Part shown: positions 1 to 30,659 of the stretch, one piece after another | How the letters are laid out: every line of letters begins with the position of its first letter | Position numbering within the stretch: the first letter of the stretch is position 1 | Origin: a virus | Virus record (IMG/VR): IMGVR_UViG_3300037843_000385 | Direction: 5' to 3' (one strand) | Length of the DNA: 30,659 bases | Made by a program: the position numbers and the translations under genes | Notes under the pieces: model-generated | Databases searched by the model: none | What the model was told of the DNA's origin: nothing | The model's input: the letters and a program-made list of their open reading frames with translations, nothing else

Positions 1-7
1 CGACCAC

Positions 8-772
8 ATGCGCAGCCGCCTGAAGGGCGCGGTGAAGAAGCTCGGCGTGAAGGAGTTCATCGAGAACTCCACCGCCATCGTCCGCGACACCATCCTCGGT
101 GCCAAAGTCGGGGGCGAGGTACGCCACTTCACATTCGCTGAGAACGGCATGGACGTCTACGACGTCGAAGTGCTGGGCGCGACCATCAGCGATGACAAGA
201 TCGCCGGGCTGCTCCGCAACGCGCAGCAGACCGCCGTCACCACCGCGATCAACCTGTCGGTCGAGGAAGCCTCCCTCGAAGCCAAGAAGCGCAGCATTGA
301 GATTCAGTCTCAAGTCGCCAAGCTTGACCACACCCTTGCGACAAAGAAACTGGAACTCGCTTCCACGCTGGAGAAGGCCGAAGCCGAACAGACCATGGCA
401 CGCTTGCAGGAAGAGATCGCGCAGACGGTCGCGAAGATGACCGCCCGCGTGGACGAGCAAGCGCAACTCGACACCATCGCCGCCGCGACGCTCACGCGCC
501 GCCAGGGTGAGGAGAACTACACGATCTCGCTGGAACAGCAGCGTGTGGACTTCTTCGCGAAGCGCATGGAAGCCGTCACCCCGGACCTCATCGCCGCGAT
601 GAACACCCTCGGCAACAACGAGTTCGCGACGAAGCTGGCCACCGCAATCGCCCCGCTTGCCCTGCACGAACAGAGCGGCATCGGAACCACCCTGGAGAAG
701 GTTTTCGCCAACACCCCGTTCGCGACGATCCTTACCAACCTGCAATCCAAGCCCGCGAAGGCCGGTCAATAA
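8..772 (+). CDS. Hypothetical protein, possibly 5'-truncated at the window edge. The Ala/Glu/Lys-rich coiled-coil C-terminal half resembles SPFH/band-7-like proteins (tentative).
   Basis: 254-aa ORF with no in-frame stop upstream, so it may continue 5' of the window. A stem-loop plus T-tract terminator follows it. Confidence 0.55.
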   Translation: MRSRLKGAVKKLGVKEFIENSTAIVRDTILGAKVGGEVRHFTFAENGMDVYDVEVLGATISDDKIAGLLRNAQQTAVTTAINLSVEEASLEAKKRSIEIQSQVAKLDHTLATKKLELASTLEKAEAEQTMARLQEEIAQTVAKMTARVDEQAQLDTIAAATLTRRQGEENYTISLEQQRVDFFAKRMEAVTPDLIAAMNTLGNNEFATKLATAIAPLALHEQSGIGTTLEKVFANTPFATILTNLQSKPAKAGQ

Positions 773-794
773 GCCTTCGGCAGTAAAAACCAGA

Positions 795-824
795 GGGGGA
801 GCCACCCGGCTCCCCCTTTCTTTT
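795..824 (+). terminator. Rho-independent terminator
   Basis: GGGGGAGCC-ACCC-GGCTCCCCC hairpin followed by TTTCTTTT. Confidence 0.7.
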
Positions 825-836
825 AGGGGATGTTAT

Positions 837-1007
837 ATGAATGTCAACTGTCGCGGATGCGGCAAGGAAATTCCAGAAGATAAAGCATTGTATCGCGGTT
901 CACCCGCTAAGAACCACGACGAGTTGGCCGGGCGCGATTGGAAGGACTTCGCAAAGTGCGAAGACTGTGACTACCAAGATTATAGCAACACCTATGGCGG
1001 GATGTGA
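837..1007 (+). CDS. Small zinc-ribbon protein (CxxC...CxxC), 56 aa
   Basis: ATG at 837 sits after an AGGGGA Shine-Dalgarno sequence and is in frame with track ORF 657..1007. The protein has CRGCG...CEDCD motifs. Confidence 0.55.
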   Translation: MNVNCRGCGKEIPEDKALYRGSPAKNHDELAGRDWKDFAKCEDCDYQDYSNTYGGM

Positions 1008-1228
1008 TCTGGCTGGCCTACGTCGGTTTCGTGCTCGTCTTCCTGTCCTACGCGAGGATTCCCAAGAGTCCCCGCTCCGGGTGGGCATACGGGGCGTTGG
1101 GGAACGTCCTTTACACTATTGCATTCCTGCCCTACCGTAGGGTAGAGTTGCTTTTAGCGCCCGTCGCATTCGCGGCGCTGTCCGCGTGGAACCTATGGCG
1201 AGAACTAAGGAAGACATCCTCGAACTGA
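1004..1228 (+). CDS. Small 2-TM membrane protein (74 aa)
   Basis: Two hydrophobic segments with basic loops. The start overlaps the upstream stop (ATGA). It overlaps the next gene by about 35-43 nt, which lowers confidence. Confidence 0.4.
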   Translation: MIWLAYVGFVLVFLSYARIPKSPRSGWAYGALGNVLYTIAFLPYRRVELLLAPVAFAALSAWNLWRELRKTSSN

Positions 1229-2037
1229 TCCGGCACACGCCGTTCATGTGGCCCGACTCCGTCATCCACGTATTTATATCCGGCTCCGCGATGCACGGCG
1301 CGACCGGAAGCCAGCCGACCGACACCGACATCTCCGGGGTGTACATTCAGCCCGTGGAGACGGTGCTGGGCATCCCGCAGAAGAATGAGGATGGCAAATG
1401 GTTCGATCCGGACACCCAGGTGTGGAGCAGCGCTGGCGACCACAGCAAGAACACCGCCGACGACATCGACGTGAACCTGTACTCGCTCCGCAAGTGGGCG
1501 GGCATGGCGGCGAGTGGGAACACCACCGCCTTGGAGTTTCTGTTTGTGAAGAACATGGTCTGTGAGACTCCTTTGGAATATACCGTTTGGGATAAGTACA
1601 TCCTGCCGAACACGCAGCACTTTATCTCCAAGCGTGCGGGCTTCCACTTCGCCGCCTTCGCGGAGGCGATGAAGCTGCGGCTGAGCGGCGGGAGCACGGG
1701 GAGGCACGGGCAAAGACCGGAGCTTGAGACCGAGTTCGGGTACGACGTCAAGGGGGCCATGCACATGCTGCGCATGCTGGGCGAGGGCATCGAGCTTATG
1801 ACCACCGGCGCGATCACCCTGCCTTGCCCGGAAGCGGCGTTCCTGAAGGCCGTTCGGAACGGCGAGCTTTCATGGGCGCAGGTCGATGGGATCGCCGACG
1901 CGAGGTTCAGCATCCTTGGCGAGTGCCGCGAGAAGTCTTTCCTGCCTGACGAGATCGACCGGGCGGCGATCAGCAGGATCATCACCGACGCGCAGATCGA
2001 ATTCTGGGGCTTGGTAGGCAGCAGGAGGGCGATATGA
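1186..2037 (+). CDS. Pol-beta-superfamily nucleotidyltransferase (GS-x9-13-DxD motif)
   Basis: ISGSAMHGATGSQPTDTDISGV is a classic GS...DxD nucleotidyltransferase motif. The ORF is 283 aa with a GTG start at 1186 and an alternative ATG at 1195. Confidence 0.7.
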   Translation: MEPMARTKEDILELIRHTPFMWPDSVIHVFISGSAMHGATGSQPTDTDISGVYIQPVETVLGIPQKNEDGKWFDPDTQVWSSAGDHSKNTADDIDVNLYSLRKWAGMAASGNTTALEFLFVKNMVCETPLEYTVWDKYILPNTQHFISKRAGFHFAAFAEAMKLRLSGGSTGRHGQRPELETEFGYDVKGAMHMLRMLGEGIELMTTGAITLPCPEAAFLKAVRNGELSWAQVDGIADARFSILGECREKSFLPDEIDRAAISRIITDAQIEFWGLVGSRRAI

Positions 2038-2222
2038 AAGCACAACACATCAGCGGGGACATTTGGGAGTACAAGGGCTACAAAATCAGGCTTTCTTACT
2101 CGCCGGGGTACGAATCGACTGTTTCCGTAGAGGTTGCGGGCGTCCCTCTGGAAGATGGCCTCAGAGATACTTTCTATGCCGTCAAAGCGGCAGAAGAGTA
2201 CATAGACTCCAGGACTGAATGA
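2034..2222 (+). CDS. Hypothetical small protein (62 aa)
   Basis: ATGA overlap with the upstream gene and TGAATG coupling to the downstream gene. Confidence 0.5.
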   Translation: MKAQHISGDIWEYKGYKIRLSYSPGYESTVSVEVAGVPLEDGLRDTFYAVKAAEEYIDSRTE

Positions 2223-2497
2223 GCAACCCGTGTGAGCTATGCGGGCGGACAGCCCTTCCGCTGACGAAGCATCATTTGATCCCCAAGGCACGGCACAACA
2301 AGCGGGTGAGGCGCGACCTCGGCGCGGACAGGAATAAGGTCGCCATGATGTGTCGGCCTTGCCAAAACGCGATCCACGCCTTCTTCACGGAGAAGCAGCT
2401 TGAGCGCGAGTATTACACCATCGACCTCTTGAAGAAAAACGAGCAGGTGATACACTGGATAGAGTGGGTGAAAAAGAGACCCACGTGGGGGCTGTGA
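2219..2497 (+). CDS. Small HNH endonuclease (92 aa)
   Basis: CELCG...LTKHHLIPKA...CRPCQNAIH is an HNH/zinc-finger motif. Confidence 0.75.
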   Translation: MSNPCELCGRTALPLTKHHLIPKARHNKRVRRDLGADRNKVAMMCRPCQNAIHAFFTEKQLEREYYTIDLLKKNEQVIHWIEWVKKRPTWGL

Positions 2498-2661
2498 TGG
2501 CAGACCGGGCTTTGTTCATCGTCTGTTTGGCGGCGCTGGTTGTTGGGGGCGGCTGGTGGCTTACCAAGCTCGACTTCCCGGACGACATCGAGTGCCGCAG
2601 GATGTCCCGCGAGCACGGGGTGTGCAGGGATTGCAGGTGCCCGTGCCACGGGCGGGCATGA
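2497..2661 (+). CDS. Small membrane protein with a Cys-rich tail (54 aa)
   Basis: ATG at 2497 overlaps the upstream TGA. The protein has a hydrophobic N-terminus and a CRDCRCPCHG C-terminus. Confidence 0.45.
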   Translation: MADRALFIVCLAALVVGGGWWLTKLDFPDDIECRRMSREHGVCRDCRCPCHGRA

Positions 2662-2849
2662 TGACTTACTACACCCACCGGCGCGGGCTTCAGTTCTTTC
2701 TGGAGGTCACGGGCATCGCCTTCGAGGGGCACTACCCCTTCAAGATCAGCAACGTGGGCGAACTAGCAATCGAGAGCATGGCATCGGCGGGCGGAGAAAG
2801 CTGGGTCTGGGACAAGCCGAGAGAGATTCCGAGGAGCATGGTCAATTGA
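2658..2849 (+). CDS. Hypothetical protein (63 aa)
   Basis: ATGA overlap. In frame with track ORF 2556..2849. Confidence 0.45.
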   Translation: MMTYYTHRRGLQFFLEVTGIAFEGHYPFKISNVGELAIESMASAGGESWVWDKPREIPRSMVN

Positions 2850-2986
2850 AAACCAAAGCGGAAAAGGTCTACGCTCTCTTCGAGAAGCACACGGGTTTCT
2901 GCGAGTTCTACCGCAAGGGTCATGGGGCATGCACCTGCGGGGCGTGCAAACCGTGCAGTGACAAGAACTGCGGGGAGCACCGATGA
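2846..2986 (+). CDS. Small Cys-rich protein (46 aa), TTG start
   Basis: TTGA overlap with the upstream stop. The protein contains CTCGACKPCSDKNCGEH. It has no ATG start, so it is speculative. Confidence 0.3.
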   Translation: MKTKAEKVYALFEKHTGFCEFYRKGHGACTCGACKPCSDKNCGEHR

Positions 2987-3210
2987 GCGACTGGAAGATC
3001 GGAGACCGCGTCCGCGTCGCCGAGGACTACACCTCGCCGTATCCCGAGACCGTCTGCCTGGACGGCACCATCACGGGCATCGAGACGCTGGAATTTGAGG
3101 GCGACCAACATTCGGATTCCGCGTTTGCACGGAGCATCGACATACCCGTGATCACGCTAGACGACGGAACGGTGCTGAGGGGTTACGAGTGTTGGTGGAG
3201 GCTACTGTGA
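2983..3210 (+). CDS. Hypothetical protein (75 aa)
   Basis: ATGA overlap. Complete ORF. Confidence 0.55.
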   Translation: MSDWKIGDRVRVAEDYTSPYPETVCLDGTITGIETLEFEGDQHSDSAFARSIDIPVITLDDGTVLRGYECWWRLL

Positions 3211-3309
3211 CGTTGGCTTCGATAGTGGTGGCGTGCTGCTGTGGCTGGATCGCTCGGGGATTCTTCGAGCGGTGGATAGACAAGCGTTAAGGAAAAGGGG
3301 ACTAAAATC

Positions 3310-4509
3310 ATGTCACATTTTGCGGTTTTGGTGGTGGGCGACGACGTCGAAGGTCAATTGCAACGTTATCACGAATTTGAATGTACTGGGCAGGACGACC
3401 AGTACGTCAAGGAGATCGACGAGACCGAGGAGGCCCGCAAAACATTCGAGAAGAACACCACCAGGCGGTACAGAGACCCCGAGGGCAACCTCCATTCGCC
3501 CTACACCCCGGAGGGCAGCCACAGCCCGCTGTTCTGGCGCGAGCTTACGCCCGAGGAAGAGACAAAATATGGCAAGCGCATCAGCAGCAGCGAGGGGGAC
3601 GATGGGCTGCGGCTGGAATCCACCGACTGGCACGACGGCAGGGGCTACCGCACGAAGGCGTTCGCCTGGCCCTCCGATGGCTGGTCTGAGGTCGAGGTTC
3701 CGACGAGTACCGTCCAGACGTTCGCCGAGTTCTGCGCGGACTACTACGGTCACGAGGCCATCCCGTTCGGGACGGAACCCGACCTCGCGGAGAAGCACAA
3801 GTACGGCTACACCATCGTTGACGAGCAAGACAACGTTATCAGGACAATCAATCGCACCAACCCGGACCGCAAGTGGGACGGGTACACCGTGGGCGGGCGC
3901 TGGAACGGCTTCTTCAAGCTGAAGCCGCTCGCCGTGGGCGTCCTCGGCGAACCCGGCCTACAGGTCATGAACAGCAACTACGAGCCGGTCGCCGAAAACC
4001 GCGCCGACGTCATCATGAAGGGCGATATCGACGTCGAGGGCATGCGCGACGAGGCCGGGGAGAAAGCTGCCGAGCGCTACGACATATTCGAGCGAGTCAC
4101 CGCTGGCCTGCCGCAGGCGCTCTCCTGGAAGCAGGTGCAGGAGAACAACCGCACGGGGAAGATGGACGAGGAGTACCCCGGCGAGCCGGAGGTGGACTGG
4201 AAGACGGCGAGGGAGGATTACAACTCCCAGCCCATGGTGAAGGCCCTCCGCGCTGACAAGGAGACGATCTGGTACGAGCTTGACGAGTTCCTCTACACCC
4301 GCGAGGAGTACATCCAGCAGCACCGCGACCGCGCCCTGGTGCTCTTCGCCGTCGTGAAGGACGGTGTGTGGTACGAGCGCGGCAGGATGGGCTGGTGGGG
4401 CATGGTCTCCGACGAGAAGGACCGCGACGAGTGGAACAGGCAATTCTCGGCGCTGATCGACGGCCTGCCGGACAACACATTGCTGAGCGTCGTGGATTGT
4501 CACATATGA
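3310..4509 (+). CDS. Large acidic hypothetical protein (399 aa)
   Basis: Shine-Dalgarno AAAGGGGA precedes the ATG. The ORF is long with consistent codon usage. I recognise no domain. Confidence 0.75.
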   Translation: MSHFAVLVVGDDVEGQLQRYHEFECTGQDDQYVKEIDETEEARKTFEKNTTRRYRDPEGNLHSPYTPEGSHSPLFWRELTPEEETKYGKRISSSEGDDGLRLESTDWHDGRGYRTKAFAWPSDGWSEVEVPTSTVQTFAEFCADYYGHEAIPFGTEPDLAEKHKYGYTIVDEQDNVIRTINRTNPDRKWDGYTVGGRWNGFFKLKPLAVGVLGEPGLQVMNSNYEPVAENRADVIMKGDIDVEGMRDEAGEKAAERYDIFERVTAGLPQALSWKQVQENNRTGKMDEEYPGEPEVDWKTAREDYNSQPMVKALRADKETIWYELDEFLYTREEYIQQHRDRALVLFAVVKDGVWYERGRMGWWGMVSDEKDRDEWNRQFSALIDGLPDNTLLSVVDCHI

Positions 4510-4877
4510 AGATTTGCCAAGAGCATTGGAACCGGCTCAGGACAGCAATCGAGGAGCGCGGCCTCTCGCACTTCGTCGCGAAGGACGGCAAAGTCGCCGC
4601 CAACAATATGGTCGCCGAACTTCAAGGCGCGAACACCAAGGAGAACTACGACCCCCTAATGGCCGCCAACTTCGCGATCTGGGGCAACGCCCTAGAGTGC
4701 TGGGGCATCGAGATGATGACGTCGGATGCGTGTCCGCTGTGCGCCCTGGACAAGCACGCGGCGGAATGCACCGAGGAAAGCTGCAACAAGCAGAGCGGGT
4801 CGGACTGGATCAGGTTCGCGGCCGACGGCCAGTTTAAGGTGGCGCAGGAGTTGGGGCTTCTGGGGGAGCCGAATTGA
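4506..4877 (+). CDS. Hypothetical Cys-containing protein (123 aa)
   Basis: ATATGA stop-start overlap with the upstream gene. Confidence 0.6.
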   Translation: MKICQEHWNRLRTAIEERGLSHFVAKDGKVAANNMVAELQGANTKENYDPLMAANFAIWGNALECWGIEMMTSDACPLCALDKHAAECTEESCNKQSGSDWIRFAADGQFKVAQELGLLGEPN

Positions 4878-4967
4878 TTCGGCTAAGAAAGATTTGGCGC
4901 TGGATTTCCCAGAAGCTTTGGGGAATAAGATGCCGCAAGCCCAGCGGAACCATCTCGATGATCCGAG

Positions 4968-5183
4968 ATGTCCACGACGGCATCCATCCGAGGTTTCGAT
5001 GAAATGGTGAAAAACGTGGATGCCACAGCGGTTTGCGGGATCGAGGGCGATAAGGTCGTCCTCCGCCTCGAATCGGAGACCCCGTCCGCCGACAACGCCC
5101 GCCTCAACTTCACGGCGGAATCGGCCGAGAGGCTGGCCGGCGACTTGCTCATGTGGGCGGACAGGCTGAGGAAAATCCGGTGA
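4968..5183 (+). CDS. Hypothetical protein (71 aa)
   Basis: Complete ORF following a 90-nt gap. Confidence 0.5.
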   Translation: MSTTASIRGFDEMVKNVDATAVCGIEGDKVVLRLESETPSADNARLNFTAESAERLAGDLLMWADRLRKIR

Positions 5184-5335
5184 CGGCTGAGGAGAGGAAG
5201 CAGGTCCGCGACGAGACCATCGACGAGCTTTGCGGCTGGCTGGCGTCCTGCATCGAGCACGTGGATCACGGCAGCGAGGTCTACAAGGCGTGCAACGCCA
5301 TGGTCGCCGCGATGAGAGGAAAAAAGACAGTATGA
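5180..5335 (+). CDS. Hypothetical protein (51 aa), GTG start
   Basis: GTGA overlap with the upstream stop. In frame with track ORF 5153..5335. Confidence 0.4.
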   Translation: MTAEERKQVRDETIDELCGWLASCIEHVDHGSEVYKACNAMVAAMRGKKTV

Positions 5336-5445
5336 CACTCCTACTGACATTGCTTTTTGGCTTGGGCTTTTACATTCTTCTTGACTGGTTTGCCGGATGC
5401 AACGCGATCCCCAATTTCCTAAAGAGACTTTGGAAAAAGTCCTAA
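5332..5445 (+). CDS. Small hydrophobic membrane peptide (37 aa)
   Basis: ATGA overlap. Begins MTLLLTLLFGLGFYILL. Confidence 0.35.
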   Translation: MTLLLTLLFGLGFYILLDWFAGCNAIPNFLKRLWKKS

Positions 5446-5454
5446 GGAGAAGGC

Positions 5455-5655
5455 ATGGCAGAAAAGGAAAAGGTGTACCGGGAGCACATAGTGTCCGACC
5501 AGGGGAACGGCGTGGCGGTCTGCTCCAAGTGCGGGGCCGATCTGTCGCCCACGGGTCCGCTCGGCCGGGGTCCCGCGCCCTACCCGTGCCCCGGCTGCGG
5601 GGCGGAGTACGAGGAGGGCGGGATGTGGGTGCAGGGCGGGGGTTCCGACTTCTAG
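5455..5655 (+). CDS. Zinc-ribbon protein (66 aa)
   Basis: Strong Shine-Dalgarno TAAGGAGAAGGC precedes the ATG. Motifs are CSKCG...CPGCG. Confidence 0.65.
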   Translation: MAEKEKVYREHIVSDQGNGVAVCSKCGADLSPTGPLGRGPAPYPCPGCGAEYEEGGMWVQGGGSDF

Positions 5656-5656
5656 C

Positions 5657-5896
5657 ATGAGAAAATTCCTGTGCGCCATCGGGTTCCACGATCCTCAGAT
5701 CGTCCGCAAGGTCTTTTGGGGAAACGTGCATCACGCCGAACTGAGATGCGCCTGTGGTAAGCGATTCGAGGGTTTCGTGGCTGGCTCCTTCGGGCGCGTG
5801 TACCCGGCAAAGACGCCGTCGGACTTCTGGGTCGCATACGACGCGGGGGCGTTGCTCGCGATCCCTCCATGCTGCGTCTCAAATTCCCAAAAATAG
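5657..5896 (+). CDS. Hypothetical Cys-containing protein (79 aa)
   Basis: Starts 2 nt after the upstream stop. Confidence 0.5.
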   Translation: MRKFLCAIGFHDPQIVRKVFWGNVHHAELRCACGKRFEGFVAGSFGRVYPAKTPSDFWVAYDAGALLAIPPCCVSNSQK

Positions 5897-5898
5897 TT

Positions 5899-5927
5899 CT
5901 TGACAGTTTTCCAGTTTTTCGGTATCT
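5899..5927 (+). promoter_or_regulatory. Sigma70-like promoter, TTGACA-N17-TATCTT
   Basis: Consensus -35 hexamer with 17-nt spacing. Directly upstream of a short terminated unit and the tRNA island. Confidence 0.55.
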
Positions 5928-5942
5928 TATGTAGGTGAGAAC

Positions 5943-6083
5943 AATGACCTCAAGGAAACCCAACACGATTGCCCGAAAGGGCGCGAGCCAGTGGCGGAAT
6001 CGCCATTCCGGCGCGGGTCTGTTCTCCGATGGGTGGGACGGCTAGGCAAGAGTCCCAAATCGAGTTCCAGACCCGCCAGATGA
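5943..6083 (+). CDS. Possible very basic 46-aa peptide (MTSRKPNTIARKGASQWRNPPFRRG...), or a small RNA
   Basis: An ORF lies between the promoter and terminator, with a weak GGTGAG Shine-Dalgarno and an Arg/Lys-rich product. Its stop lies inside the terminator stem. Confidence 0.25.
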   Translation, partial: NDLKETQHDCPKGREPVAESPFRRGSVLRWVGRLGKSPKSSSRPAR

Positions 6084-6102
6084 GAATCTCGGCGGGTTTT
6101 TT
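6072..6102 (+). terminator. Rho-independent terminator
   Basis: CCCGCC-N13-GGCGGG hairpin followed by TTTTTT. Confidence 0.65.
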
Positions 6103-6108
6103 GCTTTT

Positions 6109-6184
6109 AGGGGAGTAAGATAACCGGCAGTCGGTCGGTCTCCAAAACCGTACAGTGGCGGTTCAAATCCGTCCTCCCCTGCCA
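6109..6184 (+). tRNA. tRNA-Trp (anticodon CCA), CCA encoded
   Basis: Acceptor AGGGGAG/CTCCCCT, T-arm GGCGG-TTCAAAT-CCGTC, anticodon loop CTCCAAA. 76 nt. Confidence 0.6.
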
Positions 6185-6218
6185 AAGTTTTTGAAAGGAA
6201 AGTAGTTACAAGTTCTAT

Positions 6219-6295
6219 GGTGGCGGTCGTCTAGCGGCTAAGACACCTGACTGTGGATCAGGATAGCATGGGTCCGAATCCCATTCGCCACCCCA
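6219..6295 (+). tRNA. tRNA-His (GTG) with G-1, CCA encoded
   Basis: GGTGGCGG...CGCCACCCCA ends match E. coli tRNA-His. Anticodon loop is CTGTGGA. Confidence 0.75.
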
Positions 6296-6314
6296 ATTTT
6301 GAGGAGAGACGTTG

Positions 6315-6390
6315 GTCCGTGTAGCTCAGAAGGAAGAGCACCACGCTCCGAACGTGGAGGTCGCGAGTCCGAGTCTCGCCATGGACACCA
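6315..6390 (+). tRNA. tRNA-Arg (CCG), CCA encoded
   Basis: Acceptor GTCCGTG/CATGGAC, anticodon stem CCACG/CGTGG with loop CTCCGAA, T-loop TCCGAGT. Confidence 0.7.
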
Positions 6391-6394
6391 GTTT

Positions 6395-6601
6395 ATGATG
6401 ACGTTCACGATCAGCGACGAGAAGGCGGCGCAGTACAAGGCGTGGAGCGAAGAGCACCGGAAGACGTGCGGGGCGCGACCGGATATGAGCATGGCCCTGT
6501 ACAGCTTCGTGTTCACGCCGAACGGTCTTGGGGACGGCATATCGGTCAAATGCCCCTGCGGCGAGAGGGTATTCCTCGACGCCGGGGACGAGGATTTATA
6601 G
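6395..6601 (+). CDS. Small protein (68 aa) embedded between tRNAs, CPCG motif
   Basis: The track ORF 6299..6601 starts inside a tRNA. The first ATG after the tRNA, at 6395, gives MMTFTISDEKAAQYKAW... Confidence 0.5.
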   Translation: MMTFTISDEKAAQYKAWSEEHRKTCGARPDMSMALYSFVFTPNGLGDGISVKCPCGERVFLDAGDEDL

Positions 6602-6679
6602 GCGCGTGTAGCTCAGCCGGAATAGAGCGCTATTCTGCGAAGATAGAGGTCGGCGGTCCGAGTCCGCCCATGCGCACCA
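6602..6679 (+). tRNA. tRNA-Arg (GCG), CCA encoded
   Basis: Acceptor GCGCGTG/CATGCGC, anticodon stem CTATT/GATAG with loop CTGCGAA. 78 nt with a 10-nt D-loop. Confidence 0.6.
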
Positions 6680-6687
6680 AGTTTTTT

Positions 6688-6765
6688 GCCGGGCTAGCCA
6701 TTGGACATGGCGGCACGCCTTCGAAACGTGCACGTTTGCGGGTTCGAATCCCGCGCCCGGTTCCA
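6688..6765 (+). tRNA. tRNA of uncertain identity. The perfect anticodon stem GCACG/CGTGC encloses a 9-nt loop, CCTTCGAAA. An alternative 7-nt loop CTTCGAA gives Arg (TCG).
   Basis: Acceptor GCCGGGC/GCCCGGT, T-arm GCGGG-TTCGAAT-CCCGC, CCA encoded. 78 nt. Confidence 0.5.
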
Positions 6766-6775
6766 GGTTTTTTTT

Positions 6776-6853
6776 GCGCCCGTAGCTCAGCGGAATAAGA
6801 GCATTGGTCTACGAAACCAAGGGTCGCGTGTTCGAATCACGCCGGGCGCACCA
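6776..6853 (+). tRNA. tRNA-Arg (ACG), CCA encoded
   Basis: Acceptor GCGCCCG/CGGGCGC, anticodon stem TTGGT/ACCAA with loop CTACGAA. Confidence 0.75.
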
Positions 6854-6857
6854 ACAT

Positions 6858-6944
6858 TGAGGTGTAGGGGAATCGGTAGACCCACCTGGCTGTTACCCAG
6901 GAGCCGAAAGGCACTTGCAGGTTCGAAGCCTGCCGCCTCAGCCA
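6858..6944 (+). tRNA. Type-II tRNA (long variable arm, discriminator G73) with anticodon GTT (Asn codons). Atypical Ser-like/Asn chimera.
   Basis: Acceptor TGAGGTG/CGCCTCA, 3-bp D-stem, anticodon stem CCTGG/CCAGG with loop CTGTTAC, variable arm AGCCGAAAGGCACTT, T-arm GCAGG-TTCGAAG-CCTGC, then G and CCA. 87 nt. Confidence 0.55.
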
Positions 6945-6962
6945 GTTTAGAGGGAGGATTCA

Positions 6963-7294
<332 letters not shown>

Positions 7295-7299
7295 AGTTT

Positions 7300-7374
7300 G
7301 GGTCTGTAATTCAGCGGCTAGAAGCCCTCGCTCTTAACGAGGTAACGAGAGTTCGAGTCTCTCCAGACCCACCA
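7300..7374 (+). tRNA. tRNA-Lys (CTT), CCA encoded
   Basis: Acceptor GGGTCTG/CAGACCC, anticodon stem CCTCG/CGAGG with loop CTCTTAA. Confidence 0.65.
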
Positions 7375-7394
7375 GGCATCTGATAGAATAGGGC

Positions 7395-7796
7395 ATGAAC
7401 AAGAAAGCTCAAGGCACTCGGTCAGTCGGTGCGGTGATGAGCCACTTCATCAAAGCAGGCAAAATCGTCTTGATGCCGATTGGAGACAATGAGCGATACG
7501 ATTTCGTCATTGATGAGGATGGGCGGTTTCGGCGTATTCAAGTCAAAACGGGCAAGGTCAAGAACGGAGCGATAGAGTTTAGTACCGCCAGCACTAATCT
7601 TGAAAACGGTAAGTGGGTGAGACACGGTTATAGGGGACAGATTGACGATTTCGCAGTTTACTGCCCTAAACTCGACAAGGTTTACCTTGTGCCTATAGAC
7701 GAAGCAGGTGGTCAGACACACTGTTCTTTGCGGCTTGAGCCAGCGAAGAACGGTCAACAAAAGGGCATTAGGCTGGCTGAGCAGTACGAGGTTTAG
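7395..7796 (+). CDS. PD-(D/E)xK-type (Hjc-like) nuclease, candidate free-standing homing endonuclease (133 aa)
   Basis: ...ERYDFVIDEDGRFRRIQVKTGK fits a D...(D/E)xK-like core (D, ED, QVK). The gene is visibly lower in GC than its flanks. It sits between two tRNA-Lys(CTT) genes, and its stop overlaps the downstream tRNA by 1 nt. Confidence 0.6.
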   Translation: MNKKAQGTRSVGAVMSHFIKAGKIVLMPIGDNERYDFVIDEDGRFRRIQVKTGKVKNGAIEFSTASTNLENGKWVRHGYRGQIDDFAVYCPKLDKVYLVPIDEAGGQTHCSLRLEPAKNGQQKGIRLAEQYEV

Positions 7797-7871
7797 GGCT
7801 ACTAACTCAACTGGTAGAGTAGCAGACTCTTAATCTGCGAGTTCGGGGTTCGAGTCCCCGGTGGCCCACCA
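7796..7871 (+). tRNA. tRNA-Lys (CTT), CCA encoded
   Basis: Acceptor GGGCTAC/GTGGCCC, D-stem ACTC/GAGT, anticodon stem GCAGA/TCTGC with loop CTCTTAA. Confidence 0.7.
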
Positions 7872-7910
7872 AGTTTCCGGGTATTAGAACTCTTAGGATA
7901 GGAGGTCAGC

Positions 7911-8456
7911 ATGCCCGACGTACTGGTTCTCGACATGAACTACCGCCCTGTCGGCTTCAAGTCCTGGCAGGACGCGATCACGAACGTGTGGAAGGAGCGG
8001 GCCATCGTCGTCAAGGAGGACGAGTCCGGCCTGAAGCTCCACTCCCCGTCGTTCGAGGTCGGGATGCCGAGGGTGATCCGCGTGCGCAACGCCTGGGTGA
8101 AGCGGCGCAAGACATCCGTGCCGTTCTCGCGGCGCAACCTGTACGTCCGCGACGGCGGCGAGTGCCAGTACTGCGGTAGGCACCTCAAGCTGGAGGAGTA
8201 CACCCTCGATCACGTGATCCCGCGTTCGCAGGGCGGCGTGAGTTCGTGGGTCAACATGGTCCTCGCCTGCATGCGCTGCAACAAGCACAAGGCGGGCCGG
8301 ACGCCGCAGCAGGCAGGGATGCCCCTCCTGCACAAGCCCGTCGTCCCGAAGGTGGACGACCCGAAGTACAACTTCAAGCTCCACATCCGCAAGATGCGGC
8401 CCGAGTGGAAAGAATGGGAGAATTTCCTTTACTGGAATATCGAGCTTGACGAGTAG
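7911..8456 (+). CDS. HNH endonuclease (181 aa)
   Basis: Shine-Dalgarno GGATAGGAGG precedes the ATG. Motifs are CQYCG...LDHVIPRSQGG...CMRCNKHK. Confidence 0.85.
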   Translation: MPDVLVLDMNYRPVGFKSWQDAITNVWKERAIVVKEDESGLKLHSPSFEVGMPRVIRVRNAWVKRRKTSVPFSRRNLYVRDGGECQYCGRHLKLEEYTLDHVIPRSQGGVSSWVNMVLACMRCNKHKAGRTPQQAGMPLLHKPVVPKVDDPKYNFKLHIRKMRPEWKEWENFLYWNIELDE

Positions 8457-8468
8457 ATCAAGCGACAA

Positions 8469-8500
8469 GCCCCGGAGGAGCAACCCTCCTCCGGGCGAAA
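8469..8500 (+). terminator. Stem-loop, possible terminator or processing site
   Basis: CCCGGAGGAG-CAAC-CCTCCTCCGGG hairpin after the HNH gene. Only a weak T-tract follows (AAATTT). Confidence 0.35.
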
Positions 8501-8503
8501 TTT

Positions 8504-8581
8504 GGCCCCGTAGCTCAGCGGAATAAGAGCGACGCACTCCTAACGCGTAGGTCACTGGTCCGAATCCAGTCGGGGTCACCA
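8504..8581 (+). tRNA. tRNA-Arg (CCT), CCA encoded
   Basis: Acceptor GGCCCCG/CGGGGTC, anticodon loop CTCCTAA with an A-C mismatch at 31-39, T-loop TCCGAAT. Confidence 0.55.
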
Positions 8582-8594
8582 ATTTTTGAGTTGT

Positions 8595-8668
8595 TGCCTC
8601 CTCGTCCAACGGTAGGACACGGGTCTCTGGAACCCGGTATCGCGGTTCGAATCCTCGGGAGGCAGCCA
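8595..8668 (+). tRNA. tRNA-Gln (CTG), U1-A72, CCA encoded
   Basis: Acceptor TGCCTCC/GGAGGCA, D-stem GTCC/GGAC, anticodon stem CGGGT/ACCCG with loop CTCTGGA. Confidence 0.65.
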
Positions 8669-8675
8669 AATTTGC

Positions 8676-8704
8676 TGGACAATGCCGCGAAAATGCGGTA
8701 TAAT
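8676..8704 (+). promoter_or_regulatory. Promoter TGGACA-N17-TATAAT driving a leaderless transcript
   Basis: Perfect -10 hexamer with 17-nt spacing. ATG lies 7 nt downstream of the -10. Confidence 0.6.
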
Positions 8705-8711
8705 GATCAGA

Positions 8712-8891
8712 ATGAACTCGACGCTGAAGACGATCCTGAAGGCCGCGGCGATAGCGGTCGTGCCGGGGCTGGGCGCTTTCTGGCTGTTAAGCAGGCTCGC
8801 GAAAGAGCACGAGCGGCAGGAGTTCAGGGAGTACATCCGCAAGACCTACGGGAAGGGAAGCAAGTACGAGAACGAAAATGTTGAGCCTTAG
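8712..8891 (+). CDS. Small membrane protein (59 aa), probably leaderless
   Basis: Track ORF 8682..8891 starts upstream of the -10 element. The in-frame ATG at 8712 lies at the predicted transcription start. Hydrophobic segment AAAIAVVPGLGAFWLL. Confidence 0.5.
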   Translation: MNSTLKTILKAAAIAVVPGLGAFWLLSRLAKEHERQEFREYIRKTYGKGSKYENENVEP

Positions 8892-8892
8892 C

Positions 8893-9003
8893 ATGAACGC
8901 GGACACGCTCTTCAACGTCCTCAGCGGCGTTGTGATGCTTCTCTCCGTCTACGCCTTCTACCAAGCCTCCACCTACGACGCAAAGTTCAGAAGAAAACGC
9001 TGA
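8893..9003 (+). CDS. Possible 36-aa membrane peptide (MNADTLFNVLSGVVMLLSVYAFYQ...)
   Basis: ATG 1 nt after the upstream stop. Not in the ORF track (too short). Hydrophobic core and basic tail. Confidence 0.3.
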   Translation: MNADTLFNVLSGVVMLLSVYAFYQASTYDAKFRRKR

Positions 9004-9015
9004 CCCACATCCTGC

Positions 9016-9098
9016 GGGCGCGTAGTCGGGGGAAGCCTCTACCTTCTTAGCCGTAAACGGAACTGAAAATGAGAGTTCGACTCTCTCCGCGCCTACCA
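9016..9098 (+). tRNA. Aberrant tRNA-like element (83 nt): good acceptor, T-arm and ACCA end, but no canonical D-arm or anticodon-arm fold
   Basis: Acceptor GGGCGCG/CGCGCCT, T-arm GAGAG-TTCGACT-CTCTC, then A and CCA. The only 5-bp anticodon-like stem is GGAAG/CTTCT with loop CCTCTAC. There is an extra CCG-TAAA-CGG hairpin. Confidence 0.35.
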
Positions 9099-9108
9099 AC
9101 CTTTTCGG

Positions 9109-9183
9109 GGGCCGCTAATTCAATTGGCAGAAGCGCCGACTTTTAATCGGTTAATCCCGGTCCGAGTCCGGGGCGGCCTACCA
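9109..9183 (+). tRNA. tRNA-Lys (TTT), CCA encoded
   Basis: Acceptor GGGCCGC/GCGGCCT, anticodon stem GCCGA/TCGGT with loop CTTTTAA, T-arm CCCGG-TCCGAGT-CCGGG. Confidence 0.7.
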
Positions 9184-9249
9184 AATTCCCTAAAATCCCC
9201 TCAGCAGTTTCCAGCCTCTACCTGAATCCTCAGTGAGGGGTGACCCACC

Positions 9250-9987
9250 ATGAACCTGATGCTCGGAAAGAGGGACGCGAAGTTCAACCCGTACGCGCTC
9301 CGCATGGCGAAGTACGTGGACAAGACTTATGTTCCGCCAGCGTTCGCCGACCACACGCCCTACGGCTTCACAGCGTGGGGCATGATGTTAAACGACCAAC
9401 TTGGGGACTGCACAATCGCCGCCTGCGGTCATGCGCTCCAAGTCTTCACGCAGGGCAGGATCACGGAGCCGGACGCGACCATCGAGTCCTACTACTCGAA
9501 GTGGTGCGGCTACGTTATCGGCAACCCCGCGACCGACCAGGGCGGGGTCGAGGCCGACGTGCTCGGCGACTGGAAGGCGCAGGGCTTCGACGGTCACGCG
9601 CTGGAGGGCTACGTCGATCCGCAGCCTTCTAACTTATCGCATGTCATGCACTCCATCGCCGAGTTCGGATTGGTTTATCTAGGCTTCCAGCTTCCTAACT
9701 CCGCGATGACTCAGTTCCAGAACGGTCAAGTCTGGGACGTCGTCGCAAACGATGGCGGGATCGCCGGAGGACATGCGGTCATCGCTCCGGCATACCATAC
9801 GGAAGACCCGACCTACAACAAGGAGACGACTATTACGTGCATCACATGGGGACAAAAGCAAAAGATGACTGTCGCCTTTTGGGAAAAATACGTTGACGAG
9901 AGTCACACCCTACTGGCAGCAGCGTGGCAGCCAGCGGGCGTCAACCTCGTGGGTCTCCGTGCCGACCTGGCCTTCATGGCTGGTTAA
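9250..9987 (+). CDS. Hypothetical protein with papain-like Cys/His motifs (QLGDCTIAAC ... GGHAVIAPAY ... ITWGQ), tentative cysteine peptidase
   Basis: 245-aa ORF. Motif similarity to clan-CA peptidases is by eye only. Confidence 0.65.
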   Translation: MNLMLGKRDAKFNPYALRMAKYVDKTYVPPAFADHTPYGFTAWGMMLNDQLGDCTIAACGHALQVFTQGRITEPDATIESYYSKWCGYVIGNPATDQGGVEADVLGDWKAQGFDGHALEGYVDPQPSNLSHVMHSIAEFGLVYLGFQLPNSAMTQFQNGQVWDVVANDGGIAGGHAVIAPAYHTEDPTYNKETTITCITWGQKQKMTVAFWEKYVDESHTLLAAAWQPAGVNLVGLRADLAFMAG

Positions 9988-10026
9988 ACTCCCAACTTTT
10001 AGCCTCTTGTTAGAGGGTAAAAGAAT

Positions 10027-10440
10027 ATGCCAGCATCGGGACGCACGAGAGCAGAAAATATAGCTCGTTACAACCCACACCAAGAAATCAAAGCTTACAA
10101 GGAAGCTCTCCGAGCATTTGTGGATGCTATGGGGCGGCTTACCGAGGAATGGGAACGGCTTGAGTTCGCTGGAGCCAACGTCCCCGACAAGGGCACGCCA
10201 TATCCATTCAGCGAGTCGTTTGATGAGCTTTACCACGGCGCTATCGCATGGGCGCACGACATTGAGAACACCGAAGACCCCACCGAATGGAATGTGTCAT
10301 CCGACGTCGCACCAGTGACGGCCGCAAGCAAAATCGCATTTGAAGCTAAATTTGCCGTGGCTCGGTATCGCGCTCAATCTAAAGCATTAGCTCAAAAGAA
10401 TACAGAGACCAAGCCCACGCACGAACAAAGTGCAGACTGA
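10027..10440 (+). CDS. Hypothetical protein (137 aa), lower-GC region
   Basis: Complete ORF. Shine-Dalgarno AGAGGGTAAAAG precedes the ATG. Confidence 0.6.
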   Translation: MPASGRTRAENIARYNPHQEIKAYKEALRAFVDAMGRLTEEWERLEFAGANVPDKGTPYPFSESFDELYHGAIAWAHDIENTEDPTEWNVSSDVAPVTAASKIAFEAKFAVARYRAQSKALAQKNTETKPTHEQSAD

Positions 10441-10496
10441 AAAACGCGACTTTTTCGTGTTTACCGGGTATCATAAGTAGAGAGGCATTTCCTATC

Positions 10497-11021
10497 ATGC
10501 GAAAAACCCTGCTTTCCTTGGCTTTCAGTCTGCTCTTTTTCGTCGTCCCGGCGCTCGCCCAGCACGGCGGTGGCGGTCATAGCGAAGGCGGCTCACACGG
10601 TGGAGGTTCCCACGGAGGTGGTGGTTCCCATGGTGGGGGTGGCAGTCACAGCGGCGGTGGCTCACACGGCGGTTCCGGCGGGAGCGGACAGCACAGCGGA
10701 GGCAACAACGGCGGTAGTCAAGCTGGCGGACGCGGCGGAGAACAGCATGGCGGCCAGGTTCGCGGATCGGACCATGATCGTTCGGGTCATACATTCAACC
10801 GGGGAGATTTCGGAAGGGAACATTACAGCCATTTCAACCGCGAGGGCGGCAGGTGGTACGGCGGACGCCGCGAGTACTTCTTCGGTGGGTTCTGGTTCTA
10901 CAGCGCGTGGCCCGGATGGTTCTATAGTTGCCCAGTATATTTTGACACCGACTCGTACGGCGATTGGTACATTCACTGCTACGACAACCCCGGTCTCAGC
11001 TTTCAGGTCTTCATCGACTAA
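10497..11021 (+). CDS. Secreted Gly/His/Ser-rich repeat protein with an aromatic C-terminal domain (174 aa)
   Basis: Signal peptide MRKTLLSLAFSLLFFVVPALA. Repeats (GG)GSHGGGG repeated 6 or more times. W/Y/F-rich tail. Confidence 0.7.
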   Translation: MRKTLLSLAFSLLFFVVPALAQHGGGGHSEGGSHGGGSHGGGGSHGGGGSHSGGGSHGGSGGSGQHSGGNNGGSQAGGRGGEQHGGQVRGSDHDRSGHTFNRGDFGREHYSHFNREGGRWYGGRREYFFGGFWFYSAWPGWFYSCPVYFDTDSYGDWYIHCYDNPGLSFQVFID

Positions 11022-11042
11022 AATCCTTCGCAAGGCACGACG

Positions 11043-11080
11043 AGCCGGGCTTGGGTTCCCACCCGATCCCGGCTTTTTTG
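11043..11080 (+). terminator. Rho-independent terminator
   Basis: GCCGGGC...GATCCCGGC hairpin followed by TTTTTTGTTT. Confidence 0.65.
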
Positions 11081-11110
11081 TTTCTTCCGTATTCTTCTTT
11101 AGGGGCTGAA

Positions 11111-11446
11111 ATGGACGAATCCAATGTCATCAAGGCGGCGGTCTTCAACTCCGACGCGGGGAGGAAGTTCGACTTGTACCTCCGCAGGGACAGGTACAGG
11201 GCGTTCCTGGACTTCCTCAACTGCAACCGGCAGCCTGACGTCAAGCCCGGCATGCCCGGCCTCAGTTGGGCGGCGATCCAGGGTCTCGATGCAATCTTCG
11301 AGAAGCGCCCGAGGCAGTTCCCCGTGCGGGACATCATCGCTTTCTTGGCGAGTGACTGCACCCCCGCCGTCACCTCGCACGAGGTCGAGGCAGCGCTAGA
11401 GTGCTTCGCCGCCGTCTTCCCCCCGGACGTCTCGGAGAGCGCATGA
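11111..11446 (+). CDS. Hypothetical protein (111 aa)
   Basis: ATG after Shine-Dalgarno-like AGGGGCTGAA. In frame with track ORF 10964..11446. Confidence 0.55.
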   Translation: MDESNVIKAAVFNSDAGRKFDLYLRRDRYRAFLDFLNCNRQPDVKPGMPGLSWAAIQGLDAIFEKRPRQFPVRDIIAFLASDCTPAVTSHEVEAALECFAAVFPPDVSESA

Positions 11447-12159
11447 GCTACCAGAGCGGTCGCACATACGAGGTCTTCGTGGACGGCAAGCCCGTGGGGC
11501 TAGTGGGTAGCACTATGCGTCCCCTTAAACAGAGACGTACAGCAGGTTATGTGAAACGATTCGGACAAAGTGTTGAACTCCGCCTCATCCGCGAGGTTCC
11601 GCGCCACGAGAGCGAGGACGACATAAACTACAACTTCCATCTGAAAGCCGCTGAAGCCTTGGACATCGCTCGGAAGAAAACCTACGTAGAGGACGGTGGG
11701 TTGAACAAGCTATCTCCTCTGATTCAGGCAATGGGGCATCCTATGCTTGAGGCGGAGATGGGAAAAATAGGTGGGCGCATAGGGGGACGTATAGGCGGTC
11801 CTATCGCTATTCGCAAAATATCTCGGGATGCCAAAGTTCGTGGTGGGCGCAAGAGTGGACTTATCCAAGGTCGTAGAAATGCCGAAAGCGGACATATGCG
11901 AGCTTTAGGACTTTCAGGAATCGGCGCACGAATTGGGGGGAAAATCAGTGGACCTGTTTTGGGACGCAAGAATGTTGAGAGCGGACACCTTGCTTATATT
12001 TCAAAAAAGGGCGGTCAGGTCGCTGGGCGCAAAGCCGCCAAAAGCGGACAGCTTGCTCGTACTGCAAGCAAAGGCGGATGTATCAGTACGTGTAAACGCT
12101 GGAACATTGATCGTGGAAAACCATGCATTTGTGGAAAACACTTCAAGGCAGAAGCATGA
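11443..12159 (+). CDS. GIY-YIG-like homing endonuclease with NUMOD3-like repeats and a C-terminal zinc finger (238 aa)
   Basis: N-terminus RTYEVFVDGKPVGLVGST resembles the GIY...YIG motif. GRKNxESGHL / GRKxxKSGQL repeats are present. C-terminus CISTCKRW...CICGKH. GC is lower than the flanks. ATGA overlap with the upstream gene. Confidence 0.55.
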   Translation: MSYQSGRTYEVFVDGKPVGLVGSTMRPLKQRRTAGYVKRFGQSVELRLIREVPRHESEDDINYNFHLKAAEALDIARKKTYVEDGGLNKLSPLIQAMGHPMLEAEMGKIGGRIGGRIGGPIAIRKISRDAKVRGGRKSGLIQGRRNAESGHMRALGLSGIGARIGGKISGPVLGRKNVESGHLAYISKKGGQVAGRKAAKSGQLARTASKGGCISTCKRWNIDRGKPCICGKHFKAEA

Positions 12160-12755
12160 GCTACCAGAGCAGGGTCCGTGAAATCCAGAGTGCTTTTACC
12201 CTTGGCTTCCAAGATCGCGAGACTTGCATAAATCTGTTTGAGAGTTTGCTACATGAGTATGGTCTGCTTCCCCACGAAGAACAGCTTGACCGTAGTCTCA
12301 CGAACGAGGGCTTTCTCGCTCTGCTCAAAGCGGCGAGGGACCAGAGGGGCGTCCGCGACGACCCGCCCGAGGATGCCGACCCGAACCTGAGGAAGCTGGA
12401 CGACCTGAGGAGGGCGGAGGAGAGCCTGAAGAAGCTCACCCGCTGGATGGAGCAGATGGCCAACCCGGCCCCGCGCTTCAGGATCGCCGACTCCGTGAGG
12501 CGCTGCCCTGTGTGCCAGAAGCCGACCAGCGCCCTGTTCAACCGGGTGCAGAGCATCGACCAGCAGATGCTCCCCGTGGACCCGCCGCGCTGCCAAGAGT
12601 GCATGACGAGGTGGGTCGAGGAGCAGCAGTCCGGCAACGCCCTGGCAATCCGCGCCAAGCCCGGCACGACCGTTGACGGCAGCCCGGCAAGCCCCATGTC
12701 CCCCTCCGAGACCGACTTCTTCGCCGAGTACGAGAGGCAGATGGGGAAGCCGTGA
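12156..12755 (+). CDS. Hypothetical protein with CxxC...CxxC (200 aa)
   Basis: Begins with the same 15 nt (ATGAGCTACCAGAGC, MSYQS) as the preceding gene. ATGA overlap. Confidence 0.6.
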   Translation: MSYQSRVREIQSAFTLGFQDRETCINLFESLLHEYGLLPHEEQLDRSLTNEGFLALLKAARDQRGVRDDPPEDADPNLRKLDDLRRAEESLKKLTRWMEQMANPAPRFRIADSVRRCPVCQKPTSALFNRVQSIDQQMLPVDPPRCQECMTRWVEEQQSGNALAIRAKPGTTVDGSPASPMSPSETDFFAEYERQMGKP

Positions 12756-12913
12756 TAGCCTTTGAAGACCTGCTGTGCGATGCGTGCCTGTACATGGCCG
12801 AAACCCAGACACCCGTGTTGATCTCCGACATGTGCGAGCGCTGCCGCAAGAAAGTCGCCGCCTGGCTCGTCGAGACCGACGAATGCGACCTTCCCGAAGA
12901 GCGGGAACCGTAG
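12752..12913 (+). CDS. Possible Cys-rich 53-aa protein, GTG start
   Basis: GTGA overlap with the upstream stop. Motifs CDAC...CERC...ECD. Not in the ORF track. Confidence 0.3.
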   Translation: MIAFEDLLCDACLYMAETQTPVLISDMCERCRKKVAAWLVETDECDLPEEREP

Positions 12914-12919
12914 TATTAT
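12914..12919 (+). promoter_or_regulatory. -10 element TATTAT 6 nt upstream of ATGAGC (leaderless-type promoter)
   Basis: AGTATTATCTGGGTATGAGC. The same motif recurs at 15684. Confidence 0.4.
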
Positions 12920-12925
12920 CTGGGT

Positions 12926-13297
12926 ATGAGCTTCACTGGGTTCCTACAGCAATACATCAGGCCCTCCCGCTGGTGGAGACGCCAGAAGACCGTGCAAGTC
13001 ACCGTCTGGCCCCGCTTCCTCGCGCAGGCGCTATGTCCGCACATCCGCAAGCAGATGATCATGTGGGACGTGGAAGCCAAGACCAAGACCAGCATGTGCC
13101 TCGACTGTCACAAGCATGTCACGGAAGTGAACGACTGCGCCCACGGCGAGGTGCGCCCATCCATGTGGGAGACGGCCGACGGGCAGACGAAGCTCGTCCC
13201 CCGTGCCTACCGCTGCGACAATTGCGGCGTGGGGCTTGAGGCGAAAGACCTGCCTTCCGGTGTGATGATCACGCACCTGAACATCGAGACACGCTGA
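12926..13297 (+). CDS. Hypothetical Cys/His-rich protein (123 aa)
   Basis: Motifs CLDCHKH...CAHGE...CDNCG. Complete ORF. Confidence 0.55.
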   Translation: MSFTGFLQQYIRPSRWWRRQKTVQVTVWPRFLAQALCPHIRKQMIMWDVEAKTKTSMCLDCHKHVTEVNDCAHGEVRPSMWETADGQTKLVPRAYRCDNCGVGLEAKDLPSGVMITHLNIETR

Positions 13298-14541
13298 TGG
13301 ACGAACACGACGCGGAGCAATACTACAGACACATGAGAGACGACCTGAAATACCAGTACGCCAACCTCGTGAGGGGCGTGATCTTCGGACAGGCGATAGG
13401 CGACGCCCTTGGGCACCCCATCGAGTTCGAGAAGACCCACAAGGTCGCCGACCTGGCGGACGACAACACGTTCACCGACGACACACAGATGTTCTGCGCC
13501 ATCGGCGAGGCGATGCTGGACGCACCGCCGCACAGGGACACCGACCTGTTCATGGACGCGCTCACCAAGCGTTTCGTCGAGTGGAGGCAGAATCCGCTGG
13601 GCGGGACGCACCGCGCTCCCGGCGGCACGTGCATGGAAGCCGTGCGCAAGCTAGGCACGGGACGCCACTGGCGTCAGACCGGGGCGACACGGGACGGCAA
13701 GGGCAACGGCTCCGCGATGCGTGCGGGGATCGTCGGCGCTCGCTATTGGAAGGAGCCGACCATGGCCTTCAGGATCGGCTGCTTGACCAGCGTCGTCACC
13801 CACAACAACCTTGAAGCTATACTCGCGGCAGGCATGGTCGCTTTCCTTGTTTCTCGTTCGATCCAAGGGTGCGGCTTGTTCGAGGCGGTCGCCGAGGGGC
13901 TTGCCCTCTGCGCGGACTTCGAGAACCAAGTGCCCGACTACCCGACCAACAACCTCCCGTTGAACAACATGCGCGACGGCCAAAGCCCGTGGAAGGCGAT
14001 AGCGAGCTTTTCGCGGGGCTTCATCCTCGGCGAAACGGACATGGCAACGAAGGAGTTCCTCGCCGGGAACGGCGATGATTTCACCGCCGTCCCGGCCGTC
14101 TCCGAGGCGATATTCTTCAATGCCCGGCACGACAACTACGACCCCATGGTCATCGAGTGCGCCAACGCCAGCGACGACTCCGACACCATCACCGCGATCA
14201 CCGGGACGATAGCAGGGGCGCGGTTCGGCTTCGACATGATTAACGCGAACGTCCAAATAGACCGGAGGGACGGGTGGACGGACAGGATCGAGATGCGCGA
14301 TTATCTCGAAGACCTTTCCAAGCGCATCTTCGAGACGAGCCTCGGTGAGGGGGAGATCGAGGAGGCCCGCGCCGCGCATGACATCGACGCCGCCCTCGGC
14401 GAGGAGTACGCGGAGGACGAGGTGACGTTCGAGGACGTGATCGCGGGCAAAATAGCCGACGACGGCGAAGTGCCGGAGGACGAGGTGACGTTCGGGGACC
14501 TTTCCGGCGGCGAGGACCCGGACTGGGAGGTGGAATTCTGA
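13297..14541 (+). CDS. ADP-ribosylglycohydrolase family protein (ARH/DraG-like) with an acidic repeat tail (414 aa)
   Basis: GQAIGDALGHPIEF, TDDTQM, GNGSAMR and DSDTITAITGTIAGARFG signatures. C-terminal direct repeat EDEVTF(E/G)D. Confidence 0.85.
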   Translation: MDEHDAEQYYRHMRDDLKYQYANLVRGVIFGQAIGDALGHPIEFEKTHKVADLADDNTFTDDTQMFCAIGEAMLDAPPHRDTDLFMDALTKRFVEWRQNPLGGTHRAPGGTCMEAVRKLGTGRHWRQTGATRDGKGNGSAMRAGIVGARYWKEPTMAFRIGCLTSVVTHNNLEAILAAGMVAFLVSRSIQGCGLFEAVAEGLALCADFENQVPDYPTNNLPLNNMRDGQSPWKAIASFSRGFILGETDMATKEFLAGNGDDFTAVPAVSEAIFFNARHDNYDPMVIECANASDDSDTITAITGTIAGARFGFDMINANVQIDRRDGWTDRIEMRDYLEDLSKRIFETSLGEGEIEEARAAHDIDAALGEEYAEDEVTFEDVIAGKIADDGEVPEDEVTFGDLSGGEDPDWEVEF

Positions 14542-15269
14542 TGGAAACGCTCTTGAACGGCATCATAAGCGCTCTGGCAGCTATGGTCGCACCCGGCGTG
14601 ACAACCAAGCAACTCGACGAGCAGGCGGAGCGCCTGTGCGCCGTCCACGGTGTCAAGCCCGCGTTCAAGGGCTACAAGCCGCCCAACTTCGGCAAGGAGG
14701 AGGGCTTCCCGAACGCGCTCTGCGTCTCGATTAACGAGGAGGTCATCCACGGCATTCCGTCCGACAGGCAAATAGTCGAGGGGGACGTTGTAAAATTGGA
14801 CATGGGGATCGAGCAGGACGGGCAGTTTGACGATGGTGCGACAACCGTGCTCGTCGGTGATATAGACCCGAAGACTGGGCATATCCTCGGCACGTCCGCG
14901 ACAGCGCGAAAGCTCGTGAAGGCGACAAAGGAAGCATTGGACGCCGGAATCGCGCAAGCGAAAGCCGGGAAGACCACGCACGACATCGCAGCCGTCGTCG
15001 AGGCGGTTGCGAAAAAATACGATGTGCATGTTATCCACGGCTACGGCGGGCACGGCATTGGGGAACAGCTTCACATGGAGCCGCATATCCCGAACGAGGT
15101 CGCTGGCGAGGCGGCCCCAGTAAAGCTTGAGAAGGGCATGCGTATCGCCATCGAGCCGATGTTCGGCTCGAATCACGGATTCACGCAAGTAGCGAAGGAT
15201 GGATGGACGGTGAAGCTCCGCAATGGGGGCCTCGCCGCGCACTTCGAACAGACAGTCACCATTGAGTGA
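14541..15269 (+). CDS. map: Methionine aminopeptidase, type I
   Basis: FPNALCVSINEEVIHGIP, GDVVKLDMG, HGYGGHGIG, IAIEPM and HFEQTVTI match the MetAP-I metal-binding signatures. Confidence 0.9.
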   Translation: METLLNGIISALAAMVAPGVTTKQLDEQAERLCAVHGVKPAFKGYKPPNFGKEEGFPNALCVSINEEVIHGIPSDRQIVEGDVVKLDMGIEQDGQFDDGATTVLVGDIDPKTGHILGTSATARKLVKATKEALDAGIAQAKAGKTTHDIAAVVEAVAKKYDVHVIHGYGGHGIGEQLHMEPHIPNEVAGEAAPVKLEKGMRIAIEPMFGSNHGFTQVAKDGWTVKLRNGGLAAHFEQTVTIE

Positions 15270-15282
15270 GGCAGGAAGTTTA

Positions 15283-15462
15283 ATGAGCCAACCAACGTTT
15301 GAGCAGGTACCGCTTGATCTTGAAAAGATGAACATCATCTTGCGGGCACTTGAATGGTCCTACGAGGACAAGAACAATCCCAACGGCATCCGCAAGAAAA
15401 TGAAGGTCTTGCATGGCAAGCTGGAACGCCACCTGCATGGAATCTTAGACCGACTGGATTGA
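15283..15462 (+). CDS. Hypothetical protein (59 aa)
   Basis: ATG after GAGGCAGGAAG. In frame with track ORF 15223..15462. Confidence 0.5.
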   Translation: MSQPTFEQVPLDLEKMNIILRALEWSYEDKNNPNGIRKKMKVLHGKLERHLHGILDRLD

Positions 15463-15465
15463 GCC

Positions 15466-15675
15466 ATGAGCAGCAAGAGGCACCTGCGTCGCAGGGCATG
15501 CAGGGGCAAAAACCAGCACATCGACCAAGCCGGGGCGGTCCGTCACCTGATCTCGCTCAAGCACAAAGGCGAGTTTGGTCTCGTGTCGTACAAATGCCCA
15601 TTCGGCAACCACTGGCATGTGGGCCACCCTCCGCGCAGGGTCAGGCAAGCCCTTTCCGCAAAAGGAGTCTGGTAA
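15466..15675 (+). CDS. Basic Cys/His-containing protein (69 aa)
   Basis: Begins 4 nt after the upstream stop. Confidence 0.45.
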   Translation: MSSKRHLRRRACRGKNQHIDQAGAVRHLISLKHKGEFGLVSYKCPFGNHWHVGHPPRRVRQALSAKGVW

Positions 15676-15683
15676 ATTTCCAG

Positions 15684-15689
15684 TATTAT
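15684..15689 (+). promoter_or_regulatory. -10 element TATTAT 6 nt upstream of ATGAGC (leaderless-type promoter)
   Basis: AGTATTATCGGGATATGAGC, near-identical to the motif at 12912-12931. Confidence 0.4.
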
Positions 15690-15695
15690 CGGGAT

Positions 15696-16133
15696 ATGAG
15701 CAAGCCAAAATCCTCTGTACCCGCAACCACCAAAGCATTGCAAGCATGGCATTCCGAGCTTCGACACCTAGAAAAGCGGCTGGGAGAGTGGGCCAACATC
15801 CTCGCCGAGCGCGAGCGGCTCCTGGAGGAGCAGGAAGCCGCCTTTTCCGCCGCTGTCGATGACGCGCCGGACGAAGTAGTCAAGCATTATGCCAACAACC
15901 ACGCGTACGACATTGACGAGGATTGCGGTTGTACCCCCGAAGACGCCGTCACTGGGTGCGACTGCCCGAAGTGCGAACAAGGGAGAGCACACTGGAAGGT
16001 GCATGGTGCGCCTCCGACGATCATCCTGGACCGGCGTCCGTATCCTGGCGATAAGGGCGACGAAGTCGAGTGGCTTGAGGGCCTCTGGAAACTGGAAGAC
16101 AAGAGGCGCGGAAAAAAGGAAGCGCGAAAATGA
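15696..16133 (+). CDS. Hypothetical protein with CGC...CDCPKC motif (145 aa)
   Basis: ATG 6 nt after TATTAT. In frame with track ORF 15354..16133. Confidence 0.55.
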   Translation: MSKPKSSVPATTKALQAWHSELRHLEKRLGEWANILAERERLLEEQEAAFSAAVDDAPDEVVKHYANNHAYDIDEDCGCTPEDAVTGCDCPKCEQGRAHWKVHGAPPTIILDRRPYPGDKGDEVEWLEGLWKLEDKRRGKKEARK

Positions 16134-16546
16134 TCAAAGTCTCTCTTTTCGACCAAAACGATACCCACTTCGCGGCGCTTGACATGCTGGAGCTTCCGCA
16201 CAAAGGCGACGTCATCGAGATCGGGTTTCCCGGCGAGCAGATCGTCAAGTCGTTCGAGGTCGAGTACCTCGTCCACAAGATGATTCAGCTTCCGCCGCAC
16301 GAGATAGTTGACGGAGTGCTATCCACAAACAACCCGCCGTGGCGCTGGGAGTTCCGTCTGCACGGCATTTTGTACGATCCCGATGTAAAAGAGCTTTGTG
16401 TCTGCGCACAGGGCGTAACGAAATGCCCGAGACACGGCGACCAGCCCGCCGAGCGCGAGATGTGCCCCCGATGCGGGAAAGCAGTTCTGGGGTATTGTGC
16501 GCAGGGGGAATACTGCACCAGCGATGGCTGCGGGTACGCCGCGTAA
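16130..16546 (+). CDS. Hypothetical Cys-rich protein (138 aa)
   Basis: ATGA overlap. C-terminal Cys cluster. Confidence 0.55.
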   Translation: MIKVSLFDQNDTHFAALDMLELPHKGDVIEIGFPGEQIVKSFEVEYLVHKMIQLPPHEIVDGVLSTNNPPWRWEFRLHGILYDPDVKELCVCAQGVTKCPRHGDQPAEREMCPRCGKAVLGYCAQGEYCTSDGCGYAA

Positions 16547-16838
16547 ACACACGAACGCCCTCGCGGCGTCGGCATGGTTATCCTATCCCGCGAAGGCTTC
16601 CGTGTAGATAACGGACCACCTCCTTCAGATTTCGGGACAGGTTGTTAGGCGATTGCTCCCGTGGATTGAGGTCACTGCATACTGCCGAAGGTTCATGCTT
16701 TCCTCCTCGGGATTCTGGACGAACTGAGTATTTAGTTGTGACGGCTTTCGCCGTTCTTACTAAAGGGGAGCATAACGGAAAAATTCCGGGCTGCTGGCGG
16801 AACCTAGAGGTCTTCCGGCAGCCTCCCACGGTAACCTA

Positions 16839-18662
16839 ATGAGCGAAGAGAACAACCTGCTGCGCCGGGTCTTCGGGATGCTCCAAGACAACGTCCGCAC
16901 CTACCAGATCGCCGAGGACCAGGAAGTCCTTCGCGACGAATTCTCCTACTGCCAGGTGATGTACAAAATCCTGTTCGGCGACAAGGGCTTCGCCGAGACC
17001 TTGGGGCCGACCTGGCGGATGATCCACGACCCTCGCTTCGTCGCCATCGAGAACATGATGGTGCAGGAGCGCAAGCCGATCTTCGGCGGCGACGCACGCC
17101 TCGGCAGGCAATACTTCAATGACGACGGCGTGATGAACTCCACGGTGTCGGACCTCGAAAAGTACGCCGAGCTTCTCGGCGAGGGGCGCAACTTCCACAA
17201 CGCGCTAGTCCACCCGGACAAGAACTGCCAGCAGCGCATGTGGCTAGAGCGCATCTACACAGGTTTTACCAATCTCAAGCCCTACGAGGGGTTCGCTTGC
17301 ACTTGCGACGCTTATTTGGACGAGCATAGGCTTGCGGTGGACGACCCGACGATCTTCAAGGACGCCCCAGACGAGGCGGTGTGGAGTCTCATCGGGCAGG
17401 AATGCCCGAACCGCGCCGTCACTCGGGGCGGCGATAAGACCGCATACGGCAAACTGCTGTATAACCTGATTCGCGCTGACTTGATCGGGCTGATCCACGA
17501 TTATGCCGAGACGCCGCTCATCGACAGCTATGTCTACCTGCGCGACCACGGCGTCGTGACGGCGACCGAGACCGTCGCCTTCATTGATCCGCACGGGCAG
17601 GAAGCTCCCCGCGTGCTCCAGGAGATCGACATCCTTGAGCAAGCGCTCACGCACCGCGCCACGTTGCGCGTCACCGCGTACAAGATTCTGAAAAAGATCG
17701 GCTTCGAGCAGAAGCTCGGGCAGCTTACCGGGACGGACTTCTTCGAGCTTACCGACACGGAGCGCGACGAGATGCTGCGCATCGTGTACGAGTCCGACTA
17801 CCCCGAGCCTGACCCTAAGATCGGCGGCGGCACCATCGTCGTCCCGAAGAACTGGCGTCCGTTCAGCGACCGCCTGCGCGAGTGGGAACACGCAATCGAG
17901 CAAAAGCTTCTGGACTACGTGCGGGAGAACTGTATGGGGCTGGATTACCCGCTCCGAGAGAGCGCCCAGCTTGCTGTCGAGCGGCAGGAGGCGTGGCGGA
18001 CCGTCGCTGGGCTGCTGGACGGCAGCATCCAACCGATCAACTCCTACACCGAACCCACGGGCGAAATCCCCGCCGACCAGAGCGAGACTGAGGTCATGAA
18101 GTACGCGGCCATGATGGACGCAATCATGTCCAACGAGTTCAAGCAGGAGCTTTACCTGCTGTTCGTGGAAGCCGAGAAGGAAGGCGCGACCGCCATCATC
18201 GACATCCTCACCCCGGTGTTCCTGACGCCCGGCTACCCGCTTGATGAGCAGGAATTCTACCGGATTCTCGAACGCATCCGCATCGGCAGCAAGTCGCTCC
18301 GTGCCGAGCGCATGGAAGCGATCCGGGGAACCAAGCAGACCACGGAGAACCCCGAGGGCAAGGTCGGTCTCAAGGAGACCGCTGGCGAGTTCCACAGCAA
18401 GGACAACCCGAGCGGCGTCTACAGGGGCACTCGCCACTCCCACAACTACATCAAGATAAGCGGCAAGGTGCAGCCCAGGCTAGTCAACACTGGATCGAAG
18501 AGCGAGCACGTCGCCTACTTTGTGGGCGACGCCCGCCTGCACAAGCCGGGGGACAGCCCGATGGAGTACAACTCCATCGTCCCGTTCGACGGCAAGGACG
18601 TCGAAGTCGAGGGCGAGTTCGCCGACGGCTTTTTCGTCGTGAGGGAAATTCGTGAAGCCTGA
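16839..18662 (+). CDS. Large hypothetical protein (607 aa)
   Basis: Long ORF following a 292-nt non-coding leader. I recognise no domain. Confidence 0.75.
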   Translation: MSEENNLLRRVFGMLQDNVRTYQIAEDQEVLRDEFSYCQVMYKILFGDKGFAETLGPTWRMIHDPRFVAIENMMVQERKPIFGGDARLGRQYFNDDGVMNSTVSDLEKYAELLGEGRNFHNALVHPDKNCQQRMWLERIYTGFTNLKPYEGFACTCDAYLDEHRLAVDDPTIFKDAPDEAVWSLIGQECPNRAVTRGGDKTAYGKLLYNLIRADLIGLIHDYAETPLIDSYVYLRDHGVVTATETVAFIDPHGQEAPRVLQEIDILEQALTHRATLRVTAYKILKKIGFEQKLGQLTGTDFFELTDTERDEMLRIVYESDYPEPDPKIGGGTIVVPKNWRPFSDRLREWEHAIEQKLLDYVRENCMGLDYPLRESAQLAVERQEAWRTVAGLLDGSIQPINSYTEPTGEIPADQSETEVMKYAAMMDAIMSNEFKQELYLLFVEAEKEGATAIIDILTPVFLTPGYPLDEQEFYRILERIRIGSKSLRAERMEAIRGTKQTTENPEGKVGLKETAGEFHSKDNPSGVYRGTRHSHNYIKISGKVQPRLVNTGSKSEHVAYFVGDARLHKPGDSPMEYNSIVPFDGKDVEVEGEFADGFFVVREIREA

Positions 18663-18814
18663 TGGCAGCATGCCGGGGAAAGCCCCGCAGCCGAGGCTCG
18701 CCCGCAACATGGAAGAGCAATGCGTAGCTTACAGAAAAAGCGTGCTTTCCGGGGTCGGTCCGATACGGGAACGCTGCCAGTACCGTGATGGTCACAGAGG
18801 TAGGCATATTACAT

Positions 18815-18843
18815 TTGACGGCGTCCGGTTTTAGCGGTATCAT
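18815..18843 (+). promoter_or_regulatory. Promoter TTGACG-N17-TATCAT with the ATG 6 nt downstream (leaderless)
   Basis: Good -35/-10 spacing. ATG at 18850. Confidence 0.5.
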
Positions 18844-18849
18844 CCCCAC

Positions 18850-19110
18850 ATGGACAAATGCCTTTGCCTCGTCCCGGTTCCAGACGAAGCGGGCGAATAC
18901 TGCGTCGAGTGCCACAAGGACATCGAACTGCCCGATCTTGGCGACATCGTCGGCATCTGCAACCTATGCGACGAGACCGCCGCCGACTGCTCCAAGACCC
19001 CTTCGGACCTTAAGCGCTTCCACAAGCTGTTTCGGTCCCACAAAAAGGCCAAGGCCTTGGGGTACCGGGGCGACCTTCTCCGCTGGATAGAGTTTGTCCA
19101 AGAACGCTAA
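18850..19110 (+). CDS. Cys-rich protein (86 aa)
   Basis: Motifs CLC...CVEC...CNLC...C. Complete ORF. Confidence 0.55.
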   Translation: MDKCLCLVPVPDEAGEYCVECHKDIELPDLGDIVGICNLCDETAADCSKTPSDLKRFHKLFRSHKKAKALGYRGDLLRWIEFVQER

Positions 19111-19129
19111 ATTCTGGTATGCTAGATTC

Positions 19130-19432
19130 ATGCGCAGACTGCTGCCGATCCTAAGCTGCCTCACCTTGCTCTTCGTCCTCCTCGCCGGATGCGACGACTT
19201 GACCGTCACCCGGCGCACGCCCGCAGGAGTCCGGCAGGAAACGCGCTCGGTGTCGTGCAGCTACCCCGGCTGGTGCATAGGCTACAACGGCAAGTTCGGC
19301 TTCAACTACGACTGTTCCGGCAGCCGCCAAGCCGTCGTGAGCGTCCAGAGCTTCGTCATCCGCTACAAGAGCGGGCGCATCGCCACGGAGGAGGAAGTCA
19401 CGGTAGTCCGCTACCTGACGGATTGCAGATGA
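19130..19432 (+). CDS. Lipoprotein (lipobox LLAGC), 100 aa
   Basis: Signal MRRLLPILSCLTLLFVLLAG|C. The track ORF starts at 19094 inside the previous gene, so I prefer ATG 19130, which sits 6 nt after TATGCT (-10), with TTGTCC as -35. Confidence 0.6.
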   Translation: MRRLLPILSCLTLLFVLLAGCDDLTVTRRTPAGVRQETRSVSCSYPGWCIGYNGKFGFNYDCSGSRQAVVSVQSFVIRYKSGRIATEEEVTVVRYLTDCR

Positions 19433-19447
19433 AAATCGGAGGAAGCG

Positions 19448-19747
19448 ATGCTCGAAAGAGTTGAAGGCAGTTCTTTCACGATGGGGACTCACATCTTCTT
19501 CCGTAACCTCGGTCACATGAACGGCAGCCAAGGCTATCAGCGGAAGACCAACATCTATGATGTCTTGACCAAGGACAACATCAAACTTGGAGAGATCAGG
19601 TGGTTCGGTCGCTGGCGGAAATACTGCTTCTACCCGTGGAAAGAGACCCTCTACGAGGAGACTTGCCTGCGTGACATCTCCCAGTTCATCGAGGAAGAGA
19701 CCAAGTCCCAGAAGGCGACAGCCCGGCAGCGGAAGGCGGAAAAATGA
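19448..19747 (+). CDS. Hypothetical basic protein (99 aa)
   Basis: Shine-Dalgarno TCGGAGGAAGCG precedes the ATG. Confidence 0.55.
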   Translation: MLERVEGSSFTMGTHIFFRNLGHMNGSQGYQRKTNIYDVLTKDNIKLGEIRWFGRWRKYCFYPWKETLYEETCLRDISQFIEEETKSQKATARQRKAEK

Positions 19748-19947
19748 GCCTTTCCCCGGAGCCAACCATCACGGTCAACGGCGTCCGCCTGTCCGAGGGC
19801 CAAGCGATGGCTATGCGCGTGTCCCTTATGAGTTTTGCCTCGTACTTGCAGGAAAACGGTCTCGGCGACGACGAGGTCGGCAAGGGAATCTGCGCTGGCT
19901 ATCTCGCCCGAGCGAACGAGATTTTCAGGCTGATGGCTGAGGTCTAA
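19744..19947 (+). CDS. Hypothetical protein (67 aa)
   Basis: ATGA overlap with the upstream gene. Confidence 0.5.
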   Translation: MSLSPEPTITVNGVRLSEGQAMAMRVSLMSFASYLQENGLGDDEVGKGICAGYLARANEIFRLMAEV

Positions 19948-19948
19948 C

Positions 19949-20380
19949 ATGCCGACAACCGAAGAATGGGCGAGAGTCCACGCCGACCTGACGAGGGGGC
20001 TGCGCCTGCCCTGCAAGCTGCGGTTCTCCAGCTTGTGGAAGGTCGGGGCGCACGACTGGAACTGCAACCTCGGGAAATGTGACATCGTTGTCAATCCCTT
20101 CGCCGACTTCCGGGTGCCCGCGCACTTGATACTGCACGAGGGGGCGCACCACTACAGTTGCCCTTGTTTATTCCTTTATGGCAAGGGGCACTGCCGCCAC
20201 TGGGCGCGAGTCCTGTGCGACATGTACAAGGAAACCGGGATCGCGCTTCCCCACGCCACGGGATTCAAGGAGTTCGCCCGCGCCGCCGGGATCGTACACA
20301 AAATATTCGATCCGTCAGAAGCCCTTCAGATGCAGGCTATCGCGGACAACCCGCAGCTTGTGGAAGGTGCCGATGCCTGA
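19949..20380 (+). CDS. HExxH motif protein, possible SprT/DUF45-like zinc metallopeptidase (143 aa)
   Basis: ILHEGAHHYSCPC contains an HExxH motif, with additional Cys/His residues. Confidence 0.5.
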   Translation: MPTTEEWARVHADLTRGLRLPCKLRFSSLWKVGAHDWNCNLGKCDIVVNPFADFRVPAHLILHEGAHHYSCPCLFLYGKGHCRHWARVLCDMYKETGIALPHATGFKEFARAAGIVHKIFDPSEALQMQAIADNPQLVEGADA

Positions 20381-20549
20381 AGTGAACGCATACCGCTGCG
20401 ACTACTGCCGTACGCTCATGGAGCCGATAGAGAAGAAGACCGACCGCTGGCACACGAAGTGGTGCTCCGCCTGCGGAGCCAAGCTGTACGACGTGTTCAT
20501 TGGTGAGACCAAGCAGGAGGAAAGATGCGATTTACTTACAGGCAGTTGA
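20373..20549 (+). CDS. Zinc-ribbon protein (58 aa)
   Basis: Motifs CDYC...CSACG. The start overlaps the upstream gene by 8 nt. Confidence 0.45.
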   Translation: MPEVNAYRCDYCRTLMEPIEKKTDRWHTKWCSACGAKLYDVFIGETKQEERCDLLTGS

Positions 20550-20610
20550 AACGAGCTTATGCGGCGTTCGGTGCACGGTATTCTCAACGAGAGCACAGCC
20601 GGAGGAAACC

Positions 20611-20832
20611 ATGAAACTCAAGACCCTCAAGAAGCTGCTCAACGAGCTTCCCGCCGAGTTTGACGAGAAGAACGTTGTCTTGTCCCATGACGCCGAAGGG
20701 AACAGCTACAGCGGTTTACAGGACGTGGCCACGTCCTGTATGAGAAAGGACGGCAGCTACTACGACATGGTGTGGAATGAGGACGGCGAGACCCAGCCGC
20801 CCGCGAACACCGTCGTTCTGTGGCCCACCTAA
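20611..20832 (+). CDS. Hypothetical protein (73 aa)
   Basis: GGAGGAAACC then ATG. The track ORF 20500..20832 has no Shine-Dalgarno at its 5' extension. Confidence 0.5.
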   Translation: MKLKTLKKLLNELPAEFDEKNVVLSHDAEGNSYSGLQDVATSCMRKDGSYYDMVWNEDGETQPPANTVVLWPT

Positions 20833-20864
20833 TCCTCTGATTGTCGGGCACTTTGCGATCCGAC

Positions 20865-20894
20865 TGGACATTTTTCTAGCCTCCGCTGTATACT
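20865..20894 (+). promoter_or_regulatory. Promoter ACTGGACA-N18-TATACT (copy 1 of a conserved promoter module)
   Basis: Shares ACTGGAC and GCTGTATACT with the copies at 24777 and 29475. Confidence 0.6.
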
Positions 20895-20918
20895 GACAGT
20901 GCGAAGAAGGGGAGGCTC

Positions 20919-23234
20919 ATGAAATTCGTAGCTGAGAAGTCGCCTACCATTGCCCACGGCATGCAGGAAAGCCGGGCGTTCCATTTCGAGTTCAACGAAA
21001 CGATGTTCAGGATGTTGTCTAGCACCACGTACTCGGACCCCATTCGCGCGGTCATCCGCGAGCTTGCCTGCAATTCATCTGACGCCCACGAGATGGCAGG
21101 AACGCAGGACAAGCGCTTCGAGATTCACCTTCCCACCACGCACGAACCCGAGTTTATCATCCGCGACTACGGCGTGGGGATGGACGACGAAGAAATCAAC
21201 GACCTCTTCACTATGTACGGCGGATCGAACAAGCGCGGCGACAATCGCACCATCGGTGCTCTCGGCATCGGCTCCAAGTCGCCATACGCCTACACACAGA
21301 TGTACAACGTCATCACGACCAAGAACGGCGTGACCCGCACCTACGTGGCGCACGTCCAAGACGGCATGCCGCGCCTGACGCCTGATAAGGTCTGCGAGAC
21401 GCCGGACGCGCCGAACGGCGTGACCGTGCAGTTCTCCGTCAAGGAAAAGGACATTTGGGAGTTCGAAAACAAGGCGAAGATTGCCCTCGAATTTTTCGAG
21501 CCTATGCCGGAAGTCAACACCCCCAATTTTATTCCGCACAAGCAGACTTACATCCTCAAGGGCGACTCCTGGGGTCTGCGTAAGGAAGCGCGGACTGCGG
21601 CGCACGGCTTCGCGTGCCGCGCCATCATGGGCAAGGTGCAGTATCAAGTCGGCGGAATCGACGAAAGCCGCACCAATTCCCTCCAGCGCAAACTTCTGGA
21701 GATGCCCATCGACATGCACTTCCCGCTCGGCGCTCTGGAGTTCGCGACGTCCCGCGAGACGCTCCAGCTTTCGGAGAAGACGGTTGCCGCCGTTCTCGCG
21801 ATGTGCGACAAGATCGTCGGGGAAGCCATCCAGACCGTGAAGGACAAGATCGACGCCTGCAAGGACGTCTGGGAAGCGCAGGTCCTCCTGTTCTCGTTGC
21901 TCAACCAGACATCCAACACCTACTCCGGCGGCTCCGGCATGGGCGGTCTCATCAAGGAGGCGCTCGACAAGGGCAGGCTGTACGGACAGTACAAGAACTT
22001 CACCCTGTGCGAGTCTAAGGCCGTGATCAGCATGCTGGCGTATAGCCACATCAATGTGACCAAGTTCGAGTACAACAGCCGGGCGACCAAGCGTTCCAAC
22101 AAAGAGCCGTTCATCGCGACCGATCCAAAGGCCCTGCGCGGGGACAAGAAGCTGGCGAAGACGACCGGCGATCCGCTGGTGATTGCCCGCAACCGCTACG
22201 AGGTCACCGTCCGGCCGGACGTGCTGTTCGTGGTCAACGACACAAGATTCCCTGGCGACAAGTACATCCATATGCTCCTCCAAGAGAAACAGAACGGCGT
22301 GCCTTCCCCTAAGCGCGAAGTGTACCTAATCCACAAGCCGAAGAGCGAACCGGATACTGACATCGCCGTGGCGGTCAGGAACGCCAAAAAGCTGATCTCC
22401 GACATCGGTAACCCCCCGGCCAAGCTGATGTCCGAATTGGTCGCCGAGTACGCCCCCGTCTTCGCGGCGCGACGCCCGACAGGTTCCACTCCCAAGACGC
22501 GGCAGATCGCCGTGCTCGTGAACGCGCTTGGCGACCGCCGCCGTTGCAACCAAACGGGCTGGGGCAAGGCGTGGCGCTCCCCGACCGAGGAAGAGATCGC
22601 ACGCCCCGGCAAGAAGTATTATGTCGCCATCGAGAAGCTGGTCGCGATAAACGCTGGGTTTGACGACGCCTGGGACCTGCGCGAGTTCGTGGACAACGTC
22701 GTCGCGTCCGGCAAGTTCGGCATCGCCAACAACACTCCGGTCTACGGCGTGAAGAAAAACCACAAGGCGCTCAGGGAAAACGACGGCGAATGGGTCGAGC
22801 TTATCCATCACGTGTACAGGTGCGTAAGCGAGATCATGACGCCGCAGAAGACGCTGGCACTCAGCCTGTACCTGACGCCGTTCAGCGACGACTGCGCCGA
22901 CCTGCTCAGCCACCTCGCGAGCAAGCAGCCGCTCACCAACAGCCCGGCGCAGATGTTCGCCGTGGCATTGGACGAGGCGAAGGGCATCAGGATCAACAAC
23001 TGGAGCAACTTCAAGTGGGTGCTCAACCTGTGCGAACGCCGGGGCAAGTACACGCCGGGCGCGACAGCGGACTTCAACAAGAAGTGGCAGCAGGTCAAGG
23101 CTGGCTACCCCATGCTCCAGTTCGTGGGCAGTTACAACATCCGCAGCAACATAAAGACCCTGGTGGACTACATCCGGCAGGTGGACGAGCAAAATTCAGA
23201 AGCCGCGTGCGCAGCAGCGGCATCTAACCAATAG
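20919..23234 (+). CDS. rIIA: rIIA-like protein (N-terminal GHKL/HATPase_c fold), 771 aa
   Basis: FRMLSSTTYSDPIRAVIRELACNSSDAHE corresponds to T4 rIIA FKILSS...IRAVVRELITNMIDAH. DYGVGMD and GALGIGSKS are GHKL G1/G2 boxes. Followed by rIIB. Confidence 0.85.
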   Translation: MKFVAEKSPTIAHGMQESRAFHFEFNETMFRMLSSTTYSDPIRAVIRELACNSSDAHEMAGTQDKRFEIHLPTTHEPEFIIRDYGVGMDDEEINDLFTMYGGSNKRGDNRTIGALGIGSKSPYAYTQMYNVITTKNGVTRTYVAHVQDGMPRLTPDKVCETPDAPNGVTVQFSVKEKDIWEFENKAKIALEFFEPMPEVNTPNFIPHKQTYILKGDSWGLRKEARTAAHGFACRAIMGKVQYQVGGIDESRTNSLQRKLLEMPIDMHFPLGALEFATSRETLQLSEKTVAAVLAMCDKIVGEAIQTVKDKIDACKDVWEAQVLLFSLLNQTSNTYSGGSGMGGLIKEALDKGRLYGQYKNFTLCESKAVISMLAYSHINVTKFEYNSRATKRSNKEPFIATDPKALRGDKKLAKTTGDPLVIARNRYEVTVRPDVLFVVNDTRFPGDKYIHMLLQEKQNGVPSPKREVYLIHKPKSEPDTDIAVAVRNAKKLISDIGNPPAKLMSELVAEYAPVFAARRPTGSTPKTRQIAVLVNALGDRRRCNQTGWGKAWRSPTEEEIARPGKKYYVAIEKLVAINAGFDDAWDLREFVDNVVASGKFGIANNTPVYGVKKNHKALRENDGEWVELIHHVYRCVSEIMTPQKTLALSLYLTPFSDDCADLLSHLASKQPLTNSPAQMFAVALDEAKGIRINNWSNFKWVLNLCERRGKYTPGATADFNKKWQQVKAGYPMLQFVGSYNIRSNIKTLVDYIRQVDEQNSEAACAAAASNQ

Positions 23235-23243
23235 GAGAATTCT

Positions 23244-24620
23244 ATGGAACGGCTTAGCTATGTGCTGAAACCCGAGAACCTGTCGGTCGCGGTGACCGAC
23301 CCGCAGACCAAACTGCCTGTCTGGAAGACGATGCACTCAACGCACGTGTCGTTCAAGAGCATCGTCCGGGCGCTCAAGCGCGAGGACTGGGCGAAGGCTG
23401 TCCGCCTGTTCGACACAGCGCAGCTTATCGCCGACAAGTCGCAGGGTCGCGTCCAGGTGCGCAAGGACGGCGTGTTCTACAACGGCACGAAGATCGACAA
23501 CTCCCTGACCACACGCATCCTCCAGCTTATCAAGGAGGGAAAGCCCGTGAGCAAGATGCTCAAGTTCATGGACAGGCTCTACGCAAACCCCTCGCAGACC
23601 GCCATCGACGAATTGTATGACTGGCTGAACGGCTGCAAGCTGCCCATCACCGATGACGGCCGCTTCGTTGCATACCGCCGCGTCAAGAGCGACTACAAGG
23701 ACGTCTACACGGGCACCATCGACAACAGCCCCGGCCAGGTCGTGTTTATGAAGCGCTCCGACGTCTGCCCCAACCGCCACGACACGTGCGCACGGGGCCT
23801 GCACTTCTGCTCCATCGCATACCTGTCGAACTACCCCGGCGACCGCATCATGCAAGTGGTCGTTGACCCCGCCGATGTCGTGAGCATCCCGAGCGACTAC
23901 CAGTACACCAAGGGGCGCACGTGGCAGTACGAGGTCGTGAAGGAAATCCCTCGCGATCAGATCGACGACCTGCTCGACCGGGGCACGGACATCGACGACT
24001 ACCGTGTCGCCGTGTACAGCATCGCGAATGACCGCAAGAAGCTTCTCGCGGAAGTCCTTGCGCTGCCTCTCGTCAAGAAAATGCTACGGCAGGCGAAGAA
24101 GGCCCGCCGCGTGAAGCGCGGCCGCAAGTCGAAGGACGCCGCGTTTATTGTTTCCGAGAAGAGCATCCGAAAGATGACTATCGGACGCTTGGCCGCGCTG
24201 TACTCGATGTACGCGCCGCCGACGCCCGCTACCGTCTCGCAGGGTGCGTTCATCGACCCGGCCACCGGGTACAACCGCCTATTCGTGCTGCGGAAGTCCT
24301 ACGGCTTCTCTCGCGGCCAGGTCGCCGACAAGATGAAGCTGAGCTATGGCACCGTGGCGAACTACGAGAAGGCACGCTCGCTGCCGCAGGCGACCATCGA
24401 CGATTACATGGATGCGGTCATGCGCCTGACGCGCCTCGGCGCGACCGACGAAACCGGGCTGTCGCTTCCGAAGCCGACGCAGAAAAGGCGTGCGGCTGCG
24501 GCGGGGGCGGCAAGTAGCTACGAAGATAAAGCTGACGCAGACTTCGTTGAGGATGAAGAGAGCATGGGCGACGAGTTTGGCTATGGCTACACGGACGAGT
24601 CCGACTACGAAGAGGTCTAA
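23244..24620 (+). CDS. rIIB: rIIB-like protein with a C-terminal HTH-like extension (458 aa)
   Basis: DTCARGLHFCSIAYL...VVDPADVVSIPSDYQYTKGRTWQYEVV matches the T4 rIIB core TCSRGLHVCSKSY...VHPRDVVSIPIDYNDAKMRTCQYEVV. Shine-Dalgarno AATAGGAGAA. Confidence 0.85.
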   Translation: MERLSYVLKPENLSVAVTDPQTKLPVWKTMHSTHVSFKSIVRALKREDWAKAVRLFDTAQLIADKSQGRVQVRKDGVFYNGTKIDNSLTTRILQLIKEGKPVSKMLKFMDRLYANPSQTAIDELYDWLNGCKLPITDDGRFVAYRRVKSDYKDVYTGTIDNSPGQVVFMKRSDVCPNRHDTCARGLHFCSIAYLSNYPGDRIMQVVVDPADVVSIPSDYQYTKGRTWQYEVVKEIPRDQIDDLLDRGTDIDDYRVAVYSIANDRKKLLAEVLALPLVKKMLRQAKKARRVKRGRKSKDAAFIVSEKSIRKMTIGRLAALYSMYAPPTPATVSQGAFIDPATGYNRLFVLRKSYGFSRGQVADKMKLSYGTVANYEKARSLPQATIDDYMDAVMRLTRLGATDETGLSLPKPTQKRRAAAAGAASSYEDKADADFVEDEESMGDEFGYGYTDESDYEEV

Positions 24621-24676
24621 CTTCGCAGCACAGAGATAGGGGCACCCCTTCTTCGCAAAGAGGAAATGCCCCTGTA

Positions 24677-24742
24677 GCCGGGAAGTCCCTCACTGTCAAC
24701 GTCTCTCTAACGCTTAGACAAAGGCTTCCCGGCTTTATTTTT
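24677..24742 (+). terminator. Rho-independent terminator (preceded by a second hairpin at 24638-24671)
   Basis: GCCGGGAAG...CTTCCCGGC stem followed by TTTATTTTT. Confidence 0.65.
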
Positions 24743-24776
24743 GGATGCAAGTTGTTGATTACAGGTTGGATAAAAC

Positions 24777-24806
24777 TGGACATTCCAGGTCGGTCGGCTG
24801 TATACT
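24777..24806 (+). promoter_or_regulatory. Promoter ACTGGACA-N18-TATACT (copy 2) plus a conserved 5'UTR
   Basis: The 30-mer CGGCTGTATACTACGGGTGGAGGAAACGAG (24795-24824) is identical to 29493-29522. Confidence 0.65.
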
Positions 24807-24827
24807 ACGGGTGGAGGAAACGAGAAC

Positions 24828-25742
24828 ATGGCAAAGCAGACCAAAACCAAGACTCAGACAGCGGCTCCTGCCACTGAACCGAAAATCAAGATCAATCCTG
24901 CTGTCGAAACCCCCGCAAAGCAGACCACTGTCAAGTCTGTCTGGAAGGGCTACCTCTCGGCGTTCGGTATCCTGACCGTGCCTGTGAAGGCTTACAAAGC
25001 GACGGACATTGACGGAATCGAGCGCAACATGTACCACAGCACCGATTGCGTGAACCGTCTCAAGTACCAAGACATGGTCTGCTCCGGTTGCGGCGCGACC
25101 GTGCCTGACGCGAGGAAAAACGCCCTGTACGGCGTCACCGTTGACGGCAAAATTGTGTTCGTTACTGACGATGAAATGAAGGCTCAACAGCCCTCGAAAG
25201 ACGGCGCGATCAGCATCACCGAATTTGTCCCCGCCGAGTCCGTCGAACCCATCTACTACGAATCAACCGAATATCTTGCATGCGGCGAGGCTACTCCTCA
25301 GCTTCAAGAGGCTTACGCCAACTTCCGCGAAGGGCTGATGCTCAGCGGTCGCATCGCCATCGGTCGAGTCGTGAGCCGTGGTCACGAGTATACCGTCGCC
25401 ATCCGCCCTCACGGCAATGCCATGCTGATGAGCTACCTGTTCGCGGAGTACGAAATTCGGAACTGCGACAAGTTCAGCGCGACCGCAGCGAACCCGACGT
25501 ATGCCCAAGTTTTTGCTGGACTCATGAGCGAATCTGACTTCGCCAAGGATAAGTTCACCCCGGCAGATTACGACAGTTGCCTCAAGAACCAGCGTGCGAT
25601 GATAGCCAAGAAGGCGGCGGGCCAGACCGTAGAATGCCCGAAGCCGCAAGAACAATCTGCTACGGCGGAAGATGTGCTATCTGCTCTCAAGGCGATGCTT
25701 GAAGTCTCTAAAAAGGCGAAGGCTGCTGCGGCTGGCAAGTAA
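24828..25742 (+). CDS. ku: Ku (NHEJ DNA-end-binding) homologue with an inserted zinc ribbon and a Lys/Ala-rich tail (304 aa)
   Basis: SVWKGYLSAFGILTVPVKAYKA is the bacterial Ku N-terminal signature. CVNRLKYQDMVCSGCG is a zinc ribbon. C-terminus KKAKAAAAGK. Confidence 0.8.
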   Translation: MAKQTKTKTQTAAPATEPKIKINPAVETPAKQTTVKSVWKGYLSAFGILTVPVKAYKATDIDGIERNMYHSTDCVNRLKYQDMVCSGCGATVPDARKNALYGVTVDGKIVFVTDDEMKAQQPSKDGAISITEFVPAESVEPIYYESTEYLACGEATPQLQEAYANFREGLMLSGRIAIGRVVSRGHEYTVAIRPHGNAMLMSYLFAEYEIRNCDKFSATAANPTYAQVFAGLMSESDFAKDKFTPADYDSCLKNQRAMIAKKAAGQTVECPKPQEQSATAEDVLSALKAMLEVSKKAKAAAAGK

Positions 25743-25766
25743 GTTAATTTTCAAAAAGGAGAATGC

Positions 25767-26054
25767 ATGGACGCTCGATCTTACAGCCACGAATTTGGTC
25801 TTGAACCCGACAGGCGAATCAGCGTCGGCACGCTATACTCGAACGCCGGGCCTCAGCCGCCCCGGCCGTCGTACAGCCACGACTTTAGCTCCGACCCTGC
25901 GATGCAGTTCGTGCCCTTCACCAGTCCCGCGCAGGCATCGCCCGACGCTCCGGCTCCAGGCGTTTCGCGCCTATGCCCGGAATGCCGCAAGCCCCGGATG
26001 ATATTCAAGGGAGACAAGTGCTTGAAGTGCGGCATAGACGCGGGGAGCCTCTGA
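25767..26054 (+). CDS. Pro-rich protein with a C-terminal zinc ribbon (95 aa)
   Basis: Shine-Dalgarno AAAAGGAGAATGC precedes the ATG. Motifs CPECRK...CLKCG. Confidence 0.55.
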   Translation: MDARSYSHEFGLEPDRRISVGTLYSNAGPQPPRPSYSHDFSSDPAMQFVPFTSPAQASPDAPAPGVSRLCPECRKPRMIFKGDKCLKCGIDAGSL

Positions 26055-26578
26055 TGCCCTGGTACCGCATATTCGCGAATCACGGTCCGGGACACCAGTC
26101 CAGCAGCGAGTTCTACCGCTGGCATGACAGCGTCCTGAAGACGAAGCAGCAGCGCGAGGACGCATGGCAAGAGGCGTTCGACCGCTACGACGACGCCATC
26201 GGCGACGTCGAACTGTGCGACAGGCTGCCGCACCACATCCGCGAGCAGAAGATCGAGGGCTGCCGGGTTACCATCGAGCACGCCCGCAAGATGCTGAACA
26301 TACTCGGGAACACCCTTACCAAGCCCGTGATCGCGGTGAGGCTGGTGACCGAGACTGCGGGAATAGACACGGTCAAGGGTCTCAACAGGTTCAACAGCGG
26401 GTTCCGCGCTAGGCTCCTCTCGGAGCCGGGCGTCGAGGGTCCGATGCGGGACAAGCGGGACGCCGCCGTGGACGCGCTGCTCCAGAGGTTTCGCAGGGAA
26501 AACCGCAGGGTTCGCCGGGAGCGGAAGGGCGCGACGCGCCACTCCCGCAGGCAGGACTACGCGGTGATCGTGCGATGA
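26054..26578 (+). CDS. Hypothetical protein with a basic C-terminus (174 aa)
   Basis: TGATG overlap with the upstream gene. In frame with track ORF 25973..26578. Confidence 0.6.
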   Translation: MPWYRIFANHGPGHQSSSEFYRWHDSVLKTKQQREDAWQEAFDRYDDAIGDVELCDRLPHHIREQKIEGCRVTIEHARKMLNILGNTLTKPVIAVRLVTETAGIDTVKGLNRFNSGFRARLLSEPGVEGPMRDKRDAAVDALLQRFRRENRRVRRERKGATRHSRRQDYAVIVR

Positions 26579-26720
26579 GAGTTACACGGTGGGTTAGGAT
26601 CAGGGTGAAAAGCCTGTGGCTGGCGCTCCGCGTTTGGAAGACCACGCGGGAGATTCGGACGCTGAATCGCCTCGTAACGGAGCACCACCGGAGAAACGTC
26701 GAAGCCTTGAGGAGCACGAG

Positions 26721-26984
26721 ATGAGCGAAGACTGCCACGACTCGAACAACGCCCCGGCGCAGAACGGCACCGAAACGGTCGCCTGCCATGCCTGCGGGGA
26801 ACCCGTTAAGCCTGAGGAAGCCTACCTCTGTGAGCTTAGCAAGCTGGATGGCACCACGGAGATCACCGTGTTCCACAAGGGCGCTGACTACATGTGCCCG
26901 CTGAGGTGGGCGACAGGGCGGCTTGAGGACCTCGGGGGCAGGCTGGAGGCGATAATCGCCCTGTTGGGGTACTGCGAGGATTGA
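26721..26984 (+). CDS. Hypothetical Cys-containing protein (87 aa)
   Basis: Shine-Dalgarno GAGGAGCACGAG precedes the ATG. The track has a longer GTG-start version (26616). Confidence 0.5.
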   Translation: MSEDCHDSNNAPAQNGTETVACHACGEPVKPEEAYLCELSKLDGTTEITVFHKGADYMCPLRWATGRLEDLGGRLEAIIALLGYCED

Positions 26985-27114
26985 AACTTATCAGCAACGA
27001 AGGGCTTGCGTAAGCATCCAATGTGAAGAGGCTGGTCGCCCCGCTTGACCGTACCGGGGAGGTAAGAGCGGAGGTCGTTAATATGAGCCGCCAGCAAAAT
27101 TTTGAGGAGAGGAA

Positions 27115-28290
27115 ATGATCGTCTTTTTGCTGCTGTGGAACTTTGGAATCTCGTGGCTGAACTGCTGGTTCGTCGGCAAGACGTGGGCCGAGTCCAAGGC
27201 AGTCGGAGGCTGGACGCGCCTCGTGACTTGGAGCGCCGCAGTGATGGGCGCGTGCGGTTTCGTGTGGTGCAACCTGCTGGTGATCGGCTACGCCGCGAGC
27301 ACGCACGTCGGAATCCTGCCCCACAAGTACCAGCTTACCGACCCGTACCTTGAACTGCTCTGGGAGATGGGCTACGCCATCGTAATCTTCCCGATACTGG
27401 GAAGCGGGCTGGCGATCTGGGCGGACTCGCTCAAACAGGCGTACAAGAACCGCGACATGCTGAGCGTCGGCGTCGCCGGGTACAACACCTTCGCGATGGC
27501 GCACAACGCCTACGAGGCGGCTGAGTTCCTACCCACGGTGTTCGAGAAGATAGGCAACTCGCTTGAGGACAGCGATAACAAGGCAGCGATGCTTGTGATC
27601 TACACCGTGCTGGCGCTGTCGGTCGGCATCGGAGTCGGTCTGGCGTATTACATCATCCACACGACGGCTGTGGGCGTCGCCAACAAGGCGAGGTCGTGGC
27701 GGGAAAGTAAGTTTGAAGAAATAAATCTGACGAGGAGAGACACAATGATGAAAAAGTACGCGGCAATCGTTTTAAGCCTGATGATGTTCGCCCTGCCAGT
27801 TCTGGCTACCCAGAACTTCCCGCTGACTACCCCGTTCAACGGTCCAGTATTCAGCGCAATGTATCCGACCCCAGACAACAGTTCCGTTGGCGTTGAAAAG
27901 TCGCTCGCCGAGGGAACCACCACCAATAACGACGGGACCTATACGGGATACACATACGGTTCCACGACAAAGAATGGCAAAGCGTGGTTTGGCGCTGGCT
28001 ACTTGGACTACACCTCGGTCCGGGGAACAAGCGTGGATGTCTTAGACAAGGCTGTGGACGGCGGGATCGCTGGTATGAAATTGGTGCTGGTTCCCGACAG
28101 CAGAAAGAACACAGAATTGGCTGGGTTGTTCGCCCGCGAGGGCGAGGGAGTAGACGACACCAGTGATTCGTTTTTACGAGTGTCGGTTACTGGCAACCGT
28201 TGCTACCTAGCGATTGTTGTTTTTGACAAGTCGCTCCACGCAACTCAAGCCGACGCGGACGAATTCTTCAATTCGATTCACAGAAACTAG
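27115..28290 (+). CDS. Multi-TM membrane protein (391 aa) containing an in-frame internal Shine-Dalgarno, ATGATG and signal peptide at 27745
   Basis: Shine-Dalgarno GAGGAGAGGAA precedes the ATG. The N-terminal half is a polytopic membrane protein. The internal GAGGAGAGACACAATGATG is followed by MMKKYAAIVLSLMMFALPVLATQ. Confidence 0.65.
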   Translation: MIVFLLLWNFGISWLNCWFVGKTWAESKAVGGWTRLVTWSAAVMGACGFVWCNLLVIGYAASTHVGILPHKYQLTDPYLELLWEMGYAIVIFPILGSGLAIWADSLKQAYKNRDMLSVGVAGYNTFAMAHNAYEAAEFLPTVFEKIGNSLEDSDNKAAMLVIYTVLALSVGIGVGLAYYIIHTTAVGVANKARSWRESKFEEINLTRRDTMMKKYAAIVLSLMMFALPVLATQNFPLTTPFNGPVFSAMYPTPDNSSVGVEKSLAEGTTTNNDGTYTGYTYGSTTKNGKAWFGAGYLDYTSVRGTSVDVLDKAVDGGIAGMKLVLVPDSRKNTELAGLFAREGEGVDDTSDSFLRVSVTGNRCYLAIVVFDKSLHATQADADEFFNSIHRN

Positions 28291-28313
28291 CTGAACTGGA
28301 AGAGGAGTACACG

Positions 28314-28529
28314 GTGAAGCTGACGATAAGCAAAGCGCTCGGTCGATTCGTGGTAGACGACACCACGCTGCCGGGTGCGCCCTCGATAGGCGTGGGGAGA
28401 ACGATGAAGGAAGCCATCGGCGACTTCATTCACGTGAACCAAAAGCGGCTGGAGATAGAGTTCGAGGTGGACAAGACGGCTCGCCCTGCGGAAATGCGAC
28501 GCAGGAACCGGGAACTGAGCAAACGATAG
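28314..28529 (+). CDS. HicB-like (antitoxin-fold) small protein (71 aa), GTG start
   Basis: Shine-Dalgarno GAAGAGGAG precedes the GTG. RFVVDDTTLPGAPSIGVGRTMKEAIGDFI resembles the HicB N-terminal domain pattern (YVV.FPDLPGC...G.T.EEA). Confidence 0.45.
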   Translation: MKLTISKALGRFVVDDTTLPGAPSIGVGRTMKEAIGDFIHVNQKRLEIEFEVDKTARPAEMRRRNRELSKR

Positions 28530-28537
28530 GAGGAACA

Positions 28538-28957
28538 ATGAAGCTTTCAAGCTGGCGGAAGAGGGAACTCATTTTTGCGGCGGTCCTGCTGTCCTCGGTG
28601 GCGACGTTCGCTGCCGGGCAGCTAACCTTCGTCACGAAGGCGCAGGACGGGCAAGGTCGGGAATACTCGGCGTACCTCGACCTCTCGACGAAGCACATGG
28701 AGGGCACCTACACGACGATGACTTCGTTTGCCCTCTGGGATGCGCCAGTCACCTCAGACGGGTATTCCGGCATCAAGTGGTACAAGAACGTGCTCCAGAT
28801 AGACTGCGCCCGCAACGTGAAGCGCCTGAAGTATATCGGATACCTCGACGTCAACGGAAACATCATCGTGGAGGAGTCGTACCCTGACGCTCAAGACGAG
28901 GCGATCAGCCTGGACTTGGTGGACTCAAAAGAGAATCCGTACTACTGCGGAAAGTAG
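28538..28957 (+). CDS. Secreted protein (139 aa)
   Basis: Shine-Dalgarno TAGGAGGAACA precedes the ATG. Signal peptide LIFAAVLLSSVATFAAGQ. Confidence 0.65.
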   Translation: MKLSSWRKRELIFAAVLLSSVATFAAGQLTFVTKAQDGQGREYSAYLDLSTKHMEGTYTTMTSFALWDAPVTSDGYSGIKWYKNVLQIDCARNVKRLKYIGYLDVNGNIIVEESYPDAQDEAISLDLVDSKENPYYCGK

Positions 28958-28960
28958 AGC

Positions 28961-29452
28961 ATGAAAATGAAACAGCAAACCGACAAGTTCGAAGGTCTGA
29001 GGGTTTACGTGGTCGTGCCGGGAGTGGTTCAGACCCCGATCAAGGTGACCTACTTTCCAAGGGAAAGCAACATCTACTCCTTCGGGCGCTTTGAGGACAC
29101 CCGTGACATCGTGCAGCCAGCCGGGCGGCAGGCGATGCAGGTCGGGCACGTGCGCGGTATGGTGGAGCACCACCTCGTCCTATCCGACATCGCGAGGCTG
29201 CGTGGCAAGAAGATCAGCGCTGCGACGGTGCCCTACCACGCCATCACGGGCATCGTGAAGAAGTGCCGGGACAGCTTTGAGCTTCTCCACGTCAAGAGTC
29301 TGCTGGAGAAGGCGAACATCCGCTTCTTCGAATTCGAGGACACGCAGGAAGGCCTGTACGAGGACGTCGTGACGGCGCTCGCCACCGAGCCTGTGACGCC
29401 GTTCGCGGTCGCTGGAATCCTTGACTACCTGCCGCTTTGGGACGGCAAGTAG
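28961..29452 (+). CDS. Hypothetical protein (163 aa)
   Basis: Complete ORF beginning 4 nt after the upstream stop. Confidence 0.6.
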   Translation: MKMKQQTDKFEGLRVYVVVPGVVQTPIKVTYFPRESNIYSFGRFEDTRDIVQPAGRQAMQVGHVRGMVEHHLVLSDIARLRGKKISAATVPYHAITGIVKKCRDSFELLHVKSLLEKANIRFFEFEDTQEGLYEDVVTALATEPVTPFAVAGILDYLPLWDGK

Positions 29453-29474
29453 CTGAAAACAAGACTCATATAAC

Positions 29475-29504
29475 TGGACGTTCTCTACTCCCCGGCTGTA
29501 TACT
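29475..29504 (+). promoter_or_regulatory. Promoter ACTGGACG-N18-TATACT (copy 3) plus a conserved 5'UTR
   Basis: The 30-mer at 29493-29522 is identical to 24795-24824. Confidence 0.65.
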
Positions 29505-29524
29505 ACGGGTGGAGGAAACGAGCG

Positions 29525-29785
29525 ATGCCAAACAAGATTGTTCTTCGAGTCTTCATCCCCGAGGATCGACGCCTGCCAGACAACGCGCAGTACATCCACC
29601 GCTTCCAGATCAAGTCCGAGTCCTCGGAAAGGCTCTACACCATCGCGCAGTCGCGCTCCGGTCTGTGGTGGGCGTGCGGCTGCCCAGGTTGGGTGCGCCA
29701 CAAGAACTGCAAGCATCTTCGGTCCCTCGGTTTGCCCGGACAGCACCAGCCTTTCGAAGCCACCCTTCCAGCGGGGAGTGAGTAA
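29525..29785 (+). CDS. SWIM zinc-finger protein (86 aa)
   Basis: WWACGCPGWVRHKNCKHL matches the CxCxnCxH SWIM motif. Confidence 0.6.
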   Translation: MPNKIVLRVFIPEDRRLPDNAQYIHRFQIKSESSERLYTIAQSRSGLWWACGCPGWVRHKNCKHLRSLGLPGQHQPFEATLPAGSE

Positions 29786-30211
29786 ATGGCTCGCCGCGCA
29801 TCAAACACGATTCCGAAGAAAGACTACTTCGAGCGGCTCCGCGAGGGCACGTCGCACCCGACCTACGACCCGGACGCGGAAGGCTACGGCAGCGTGTCGG
29901 AGTGGGTCTCGGGGTTCAACGTTCGAATGGGATTCGAGGAAGCGCGGGCGCACAAGGCGTCCGGCACCAAGCGCAAGGCGTGGAAGTCCGACTGGGCCGT
30001 GCTCGGCGAGATCGCCGGGGTCCGCCTCGACGAAAACTCGATGTGGAACGAGATCAAGTCCGCGTTCCGCAAGGCCGCGATGAACTGCCACCCCGACCGC
30101 GTGTCGCAGCACGGCAAGACCGTGGAACAGGCTACCGAGGAATTCAAGGACGCGAACGCCGCGTTCGCGATGCTAGAGGACATCTACAACGTCCAAGGAA
30201 GGCTCAAGTAA
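29786..30211 (+). CDS. J-domain (DnaJ-like) protein (141 aa)
   Basis: C-terminal IKSAFRKAAMNCHPDRVS...EEFKDANAAFAMLED carries the HPD motif. Confidence 0.75.
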   Translation: MARRASNTIPKKDYFERLREGTSHPTYDPDAEGYGSVSEWVSGFNVRMGFEEARAHKASGTKRKAWKSDWAVLGEIAGVRLDENSMWNEIKSAFRKAAMNCHPDRVSQHGKTVEQATEEFKDANAAFAMLEDIYNVQGRLK

Positions 30212-30659
30212 TGAAAAATGAACTGACCTACAGTCTGGCAAAGAGATTTGTGGACAACTACAAAGGCATCAACGACCCCACGAGCCTGAACTACTGTGAC
30301 AGTCACGCCATCGTCTGGCTGGAAGACCAAGCGAGAAAGTATGGCTACGACCGCATCTCCACGATGAACGCCGCCTGCCGCATCTTCATGCGGAACAACA
30401 AGCCAGCGAAGAGGGGCAAGAAAATCCGCATCGAGATCGTGAAGTACATGGCCAAGTGGGGCGCGTTCGCCAGCGGCGAGTCCGAGATGTACCGCGCCGA
30501 CCTCGTCGGGGCGAACGGCAAGCGGCAAACCCTGCCGGACACCCGAGCGTGTTGCACCGAGTACGAAGGCAACCCCGAGCGTAAGTACGCCGAGCAGATC
30601 GCCAAGATTTGGGCCGGACTTCTCGGATGCCAGATCGTCTCCGTAGACAAGACCAGAAA
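30211..30659 (+). CDS. Hypothetical protein, 3'-truncated at the window end
   Basis: TAATG overlap with the upstream gene. The ORF MKNELTYSLAKRFVDNYKG... stays open to the end of the window. Confidence 0.55.
   Translation, partial: MKNELTYSLAKRFVDNYKGINDPTSLNYCDSHAIVWLEDQARKYGYDRISTMNAACRIFMRNNKPAKRGKKIRIEIVKYMAKWGAFASGESEMYRADLVGANGKRQTLPDTRACCTEYEGNPERKYAEQIAKIWAGLLGCQIVSVDKTR

Follow-up and report, generated by a model that had tools for sequence, protein, structure and literature searches.

Arrays of tRNA genes are well known in phages and their function is debated, the proposals being compensation for codon usage, replacement of decayed host tRNAs and evasion of defence systems that cut tRNA. 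For the arginine CGN box, wobble rules give two full sets of readers: (i) ACG, deaminated to ICG, together with CCG, which needs TadA, and (ii) GCG together with UCG, which does not.

Among described systems, the closest are the tRNA arrays that jumbo and huge phages carry (for example XacN1, XbC2 and the T4/T5 regions with their homing endonucleases). Like the locus described here, they form a dense cluster on one strand, interspersed with HNH-type genes, and the phage is very large and has other translation genes. Xanthomonas phage XacN1 encodes 56 tRNAs and, suppressors aside, all of its species are also encoded by the host. These tRNAs, again suppressors aside, add no variety of sense-codon anticodons, whereas the present island has five Arg anticodons, including both ACG and GCG. 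In XbC2, Arg(ACG) is the only Arg tRNA in the 24-kb tRNA region examined, in contrast to the five Arg anticodons kept in the clade analyzed here.

Typical bacteria carry ACG and CCG only (Yokobori 2013). The TadA-less Mollicutes read all CGN codons without inosine by means of the G34+U34 pair, GCG and UCG (Yokobori et al. 2013); the same pair occurs in our phage, but in the Mollicutes GCG replaces ACG, whereas in the phage GCG and UCG stand alongside ACG and CCG. Bacterial L-arrays (Santamaria-Gomez et al. 2021), which contain 10-34 tRNAs and, according to the literature, associated homing endonucleases, likewise combine GCG with UCG (14 of the 25 long arrays with GCG among the matches listed).

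A review describes A34 and G34 isoacceptors as mutually exclusive throughout phylogeny, with eukaryotic tRNA-Ser as the one exception, and ArgGCG as "missing" in bacteria, the same genes being absent from phages (Ehrlich 2021). This "excluded purine" (anticodon-sparing) rule concerns the same choice of wobble purine that arises in the Arg CGN box. According to the rule A34 and G34 never coexist and phages miss the same tRNAs, whereas the clade described here encodes both and conserves them.

Phage isoacceptors of nuclease-targeted tRNAs, such as those for Lys, Asn and His in this island, are also known from T5 (tRNA-Lys/Thr/Asn against AriB of PARIS) and from mycobacteriophages (tRNAs against VapC). 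Those cases rest on substitutions at a known cleavage site relative to host tRNAs and on rescue experiments.

It is well supported that the locus is a huge-phage tRNA array of a known kind, and that what is new in it is the conservation of a full NCG set that includes both wobble purines. The clade provides a clean, conserved test case in which a single codon box retains A34 as well as G34. It makes three questions testable: whether phage A34 is deaminated by the host, whether inosine is limiting in infection, and whether redundancy in a single box is driven by defence.

The source phage

The analyzed sequence, hereafter the window, appears to be a whole contig of 30,659 bp (59% G+C), with almost all genes on the + strand. 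PHROG matches place it in a phage context, and its source is an uncultivated large phage with rIIA and rIIB. The other recognized products are an ADP-ribosylglycohydrolase, methionine aminopeptidase, Ku, a DnaJ-domain protein, an MVP-shoulder protein and the RNA-repair nucleotidyltransferase RlaP (1186-2037, + strand; PF10127, E=7.6e-19). The RlaP gene lies 4 kb upstream of the tRNA island and is kept in four relatives (L318, L320, L321 and L322).

Eight other assemblies hold the same phage at 99.97-100% identity and therefore add no diversity. A near-identity DNA search of the cultured phages in INPHARED gave a single match, a 61-nt stretch of tRNA-Asn, and revealed no close cultured phage. 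Distant searches with the GCG gene among cultured phages found no informative relative, and comparison of the window Lys tRNA with plasmids gave no match.

Organization of the tRNA island

ARAGORN identified 13 tRNA genes (6109-9183), which all lie on the + strand and encode the CCA end. Within the 30,659-bp window they serve six amino acids (Trp, His, Arg with five genes, Asn with two, Lys with three, and Gln). With the Rfam tRNA model RF00005, 12 of the 13 scored 49-68 bits (cut-off 29), the exception being the UCG gene. We counted as phage tRNA arrays clusters in a phage context that have two or more tRNA genes per kb on a single strand and homing-type endonuclease genes among them; here, 13 tRNAs lie in 3.1 kb on one strand, with HNH and PD-(D/E)XK genes inside.

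The island starts with tRNA-Trp(CCA) (6109-6184) and tRNA-His(GUG) (6220-6295), which occur in the same order in the relatives. A promoter-like site (5900-5928, + strand; 10/12 consensus match) 180 nt upstream of the first tRNA is weak evidence of a promoter, and the counts from the promoter and terminator scan of the window were no higher than those of shuffled controls.

The next four tRNA genes have the anticodons CCG (6315-6390; 64.4 bits), GCG (6602-6679; 58.7 bits), UCG (6688-6765) and ACG (6776-6853; 65.8 bits). A sequence-only reading had described them as four NCG genes in tandem. They are indeed consecutive as tRNA genes, but the CCG gene is split from the GCG gene by a conserved 68-codon ORF of unknown function (6395-6601, + strand), which is called as a gene in L010. 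Counterparts of this ORF (60-61% identity) occupy the same position in L320 and L322, and a Pfam search with its product gave no match.

The ACG gene is followed by tRNA-Asn(GUU) with a long variable arm (6858-6944), a second tRNA-Asn(GUU) (7220-7294) and the first tRNA-Lys(CUU) (7300-7374), which is identical to that of L290 over 75/75 nt. The second tRNA-Lys(CUU) (7796-7871) lies between the two endonuclease genes, one for a PD-(D/E)XK enzyme (7437-7796, + strand; PF11645, E=1.5e-34) and one for an HNH enzyme (7911-8456, + strand; PF01844, E=3e-14), the latter also being present in L317, L318, L320, L321 and L322. The fifth Arg gene, CCU (8504-8581; 57.1 bits), has an A31.C39 mismatch and is kept in all six relatives. 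It is followed by tRNA-Gln(CUG) (8595-8668), a decayed tRNA on the + strand (9016-9095; 28.6 bits against the cut-off of 29), whose position matches the first of the relatives' two Lys(UUU) genes, and tRNA-Lys(UUU) (9109-9183), which ends the island.

The identity set of ArgRS, known from work on E. coli, consists of A20, C35, G36 or U36, and A or G at position 73. The main elements are present in all five Arg genes (GGA in the D loop, which supplies A20; C35; G36 or U36). The discriminator is A73 in the CCG, GCG, ACG and CCU genes, and the UCG gene alone lacks a purine at this position. The anticodon loops (CCG CUCCGAA, GCG CUGCGAA, UCG CUUCGAA, ACG CUACGAA, CCU CUCCUAA) are all of 7 nt with U33 and a purine at position 37. 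The ARAGORN calls agree with the sequence-only reading for all five anticodons, including those of the 6602 and 6688 genes, which it had singled out for checking.

The aberrant UCG gene

The caution that had been attached to the fold of the UCG gene was warranted: the gene is lost at the default Rfam filters and reaches 36.9 bits (cut-off 29) when searched alone. Two folds were obtained for its anticodon arm. Infernal and the minimum-energy cloverleaf placed a 9-nt loop, CCUUCGAAA, on a 5-bp stem, and ARAGORN placed a 7-nt loop, CUUCGAA, next to a closing C31.A39 mismatch. In both registers the central triplet of the loop is UCG.

Orthologues of this gene (82-92% identity to the window copy) were found in L290, L317, L320 and L322. 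Of the five sequences, including that of the window, three have a U31-A39 pair, the C31.A39 mismatch being present in the window and in L322. RNAalifold, applied to all five, chose the 7-nt loop CUUCGAA and showed covariation in 4/23 pairs. One of the covarying pairs is an extra pair that lengthens the anticodon stem to six (G-C in four sequences, A-U in one), and another lies in the acceptor stem (C7-G66, U7-A66 or G7-C66). The U31-A39 pairs together with the RNAalifold fold therefore support the 7-nt register, and U31-A39 with the covarying extra pair led us to reject the 9-nt loop.

The gene has several oddities: a 5-bp D stem with a 5-nt D loop, no A14, a G1.U72 pair, U73 (C73 in the L320 orthologue) and a variable region of 6-7 nt. 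It is at most 40% identical to any of about 250 other Arg tRNAs collected, and an exact-pattern search of IMG/VR for this odd tRNA gave no matches. We also considered tRNA-Sec (RF01852) and rejected it, as the score was 28.5 bits against 47, the anticodon is UCG and not UCA, the acceptor stem has 7 bp and there is no long variable arm.

These comparisons indicate that the UCG gene specifies a real but aberrant tRNA. Arginine is the best assignment, since A20, C35 and G36 are retained and base 73 is a minor identity element; we infer its charging from these three positions only.

Conservation of the Arg anticodon set

Relatives were reached via a 399-aa conserved protein encoded upstream of the island (3310-4509, + strand; PHROG 10079, function unknown), which served as a synteny anchor. 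Searches of Pfam, NCBIfam and PDB sequences with this protein gave no matches, and its relatives in IMG/VR were too distant for use. The metagenome contig L290 was found first, and a protein search with contig look-ups gave the others. The identity of the anchor protein to that of the window is 64% in L290, 65% in L317, 63% in L318, 57% in L320, 57% in L321 and 58% in L322. Three of these relatives are represented by contigs of 436-465 kb (L290, 436 kb; L320, 448 kb; L321, 465 kb; accessions Ga0326728_10000058, Ga0683288_0000021 and Ga0672865_0000005).

In all six relatives the island lies just downstream of the anchor gene and contains all four NCG anticodons plus CCU. Its content is Trp, His, Arg CCG/GCG, UCG, ACG, Asn, Asn, two Lys CUU, Arg CCU, Gln CUG and Lys UUU, with an additional Arg UCU in L290, and the mean identity of orthologues is 76-82%. 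Rfam confirmed the GCG, CCG and ACG genes of the relatives with the exception of the aberrant ACG gene of L318, which is an ARAGORN call only and scored below the gathering score. Two further contigs, L319 and L323, carry the anchor protein but no island at that position, which shows that the five-Arg trait defines a sub-clade and not the whole family of the anchor protein. Relatives found through a protein encoded downstream of the island (9250-9987) were not syntenic; some had other arrays (Leu/Ser/Tyr) and some had none.

The order of the genes varies. GCG precedes CCG in L290 and L317, and in L321 an Asn gene is inserted and ACG precedes UCG. Individual genes have also been exchanged: the odd UCG gene has given way, in L318 and L321, to a canonical-looking tRNA that again bears UCG, and the ACG gene of L318 is likewise a non-orthologous replacement. 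Compensatory double changes were found in 8/21 stem pairs of the GCG gene across the seven genomes.

Comparison of the five Arg genes (clustering and pairwise identities) revealed three backbones. The GCG and CCG genes are paralogues: within one genome they are 75-91% identical, and the nearest sequence to the window CCG gene is the GCG gene of L322 (82%). Their anticodon stems are identical in L317, L320 and L322, and in L317 and L322 the two stem-loops differ at base 34 only. The ACG and CCU genes are also paralogues (identity of up to 86%, in L317), and the UCG gene represents a separate lineage.

The presence of the same anticodons in six diverged relatives means that the Arg set of the window is not due to chance. 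GCG and CCG are a single base apart in the anticodon arm but never merge into the same anticodon, which speaks for selection at the level of the anticodon. More generally, the persistence of the anticodons through reordering, gene replacement and near-identical GCG/CCG paralogues argues for selection acting on the Arg anticodon set itself.

The idea that the set is a neutral by-product, produced without selection for completeness by duplication, anticodon drift and shuffling by the HNH and PD-(D/E)XK enzymes, could draw on the endonuclease genes between the tRNAs, the differences in gene order and the decay of one Lys(UUU) copy in the window, but it is highly improbable given that all four NCG anticodons are found in 7/7 genomes at 57-65% identity of the flanking protein, with covariation and with non-orthologous replacements that restored the same anticodon.

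Occurrence of GCG, ACG and UCG in other genomes

We surveyed IMG/VR and cellular genomes by scanning for a tRNA-Arg framework (GTAGCTCAG...GAGC) and then for the GCG loop; for IMG/VR, a version with the ACG loop was also used. The counts are limited by the pattern, apply to stretches of 1-15 kb and to the matches listed only, and are indications and not frequencies.

In IMG/VR the GCG loop was found in 28 contigs, nearly all of them with large arrays; UCG was also present in 15/25 and ACG in 4. The ACG loop was found in at least 120 IMG/VR contigs, and just one of the 120 matches listed also had GCG. In cellular genomes at least 120 contigs contained the GCG loop, mostly as single chromosomal genes (in Chloroflexota, Planctomycetota, CPR, Acidobacteriota and others); the gene of Chloroflexota sits in a conserved Met-Val-Leu-Arg(GCG)-Val operon. 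The cellular GCG matches listed also include 25 long arrays, 14 of which carry UCG. The statement in the sequence-only reading that bacteria rarely carry GCG thus applies to the model phyla (Yokobori 2013; Ehrlich 2021) but is too strong in general.

ACG was found within the 8-kb stretch of none of the 119 cellular GCG loci among the matches listed, L-arrays included, whereas the phage clade described here always has both. Among the matches listed, ACG and GCG occurred together in phages only, in this clade and in four other lineages (L029 with L036; L034; L043; L060), with L043 and L060 also having all four NCG anticodons. The combination of GCG with UCG seems to be the usual way in which mobile tRNA arrays cover arginine, a statement that we did not find in the literature searched.

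Decoding of arginine codons and possible explanations

The loop of the ACG gene is CUACGAA in 7/7 genomes, including the window. It has every feature of a TadA-type loop (C32-U33-A34-C35-G36-A37-A38 on a 5-bp stem), and we take it to match the loop on which TadA naturally acts in E. coli tRNA-Arg2. Its conservation indicates that the phage has not abandoned the inosine route. The proposal that the phage does not rely on TadA, made earlier on the basis of the sequence, is therefore correct in that GCG and UCG can read all CGN codons free of deaminase, but it overlooks the ACG gene kept with this loop. Neither the window nor the 10-kb flanks of the relatives showed a deaminase gene.

In 35 window genes the Arg codons are CGC (45%), AGG (19%), CGG (18%), CGT (8%), CGA (5%) and AGA (5%). 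CGC is dominant (44-52% of Arg codons). Among the relatives AGG varies from 1 to 19% and CGA from 2 to 14%, while CCU and UCG are kept throughout. This constancy of the tRNA set despite varied use of AGG and CGA fits a complete, redundant set better than compensation codon by codon.

The reading that we favour, with a probability of about 0.55, is redundant, host-independent decoding of arginine as part of translational self-sufficiency. The phage would supply the infected cell with two parallel readings of CGN, each sufficient alone: a bacterial route, in which ACG would be deaminated to ICG by host TadA and complemented by CCG, and a deaminase-independent route of GCG and UCG, which would have been added without dropping the inosine route. 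Each CGN codon would obtain a Watson-Crick cognate, CGC would be read by two tRNAs, and CCU would add AGG. The CGC-rich phage genes could then be translated independently of the amount, modification state and integrity of the host tRNA-Arg pool. Four NCG tRNAs exceed sufficiency, so the redundancy itself is explained in this account by inference only.

It is possible, though we consider it doubtful, that the two CGN systems (I34+C34 and G34+U34) are independent and insure the phage in case the host inosine pathway is lost or host effectors destroy tRNA-Arg. In a variant of this idea, A34 would stay unmodified, every CGN codon would be served by a separate Watson-Crick tRNA and wobble would play no part; in that case the odd UCG tRNA might act as a "superwobble" reader that escapes modification.

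Counter-defence is an equally tentative alternative. The phage Arg tRNAs would either replace host tRNA-Arg that an anticodon nuclease has cleaved (a colicin D-like enzyme or some other effector specific for tRNA-Arg) or be nuclease-resistant variants, like T5 tRNA-Lys/Thr/Asn in the case of PARIS. Phage tRNAs have been shown or proposed in the literature to evade tRNA-targeting defences, tRNA-Arg(CGN), preferably in its modified form, is the reported target of colicin D, and the other island tRNAs (Lys, Asn, His) are targets of the AriB/PrrC/colicin E5 type. The conserved RlaP RNA-repair gene upstream of the island would fit this reading, but no RNA ligase or PNK was seen among the window genes when these were looked for. 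Colicin D cuts at 38/39, and the 31-39 mismatch of the UCG and CCU genes lies beside this site; the mismatch is, however, not conserved, as the U31-A39 orthologues of the UCG gene show, and the ACG, GCG and CCG loops are of the plain consensus C-U-NCG-A-A.

We find it less likely again that the island compensates for codon usage and gene dosage, its tRNAs tracking the G/C-ending codons of the phage and GCG being an extra gene for CGC, which is used heavily. Such a trend has been described in XacN1, and parts of the window agree with it: AAG makes up 81% with two CUU genes, AAC 86% with two GUU genes, the dominant CGC is matched by doubled CGY readers (GCG and ACG), AGG at 19% is matched by CCU, and the rare AGA by the missing UCU tRNA. 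Yet the rarest Arg codon (CGA, 2-14%) retains its UCG tRNA, which was replaced in two genomes, CCU persists in genomes with AGG at 1-2%, and the island has no UUG tRNA though CAA makes up 28% of the Gln codons.

Host mimicry in the reverse direction seems more unlikely still. Here the host would natively use GCG, perhaps without TadA, so that GCG would be the host-like gene, and ACG would be an add-on that reads CGU with unmodified A34, which would leave every CGN codon with one Watson-Crick tRNA. GCG genes do lie in the chromosomes of Chloroflexota, Planctomycetota, CPR and others, and the GCG genes of the clade are up to 92% identical to those of Chloroflexota. This similarity, however, only just exceeds the average over all cellular GCG genes (0.83 vs 0.76) and is comparable to the GCG-CCG paralogy within the clade, and we rejected it as too weak for an inference of the host. 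The perfect TadA-type loop of ACG in 7/7 genomes also speaks against this reading.

In the favoured reading of host-independent decoding, the Arg set would belong to a broader translation island. The islands of the relatives also hold genes for an IF3 C-terminal domain, for a fragment resembling HisRS and for a truncated ArgRS-like protein that includes a DALR anticodon-binding domain.

Beside the island, the window carries translation-related genes for methionine aminopeptidase and DnaJ, and the homologues of the former all came from the same phage clade as the window.

Variant and decayed tRNA genes in the island

The tRNA-Asn(GUU) gene at 6858-6944 of the window belongs to a set of four, found in this phage and three other phage contigs, in which the tRNA is 84-87 nt in length and its variable arm is long, with a GAAA tetraloop at the tip. 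The other three are located at 15067-15151 of L321 (a relative with the same island), 5061-5145 of L007 and 1138-1221 of L027 (minus strand). The long-arm tRNAs have U1-A72 and G73, matching ordinary tRNA-Asn, and their positional orthologues in five relatives of the window phage (L290, L317, L318, L320 and L322) are normal tRNAs of 75-76 nt. Long-arm Asn tRNAs are not known to form a described class.

Two observations concern the Lys tRNA genes. A decayed tRNA at 9016-9095 of the window, which scored 28.6 bits against a cut-off of 29 bits (Rfam), has a disrupted anticodon region and intact acceptor and T arms, and it occupies the position where the relatives carry the first of their two Lys(UUU) genes. 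The tRNA-Lys(CUU) gene at 7300-7374 is identical to that of L290 (16908-16982) at 75 of 75 positions, while identity between the two phages is 61-88% for the adjacent tRNAs and 64% for the flanking protein. The match reflects either extreme constraint or recent exchange.

Protein genes and riboswitch matches associated with the island

The islands of the relatives contain protein genes that are absent from the window. Within that of L318 these encode an IF3 C-terminal domain protein (13733-13981), a truncated ArgRS-like protein containing a DALR anticodon-binding domain (14149-15138) and an R2K ATP-grasp protein (15673-16509); in L320, a HisRS-like fragment (12443-13060) lies between the Trp and His tRNAs. 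In the window, a 68-aa ORF containing a CPCG motif (6395-6601) is nested between the Arg(CCG) and Arg(GCG) tRNA genes; L320 and L322 have counterparts of 60-61% identity in the equivalent position.

Upstream of the island, the window encodes a vault-like (MVP shoulder) protein (8-772) and an RlaP RNA-repair nucleotidyltransferase (1186-2037); L318, L320, L321 and L322 have conserved both genes and their order. Searches of the window revealed no RNA ligase.

Directly downstream of the island, three huge-phage relatives have Rfam matches to the SAM-I/IV riboswitch (48-52 bits; gathering score 41), at 18614-18727 (plus strand) of L318, 16834-16945 (minus strand) of L320 and 10295-10411 (minus strand) of L317; the Rfam scan revealed no equivalent in the window.

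Further window genes encode an ADP-ribosylglycohydrolase (13297-14541), a methionine aminopeptidase (14541-15269), Ku (24828-25742) and a DnaJ-domain protein (29786-30211). More than 100 homologues exist for the methionine aminopeptidase, many of them on contigs of at least 400 kb; it thus marks a large clade of huge phages.

tRNA arrays of other phages

The IMG/VR contig L147 has, at 7600-9100 (minus strand), an island that resembles that of the window in part (His, Arg CCG, UCG and ACG, two Asn, two Lys and others) but lacks Arg(GCG). The three NCG Arg tRNAs of this island all carry G1.U72 and U73, as does the UCG gene of the window (6688-6765), and the HNH gene of this contig is similar to that of the window (68% DNA identity).

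Arrays adjoining distant relatives of the protein encoded at 9250-9987 of the window were found in contigs L005 (470-2405) and L006 (6591-8334), and comprise Ser, Tyr and Leu tRNAs. All five Leu anticodons are represented, and carrying complete isoacceptor sets, each grouped by tRNA type, may therefore be a general trait of these phages.

Follow-up and report, generated by a model that had tools for sequence, protein, structure and literature searches.

The window analysed here, a 30,659-nt stretch of the IMG/VR virus record IMGVR_UViG_3300037843_000385, encodes rIIA/rIIB, a Ku-like protein, an HNH endonuclease and an ADP-ribosylglycohydrolase and is part of a very large phage; homologues of a 245-aa protein encoded just downstream of its tRNA island are found on contigs of 447, 458 and 463 kb. 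Among the genes of the island is one of 78 nt at 6688-6765, which by direct reading has the sequence GCCGGGCUAGCCAUUGGACAUGGCGGCACGCCUUCGAAACGUGCACGUUUGCGGGUUCGAAUCCCGCGCCCGGUUCCA and divides into the segments GCCGGGC-UA-GCCA-UUGGACA-UGGC-G-GCACG-CCUUCGAAA-CGUGC-ACGUUU-GCGGG-UUCGAAU-CCCGC-GCCCGGU-U-CCA. The features of the island and of this gene are as follows.

6109-9183, + strand: phage tRNA island with 13 tRNAs (Trp, His, five Arg, two Asn, three Lys and Gln) and homing-endonuclease-like genes between them (ARAGORN, Rfam, protein annotation)
6688-6765, + strand: gene assigned to tRNA-Arg(UCG), with encoded CCA (ARAGORN, Rfam RF00005, minimum free energy (MFE) fold, family covariation)
6688-6694, + strand: acceptor 5' strand GCCGGGC, partner GCCCGGU at 6755-6761, with a G1·U72 wobble (MFE; this helix, helix 1, is 100% paired in the family, with three pairs changed on both sides)
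6697-6711, + strand: atypical D-arm GCCA-UUGGACA-UGGC (direct reading; two of the four stem pairs covary)
6712, + strand: unpaired purine between D stem and anticodon stem, position 26 by homology (G or A in all seven family members)
6713-6717, + strand: anticodon stem 5' strand GCACG, five Watson-Crick layers, partner CGUGC at 6727-6731 (MFE, family covariation)
6718, + strand: C at the loop-closing position 31, opposite A 6726 (position 39), a C·A mismatch (family alignment)
6719-6725, + strand: 7-nt anticodon loop CUUCGAA, anticodon UCG at 6721-6723 (orthologues, other Arg tRNAs of the window)
6732-6737, + strand: variable loop ACGUUU, 6 nt, against 5 nt in canonical orthologues (MFE, orthologues)
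6738-6754, + strand: T-arm GCGGG-UUCGAAU-CCCGC (Rfam, MFE; helix 4 is 100% paired in the family, with three covarying pairs)
6762-6765, + strand: discriminator U73 and encoded CCA (direct reading)

ARAGORN calls a tRNA-Arg(tcg) at exactly 6688-6765, the cloverleaf is the MFE fold of the segment, and a targeted search with Rfam RF00005 returns 36.9 bits (E = 7e-7), above the gathering score of 29. The features of RF00005 present include the 7-bp acceptor, the 5-bp T stem with its 7-nt T-loop, and G18G19 in the D-loop. The score is nevertheless the lowest in the island, whose other members reach 49-68 bits, and a whole-window run at the gathering threshold found 12 of the 13 island tRNAs, the one at 6688-6765 being dropped by the speed filters. 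The connector between acceptor and D stem has two nucleotides (U8 A9), and the acceptor and T stems measure 7 and 5 bp. The D-arm, with its G18G19 and A20, has a U in the expected place of A14 if the 4-bp stem forms, and its loop region fits the Rfam D-loop poorly. A first-pass annotation made from the letters of the window had described acceptor, T-arm and CCA as canonical, which holds for the T-arm and the CCA; the acceptor does have its 7 bp but starts with G1·U72 and is followed by a U discriminator. The same annotation passed over the atypical D-arm and the six layers that appear when the anticodon helix is counted from the loop.

An assembly error is ruled out, as the identical tRNA occurs in three further contigs from other metagenome samples. 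These contigs represent the same phage (99.96-99.99% identity), so they exclude error and carry no evolutionary information; the contigs recovered by exact-protein look-up (L015-L018) are likewise the same phage (99.96-100% identity).

The only perfect 5-bp anticodon stem in the gene, GCACG (6713-6717) with CGUGC (6727-6731), closes around the nine nucleotides CCUUCGAAA (6718-6726). Both the MFE and the centroid fold have this 9-nt loop, and the Infernal alignment to the Rfam model reaches it by a 2-nt insertion at which the posterior is only 5-6. Direct reading, folding and Infernal therefore bear out the first-pass annotation in what it saw, a perfect stem around nine nucleotides in a 78-nt gene, and in its remark that a 7-nt alternative, CUUCGAA with the anticodon UCG at 6721-6723, requires a C·A mismatch, here 6718·6726. 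Taken alone, the window sequence can be drawn as 5 bp and 9 nt or as six layers, one of them C·A, around 7 nt; the nearest-neighbour energy model gives no credit for a C·A pair, and changing C31 to U in silico makes the anticodon arm 1.7 kcal/mol more stable. A tRNA intron was considered and rejected, since there are merely two extra nucleotides.

To place the gene among its relatives, we used synteny, taking contigs that encode relatives (86-64% identity) of the downstream 245-aa protein. The islands so recovered share their gene order (Trp, His, Arg-CCG/GCG, Arg-UCG, Arg-ACG, Asn and so on), with the island syntenic in contigs L019, L021, L022, L041 and L028/L039. In the syntenic orthologues L019:5117-5194 and L021:6497-6575, a U stands at the equivalent of C6718, and their six-pair stems (ACACGU/ACGUGU and GCACGU/ACGUGC, respectively) close the 7-nt loop CUUCGAA. 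The syntenic orthologues of L022, L041 and L045, which are more distant, are of the ordinary tRNA-Arg(UCG) type, with a 5-bp stem, a 7-nt loop (CUUCGAA or UUUCGAA) and a 5-nt variable loop. Three features, namely the six-layer arm, the 6-nt variable loop and the D-arm GCCA-UUGGACA-UGGC, are thus derived in a single subclade; among its members, the window tRNA differs at the closing position by one U-to-C substitution (U-A to C·A). All six orthologues obtained by synteny only share the UCG anticodon and the U33/A37/A38 frame; position 32 is C in five of them and U in L045.

A pattern scan of metagenome contigs returned 14 loci, eight by chance and six real, which added four further distinct family sequences and brought the total to seven. 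Since the pattern fixed the loop sequence and its spacing, loop invariance is circular in these four of the seven members, and only the synteny-derived orthologues are unbiased on this point. Across the seven sequences the closing pair 31/39 is U-A in five and C·A in two (the window tRNA and L029), and the six pairs of L019, L021, L025, L031 and L037 are accompanied by covariation. When the seven are threaded onto an explicit six-layer cloverleaf, 98.7% of pair cells are standard and 10 of the 22 pairs show compensatory change; none of 500 shuffles reaches the observed pairing values, slid registers all fall to 32-49% pairing, and the sole unpaired cells are the two C·A cases. The outermost, extra pair (6713·6731 in the window) occurs as all four Watson-Crick types (A-U in two sequences, G-C in two, U-A in two and C-G in one). 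The MAFFT alignment misplaces the extra variable-loop base of L021, which leaves the pair counts unaffected, as C stands in both candidate columns.

The two C·A sequences are the most distant pair in the family, with 17 differences, and the nearest relative of each is a U-A member (L031, at six differences from the window tRNA, and L025, at 11 from L029). Two independent U-to-C transitions, one in the window lineage and one in that of L029, are the simplest history and the probable one. Four of the six differences between the window tRNA and L031 make up two compensatory double changes by which the pairs are kept, which indicates that the gene has been kept under structural selection.

The covariance model is ambiguous on the C·A sequences and unambiguous on the U-A orthologues. 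With L019, Infernal gives a standard 7-nt loop at a posterior of 8-9 (41.6 bits) and accommodates the additional stem base by an insertion following position 26; with L029 it also gives a 7-nt loop, flags the C·A and scores 33.4 bits at low posterior. A confident alignment with a 7-nt loop, named by the first-pass annotation as the outcome at odds with an expanded loop, is thus absent for the window sequence taken alone and present for its U-A orthologue. The purine at 6712 faces an invariant A that starts the variable loop, and L022 has G26 and A44 in the equivalent places; by homology with L022, the purine and the invariant A look like the usual 26·44 pair. If they are so assigned, the sixth pair would be a true insertion and the arm may be one layer longer.

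The reading we favour, with a probability of about 0.8, is that the gene specifies a functional tRNA-Arg(UCG) that reads triplets, its apparent 9-nt loop being a 7-nt loop closed by C31·A39 on a lineage-specific six-layer stem. The design of the lineage would be six stacked layers rather than five, closing C32-U33-U34-C35-G36-A37-A38, and one U-to-C transition at the loop-closing position would have converted U31-A39 to C31·A39. The loop looks 9 nt long because C31·A39 is left undrawn when only Watson-Crick pairs are shown; C31·A39 may form a protonated A+·C wobble, or may simply stack. Five Watson-Crick pairs remain in the stem despite the mismatch, so that the stem is not reduced to four. 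The gene would presumably be transcribed with its neighbours, processed by host enzymes (the CCA being encoded) and charged by the host ArgRS through A20, C35 and G36, and the tRNA would read the rare codon CGA and possibly CGG.

Arginine identity is likely, as judged from the bases that the gene carries. The set A20, C35 and G36 constitutes the identity elements of E. coli ArgRS, with A20 a major element. Both C35 and G36 are present in the anticodon UCG (6721-6723), and the A directly after G18G19 in the D-loop UUGGACA would be A20 by our numbering. Where tRNA-Arg is expected to carry A73 or G73, the window tRNA has U73, with U in six of the seven family members and C in L021. The four remaining Arg tRNAs of the island carry A73 and differ from it in their first pair too; it is this discriminator, together with G1·U72 and the atypical D-arm, that leaves the arginine identity unproven. 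The anticodon loops of the other Arg tRNAs in the window (CUCCGAA, CUGCGAA, CUACGAA and CUCCUAA) have the same C32-U33-NNN-A37-A38 frame. Together with the ARAGORN call and the 6-bp/7-nt U-A orthologues, this shared frame supports an unusual tRNA-Arg(UCG), which was one of the two readings put forward in the first-pass annotation.

Its other reading, a frameshift suppressor or quadruplet decoder, would have C31 and A39 stay open and the 9-nt loop read four or five bases (e.g. CGAA) or promote +1 frameshifting. The perfect 5-bp stem around nine nucleotides in both the MFE fold and the Infernal alignment is what such a tRNA would present, and the same open state in the second lineage (L029) is evidently tolerated, but the inner seven bases are unchanged relative to the orthologues and the bases flanking them pair in five of the seven family members. 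As the U-A orthologues fold as 6 bp and 7 nt, the two extra unpaired bases come from the opening of the closing pair by substitution and not from an insertion into the loop. SufB2, SufJ and related suppressors resemble the window tRNA in having more than 7 nt between the last Watson-Crick pairs of the anticodon stem; classical suppressors, however, have an inserted loop base and an 8-nt loop (PMC4238358; 10.1101/2020.12.31.424971), whereas the closing pair of the window tRNA is opened by a base change. Among the tRNAs of these islands, a tRNA-Arg(CCU), a tRNA-Ser(GCU) and a tRNA-Ile(UAU) likewise have C·A or A·C at 31·39, a sign that such a mismatch is neutral or tolerated. The 24 window genes analysed, from part of one genome, are all open in frame 0 under the standard code, five CGA-A contexts included, and none of them requires a frameshift at CGA; this is weak evidence, but the codon data give no hint that four-base reading is needed or would be costly. 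We regard a genuine expanded loop as extremely improbable.

Decay offers another account of the mismatch, in which a U-to-C change weakens the arm of a redundant tRNA that then drifts towards a pseudogene or remains as a poorly functional copy. The low Rfam score and the loss to Infernal filters fit such a course, as do the gain in stability on restoring U31 and a limited demand for the tRNA: CGA is the rarest Arg codon of the 24 window genes (17 occurrences in 6,426 codons, 4.3% of Arg codons), and the phage also carries Arg tRNAs with the anticodons ACG, GCG, CCG and CCU. The low score is shared family-wide, though, the U-A members reaching only 41.6-45.2 bits, and the window arm, with its G-C outer pair, is no weaker (-6.2 kcal/mol) than the U-A arm of L019 (-5.9 kcal/mol). 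The other 21 pairs are all intact, the changes relative to the nearest relative are compensatory, and the C·A state arose in a second lineage too, all of which makes decay unlikely. The recurrence of C·A could also be taken as a sign of adaptation, the six layers and the mismatch serving to alter recognition by host Arg anticodon nucleases or to tune the decoding range. For phage tRNAs, changes in the anticodon loop have been put forward as a means of escaping anticodon nucleases, colicin D, PrrC and VapC among them (PMC10264068), unpinning of a terminal pair alters decoding in tRNA-Trp(CCA) (PMC13092985), and Arg, Lys, Asn, His and Gln tRNAs abound in the island, many with unpaired terminal stem positions. 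U-A is nevertheless retained in most family members, and the case established by experiment involves the top pair in a C34 tRNA rather than the bottom pair in a U34 tRNA; we consider an adaptive arm of this kind speculative and very unlikely as the explanation of the locus. That the six-layer stem and its occasional C·A form represent a functional adaptation of the megaphage tRNA-Arg(UCG) and not neutral drift, whether by nuclease escape or by wider or shifted CGN decoding, is by analogy conceivable, though we would not expect it to hold.

The window tRNA resembles canonical bacterial and phage tRNA-Arg(UCG) (RF00005) in its 7-bp acceptor, G18G19 and A20, loop C32-U33-UCG-A37-A38, UUCGAAU T-loop and encoded CCA, and its syntenic position is that of the canonical genes in L022, L041 and L045. 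It differs from the canonical type in the extra anticodon-stem pair, the 6-nt variable loop, the atypical D-arm, the G1·U72/U73 end and C31·A39. A survey of ~1.7 million bacterial tRNAs (Fakih et al. 2026, PMC13092985) found that 94.2% have a 5-bp anticodon stem and 5.6% a single unpinned terminal pair, with other stem lengths, 6 bp included, accounting for 0.2% together, so that 6-bp stems in bacteria are not unheard of. The window tRNA is like the unpinned class in having lost a terminal Watson-Crick pair, here the bottom one, but unlike that 4-bp class it keeps five Watson-Crick pairs, and the cases tested there concern the top pair of tRNA-Trp(CCA).

A six-layer stem with a 7-nt loop and a small D-loop is also found in tRNAPyl, mammalian mt-tRNASer(UCN), the tRNASec-like selC* tRNACys and allo-tRNAs (Krahn et al. 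2020, PMC7609411). Of these, tRNAPyl and mt-tRNASer(UCN) compensate by a single connector nucleotide between acceptor and D-arm and a 3-nt variable loop; in the Sec-like tRNAs the acceptor/T arms are 8/4 or 9/3 and the variable arms long (PMC7609411). The window tRNA, in contrast to these 6-bp-stem classes, has the normal two connector nucleotides (U8 A9), 7/5 acceptor and T stems, a sense anticodon and a variable loop that is longer, at 6 nt, and a tRNAPyl-like or tRNASec-like identity was rejected because connector, variable loop and acceptor/T lengths do not fit. An 8-nt anticodon loop is known in yeast mt-tRNAThr(UAG) (PMC7609411).

A natural quadruplet decoder would have mattered greatly, and it is the comparative evidence that removes that reading. 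What the locus does illustrate is how folding programs, and even Infernal, can mistake a normal tRNA for one with an expanded loop after a single transition at the closing pair, which calls for caution in screens for frameshift suppressors. The covariation-backed six-layer stem and the atypical D-arm belong to what is otherwise an ordinary elongator tRNA of ~450-kb phages; they match no described 6-bp class, and we regard this conserved combination in a phage tRNA lineage as a mildly new element. Such genes are easily missed, given their poor scores with standard tRNA models: two family members were missed altogether in a 17.6-kb Infernal search. Members of the family (window 6688-6765, L025:1412-1489 and L029:592-669) were also lost to Infernal default filters or E-value cutoffs in larger searches, though they passed the gathering score in targeted ones, and phage tRNAs of this kind may be undercounted by Infernal-based annotation pipelines.

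The family was sought more widely. Near and distant DNA searches of isolate phages returned no relatives, only generic matches to the neighbouring tRNA-Arg(ACG) and tRNA-Asn, and tblastn of rIIA against isolate phages gave at most 37.5% identity and no close isolate. The exact 20-mer of the anticodon arm had no match in viral contigs, the D-arm 17-mer had one chance match there, in AT-rich non-tRNA DNA (L014), and loci related by two flanking proteins showed 30-43% identity only and no comparable Arg cluster. With a looser pattern (D-arm and T-loop, anticodon arm left free) the viral contigs yielded only L025, and the cellular genomes of the collection were without this tRNA type; a match in the bacterial MAG L046 lies within coding sequence and was set aside as chance. 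Contigs for P0030, P0042, P0055 and P0008 had no tRNA island beside the marker gene, and no description of such a phage tRNA was found in the searchable literature.

Non-standard pairs at the ends of the anticodon stem are a recurrent trait of these islands. Seven of 161 ARAGORN island tRNAs have a non-standard 31·39, and in all seven it is A·C or C·A; carriers include the tRNA-Arg(CCU) of the window (8504-8581) and its L019 orthologue (7635-7711), as well as a tRNA-Ser(GCU) and a tRNA-Ile(UAU). A·C lies a single transition from Watson-Crick pairing and, once protonated, can pair in a wobble-like manner. The closing mismatch of the tRNA-Arg(CCU) at 8504-8581, A31·C39, is flagged by Infernal. 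With the register taken as ARAGORN assigns it, about a quarter of the 161 tRNAs are without a standard top pair, a share far above the 5.6% for bacteria. Many tRNA-Lys (CUU, UUU) in the islands of the window, L019, L021, L022, L023, L032 and L041 have 27·43 unpaired (G·A, A·A, C·A, U·C or C·U). With so many unpaired terminal stem positions in the same islands, these tRNAs provide phage cases for the recent debate on whether anticodon-stem 'unpinning' matters functionally.

The tRNA-Trp(CCA) of the island (6109-6184) has U27·U43 at the top of its anticodon stem, which leaves four paired layers; U27·U43 is kept in L019:3857-3932, L021:5287-5361 and L022:2634-2709, and the top is paired in L028, L029, L039 and L041. 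Unpinning of the top pair has been reported to let tRNA-Trp(CCA) read UGA (PMC13092985); TGA is still the stop codon of 12 of the 24 window genes. One of the two tRNA-Asn(GUU) genes of the window (6858-6944) is 87 nt long, with a stem-loop variable arm, GCC-GAAA-GGC, of a class-II-like kind unusual for Asn, while a normal 75-nt tRNA-Asn(GUU) lies nearby at 7220-7294. Relatives also have long (86-91 nt) Asn, Gln, Trp, Arg(CCU), Arg(ACG) and Lys tRNAs.

Protein-coding genes are interspersed in these islands. Between tRNA genes of the window island lie a PD-(D/E)XK-family gene (7395-7796) and an HNH endonuclease gene (7911-8456), both of them likely homing-endonuclease-type insertions. Related islands contain short aminoacyl-tRNA-synthetase-like genes (HisRS-like, ArgRS DALR, class Ib TrpRS/TyrRS-like and SerRS N-terminal) and an IF3 C-terminal domain, at L019:4151-4612 and 14349-15110, L021:5400-6017, L022:3015-3371, 4351-4599, 4767-5756 and 14311-15066, and L023:3649-4179. 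The ArgRS-like fragment of L022 lies ~0.8 kb downstream of its Arg tRNA cluster, and the window has no equivalent between its tRNAs. Finally, tRNA-like genes with a two-base 'anticodon' and odd loops (tRNA-??? in ARAGORN) occur at L004:7822-7896, L023:81-152, L028:5905-5972, and L029:473-558 and 754-822; L025:2537-2604, which is the L028:5905-5972 gene again, has an Rfam score of 57 bits.

Follow-up and report, generated by a model that had tools for sequence, protein, structure and literature searches.

A long-armed phage tRNA with the anticodon GUU: a candidate class II asparagine tRNA

By the textbook account, a long variable arm is restricted in bacteria to the tRNAs for Leu, Ser, Tyr and Sec, and we know of no described tRNA-Asn that departs from class I architecture (a variable loop of 4-5 nt and a 4-bp D stem). 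What amino acid, then, does a tRNA carry when a long arm is joined to the asparagine anticodon GUU? The question is raised by a gene in a 30,659-nt stretch of viral DNA (IMG/VR record IMGVR_UViG_3300037843_000385), referred to below as the window. A first-pass annotation made from the letters alone had taken this gene for a Ser-like tRNA body with an Asn anticodon and had suggested dual identity, Ser-for-Asn recoding, a decoy or a pseudogene.

The long-armed tRNA gene and its surroundings

The region 6858-6944 (plus strand, as are all features given here) is a genuine, well-formed phage tRNA gene. ARAGORN calls it as tRNA-Asn(gtt) with a long variable arm, 87 nt including the encoded CCA end (6942..6944), and the 84 nt from position 1 to G73 (6858..6941) match Rfam RF00005 as a full-length cloverleaf with 51.1 bits, above the gathering score of 29 (E 2.5e-9, model positions 1-71). 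The covariance-model fold places GUU at positions 34-36 in the loop CUGUUAC and has a 13-nt insertion in the variable region; neither another anticodon nor a fold lacking the long arm emerged. MFE folding, from thermodynamics alone, returns the identical five-arm cloverleaf. The first-pass description of an 87-nt molecule with a 15-nt variable arm, its own GCC/GGC stem, a 3-bp D stem, G73 and GUU in a CTGTTAC loop was borne out in each particular by ARAGORN and Rfam.

In the ARAGORN structure, the acceptor stem joins UGAGGUG (6858..6864) to CGCCUCA, which is followed by the discriminator G73 (together 6934..6941), with U1 paired to A72 at 6940 and G73 at 6941. U8 and A9 lead into the D arm, GGG-GAAUCGGUAGA-CCC (6867..6883), which has a 3-bp stem, G13.A22, A15 and G18G19 and forms a Leu-type class II core. 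The anticodon arm, CCUGG-CUGUUAC-CCAGG (6885..6901), carries its loop at 6890-6896 and GUU at 6892-6894, followed by A37 and a rare C38 that is found in about 1% of long Asn tRNAs. The 15-nt variable arm, A-GCC-GAAA-GGC-ACUU (6902..6916), consists of one unpaired nucleotide, a 3-bp stem, a GNRA tetraloop and four unpaired nucleotides ending in U48, and the T arm, GCAGG-UUCGAAG-CCUGC (6917..6933), is found by both the RF00005 match and ARAGORN. All stems are fully paired, and the acceptor and T stems have the standard lengths of 7 and 5 bp.

The gene begins 4 nt past a tRNA-Arg(ACG) in a cluster of 13 ARAGORN calls (6109..9183; Trp, His, five Arg, two Asn, three Lys and Gln), of which 12 are confirmed by Rfam and all 13 have an encoded CCA. 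The second Asn gene is a canonical class I tRNA-Asn(GUU) at 7220..7294 (75 nt with CCA, U1-A72 and G73; ARAGORN, Rfam 68.1 bits). It begins 276 nt after the 3' end of the long form, close to the 280 nt first noted, and its length and position stand as described. Between the two Asn tRNAs lies an 88-codon open reading frame (6963..7229; TTG start, GAGGGAGG upstream) with no match in Pfam or PHROG. Further along the cluster are genes for a PD-(D/E)XK endonuclease (7395..7796; PF11645, 128 bits) and an HNH endonuclease (7911..8456; PF01844, 53 bits); by tblastx, the latter has homologues in over 20 further tRNA clusters with a long tRNA-Asn. A gene for an RlaP RNA-repair nucleotidyltransferase lies upstream. 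Phage tRNA regions are now regarded as anti-defence loci (PMC10264068, PMC13096335), and the window cluster, with its tRNAs, endonuclease genes and RlaP, resembles such regions. AAC (33 per 1000) and AAG (50 per 1000) are among the commonest codons of this phage, and the tRNAs for both are duplicated. The phage has no close cultured relative (best RIIA identity to a cultured phage at most 37%), a megablast search of GenBank phages with the tRNA region as query matched the canonical tRNA-Asn only, and an exact-pattern search of IMG/VR for close relatives of the long tRNA returned none.

A family of long-armed GUU tRNAs in phages and bacteria

More sensitive searches recovered a large family. 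Over 170 distinct long-armed GUU tRNAs were collected from phage contigs, bacterial tRNA arrays and cultured phages: at least 134 come from IMG/VR loci (pattern scans filtered by ARAGORN) and a further 42 from bacterial loci (genome pattern scan and ARAGORN). Most were gathered with a pattern that fixes A72 and G73, and the required ARAGORN call removed tandem repeats of tRNA-Asn 3' fragments and chance matches from the genome-scan hits. The premise that no bacterial type-II tRNA uses GUU was thus mistaken. In bacteria the long forms lie mostly in dense arrays, in which 8 kb hold 10-36 tRNAs; such arrays occur in Mycobacterium, Verrucosispora, Micromonospora, Bradyrhizobium and a Burkholderiales MAG, among others. 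The copy in that MAG, at 83% identity, is the nearest relative of the window tRNA among the matches listed; the closest relatives are 76-83% identical to it, and the differences are compensatory. Rfam scores of sampled members were 52-57 bits. In one metagenome scan, the only find was a 1.4-kb JGI contig (L421), 100% identical to window positions 6748-8132 with the GTT loop kept; the searches thus yielded no near relatives that could show how the loop evolved recently. The identity of this contig, and the GTT conserved in over 170 homologues, make a sequencing error in the anticodon loop, which the first-pass annotation had named as a risk, very unlikely.

Members are also present in cultured phages. 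When the 87 nt were compared with GenBank phages by a sensitive blastn, homologues that carry the annotation tRNA-Asn turned up in Pseudomonas phage phiPsa374 and the Otagovirus group around it, in Pseudomonas phage Milchi and in Brevundimonas phage Bajun, and Xanthomonas phage BUDD has an unannotated long GUU tRNA that ARAGORN detects. Queries from other sub-types matched the phiKZ group (25 Pseudomonas records), Mesorhizobium phage Cp1R7A-A1 and Erythrobacter phage XM05. The long copy of phiKZ is PHIKZ_t02, 89 nt in the RefSeq annotation. Like the window tRNA, PHIKZ_t02 and the 'tRNA-Asn' of phiPsa374, Milchi, Bajun and Cp1R7A-A1 combine a class II body with GUU, U1-A72, G73 and CCA. Their clusters, again like that of the window, also include homing endonucleases and a canonical tRNA-Asn, which in phiKZ lie within 2.1 kb. 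The phiKZ variable arm has the same 3-bp stem, GAAA loop and four unpaired nucleotides. These homologues are only 69-79% identical to the window tRNA, and the D arm is Tyr-like in phiKZ (CCCGAGUGGCAGCAGGG) and Leu-like in the window. Database records name the homologues tRNA-Asn or 'Pseudo' (tRNAscan-SE labels that of phiPsa374 'Pseudo-GTT') and leave the class II architecture unmentioned. A full-text literature search found no description of a class II tRNA-Asn in phages, and the family appears undescribed, though GenBank lists several members as tRNA-Asn.

A scan unbiased for arm length returned 61 short and 6 long ARAGORN-confirmed phage tRNA-Asn, which puts the long form at about 9% (6/67). 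Parallel long-armed cases were seen for Thr, Lys, Met and Trp, and short-armed tRNA-Leu also exist. Outside the arrays, Solirubrobacterales MAGs, one of them a complete chromosome, carry a solitary long tRNA-Asn between a glycosyltransferase gene on one side and an HTH gene on the other. Because these flanks are syntenic yet only 50-70% identical in protein sequence, the locus points to a vertically inherited cellular gene. A scan without the A72 and G73 constraint added a G1-C72 class of at least 20 distinct long GUU tRNAs, in which G73 predominates and Ser-like D arms are frequent. This class lacks the tRNA-Ser signature G2-C71/A3-U70 and does not include the window gene; a G1-C72 minority also occurs among short phage tRNA-Asn (13%).

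The fold of the family is under selection in its helices. In an alignment of 36 members, in which the acceptor, anticodon and T helices were scored, 98.7% of helix cells are paired versus 32-50% with slid partners, 14 of the 17 pairs show compensatory double changes, and the observed covariation score was reached by none of 500 shuffles. Pair 1:72 is U:A in all 36 sequences, while pairs 2-7 covary; of the 156 long tRNAs with an initial U, 154 have U1-A72, A72 being fixed by the search pattern for most. RNAalifold recovered the cloverleaf, D stem included. The MAFFT alignment leaves the variable arms out of register; their helix is therefore absent from the RNAalifold structure, and they were scored per sequence against shuffles. 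A hairpin of at least 3 bp is present in 93% of members and in 64% of shuffled sequences; the 156 members have 99 distinct stem sequences, and 78 of these members have a GNRA loop (GAAA, GCAA, GUAA). The variable arm is thus conserved as a structure and not as a sequence.

Amino-acid identity and the rival readings

Bacterial Asn determinants are G73, G34, U35, U36 and A37 (PMC9976931 Table 1), and U1-A72 is a determinant for the conversion of Asp-tRNAAsn to Asn-tRNAAsn by GatCAB (PMC9976931, PMC2330236). The window tRNA has all of these, with G34, U35, U36 and A37 in a 7-nt loop, and the first-pass annotation was right to count GUU and G73 as AsnRS identity elements. The share with G73 is 97% among long and 96% among short tRNA-Asn, the search pattern having fixed it for most of the long ones. 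The canonical tRNA-Asn(GUU) of the window and that of phiKZ (PHIKZ_t03) share the CUGUUA loop, A37, G73, U1-A72 and the encoded CCA with the long form. They differ from it in body, having a 5-nt variable loop and a 4-bp class I D stem, whereas the long window form has a 15-nt arm, a 3-bp D stem with G13.A22, a Leu-type core and C38.

The determinants of the three common long-armed families are only partly present. Leu identity in bacteria depends on A73 and the tertiary core, and Tyr identity on A73, G34 and U35 (PMC9976931 Table 1). The window tRNA has the Leu-type core (A15-U48, G12-C23, G13.A22 and the D loop GAAUYGGUAGA) with G73 in place of A73, which is present in 127 of 128 long tRNA-Leu. 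It has the G34 and U35 of the Tyr set together with G73 and U36, and its arm geometry and profile score are Tyr-like. The missing A73 argues against Leu and Tyr identity, and G73 in E. coli tRNA-Ser is an antideterminant for LeuRS and TyrRS (PMC9976931). For Ser, the bacterial determinants are G73, C72, G2-C71, R4-Y69, C11-G24, a large variable region and G30-C40 (PMC9976931 Table 1). The window tRNA has G73, G2-C71, A3-U70, G4-C69 (an R4-Y69 pair) and G30-C40. It lacks C72 (A72 with U1 instead), C11-G24 (G11-C24 instead) and the large variable region and tertiary core of the Ser type. G73 is common to the Ser and Asn sets and so does not discriminate. A tally of Ser determinants was dropped as an argument: short canonical tRNA-Asn, which share G73, G30-C40 and C11-G24, meet as many.

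The body as a whole is not that of a tRNA-Ser, as first proposed. Profile HMMs were trained on the tRNAs of the same loci that ARAGORN labels as Ser, long-Leu, Tyr or short-Asn; the anticodon was masked, as were positions 1, 72 and 73. They classified held-out tRNAs correctly in 79 of 84 (Ser), 64 of 64 (Leu), 41 of 46 (Tyr) and 78 of 79 (short-Asn) cases. The window tRNA scored 27.9 bits with the Tyr profile, 27.8 with Leu, 12.8 with short-Asn and, lowest, 8.5 with Ser. Its variable-arm geometry, a 3-bp stem followed by four unpaired 3' nucleotides, is Tyr/Leu-like and occurs in 2-7% of tRNA-Ser; 92% of tRNA-Ser have stems of at least 4 bp (mostly 4-7 bp), and in 77% no more than one 3' nucleotide is unpaired. 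Across the family, the frequencies of the acceptor pairs 2:71 and 3:70 match short tRNA-Asn and not tRNA-Ser: C2-G71 is found in 56% of long and 52% of short tRNA-Asn, G2-C71 in 93% of tRNA-Ser. The commonest first three bases are UCC and UGG in long and short tRNA-Asn, and GGA in tRNA-Ser.

The two halves of the window tRNA have different affinities. The acceptor/T half, with G73 counted in, shows 94% identity to a short 74-nt phage tRNA-Asn (at locus L394), with which it shares the acceptor stem UGAGGUG. For the half with the D arm, anticodon stem and variable arm, taken without the anticodon, the best non-Asn match is the tRNA-Leu(CAA) of Ralstonia phage RSP15 (80%), whose D arm agrees at 16 of 17 positions, followed by four other Leu isoacceptors and then Tyr (71%) and Ser (70%). 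Judged by these matches, the window tRNA is a mosaic of an Asn-type acceptor/T half and a Leu/Tyr-type lower half.

The composition of phage and bacterial tRNA sets bears on what the family decodes. The long form is the sole tRNA-Asn in 36 of the 42 clusters with at least 15 amino-acid specificities, a count made on collected loci that are contig excerpts and could have a short copy outside them, though the trend is pronounced. Five clusters reach all 20 amino acids only when the long tRNA is counted as Asn. The listed near-complete sets with a long tRNA-Asn also have their own tRNA-Ser genes, and that the long form usually fills the Asn slot beside these genes argues for Asn decoding and not for Ser-for-Asn recoding.

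Taken together, we favour the reading that the window gene is a functional class II asparagine tRNA and a genuine Asn decoder, with a probability of about 0.6, and that it most likely inserts asparagine and not serine. Of the earlier view that it is an extra gene and not the Asn decoder of the phage, the first half holds, since a canonical copy lies beside it; the second is disfavoured by the Asn slot that the long form fills across the family. Charging with Asn, as inferred from the identity elements, would proceed by the Asn system reading G34-U35-U36-A37 and G73, either through AsnRS directly or through an AspRS of the non-discriminating kind (ND-AspRS) followed by GatCAB, which needs U1-A72. 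LeuRS and TyrRS would be kept away by G73 in place of the A73 that they require, and the charged long tRNA would decode AAC and AAU as Asn alongside the canonical copy. Class IIb synthetases approach the tRNA from the variable-loop side, and because of this the long arm could hinder AsnRS or AspRS, which counts against the Asn reading. P. aeruginosa makes Asn-tRNA through ND-AspRS and GatCAB (PMC2330236). An association of the long tRNA-Asn with GatCAB hosts is a lead and not a result. The hosts of the other cultured phages and of the arrays are, we presume, largely from ND-AspRS/GatCAB lineages.

The same tRNA might instead be a mistranslating or dual-identity molecule that delivers Ser to AAC and AAU, given that SerRS ignores the anticodon and uses the long arm, G73 and the acceptor stem. 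The long arm and the Ser elements G73, G2-C71, A3-U70, G4-C69 and G30-C40 speak for this, as do the documented switches from Leu to Ser identity after A73 is changed to G73 in some systems (PMC9976931) and the separate G1-C72 class with Ser-like D arms in other phages. We consider it unlikely: of the four profiles, Ser scores lowest, neither C72 nor C11-G24 is present, the arm geometry is rare among tRNA-Ser, the core is of the Leu type, the acceptor stem UGAGGUG is also carried by a short tRNA-Asn, short tRNA-Asn are equally rich in Ser determinants, and the family fills the Asn slot of complete sets. Recoding, as first suggested, is mostly unsupported. Partial serylation is conceivable, because several Ser determinants and the long arm are present and Leu-to-Ser switches are documented. 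A tRNA-like RNA with a regulatory and not a translational role, or one that serves a tRNA-binding host factor as decoy or sponge, would account for the redundancy with the canonical tRNA-Asn of the window and for the 'Pseudo' label of the phiPsa374 homologue. The tRNA invariants, the encoded CCA and the 7-nt anticodon loop with U33 and A37 are all kept, however, and the long form is the only tRNA-Asn of most near-complete sets, which makes this very improbable. For a decaying duplicate or an assembly or sequencing artefact, redundancy is the one point in favour, and it meets fully paired stems, a covariance-model score of 51 bits, an identical independent contig and relatives at 76-83% identity that differ by compensatory changes, a covariation that contradicts decay; we give it hardly any credence. 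The first-pass suggestions of a decoy or a pseudogene are thus hard to reconcile with the covariation, the kept invariants, the sole-Asn-tRNA status and the solitary syntenic gene of Solirubrobacterales; a Ser-inserting tRNA fits the last two no better.

A neutral or tolerated variant is a different matter, in that the tRNA would still be an Asn tRNA, a second copy for the heavily used AAC with an arm that has no adaptive role. This would fit with the two tRNA genes each for AAC and AAG, both among the codons that the phage uses most, with the low frequency (4.4%) at which long arms turn up in many class I isotypes of phage clusters, and with the motif of the defence nuclease AriB, which is equally frequent in long and short forms. 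The variable hairpin is nonetheless conserved in structure across 99 stem sequences, mostly with GNRA loops, the D arm is co-adapted to the class II type, the arrangement persists in very distant phages and in bacterial arrays, and the enrichment is specific to isotypes (Thr(UGU) OR 4.2, p 4.5e-5). An arm without a role therefore seems rather unlikely to us.

Known systems and the possible role of the arm

The nearest functional analogue of the window tRNA is tRNA-Asn itself, and the comparison with known mistranslating tRNAs proposed in the first-pass annotation sets it apart from both kinds considered. The nev-tRNAs of nematodes are class II tRNAs with Gly or Ile anticodons that keep the elements for class II aaRS, and nev-tRNA-Gly decodes GGG as leucine (PMC3333845, PMC4033280). 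Like them, the window tRNA joins a long arm to the anticodon of a class I family. The nev-tRNAs mistranslate, whereas the window acceptor end is Asn-type and matches the amino acid of its anticodon (G73, U1-A72); it does not retain the acceptor-end identity of a class II family. Allo-tRNAs (Mukai et al. 2017) reportedly have Ser identity, assorted anticodons and an 8/4 or 9/3 acceptor/T geometry. They resemble the window tRNA in being non-standard, with a long arm and a non-Ser anticodon, and differ in geometry, that of the window tRNA being 7/5.

A third comparison concerns phage tRNAs that escape host nucleases. Variants of T5 tRNA-Lys, tRNA-Thr and tRNA-Asn escape PARIS AriB (PMC12409363), and phage tRNA variants in the anticodon loop escape defence nucleases (PMC10264068). 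As in these cases, the window has an extra copy of a species known as a defence target, Asn GUU, in a cluster with homing endonucleases. The known escape tRNAs carry point substitutions near the cleavage site at 39-41 and at U16, whereas the window form adds a whole arm, which is not a documented escape device and whose role in escape is a matter of inference only. We speculate, tentatively, that host nucleases directed at tRNAs, PARIS AriB among them, act poorly on the long-armed molecule, which would still be aminoacylated. The arm would act as a steric shield against enzymes of this kind, whose cut falls at 40|41 in the anticodon stem and which hold on to the D loop.

The distribution of long arms over isotypes is suggestive in this respect. 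Against a baseline of 4.4% for class I isotypes in the collected phage clusters, long arms are found on 14% of Thr(UGU) (OR 4.2, p 4.5e-5), 9% of Lys(UUU), 10% of Cys and 9% of Asn(GUU), each of these isotypes keeping its own acceptor identity, and the overlap of long-armed isotypes with the targets of defence nucleases is suggestive. The AriB motif U36AAUC is found in 48% of long and 51% of short phage tRNA-Asn; this lack of difference gives no support for evasion. A plainer reading of the long copy is extra tRNA supply for AAC. In its general form, the idea would be that phages 'class-switch' nuclease-targeted tRNAs (Asn GUU, Thr UGU, Lys UUU, also Met, Trp and Cys), the arm serving as a steric shield and the tRNA keeping its own aminoacylation identity. 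That this is a general and undescribed anti-defence design, phiKZ included, we regard as doubtful.

Whatever the role of the arm, its occurrence departs from the textbook restriction: it is found on about one in eleven phage tRNA-Asn genes, in the model jumbo phage phiKZ, in actinobacterial arrays and probably on the chromosomes of a whole bacterial order. If the long tRNA is charged with Asn, then AsnRS or ND-AspRS/GatCAB tolerates a class II substrate, and a few nucleotides (U1-A72, G73 and the arm geometry) would suffice to exclude SerRS, LeuRS and TyrRS, making the family a natural experiment in tRNA identity. For annotation, it provides a reason against calling long GUU tRNAs pseudogenes. 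For phage defence, it offers a testable candidate for nuclease-hardened tRNAs in culturable systems (phiKZ/PAO1, phiPsa374/Psa).

Protein genes and non-coding RNAs of the tRNA clusters

The tRNA cluster of the window (6109-9183) is interrupted by protein genes, with a PD-(D/E)XK endonuclease gene (7395-7796; PF11645) and an HNH endonuclease gene (7911-8456) positioned between tRNA genes. By tblastx, over 20 further tRNA clusters or arrays with a long tRNA-Asn contain a homologue of the HNH gene, and in the Pseudomonas phages phiKZ and Milchi an HNH gene likewise adjoins the long tRNA-Asn. The two tRNA-Asn genes are separated by an Ala/Arg-rich ORF of 88 codons (6963-7229), which has a strong Shine-Dalgarno sequence, covers the first 10 nt of the second tRNA gene and matched no family. 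Four kb upstream of the cluster is a gene for an RlaP-family nucleotidyltransferase (1186-2037; PF10127), a family associated with RNA repair, and genes for RIIA/RIIB, a Ku-like protein, an ADP-ribosylglycohydrolase and an M24 peptidase are found farther downstream. We found no close cultured relative of the window phage.

Rfam RF00005 at its gathering score reported 12 of the 13 tRNAs called by ARAGORN in the window, the sole exception being tRNA-Arg(TCG) at 6688-6765. In the ARAGORN call, this gene has U73 and a variable loop of 7 nt and is followed by a run of eight T; it may be degenerate or atypical. Among the excerpted loci gathered in our searches for long GUU tRNAs (L numbers), phage tRNA clusters also contain other RNAs, namely a class A bacterial RNase P RNA (L015 2590-2867; 143 bits) and, in another cluster, a GOLLD RNA (L122 6859-7338; 172 bits).

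Other long GUU tRNAs in phages

In Otagovirus (phiPsa374 group; L001 2495-2581), the long tRNA-Asn had the same blastn score in all 16 records matched. Its acceptor pairing, UCCG-U-GUG with CACCGGA, requires a bulged U, which may be the reason why tRNAscan-SE labels this tRNA 'Pseudo'. At least 20 distinct long GUU tRNAs (L255-L310; for example L260 4717-4803 and L264 3190-3275) form a further class with G1-C72 and mostly G73, in which the D arm is often Ser-like (GCCGAGUGG..AAGGC). The first-pass annotation had imagined a Ser-bodied tRNA with a GUU anticodon, and members of this G1-C72 class are the better candidates for such a molecule.

Unusual arm lengths in other isotypes

Long variable arms extend to further class I isotypes. 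Well-formed long-armed tRNA-Thr(UGU), Lys(UUU/CUU), Met(CAU), Trp and Cys, each with its own acceptor identity, are present in many phage loci (for example L270, L084, L080, L026, L260 and L423), and the Met(CAU) set includes initiator-like forms with a C1 mismatch. The reverse case is represented by 114 distinct tRNA-Leu with a short arm. Both occur together in the actinobacterial arrays L150 and L161, where class II tRNA-Asn accompanies mostly class I tRNA-Leu (all tRNA-Leu in L150 and two of three in L161). Calls of 'tRNA-Ile(UAU)' of 88-96 nt (L015 291, L057 1697, L326 4469, L399 4203 and others) have a variable region of 20-26 nt with a CAGAU-type motif, in some cases CCAGAUUAG; roughly every second UAU tRNA of the collected clusters is of this long type.

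tRNA-Asn and its fragments in bacterial genomes

Repeats built from tRNA-Asn fragments lie beside an ordinary tRNA-Asn in genomes of Acidobacteriota, Ignavibacteria, Bacteroidota and delta-proteobacteria (L185 5432-6657, L142 3346-3966, L179 4907-5315; also L162, L168, L193, L177, L212 and L197). Copies are single or tandem, up to six with periods of 114-392 nt, and each unit consists of an anticodon-loop fragment of tRNA-Asn, a conserved hairpin (TCCCGNN...NNCGGGA), a T arm and the 3' strand of the acceptor. The same palindrome is the variable arm of complete tRNA-Asn genes in Flavobacteriaceae (L192, L201 and L204).

In Solirubrobacterales/Acidimicrobiia MAGs (L171, L183, L205-L209 and L215), a long-armed tRNA-Asn is the sole tRNA of a syntenic chromosomal locus, with a glycosyltransferase gene upstream and a gene for an HTH protein downstream. 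Judged from this locus, the long-armed form may be the native tRNA-Asn of the Solirubrobacterales.

What the first reader, a model, noticed from the sequence alone, without database searches (positions are those of the whole stretch)
13297..15269. ADP-ribosylglycohydrolase immediately followed by a phage-encoded methionine aminopeptidase
The ARH signatures (GAIGDALG, TDDTQM, GNGSAMR, DSDTxxAIxGxIAGA) are unambiguous. Phage ARH/DraG-family enzymes could reverse Arg-ADP-ribosylation. That might tune phage Alt/Mod-type ADP-ribosyltransferases or neutralise host or competitor ADP-ribosylating toxins and defences, by analogy with the Tri1 immunity protein. A 20-nt exact direct repeat (14412-14431 and 14475-14494) encodes a duplicated EDEVTF acidic tail motif. 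A translationally coupled (TGATG) type-I MetAP directly downstream is rare for phages. It fits a genome with many leaderless MS- and MK-initiating genes needing N-terminal processing.
Basis: partly seen in the sequence, partly recalled or inferred. Interest (0 to 1): 0.6.

Follow-up and report, generated by a model that had tools for sequence, protein, structure and literature searches.

The report
Huge-phage ADP-ribosylhydrolase and MetAP operon
A fragment of a very large bacteriophage carries, in one small operon, an intact enzyme that removes ADP-ribose tags and a stripped-down but intact enzyme that trims the first methionine from new proteins; both belong to known enzyme families, and the most unusual feature is a conserved acidic "docking" tail on the first enzyme.

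Summary
ORF 13297-14541 is an ADP-ribosylglycohydrolase-fold protein (PF03747, E=7e-49) with every metal-binding and catalytic motif intact. ORF 14541-15269 is a type I methionine aminopeptidase (above NCBIfam's curated cutoff, all five metal ligands present). The two are joined by TGATG.

The window is a 30.6-kb piece of an uncultured huge phage (RIIA/RIIB, Ku, 13 tRNAs). Relatives lie on 230-460 kb viral contigs. Both proteins form phage-specific clades about 20-38% identical to cellular or solved homologues.

ARH and MetAP share a neighbourhood in 7 of 8 lineages, but their order flips and the whole region is syntenic. They are probably co-expressed rather than obligate partners.

New points:
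- The 'EDEVTF' duplication is two extra copies of a conserved C-terminal motif, (D/E)(F/Y)E(V/I)EF-COOH. It ends a variable acidic disordered linker in 49 of 66 family members, which suggests a docking peptide.
- The MetAP family has lost both termini of bacterial MetAP.
- The operon starts with a leaderless-type promoter.

No ADP-ribosyltransferase is in the window, and substrate specificity (Arg or other) cannot be assigned. Verdict: a new variant of known kinds, of moderate interest.

The parts
12914..12919 (+). -10-like hexamer TATTAT exactly 6 nt before the ATG of gene 12926, with no Shine-Dalgarno. Probable promoter of a leaderless transcript for the p123-ARH-MetAP unit.
   Evidence: The same GTAGTATTATC + 6 nt + ATG is conserved in relative L008. 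The strict sigma-70 consensus scan found nothing, so this is inferred.
12926..13297 (+). 123-aa Cys-rich (zinc-ribbon-like) protein of unknown function, joined to ARH by TGATG.
   Evidence: No significant Pfam, PHROG or NCBIfam hit. Conserved upstream of ARH only in close relatives L008 and L046; the upstream gene in L005 is unrelated.
13297..14541 (+). ADP-ribosylglycohydrolase-fold (ARH/ARG) gene, 414 aa.
   Evidence: PF03747 E=6.8e-49; phrog_6572. AF2 model pLDDT 85.5. Foldseek hits to MJ1187, Tri1, ARH3, DraG and ARH1 with target-normalised TM up to 0.82.
13399..13425 (+). GDALGHPIE motif (residues 35-43), including near-invariant Glu43. This aligns with the catalytic Glu of ARH enzymes.
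13474..13485 (+). TDDT motif (T60 D61 D62 T63), the first metal-binding site. D61, D62 and T63 are invariant in 33 of 33 aligned relatives.
13798..13803 (+). T168-H169, the 'TH' motif of the ARG superfamily, invariant.
   Evidence: The motif is described in PMC9503650.
14173..14187 (+). DDSDT motif (D294 and D296 invariant, T297), the second metal-binding site.
14308..14538 (+). C-terminal tail (about residues 338-414): 28 Asp/Glu against 4 Lys/Arg. A helix runs to about residue 371, the confidence then falls, and residues 388-414 are disordered (pLDDT below 50).
14411..14436 (+). Direct repeat copy 1 (26 nt), encoding AEDEVTFED. An internal copy of the tail motif.
14474..14499 (+). Direct repeat copy 2 (26 nt, one mismatch), encoding PEDEVTFGD. 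An internal copy of the tail motif.
14524..14538 (+). Terminal WEVEF-COOH, an instance of the family motif (D/E)(D/E)(F/Y/W)E(V/I)(E/Q/T)(F/L)-COOH.
   Evidence: Present in 49 of 66 family members behind linkers of 23-83 aa. Kept with different codons, and where the downstream SD lies after the stop codon (L046, L047).
14526..14531 (+). GGAGGT Shine-Dalgarno for MetAP, inside the last ARH codons and 9 nt before the ATG at 14541.
   Evidence: Read from the sequence.
14541..15269 (+). Type I methionine aminopeptidase gene, 242 aa, 'minimal' form.
   Evidence: PF00557 E=2.6e-37. TIGR00500 213.8 bits against a cutoff of 171.35. Best solved relative is T. maritima MetAP 1o0x, E=1.3e-35.
14748..15248 (+). 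Span holding the MetAP catalytic residues: H70, D87, D98, H171, H178, E205 and E236. These correspond to E. coli H79, D97, D108, H171, H178, E204 and E235.
   Evidence: Each is conserved in 119-120 of 120 phage-clade MetAPs.
15283..15675 (+). Two small genes (59 aa and 69 aa) that follow MetAP closely, before the next leaderless-type start at 15696. Probable end of the operon.
   Evidence: The 69-aa product matches phrog_14788, of unknown function.

Best explanation
The window is part of an uncultured huge phage whose relatives have genomes of about 430-460 kb. One short operon appears to be transcribed from a leaderless-type promoter at about 12914 and is translated by stop-start coupling. 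It makes a small Cys-rich protein, an active metal-dependent ADP-ribosyl hydrolase, and an active type I methionine aminopeptidase.

ARH. It hydrolyses ADP-ribose from a macromolecular substrate. Its acidic, disordered C-terminal tail ends in a conserved EVEF-COOH peptide, reiterated twice internally in this phage. The tail most likely tethers the enzyme to a basic partner or substrate complex. The most likely role is erasing ADP-ribosylation that would harm the infection, that is, host ADP-ribosyltransferase toxins or defences, acting as an 'orphan antitoxin' in the way shown for phage NADAR AdfN.

MetAP. It is a phage-borne copy of the second step of N-terminal methionine excision. It sits in a genome region that also carries 13 tRNAs and an RNA-repair enzyme. 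It supplies extra or host-independent processing capacity for phage proteins.

The two enzymes are co-expressed but probably act independently.

Shown: the folds, intact active sites, coupling, clade conservation and the tail motif. Inferred: enzymatic activity, the substrate, the docking role of the tail, the promoter, and the biological role.
For: Phage origin: RIIA, RIIB and Ku-like proteins; 13 tRNAs; relatives on IMG/VR viral contigs of 231-456 kb.

ARH: PF03747. Invariant D61/D62/T63, T168/H169 and D294/D296, with near-invariant E43. Confident model. The ARH fold matches all solved subfamilies.

Tail: 49 of 66 relatives end in the motif after linkers of 23-83 aa. The tail is disordered in the model. 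The motif is kept with other codons and where the next gene has its own SD.

MetAP: above the curated type I cutoff. Metal ligands and catalytic His residues are conserved in 119-120 of 120. At least 120 clusters lie on contigs up to 458 kb.

Co-expression: TGATG at both junctions and a leaderless-type -10 that is conserved in L008.

Independence: MetAP is immediately downstream in 4 lineages, 1.6-2.1 kb upstream in 3, and absent within the 6-10 kb flanks fetched in 1, where the tail persists. Tail-less ARHs coexist with MetAP.

Rationale from the literature: phage ARG domains are predicted to act on macromolecular ADPr (PMC9503650); a phage orphan eraser counters DarT1 (PMC11825919); a host metAP point mutation blocks a late step of phage replication (PMC6761271).
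Against: No biochemical data exist. No ADP-ribosyltransferase, host or phage, is linked to this ARH: none is in the window and there are no PADLOC matches. Specificity cannot be read from sequence, because the protein is about equally distant (17-20% identity) from Arg-, Ser- and poly-ADPr-specific enzymes. The tail's partner is unknown and the model does not show it docking anywhere. The promoter call rests on a -10-like hexamer only; the consensus scan found none. The window is only about 7% of the likely genome, so partners may lie elsewhere. The loss of both MetAP termini might alter ribosome docking or stability.
Confidence: 0.45

Rival explanations
1. Writer-eraser cycle. The ARH reverses ADP-ribosylation placed by the phage's own transferase (Alt/Mod-like or PARP-like), tuning host takeover rather than countering defence.
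For: The closest long relative (L008, ARH 75% identical) encodes a WGR+PARP-domain protein 3.3 kb upstream of ARH. PARP homologues occur on other huge viral contigs of 133-548 kb. ART-ARG pairs in phages are noted in PMC9503650.
Against: No ART is in the window, and the PARP + permease block is simply absent at the equivalent place. None of the 11 IMG/VR PARP contigs is among the ARH contigs, and no ARH lies within 3 kb of those PARP genes.
Confidence: 0.2
2. The ARH acts on nucleic-acid-linked or small-molecule ADP-ribose, as part of an RNA-repair or NAD-salvage toolkit rather than on proteins. Possible substrates are by-products of Tpt1/KptA, ADP-ribosylated RNA or DNA ends or bases, and O-acetyl-ADP-ribose.
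For: The context is rich in RNA functions: a 13-tRNA array and the RlaP RNA-repair nucleotidyltransferase. Tpt1/KptA lies 1.4 kb upstream of ARH in L007 and a NUDIX gene 1.7 kb downstream in L005. ARH3, a structural neighbour, is known to accept several non-protein ADPr substrates (established knowledge, recalled rather than tested). An acidic tail ending in an aromatic residue is the format of SSB-type tails that dock on replication proteins (recalled). The same tail ending occurs on an unannotated protein in the replication module of an unrelated phage contig.
Against: PMC9503650 argues from phyletic patterns that phage ARG domains prefer macromolecular protein conjugates. Known erasers of base-linked DNA ADPr are macro and NADAR domains, not ARH. 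The neighbouring genes differ between lineages, so the context signal is weak.
Confidence: 0.2
3. ARH and MetAP are a functional pair. For example, the EVEF tail docks on MetAP or the ribosome exit site so that nascent or translation-factor proteins are de-ADP-ribosylated and processed together.
For: The two share a neighbourhood in 7 of 8 lineages and are translationally coupled in 4. Translation-related context.
Against: Gene order flips and 1.6-2.1 kb of other genes intervene in 3 lineages. In the 431-kb lineage ARH keeps its tail, yet no MetAP lies within the 6-10 kb flanks fetched; one search lists the 431,749-bp contig length for a MetAP cluster, which suggests the gene is elsewhere on it. 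Tail-less ARHs coexist with MetAP. The whole ARH-p607-RIIA/B-Ku region is syntenic, so proximity carries little information.
Confidence: 0.1
4. The M24 protein is not a true methionine aminopeptidase, because it lacks both termini of bacterial MetAP. It could have another peptidase specificity or be a non-catalytic binder.
For: About 16 N-terminal and about 23 C-terminal residues of E. coli MetAP are missing, and there are two insertions of 8 and 10 aa. Pocket residue C59 is replaced by an invariant Phe.
Against: It scores above the curated equivalog cutoff for type I MetAP and far below those of the other M24 families. All metal ligands, both catalytic His residues and pocket residues Y62 and W221 are conserved across 120 relatives. 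It aligns with solved MetAPs from just after their N-terminal segment to their last conserved strand (query 7-14 to 240-241).
Confidence: 0.07

Closest known systems
Tri1 (ADP-ribosylarginine hydrolase immunity protein of Serratia; PDB 6DRE/6DRH; NCBIfam NF041672)
   Same: Same fold and the same metal-binding motifs. It is the best sequence hit among solved structures (E=1.7e-10) and the best NCBIfam model. It is a precedent for an ARH that neutralises a hostile ADP-ribosyltransferase.
   Different: Only about 19% identical. It scores 60.9 bits against a cutoff of 490. No cognate toxin gene is present. The phage protein has a C-terminal acidic tail with an EVEF motif, which the aligned Tri1 chain does not match (alignment ends at query residue 345).
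DraG (dinitrogenase reductase-activating glycohydrolase; TIGR02662; PDB 2WOC)
   Same: ARH fold, DxDT and TDD motifs, and an Arg-ADPr eraser paired with a writer (DraT).
   Different: 46.8 bits against a cutoff of 337. No DraT, no nitrogenase context, and a phage setting.
ARH3 / ADPRHL2 (Ser-ADPr, poly-ADPr and O-acetyl-ADPr hydrolase)
   Same: Structural neighbour (target-normalised TM 0.71-0.79). The equivalents of E41, D77/D78 and D314/D316/T317 are present (residue numbers recalled; mutant names agree).
   Different: 17-19% identity, so substrate preference cannot be transferred. A PARP-type writer is seen only in one relative (L008).
Phage ARG-domain proteins surveyed by Iyer et al. 2022 (PMC9503650); PHROG 6572
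   Same: Same superfamily in phages, reported in about 5% of jumbo phages and in actinophages, with a predicted action on macromolecular ADPr. The protein matches phrog_6572 at E=1e-29.
   Different: That survey does not mention aminopeptidases (0 occurrences). The nearest deposited phage ARHs are 27-33% identical over partial lengths.
AdfN, the phage NADAR 'orphan antitoxin' against DarT1 (PMC11825919)
   Same: The concept: a phage-borne enzymatic eraser of ADP-ribose without a cognate toxin, used as counter-defence.
   Different: Unrelated fold (NADAR against ARH), with a proven DNA-guanine substrate. Nothing is proven here.
Bacterial type Ia methionine aminopeptidase (E. coli Map; T. maritima 1O0X; TIGR00500)
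   Same: Passes the equivalog cutoff. Identical metal ligands and catalytic histidines. 35-39% identity to the bacterial-type MetAPs found in deposited records.
   Different: 242 aa. It lacks about 16 N-terminal and about 23 C-terminal residues, has two insertions and C59 replaced by Phe, and forms a separate clade restricted to huge-phage contigs.
Cyanophage and huge-phage peptide deformylase (PMC3660681; PMC7162821)
   Same: A phage-encoded enzyme of the same N-terminal processing pathway, interpreted as sustaining translation output during infection.
   Different: A different enzyme and a different step. MetAP is not mentioned in the huge-phage or jumbo-phage surveys searched.
Acidic C-terminal tails ending in Phe of SSB-type proteins (E. 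coli SSB ...DDDIPF; T7 gp2.5, gp4)
   Same: The format: a disordered linker, an acidic run, and a hydrophobic or aromatic residue at the very C-terminus, used to dock on partner proteins (recalled knowledge; a lead, not a test).
   Different: The sequence differs (EVEF against IPF). The carrier is an enzyme rather than a DNA-binding protein, and no partner has been identified.

Membership tests
ADP-ribosylglycohydrolase superfamily (PF03747, ARH/ARG) | Sequence match to the family profile above the curated threshold | tested here: met
   167.5 bits against a cutoff of 26.2, E=6.8e-49, covering profile positions 1-285 of 287.
ADP-ribosylglycohydrolase superfamily (PF03747, ARH/ARG) | All-helical ARH fold | tested here: met
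   AF2 model pLDDT 85.5. Foldseek probability 1.00 to MJ1187, Tri1, ARH3, DraG and ARH1, with target-normalised TM 0.64-0.82.
ADP-ribosylglycohydrolase superfamily (PF03747, ARH/ARG) | Binuclear metal site (TDD(T) and DxD(T/S) motifs), catalytic Glu and TH motif | tested here: met
   D61, D62, T63, T168, H169, D294 and D296 are invariant, and E43 is at least 90% conserved, in 33 relatives. The motifs align with those of Tri1.
ADP-ribosylglycohydrolase superfamily (PF03747, ARH/ARG) | Hydrolysis of an ADP-ribosyl linkage | not testable with these tools
   Needs an enzyme assay.
Tri1 (ADP-ribosylarginine hydrolase immunity protein, NF041672) | Equivalog-level score; cognate Tre1-type toxin | tested here: not met
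   60.9 bits against a cutoff of 490. No ART gene in the window.
DraG (TIGR02662) | Equivalog-level score; DraT or nitrogenase context | tested here: not met
   46.8 bits against a cutoff of 337.05. Phage context.
Type I methionine aminopeptidase (TIGR00500; M24A) | Equivalog-level score | tested here: met
   213.8 bits against a cutoff of 171.35. The type II model scores 73.1 against 222.65, and the prolidase and other M24 models are far below their cutoffs.
Type I methionine aminopeptidase (TIGR00500; M24A) | Five metal ligands (E. coli D97, D108, H171, E204, E235) and catalytic H79 and H178 | tested here: met
   D87, D98, H171, E205, E236, H70 and H178 are each conserved in 119-120 of 120 clade members. 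The E. coli sequence was recalled from memory; its residue numbering checked out.
Type I methionine aminopeptidase (TIGR00500; M24A) | Complete pita-bread domain including the N- and C-terminal segments of bacterial enzymes | tested here: not met
   About 16 N-terminal and about 23 C-terminal residues of E. coli MetAP are absent in the whole clade (median length 242 aa). The ORF cannot start earlier. No structure was predicted for it.
Type I methionine aminopeptidase (TIGR00500; M24A) | Removal of initiator Met before small residues; complementation of map | not testable with these tools
   Needs an assay or complementation.
Toxin-antitoxin-like ART-ARH pair | An adjacent ADP-ribosyltransferase gene | tested here: not met
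   No ART domain in any ORF scanned in the window. The p607 neighbour has no fold match.

The most novel reading that the evidence does not exclude
The acidic tail ending in (F/Y)EVEF-COOH is a docking peptide of the kind used by SSB or clamp clients. It recruits the hydrolase to a specific hub, either the phage replisome or ssDNA, or the translation apparatus, so that the enzyme patrols it and strips off ADP-ribose placed by host defence transferases. That would be a targeted ARH-fold 'orphan antitoxin', a class not yet described. The minimal MetAP beside it would make this huge-phage clade independent of host N-terminal processing, a host factor already shown to limit phage growth.
Probability: 0.15. 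Interest if true: 0.7.

Novelty: new variant of a known kind. Interest (0 to 1): 0.42.

Why it matters
ADP-ribosylation is now a recognised battleground between bacteria and phages (DarTG, CmdTAC, T4 Alt/Mod). The proven phage erasers are NADAR and macro domains. An ARH-fold eraser conserved in a clade of 430-460 kb phages, carrying what looks like a dedicated docking peptide, would add a third eraser class. It also offers a handle, the EVEF peptide, for fishing out its target.

A phage-borne MetAP extends the list of translation functions carried by huge phages by one step beyond peptide deformylase. It fits experimental evidence that host MetAP can be limiting for phage maturation. The doubly truncated but conserved enzyme is also a natural 'minimal MetAP' for enzymology.

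If neither idea holds, these are two ordinary auxiliary genes of a huge phage.

Tried and rejected
1. Near-identical DNA in GenBank phages: none. The exact proteins occur only on metagenome contigs.

2. Search for an ADP-ribosyltransferase in the window, using Pfam, PHROGs, NCBIfam or PADLOC on essentially all ORFs of 50 aa or more: none found.

3. p607 (16839..18662), which directly follows tail-less ARHs in L010 and L013, was considered as a hidden ART or partner. It has 90 homologues and none carries a Pfam domain. The AF2 model has pLDDT 73.8. No fold match was found in PDB or BFVD. It remains unexplained.

4. An apparent ARH-p607 in-frame fusion in L013 was an artefact of extending a tblastn hit. 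They are separate ORFs.

5. Is the EVEF conservation merely the Shine-Dalgarno (GAGGTG) of the coupled downstream gene? Rejected. L046 uses GAA ATC GAA TTT with the SD after the stop codon, L047 uses GAA GTA GAG, and 12 of 49 motif-bearing proteins have Ile at that position.

6. Other proteins with the same tail. None in the window or in L001-L008 apart from ARH. A collection scan found ARHs, one unannotated phage replication-module protein, one 94-aa protein, and giant-virus RPB1 homologues, the last probably coincidental.

7. PARP as the cognate writer. It is linked only in L008. PARP loci elsewhere show no ARH or MetAP nearby.

8. LR756511.1, a 595-kb phage with ARH, MetAP and RIIA hits: its ARH belongs to another subfamily without the tail, and its MetAP lies 50 kb away.

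10. The p123 homologue is not conserved upstream of ARH in L005.
Full report
**What is there.**
The two ORFs exist exactly as described: 13297..14541 (+, 414 aa) and 14541..15269 (+, 242 aa).
- The stop of the first and the start of the second share one base (TGATG at 14539-14543).
- The same arrangement joins the preceding 123-aa ORF (12926..13297) to the first gene.
- Pfam assigns the first protein to ADP_ribosyl_GH (PF03747, E=6.8e-49, profile 1-285 of 287) and the second to Peptidase_M24 (PF00557, E=2.6e-37).
- The direct repeat is real: 21 nt exact, 26 nt with one mismatch, 63 nt apart and in frame.

**Where the window comes from.**
The window is phage DNA.
- It encodes RIIA (E=1e-100 to phrog_612), RIIB, a Ku-like protein, a DnaJ-domain protein and an RlaP RNA-repair nucleotidyltransferase.
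- It carries 13 tRNA genes interrupted by two homing-type endonuclease genes.
- No deposited phage is similar at the DNA level.
- The exact ARH protein occurs on seven metagenome contigs, always followed by the same M24 gene.
- Relatives at 44-75% identity lie on contigs of 85-456 kb, several of them classified as viral in IMG/VR.
- The window is therefore roughly 7% of a genome of an uncultured huge-phage clade.

**The hydrolase.**
An alignment of 33 relatives shows the following:
- D61, D62 and T63 (TDDT), T168 and H169 (the 'TH' motif named in PMC9503650), and D294 and D296 (DxDT) are invariant.
- E43, in GHPIE, is near-invariant.

These align with the corresponding motifs of Tri1. The AlphaFold model is confident over the domain (mean pLDDT 85.5). 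It matches every solved ARH subfamily with probability 1.00: MJ1187, Tri1, a Listeria ART-ARH immunity protein, ARH3, DraG and ARH1. Identity to each is only 15-20%.

The curated equivalog models for Tri1 and DraG are missed by a wide margin: 60.9 bits against 490 and 46.8 against 337. The protein is thus a catalytically intact member of the superfamily, but of neither named family. Its bond specificity (Arg, Ser, nucleic acid or small molecule) cannot be read from sequence or fold.

**The tail.**
This is the most informative new observation. After the domain comes a stretch of about 77 residues with 28 Asp/Glu and 4 Lys/Arg.
- It is helical to about residue 371. Confidence then falls, and residues 388-414 are modelled below pLDDT 50.
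- Across the family this linker varies from 23 to 83 residues and is not alignable.
- Yet 49 of 66 members end in (D/E)(D/E)(F/Y/W)-E-(V/I)-(E/Q/T)-(F/L)-COOH.

I checked whether the conservation merely reflects the Shine-Dalgarno sequence (GAGGTG) that the Glu-Val codons provide for the coupled downstream gene. It does not. L046 encodes DEIEF with GAA ATC GAA TTT and places the SD after the stop codon. L047 uses GAA GTA GAG. A quarter of the motif-bearing proteins have Ile.

A variable disordered acidic linker ending in a fixed C-terminal peptide is the signature of a docking motif. It recalls the tails of SSB-type proteins, but that is my recollection and was not tested.
- No other ORF in the window or in loci L001-L008 ends this way.
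- A collection-wide pattern scan recovered ARHs, an unannotated 249-aa protein in the replication module of an unrelated 51-kb phage contig, one small protein, and giant-virus RNA polymerase subunits, the last probably coincidental.
- The partner is unknown.

**The aminopeptidase.**
The protein scores 213.8 bits on TIGR00500 (type I MetAP, cutoff 171.35). It scores far below the cutoffs of type II MetAP, prolidase and the other M24 models. Its best solved relatives are bacterial MetAPs (T. maritima 1o0x, E=1.3e-35).

It was aligned with E. coli MetAP, whose sequence I recalled from memory and whose canonical residue numbers checked out.
- All five metal ligands and both catalytic histidines are present, and each is conserved in 119-120 of 120 clade members.
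- The clade is uniformly short (median 242 aa).
- It lacks about 16 N-terminal and about 23 C-terminal residues of the E. coli enzyme.
- It has two insertions and replaces pocket residue C59 with an invariant Phe.
- An upstream start is impossible.

At least 120 clusters with 51-100% identity exist, on contigs up to 458 kb. Among 50,697 deposited phage records only 21 have any MetAP-like sequence. Most of these are short or unannotated records, or long records annotated with map genes that look bacterial. The exceptions are a 595-kb uncultured phage and Vibrio phage V6Aob. PHROGs has no MetAP family. The huge-phage and jumbo-phage surveys I searched list peptide deformylase but never an aminopeptidase. 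So the gene is rare in isolates but a conserved gene of this clade.

**Are the two genes a pair?**
Among eight distinct lineages with enough flanking DNA:
- MetAP lies immediately downstream of ARH in four: the window, L008, L046 and L007.
- It lies 1.6-2.1 kb upstream in three: L010/L011, L013 and L049.
- It is absent within the 6-10 kb flanks fetched in one: L005/L009.

For that last lineage, one search lists the same 431,749-bp contig length for MetAP cluster P0238, which suggests the gene sits elsewhere on that contig. That lineage keeps the EVEF tail, while the L010 and L013 ARHs lack the tail yet keep MetAP nearby. The whole block ARH...p607...RIIA-RIIB...Ku is syntenic, so proximity is weak evidence of joint function. 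I conclude the genes are co-expressed and probably independent.

**Operon structure.**
Gene 12926 has no Shine-Dalgarno. It is preceded by TATTAT ending exactly 6 nt before its ATG.
- Three other genes (15696, 18850, 19130) show the same geometry.
- All four matches to this six-spacer pattern in the window, on either strand, lie at called gene starts. A fifth, looser match at 8697 also abuts a called start.
- The element is conserved in L008.
- The strict consensus scan found no promoter, so this is an inference.

The link to MetAP is weak, however. 17 of 38 predicted products have a MetAP-compatible second residue, which is unremarkable, and MK- proteins are not substrates (substrate rule from established knowledge).

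**Writers and context.**
No ADP-ribosyltransferase domain was found in any ORF scanned, and nothing matched PADLOC. Relatives carry NAD/ADPr-related genes near ARH:
- a WGR+PARP protein in L008, 3.3 kb upstream;
- Tpt1/KptA in L007;
- a NUDIX protein in L005.

These differ from lineage to lineage. PARP-bearing IMG/VR contigs do not overlap the ARH-bearing ones found. The conserved neighbour p607 has no family or fold match.

**Most likely mechanism.**
The ARH is an active eraser of ADP-ribose on a macromolecular target. Its tail delivers it to a basic partner or complex. Its most plausible use is to undo ADP-ribosylation harmful to infection, as an orphan-antitoxin-like counter-defence. The precedent is phage NADAR AdfN (PMC11825919), and the prediction for phage ARG domains points the same way (PMC9503650).

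The MetAP adds host-independent N-terminal methionine excision to a genome already investing in translation (tRNAs, RNA repair). That fits the finding that a single host metAP mutation blocks a late step of phage replication (PMC6761271).

Rivals are a writer-eraser cycle with a phage PARP or ART, a nucleic-acid or small-molecule substrate, an obligate ARH-MetAP pair, and a non-MetAP M24. They are weighed in the Rival explanations section of this report.

**Novelty.**
Both enzymes belong to known superfamilies, and phage ARG domains have already been surveyed. What I did not find described in the papers searched:
- the conserved C-terminal EVEF docking-type tail;
- the doubly truncated MetAP clade of huge phages;
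- their shared early-type operon.

Interest is moderate. It would rise considerably if the tail's partner or the hydrolase's substrate tied it to a defence system.

Noticed in passing
window 6109-9183: An array of 13 tRNA genes (5 Arg with five different anticodons, 3 Lys, 2 Asn, Trp, His, Gln). It is interrupted by a PD-(D/E)XK endonuclease gene (7395..7796) and an HNH endonuclease gene (7911..8456). ORF 6973..7383 overlaps two of the tRNAs and is probably not a gene.
   Followed up: partly
window 12914-12925, 15684-15695, 18838-18849, 19118-19129: Four genes have a -10-like hexamer (TATTAT, TATTAT, TATCAT, TATGCT) ending exactly 6 nt before the ATG, with no Shine-Dalgarno. This suggests leaderless mRNAs. 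Two of them (18850, 19130) also have TTGACG or TTGTCC at -35 spacing. The element is conserved upstream of the p123 homologue in L008.
   Followed up: partly
window 16839-18662: A 607-aa protein conserved across the huge-phage clade (90 homologues, none with a Pfam domain). It directly follows tail-less ARHs in L010 and L013. The AF2 model is mostly helical (pLDDT 73.8) and has no PDB or BFVD fold match. There are only faint local hits of its C-terminal beta region to baculovirus LEF-3.
   Followed up: yes
window 1186-2037 and 8-772: An RlaP-family RNA-repair nucleotidyltransferase (PF10127, E=8e-19), and a protein with a major-vault-protein 'shoulder' domain cut by the window edge (PF11978).
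   Followed up: no
L008 55-2737; L046 4647-5825: Close relatives insert an amino-acid permease gene, and in L008 a WGR+PARP-catalytic-domain gene (its sequence shows candidate H, Y and E triad residues), a few kb upstream of ARH. The window lacks this block. PARP homologues occur on other viral contigs of 133-548 kb.
   Followed up: partly
L007 4089-4634; L005 8961-9380: A Tpt1/KptA RNA 2'-phosphotransferase (an ART-fold enzyme) lies 1.4 kb upstream of ARH in a 454-kb relative. A NUDIX gene lies 1.7 kb downstream of ARH in a 431-kb relative.
   Followed up: no
L021 5239-5988 (IMG/VR contig of 51.7 kb): An unannotated 249-aa protein ends in a long acidic run and DDYEVEF-COOH. It sits between a PolB-like exonuclease and a dCTP deaminase, in a module with an O-like initiator and a DnaC-like loader. 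It may be another user of the same C-terminal motif.
   Followed up: partly
L019, L020, L024-L026, L030, L031, L033: Giant-virus (GVMAG and related) RNA polymerase largest-subunit homologues end in DDDYE(I/M)EF-COOH. This resembles the ARH tail ending and is probably unrelated.
   Followed up: no
window 11443-12159: A 238-aa protein with repeated Gly-rich basic units (GGRIGG..., GRKxxESGH...) and a Cys-rich C-terminus. It has no family match and was present in all exact-match contigs.
   Followed up: no

Follow-up and report, generated by a model that had tools for sequence, protein, structure and literature searches.

Results

Organization of the Ku locus

The locus lies within a 30,659-nt stretch of viral DNA (IMG/VR record IMGVR_UViG_3300037843_000385), the whole of which is referred to below as the window. 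A Ku gene is directly adjoined upstream by rIIA-like and rIIB-like genes and is followed by two small open reading frames (ORFs). The features discussed below are as follows, with contigs carrying related loci denoted L001, L002 and so on.

24676-24743, + strand: terminator-like hairpin, GCCGGGAAG...CUUCCCGGC plus a U-run, ending the rIIA-rIIB unit upstream of Ku (RNA fold)
24751-24758, + strand: GTTGTTGA box, ~20 nt upstream of the -35 element, conserved in relatives
24777-24806, + strand: sigma-70-like promoter TGGACA-N18-TATACT (-35 at 24777-24782, 18-nt spacer, -10 at 24801-24806)
24813-24817, + strand: ribosome binding site (RBS) GGAGG, 10 nt 5' of the Ku ATG (read from the sequence)
24828-25742, + strand: Ku gene, 304 aa plus stop (family, structure and fold matches)
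24828-24932, + strand: N-terminal extension rich in Lys, Thr, Ala and Pro, residues 1-35 (sequence and alignments)
24936-25502, + strand: Ku core (beta-barrel and bridge), residues 37-225 (PF02735, TIGR02772 and fold matches)
25035-25091, + strand: codons of the putative metal ligands H70 (25035-25037), C74 (25047-25049), C85 (25080-25082) and C88 (25089-25091)
25503-25739, + strand: C-terminal arm of three helices, residues 226-304 (model and conserved alignment columns)
25767-26054, + strand: 95-aa Pro-rich ORF with a SYSH[ED]F repeat and a C-terminal CPEC-x11-CLKC, called as a gene on L003-L006
26054-26578, + strand: 174-aa ORF with a basic C-terminal tail, called as a gene on L003 and L004

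The region spanning the hairpin (24621-24745) folded at -46 kcal/mol (z -3.1), and none of 200 shuffled sequences was equally stable. Comparable ...CCGG(C)TTT-T-rich tails are found upstream of Ku in L010, L014, L015 and L016. The GTTGTTGA box, or the variant (T/C)GTTGA, occupies the equivalent spot upstream of Ku in seven relatives (L001, L002, L010, L012, L013, L015 & L048) and is not enriched across the window (2 matches vs 0.86 expected). The initial annotation had placed Ku behind a strong conserved promoter, and a conserved promoter was confirmed there: the element fits the sigma-70 consensus at 10 of 12 positions, is present three times in the window (before Ku, before rIIA at 20865-20894 and before the DnaJ unit at 29475-29504), and promoters of the same sigma-70-like type precede Ku in L012, L016 and L011. 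A 30-nt exact repeat covering the -10 element, leader and RBS (24795-24824 = 29493-29522) is shared with the DnaJ unit, and the leader GGTGGAGGAA upstream of Ku is kept in L001, L002, L010 and L014. Ku heads a transcription unit of its own, and this arrangement of terminator and promoter recurs in relatives. Since the Ku unit follows a terminator and bears a host-type promoter common to the rIIA-rIIB and DnaJ units, Ku is probably expressed early after infection.

The encoded protein is a bona fide Ku

Assignment of the ORF at 24828-25742 to the Ku family had been proposed from a signature motif; residues 37-56, as read from the translation, hold SVWKGYLSAFGILTVPVKAY. The suggested comparison with PF02735 (Ku70/Ku80 beta-barrel) returned a match far beyond chance (88.6 bits vs a cut-off of 25, E 6.3e-25), spanning residues 46-225 and profile positions 2-185 of 190. 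The family claim was likewise sustained by matches to phrog_4873 ("Ku-like", E 1e-30) and to Ku chains of solved bacterial structures in the PDB (E 1e-18 to 1e-19). TIGR02772, the NCBIfam equivalog for bacterial Ku, aligned end to end (residues 37-290 on profile positions 2-258 of 259) with a score of 148.1 bits, which is 1.9 bits below its curated cut-off of 150 (E 3.2e-43). An AlphaFold2 model of the monomer, built with alignment A4, reached a pLDDT of 86.2 and a pTM of 0.70, and its top Foldseek matches were 9vnq, 9ig8, 9i91 and 8v53 (E 7e-13 to 3e-10, probability 1.00), with B. subtilis and M. tuberculosis Ku best (E 7e-13), followed by human Ku70/80.

The modeled C-terminal arm consists of helices at residues 223-235, 250-263 and 283-302. 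Within it, D282, L287, A289 and L291 form a conserved 'minimal C-terminus' (columns in alignments A1, A4 & A5) that aligns with the D250-V259 region of M. tuberculosis Ku. The basic tail reads KKAKAAAAGK, and the 13 aa after residue 292 carry a charge of +3. In M. tuberculosis Ku, the minimal C-terminus suffices for stimulation of ligation, while the core binds the ligase domain of LigD (PMC9638933). Retention of both the arm and the minimal C-terminus hints at joining competence in the phage protein. Taken together, the profile matches and the predicted fold indicate that the ORF product is a bona fide Ku, for which homology predicts a homodimer shaped as a ring, through which the ends of double-stranded DNA would pass.

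An N-terminal extension and a putative metal site

The Lys/Thr-rich N-terminal extension noted in the initial annotation is ~35 aa long, contains 7 Lys and 8 Thr with a net charge of +4, and proved to be clade-specific: its median length is 36 aa in the phage Ku clade vs 2 aa in cellular Ku. It contains a TPxK motif (T28-K31), of which P29 and K31 are invariant among close relatives (alignment A2). Model confidence rises along the extension, with pLDDT values of 51, 63 and 83 for successive ten-residue blocks and residues 1-20 of low confidence. The idea that the extension is a relocated basic DNA-binding tail was rejected, as net charge across the clade spans -3 to +5.

The same annotation had described a CxxC-N14-CxxC zinc ribbon inserted after the first strand, and neither part of that description stood. 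The region contains only three Cys and one CxxC, the ligand pattern being H70-x3-C74-x10-C85-x2-C88. As for an inserted module, the alignments place this segment collinear with cellular Ku, with the ligand positions aligned and just 3-4 residues of additional length. H70, C85 and C88 align with His35, Cys48 and Cys51 of M. tuberculosis Ku, three bridge residues reported from a cryo-EM map to form a possible coordination site (PMC12658125). Neither the B. subtilis Ku paper nor the second mycobacterial Ku structure paper mentions zinc, cysteines or metal. Across 60 Ku sequences, the four ligand positions are present or absent jointly, which favors the possible M. tuberculosis metal site being a real, ancestral and dispensable structural feature. 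The phage protein would bind metal through H70, C74, C85 and C88, and these residues would constitute a putative structural site that the Ku bridge owes to its cellular ancestry, rather than an added DNA-binding module. Matches of Ku residues 82-105 to TraR/DksA zinc fingers (E ~0.006) were far below cut-off and were treated as noise.

The source is a large tailed phage with metagenomic relatives

A cellular origin of the locus was rejected based on the rII genes, the array of 13 tRNA genes, the PHROG matches and the relatives found in IMG/VR; the source is an uncultured tailed phage of large size. It is present in JGI samples 3300009616 and 3300038423, ENA assemblies ERZ27250039, ERZ27249783 and ERZ27249776, and Logan SRR13021902. 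When 25 kb of the window was compared with deposited phages by Megablast, a tRNA was the only match, and a scan of IMG/VR with the single Ku protein gave no match. Relatives in IMG/VR were recovered by a scan seeded with the close alignment A2, A1 being too divergent to serve as seed, and the contigs that carry Ku relatives, from IMG/VR and from metagenomes, measure 70-463 kb. The A2 scan of 185,579 species-representative GTDB genomes found no phage-type Ku. Ku proteins bearing the extension are monophyletic, and all come from metagenomic contigs of phage-like character, up to 463 kb long.

The gene order rIIA-rIIB-Ku is kept in the window and in L010, L012, L014 and L048, while a wider block comprising an M24 peptidase, a 607-aa protein, Ku and DnaJ is kept in L001, L002, L013, L015 and L016. 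Ku holds a fixed position in the putative early region across this family of large or jumbo phages, all of its members being metagenomic. For one 607-aa protein, the sole match is in Tunturiibacter phage Tunturi_5 (35% identity), and the closest cellular Ku proteins, ~31% identical, come from Thermoanaerobaculia metagenome-assembled genomes. These matches weakly hint at an Acidobacteriota host.

Downstream ORFs and the question of a ligase

The two ORFs downstream of Ku overlap at TGATG, the 174-aa ORF starting at the stop of the 95-aa ORF. Their described features, Pro-rich composition with CPEC-x11-CLKC in the first and a basic tail in the second, are evident in the sequence. Neither has a Pfam, NCBIfam or significant PHROG match, and tblastn found no homologue of either in the Ku loci L001, L002, L010-L016, L018, L040 and L048. 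Since they have no counterpart beside Ku in the relatives searched, they are not conserved partners of Ku, contrary to the initial suggestion; by these comparisons, both ORFs are specific to this phage.

Ku had also been described as unaccompanied by a ligase. The search for LigD proposed in the initial annotation found no match to a ligase, polymerase or phosphoesterase within the 30.7-kb window, so the statement is correct for the window, but it fails for this kind of phage, because in six related contigs (L001, L002, L014, L015/L040, L016/L018 & L048) a minimal ATP-dependent ligase lies downstream of Ku on the same strand, at a distance of 3-9.5 kb. These ligases are stand-alone proteins of 261-278 aa that match PF01068 (E 1e-10 to 1e-15); their best NCBIfam matches, all far below cut-offs, are PRK08224, TIGR00574 (generic ATP-dependent DNA ligase) and TIGR02779, the NHEJ ligase (LigD ligase-domain) model. 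The Ku-plus-LigD pair of bacterial two-component NHEJ was not found in the window, and the relatives have only the stand-alone enzyme. A literature search found no report of a Ku-like protein together with a ligase in metagenomic phages.

The last 20 nt of the window match the L007/L008 haplotype, which is missing a ~5-6 kb module that holds the ligase in L029 and L025. The window's own haplotype thus appears to be without the ligase module at the syntenic site and, because the window's end fits that haplotype, Ku is kept without the module, at least at that site. Among metagenome contigs scanned with the ligase alignment, none exceeded 84% identity to the region past the window's end. L004 ends ~1.8 kb short of the ligase position in L029, and the ligase-plus haplotype is therefore a putative one.

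The ligase findings bear on whether Ku and the phage ligase act as an autonomous end-joining system that reseals restriction, CRISPR or nuclease breaks in phage DNA as a counter-defense. Both genes lie on the same strand in the same early-gene block of the six contigs, the ligase is little beyond a ligase domain and has TIGR02779 among its weak matches, and in M. tuberculosis the Ku core plus minimal C-terminus act on the isolated ligase domain (PMC9638933). Nevertheless, we regard this explanation as unlikely, as 3-9.5 kb always separates the two genes, the ligase may serve replication, neither a polymerase nor a phosphoesterase partner came to light, the window's haplotype retains Ku without the ligase module at the syntenic site, and co-occurrence of Ku and ligase may simply mirror the shared ancestry of one phage family.

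The apparent absence of the ligase module and the lack of a ligase in the window would instead suit a mechanism of the Omega/Corndog type, in which a phage with short cohesive ends uses Ku to recruit host LigD for circularization of the incoming genome, and needs it only then. As summarized in PMC4351075 and PMC12848934, this is the only role of a full-length phage Ku to have been studied experimentally (Pitcher et al. 2006). The phage Ku retains the C-terminal arm that contacts LigD, and Acidobacteria, the phylum to which the weak host hints point, are enriched in conventional NHEJ (PMC7719229). We nonetheless consider circularization distinctly improbable here, given that the phage Ku shares no more than 27-30% identity with Omega Ku and falls in a different clade, that most relatives possess their own ligase, and that the relatives are very large, rII-bearing phages of 190-463 kb. 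Such phages usually package DNA by headful or terminal-repeat mechanisms and would have no need for end-joining.

Proposed role

The role that we favor, with confidence somewhat above even, is an early one at phage DNA ends, which Ku would cap and bridge and any available ligase would join. Ku would cap and bridge the ends of linear phage DNA, or of breaks made in phage DNA, thereby excluding host end-dependent exonucleases and holding the ends for sealing. Sealing in most relatives could use the minimal ATP-dependent ligase of the same early block, while in the window's haplotype, apparently devoid of the ligase module, it would fall to host LigD or LigA. We infer dimer and ring formation, end protection and partnership with a ligase. 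That Ku and ligase are never neighbors, and that the ligase could be merely replicative, also count against this role.

A shield that blocks exonuclease loading at ends, with no part in joining, would resemble the Gam protein of phage Mu, whose dimers block loading of RecBCD (PMC12407980). The early-type promoter of Ku and its persistence in a haplotype without the ligase module are both consistent with a pure shield. However, the protein is not of the Gam family, a Pfam scan at E up to 1 having returned only PF02735 and no Gam profile match, and it keeps the entire C-terminal arm together with the conserved region that stimulates ligation, neither of which a mere shield ought to require. We therefore view a pure shield as very improbable.

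A more far-reaching reading, which we hold to be unlikely, is that a family of very large soil or peat phages carries a minimal early end-joining kit, composed of a Ku with the clade-specific N-terminal arm and a stripped-down ATP-dependent ligase, that would reseal breaks made by host nucleases, with the ligase module gained or lost between near-identical strains. Such gain or loss would switch the phage between self-sufficient and host-dependent joining. If Ku does cap or rejoin phage DNA ends, it would join the phage-made end binders that influence how sensitive a phage is to RecBCD and to end-sensing defenses like Gabija (PMC12407980).

Comparison with known systems

The phage Ku shares its core fold with the bacterial Ku proteins of M. 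tuberculosis (Rv0937c; 8v53, 9i91 & 9ig8) and B. subtilis (YkoV; 9vnq), to which it aligns over their full length, and has in common with bacterial Ku the N-terminal strand motif, the metal-ligand positions and the minimal C-terminus; the basic tail of M. tuberculosis Ku is short, and similar in length to that of the phage protein. Bacterial Ku proteins are only 25-33% identical to it, and nearly all cellular Ku proteins are missing the ~35-aa extension. The phage Ku further differs in its full H-C-C-C ligand set, in one extra first-strand residue (S-A-FG), in being phage-encoded and in the lack of an adjacent LigD gene.

Mu Gam is much shorter than the phage Ku and has no C-terminal arm. As a phage-made, Ku-related, end-binding dimer, it offers the functional analogy that we favor for the phage Ku. 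Gam can also promote joining with host ligase (PMC12407980 and its reference 33).

Previous records of phage-encoded Ku are confined to mycobacteriophages, a single Streptomyces phage and the distantly related Mu Gam family (PMC11936186). The mycobacteriophage Ku proteins (Omega gp206 and the Corndog-type Ku of cluster O), annotated as 'Ku-like dsDNA break-binding protein', are likewise full-length, phage-encoded and without an adjacent ligase, and co-opt host LigD (PMC4351075 and PMC12848934). The initial annotation had likened the present Ku to these proteins. The likeness is no more than an analogy: Omega gp206 is 27% identical, and Omega/Corndog-type Ku as a group, at 27-30% identity, occupies a separate tree branch. 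Omega Ku has no N-terminal extension and shows the actinobacterial H/D/C/C pattern. Whereas Omega/Corndog-type phages are siphoviruses that measure 70-113 kb and have 4-base cos ends (PMC4351075), the phage described here comes from a lineage rich in rII and tRNA genes with relatives of up to 463 kb; relatives in this lineage also encode a ligase. The phage Ku described here is a second, independent and previously undescribed phage Ku lineage, set apart by its N-terminal arm, its short tail and a complete H-C-C-C site, and repeatedly linked to a minimal ligase.

Results

A phage Ku in its own transcription unit

The phage Ku proposed in the initial annotation was borne out by family profiles, solved structures and the modelled fold. 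Nearly all genes of the window lie on a single strand, and its principal features are as follows.

6109-9183, 13 tRNA genes
13297-15269, ADP-ribosylglycohydrolase (PF03747, E 7e-49), then M24 metallopeptidase (PF00557, E 3e-37)
20919-23234, rIIA-like gene, 771 aa
23244-24620, rIIB-like gene, 458 aa
24828-25742, + strand, Ku ORF, 304 aa, with SVWKGYLSAFGILTVPVKAY at residues 37-56
25767-26054, Pro-rich ORF called as a gene, 95 aa
26054-26578, ORF with a basic tail called as a gene, 174 aa
within the window, a DnaJ-domain gene

The Ku product matched Pfam PF02735 at 88.6 bits (E 6.3e-25; cut-off 25 bits), PHROG 4873 ("Ku-like DNA end binding") over residues 36-301 (E 1e-30), and the solved bacterial Ku chains 9vnq, 9i91 and 8v53 (E 1e-18 to 1e-19). 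It aligned end to end with NCBIfam TIGR02772 (E 3e-43), scoring 1.9 bits under the curated cut-off. The top Foldseek matches of an AlphaFold2 model computed from 60 sequences (pLDDT 86.2, pTM 0.70) were Ku of B. subtilis and M. tuberculosis (E 7e-13 to 3e-10), with eukaryotic Ku70/80 next. The assigned start codon is well supported: a GGAGG precedes it by 10 nt, and relatives keep the N-terminal peptide.

A conserved promoter had likewise been claimed, and this held. The element TGGACA-N18-TATACT (24777-24806) matches 10 of 12 consensus positions, and further copies stand before rIIA (20865) and before the DnaJ-containing unit (29475), making three in the window. A 30-nt exact repeat (24795-24824 and 29493-29522) spans the -10 element, leader and ribosome-binding site of both the Ku unit and the unit holding an 86-aa ORF and DnaJ, implying that the two share transcriptional and translational control. 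A stable hairpin with a U-run (24676-24743) separates rIIB from the Ku promoter, and this terminator/promoter/leader layout is common to the Ku genes of related phages. Ku therefore stands first in its own unit, transcribed from a host-type promoter, and is probably expressed early. A conserved GTTGTTGA-like box (24751-24758) sits some 20 nt ahead of the -35 element, with counterparts at equivalent positions in the related loci L001, L002, L010, L012, L013, L015 and L048; it may act as a regulator site or as an additional promoter element.

The two ORFs that follow are translationally coupled to Ku. The 95-aa product has two SYSH[ED]F motifs 31 residues apart and then a C-terminal CPEC-x11-CLKC knuckle pair. 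Neither ORF matched a family in Pfam, PHROG or NCBIfam, and neither had a homologue in any related Ku locus searched; nothing supports the suggestion that they are conserved partners of Ku.

Architecture of the phage Ku clade

A database search returned 25 related cluster representatives (P0002-P0026) with 34-64% identity to the window's Ku, below which identity fell to cellular Ku (≤33%). When the window's Ku was aligned with 21 of these, the 22 phage-clade sequences formed a monophyletic group in a neighbour-joining tree, to which neither M. tuberculosis Ku nor phage Omega gp206 belonged. The N-terminal extension noted initially was present in all 22, with a median of 36 aa compared to 2 aa in cellular Ku; the tail beyond the conserved C-terminal helix has a median of 12 aa compared to 43 aa. 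Net charge of the extension ranges from -3 to +5 and is thus not uniformly basic. It keeps a MAK(K) start, and close relatives share a TPxK motif in which P29 and K31 are invariant. The model places residues 21-36 with fair confidence, a hint that they pack on the Ku core.

In contrast to the extension, the CxxC-N14-CxxC zinc ribbon is absent from the sequence: the actual ligand-type pattern is H70-x3-C74-x10-C85-x2-C88. Nor is the segment inserted, being collinear with cellular Ku and longer by only 3-4 residues. In the alignment, H70, C85 and C88 fall on M. tuberculosis Ku residues His35, Cys48 and Cys51, which a cryo-EM study describes as a potential coordination site between protomers at the Ku bridge (PMC12658125). 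Across 60 aligned Ku sequences, positions 70/74/85/88 read H-C-C-C in 25, H-C-C-D in 18 and H-C-C-E in one, and in the other 16 all four were replaced (E/Q/D/S, T/S/D or gap, S/A/D, T/S); no intermediate patterns were seen among the 60. The full H-C-C-C set occurs in 22/22 phage-clade sequences, the window's included. Because the four positions vary as a unit, without intermediates, they behave as expected of a genuine but dispensable metal site inherited from cellular Ku, and on sequence grounds the claimed ribbon is a misreading of that conserved putative site. True insertions of 10-29 residues do lie between the H70 and C74 equivalents in P0006, P0011 and P0026. Since that of P0026 includes additional Cys pairs (PCPKHGFPQCTNC...), an inserted zinc-knuckle, though absent from the window's Ku, may exist in a few relatives.

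Carrier phage and possible host

The window (59% G+C) has no near-identical deposited sequence at the DNA level, and exact copies of parts of it occur in at least 6 metagenome assemblies. The contigs that bear related Ku genes measure 70, 86/133, 102, 191, 244, 454 and 463 kb. Synteny around them has two layers. The first comprises the M24 peptidase, a 607-aa protein, Ku, a 163-aa protein and DnaJ, with the peptidase retained ahead of Ku in the jumbo-sized relatives L001, L002, L013, L015 and L016. The second is the order rIIA-rIIB-Ku, with the rII pair directly upstream, in the window, L010, L012, L014 and L048.

Several other features accompany these genes. Matches to the ADP-ribosylglycohydrolase were confined to L002 and L015. 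The rIIB homologue carries additional C-terminal sequence, in which residues 345-385 weakly match helix-turn-helix models (under the Pfam cut-offs) and which has a highly acidic tail. The tRNA array is dense (Arg x5, with four different anticodons plus CCT; Lys x3; Asn x2; Trp, His and Gln x1 each), with small ORFs scattered among its genes. The protein at 8-772 matches the major-vault-protein shoulder domain at its N-terminus (PF11978, E 5e-8), and its homologues lie near a ligase on contigs L033, L039, L045 and L047. Short tandem-like direct repeats occur within ORFs at 10566-10672 and 11770-11875, one Gly/His/Ser-rich with units 69 nt apart and the other Gly-rich with units 72 nt apart.

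The sole cultured-phage match of the 607-aa protein was the Tunturiibacter (Acidobacteriota) jumbo phage Tunturi_5 (309 kb, 58.4% G+C, 43 tRNAs; PMC11924767), and the cellular Ku nearest to the window's came from Thermoanaerobaculia genomes assembled from metagenomes. Together these similarities point weakly to an acidobacterial host. Such a host could plausibly supply LigD, since conventional NHEJ is enriched in Acidobacteriota (PMC7719229). Strict cos-end circularisation through host LigD, by analogy with Omega and Corndog, remains an alternative account of what this Ku might do.

Ligase linkage and two haplotypes

The initial annotation saw no accompanying ligase, which is correct for the window but not for some of its relatives: six related loci (L001, L002, L014, L015/L040, L016/L018 and L048) encode an ATP-dependent ligase of 261-278 aa on the Ku strand, 3-9.5 kb downstream of Ku and past DnaJ. 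These ligases match PF01068 (E 1e-10 to 1e-15) and keep the lysine-bearing EK(H/F)NG motif; their best NCBIfam matches, all far below cut-offs, were the generic ATP-dependent DNA ligase models PRK08224 and TIGR00574 and an NHEJ ligase (LigD ligase-domain) model. Of the window's closest relatives, L029 (78-83% nucleotide identity, 436-kb contig) has its ligase ~5.7 kb beyond DnaJ, and L025 (84%), which ends short of DnaJ, has one between a 174-aa and a 114-aa gene. In both, the 114-aa gene directly follows the ligase.

The window's own phage exists as two near-identical haplotypes that differ by a 5-6 kb module (L029 5107-10886; L025 76-5315). Contigs L004/L009 (99.95-99.97% identity to the window) run past it into five module genes (174 aa, 133 aa, 159 aa, a SET-domain protein and 157 aa), collinear with L029; the contig stops ~1.8 kb short of the ligase position, and the ligase is placed in the module by synteny with L029 and L025. 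In L007/L008 the whole module is missing, and a 153-aa gene is directly followed by the 114-aa gene. The window ends at the exact breakpoint (30640-30659; L007 1960-2000 versus L004 6390-6470). These final 20 nt agree with L007 but not with L004, so the window belongs to the haplotype that lacks the ligase module at this site.

We favour a mechanism in which an early-made Ku ring would cap and bridge phage DNA ends. On the model of Mu Gam, which keeps end-dependent nucleases off DNA ends (PMC12407980), capped ends might shut out the corresponding host nucleases, and Ku would hand the ends to a ligase, the phage's own if present, else the host's. An autonomous Ku-plus-ligase repair kit for counter-defence remains a competing view; as an obligate phage pair it is disfavoured, because a ligase-less haplotype exists and the two genes are not adjacent. 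A shield with no joining role also remains in contention. The window's Ku keeps the C-terminal arm and the conserved "minimal C-terminus", which in M. tuberculosis Ku suffices for ligation stimulation, with the core binding the LigD ligase domain (PMC9638933); this retained C-terminus and the recurrent ligase linkage in relatives argue against a mere shield.

Comparison with known phage Ku proteins

Taken together, this Ku lineage is new: an independent phage Ku with an architecture of its own, keeping a constant place in the predicted early region across a family of large, uncultured phages, usually with a minimal ligase at a distance. No phage-type Ku turned up when 185,579 species-representative genomes were scanned by pattern. 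In the 50,697 deposited phage genomes, 87 records had any similarity to the window's Ku (86 mycobacteriophages and one 'Bacteriophage sp.'), none above ~32% identity. Omega Ku shares 27% identity with the window's Ku and, unlike it, has no N-terminal extension and displays the actinobacterial ligand pattern.
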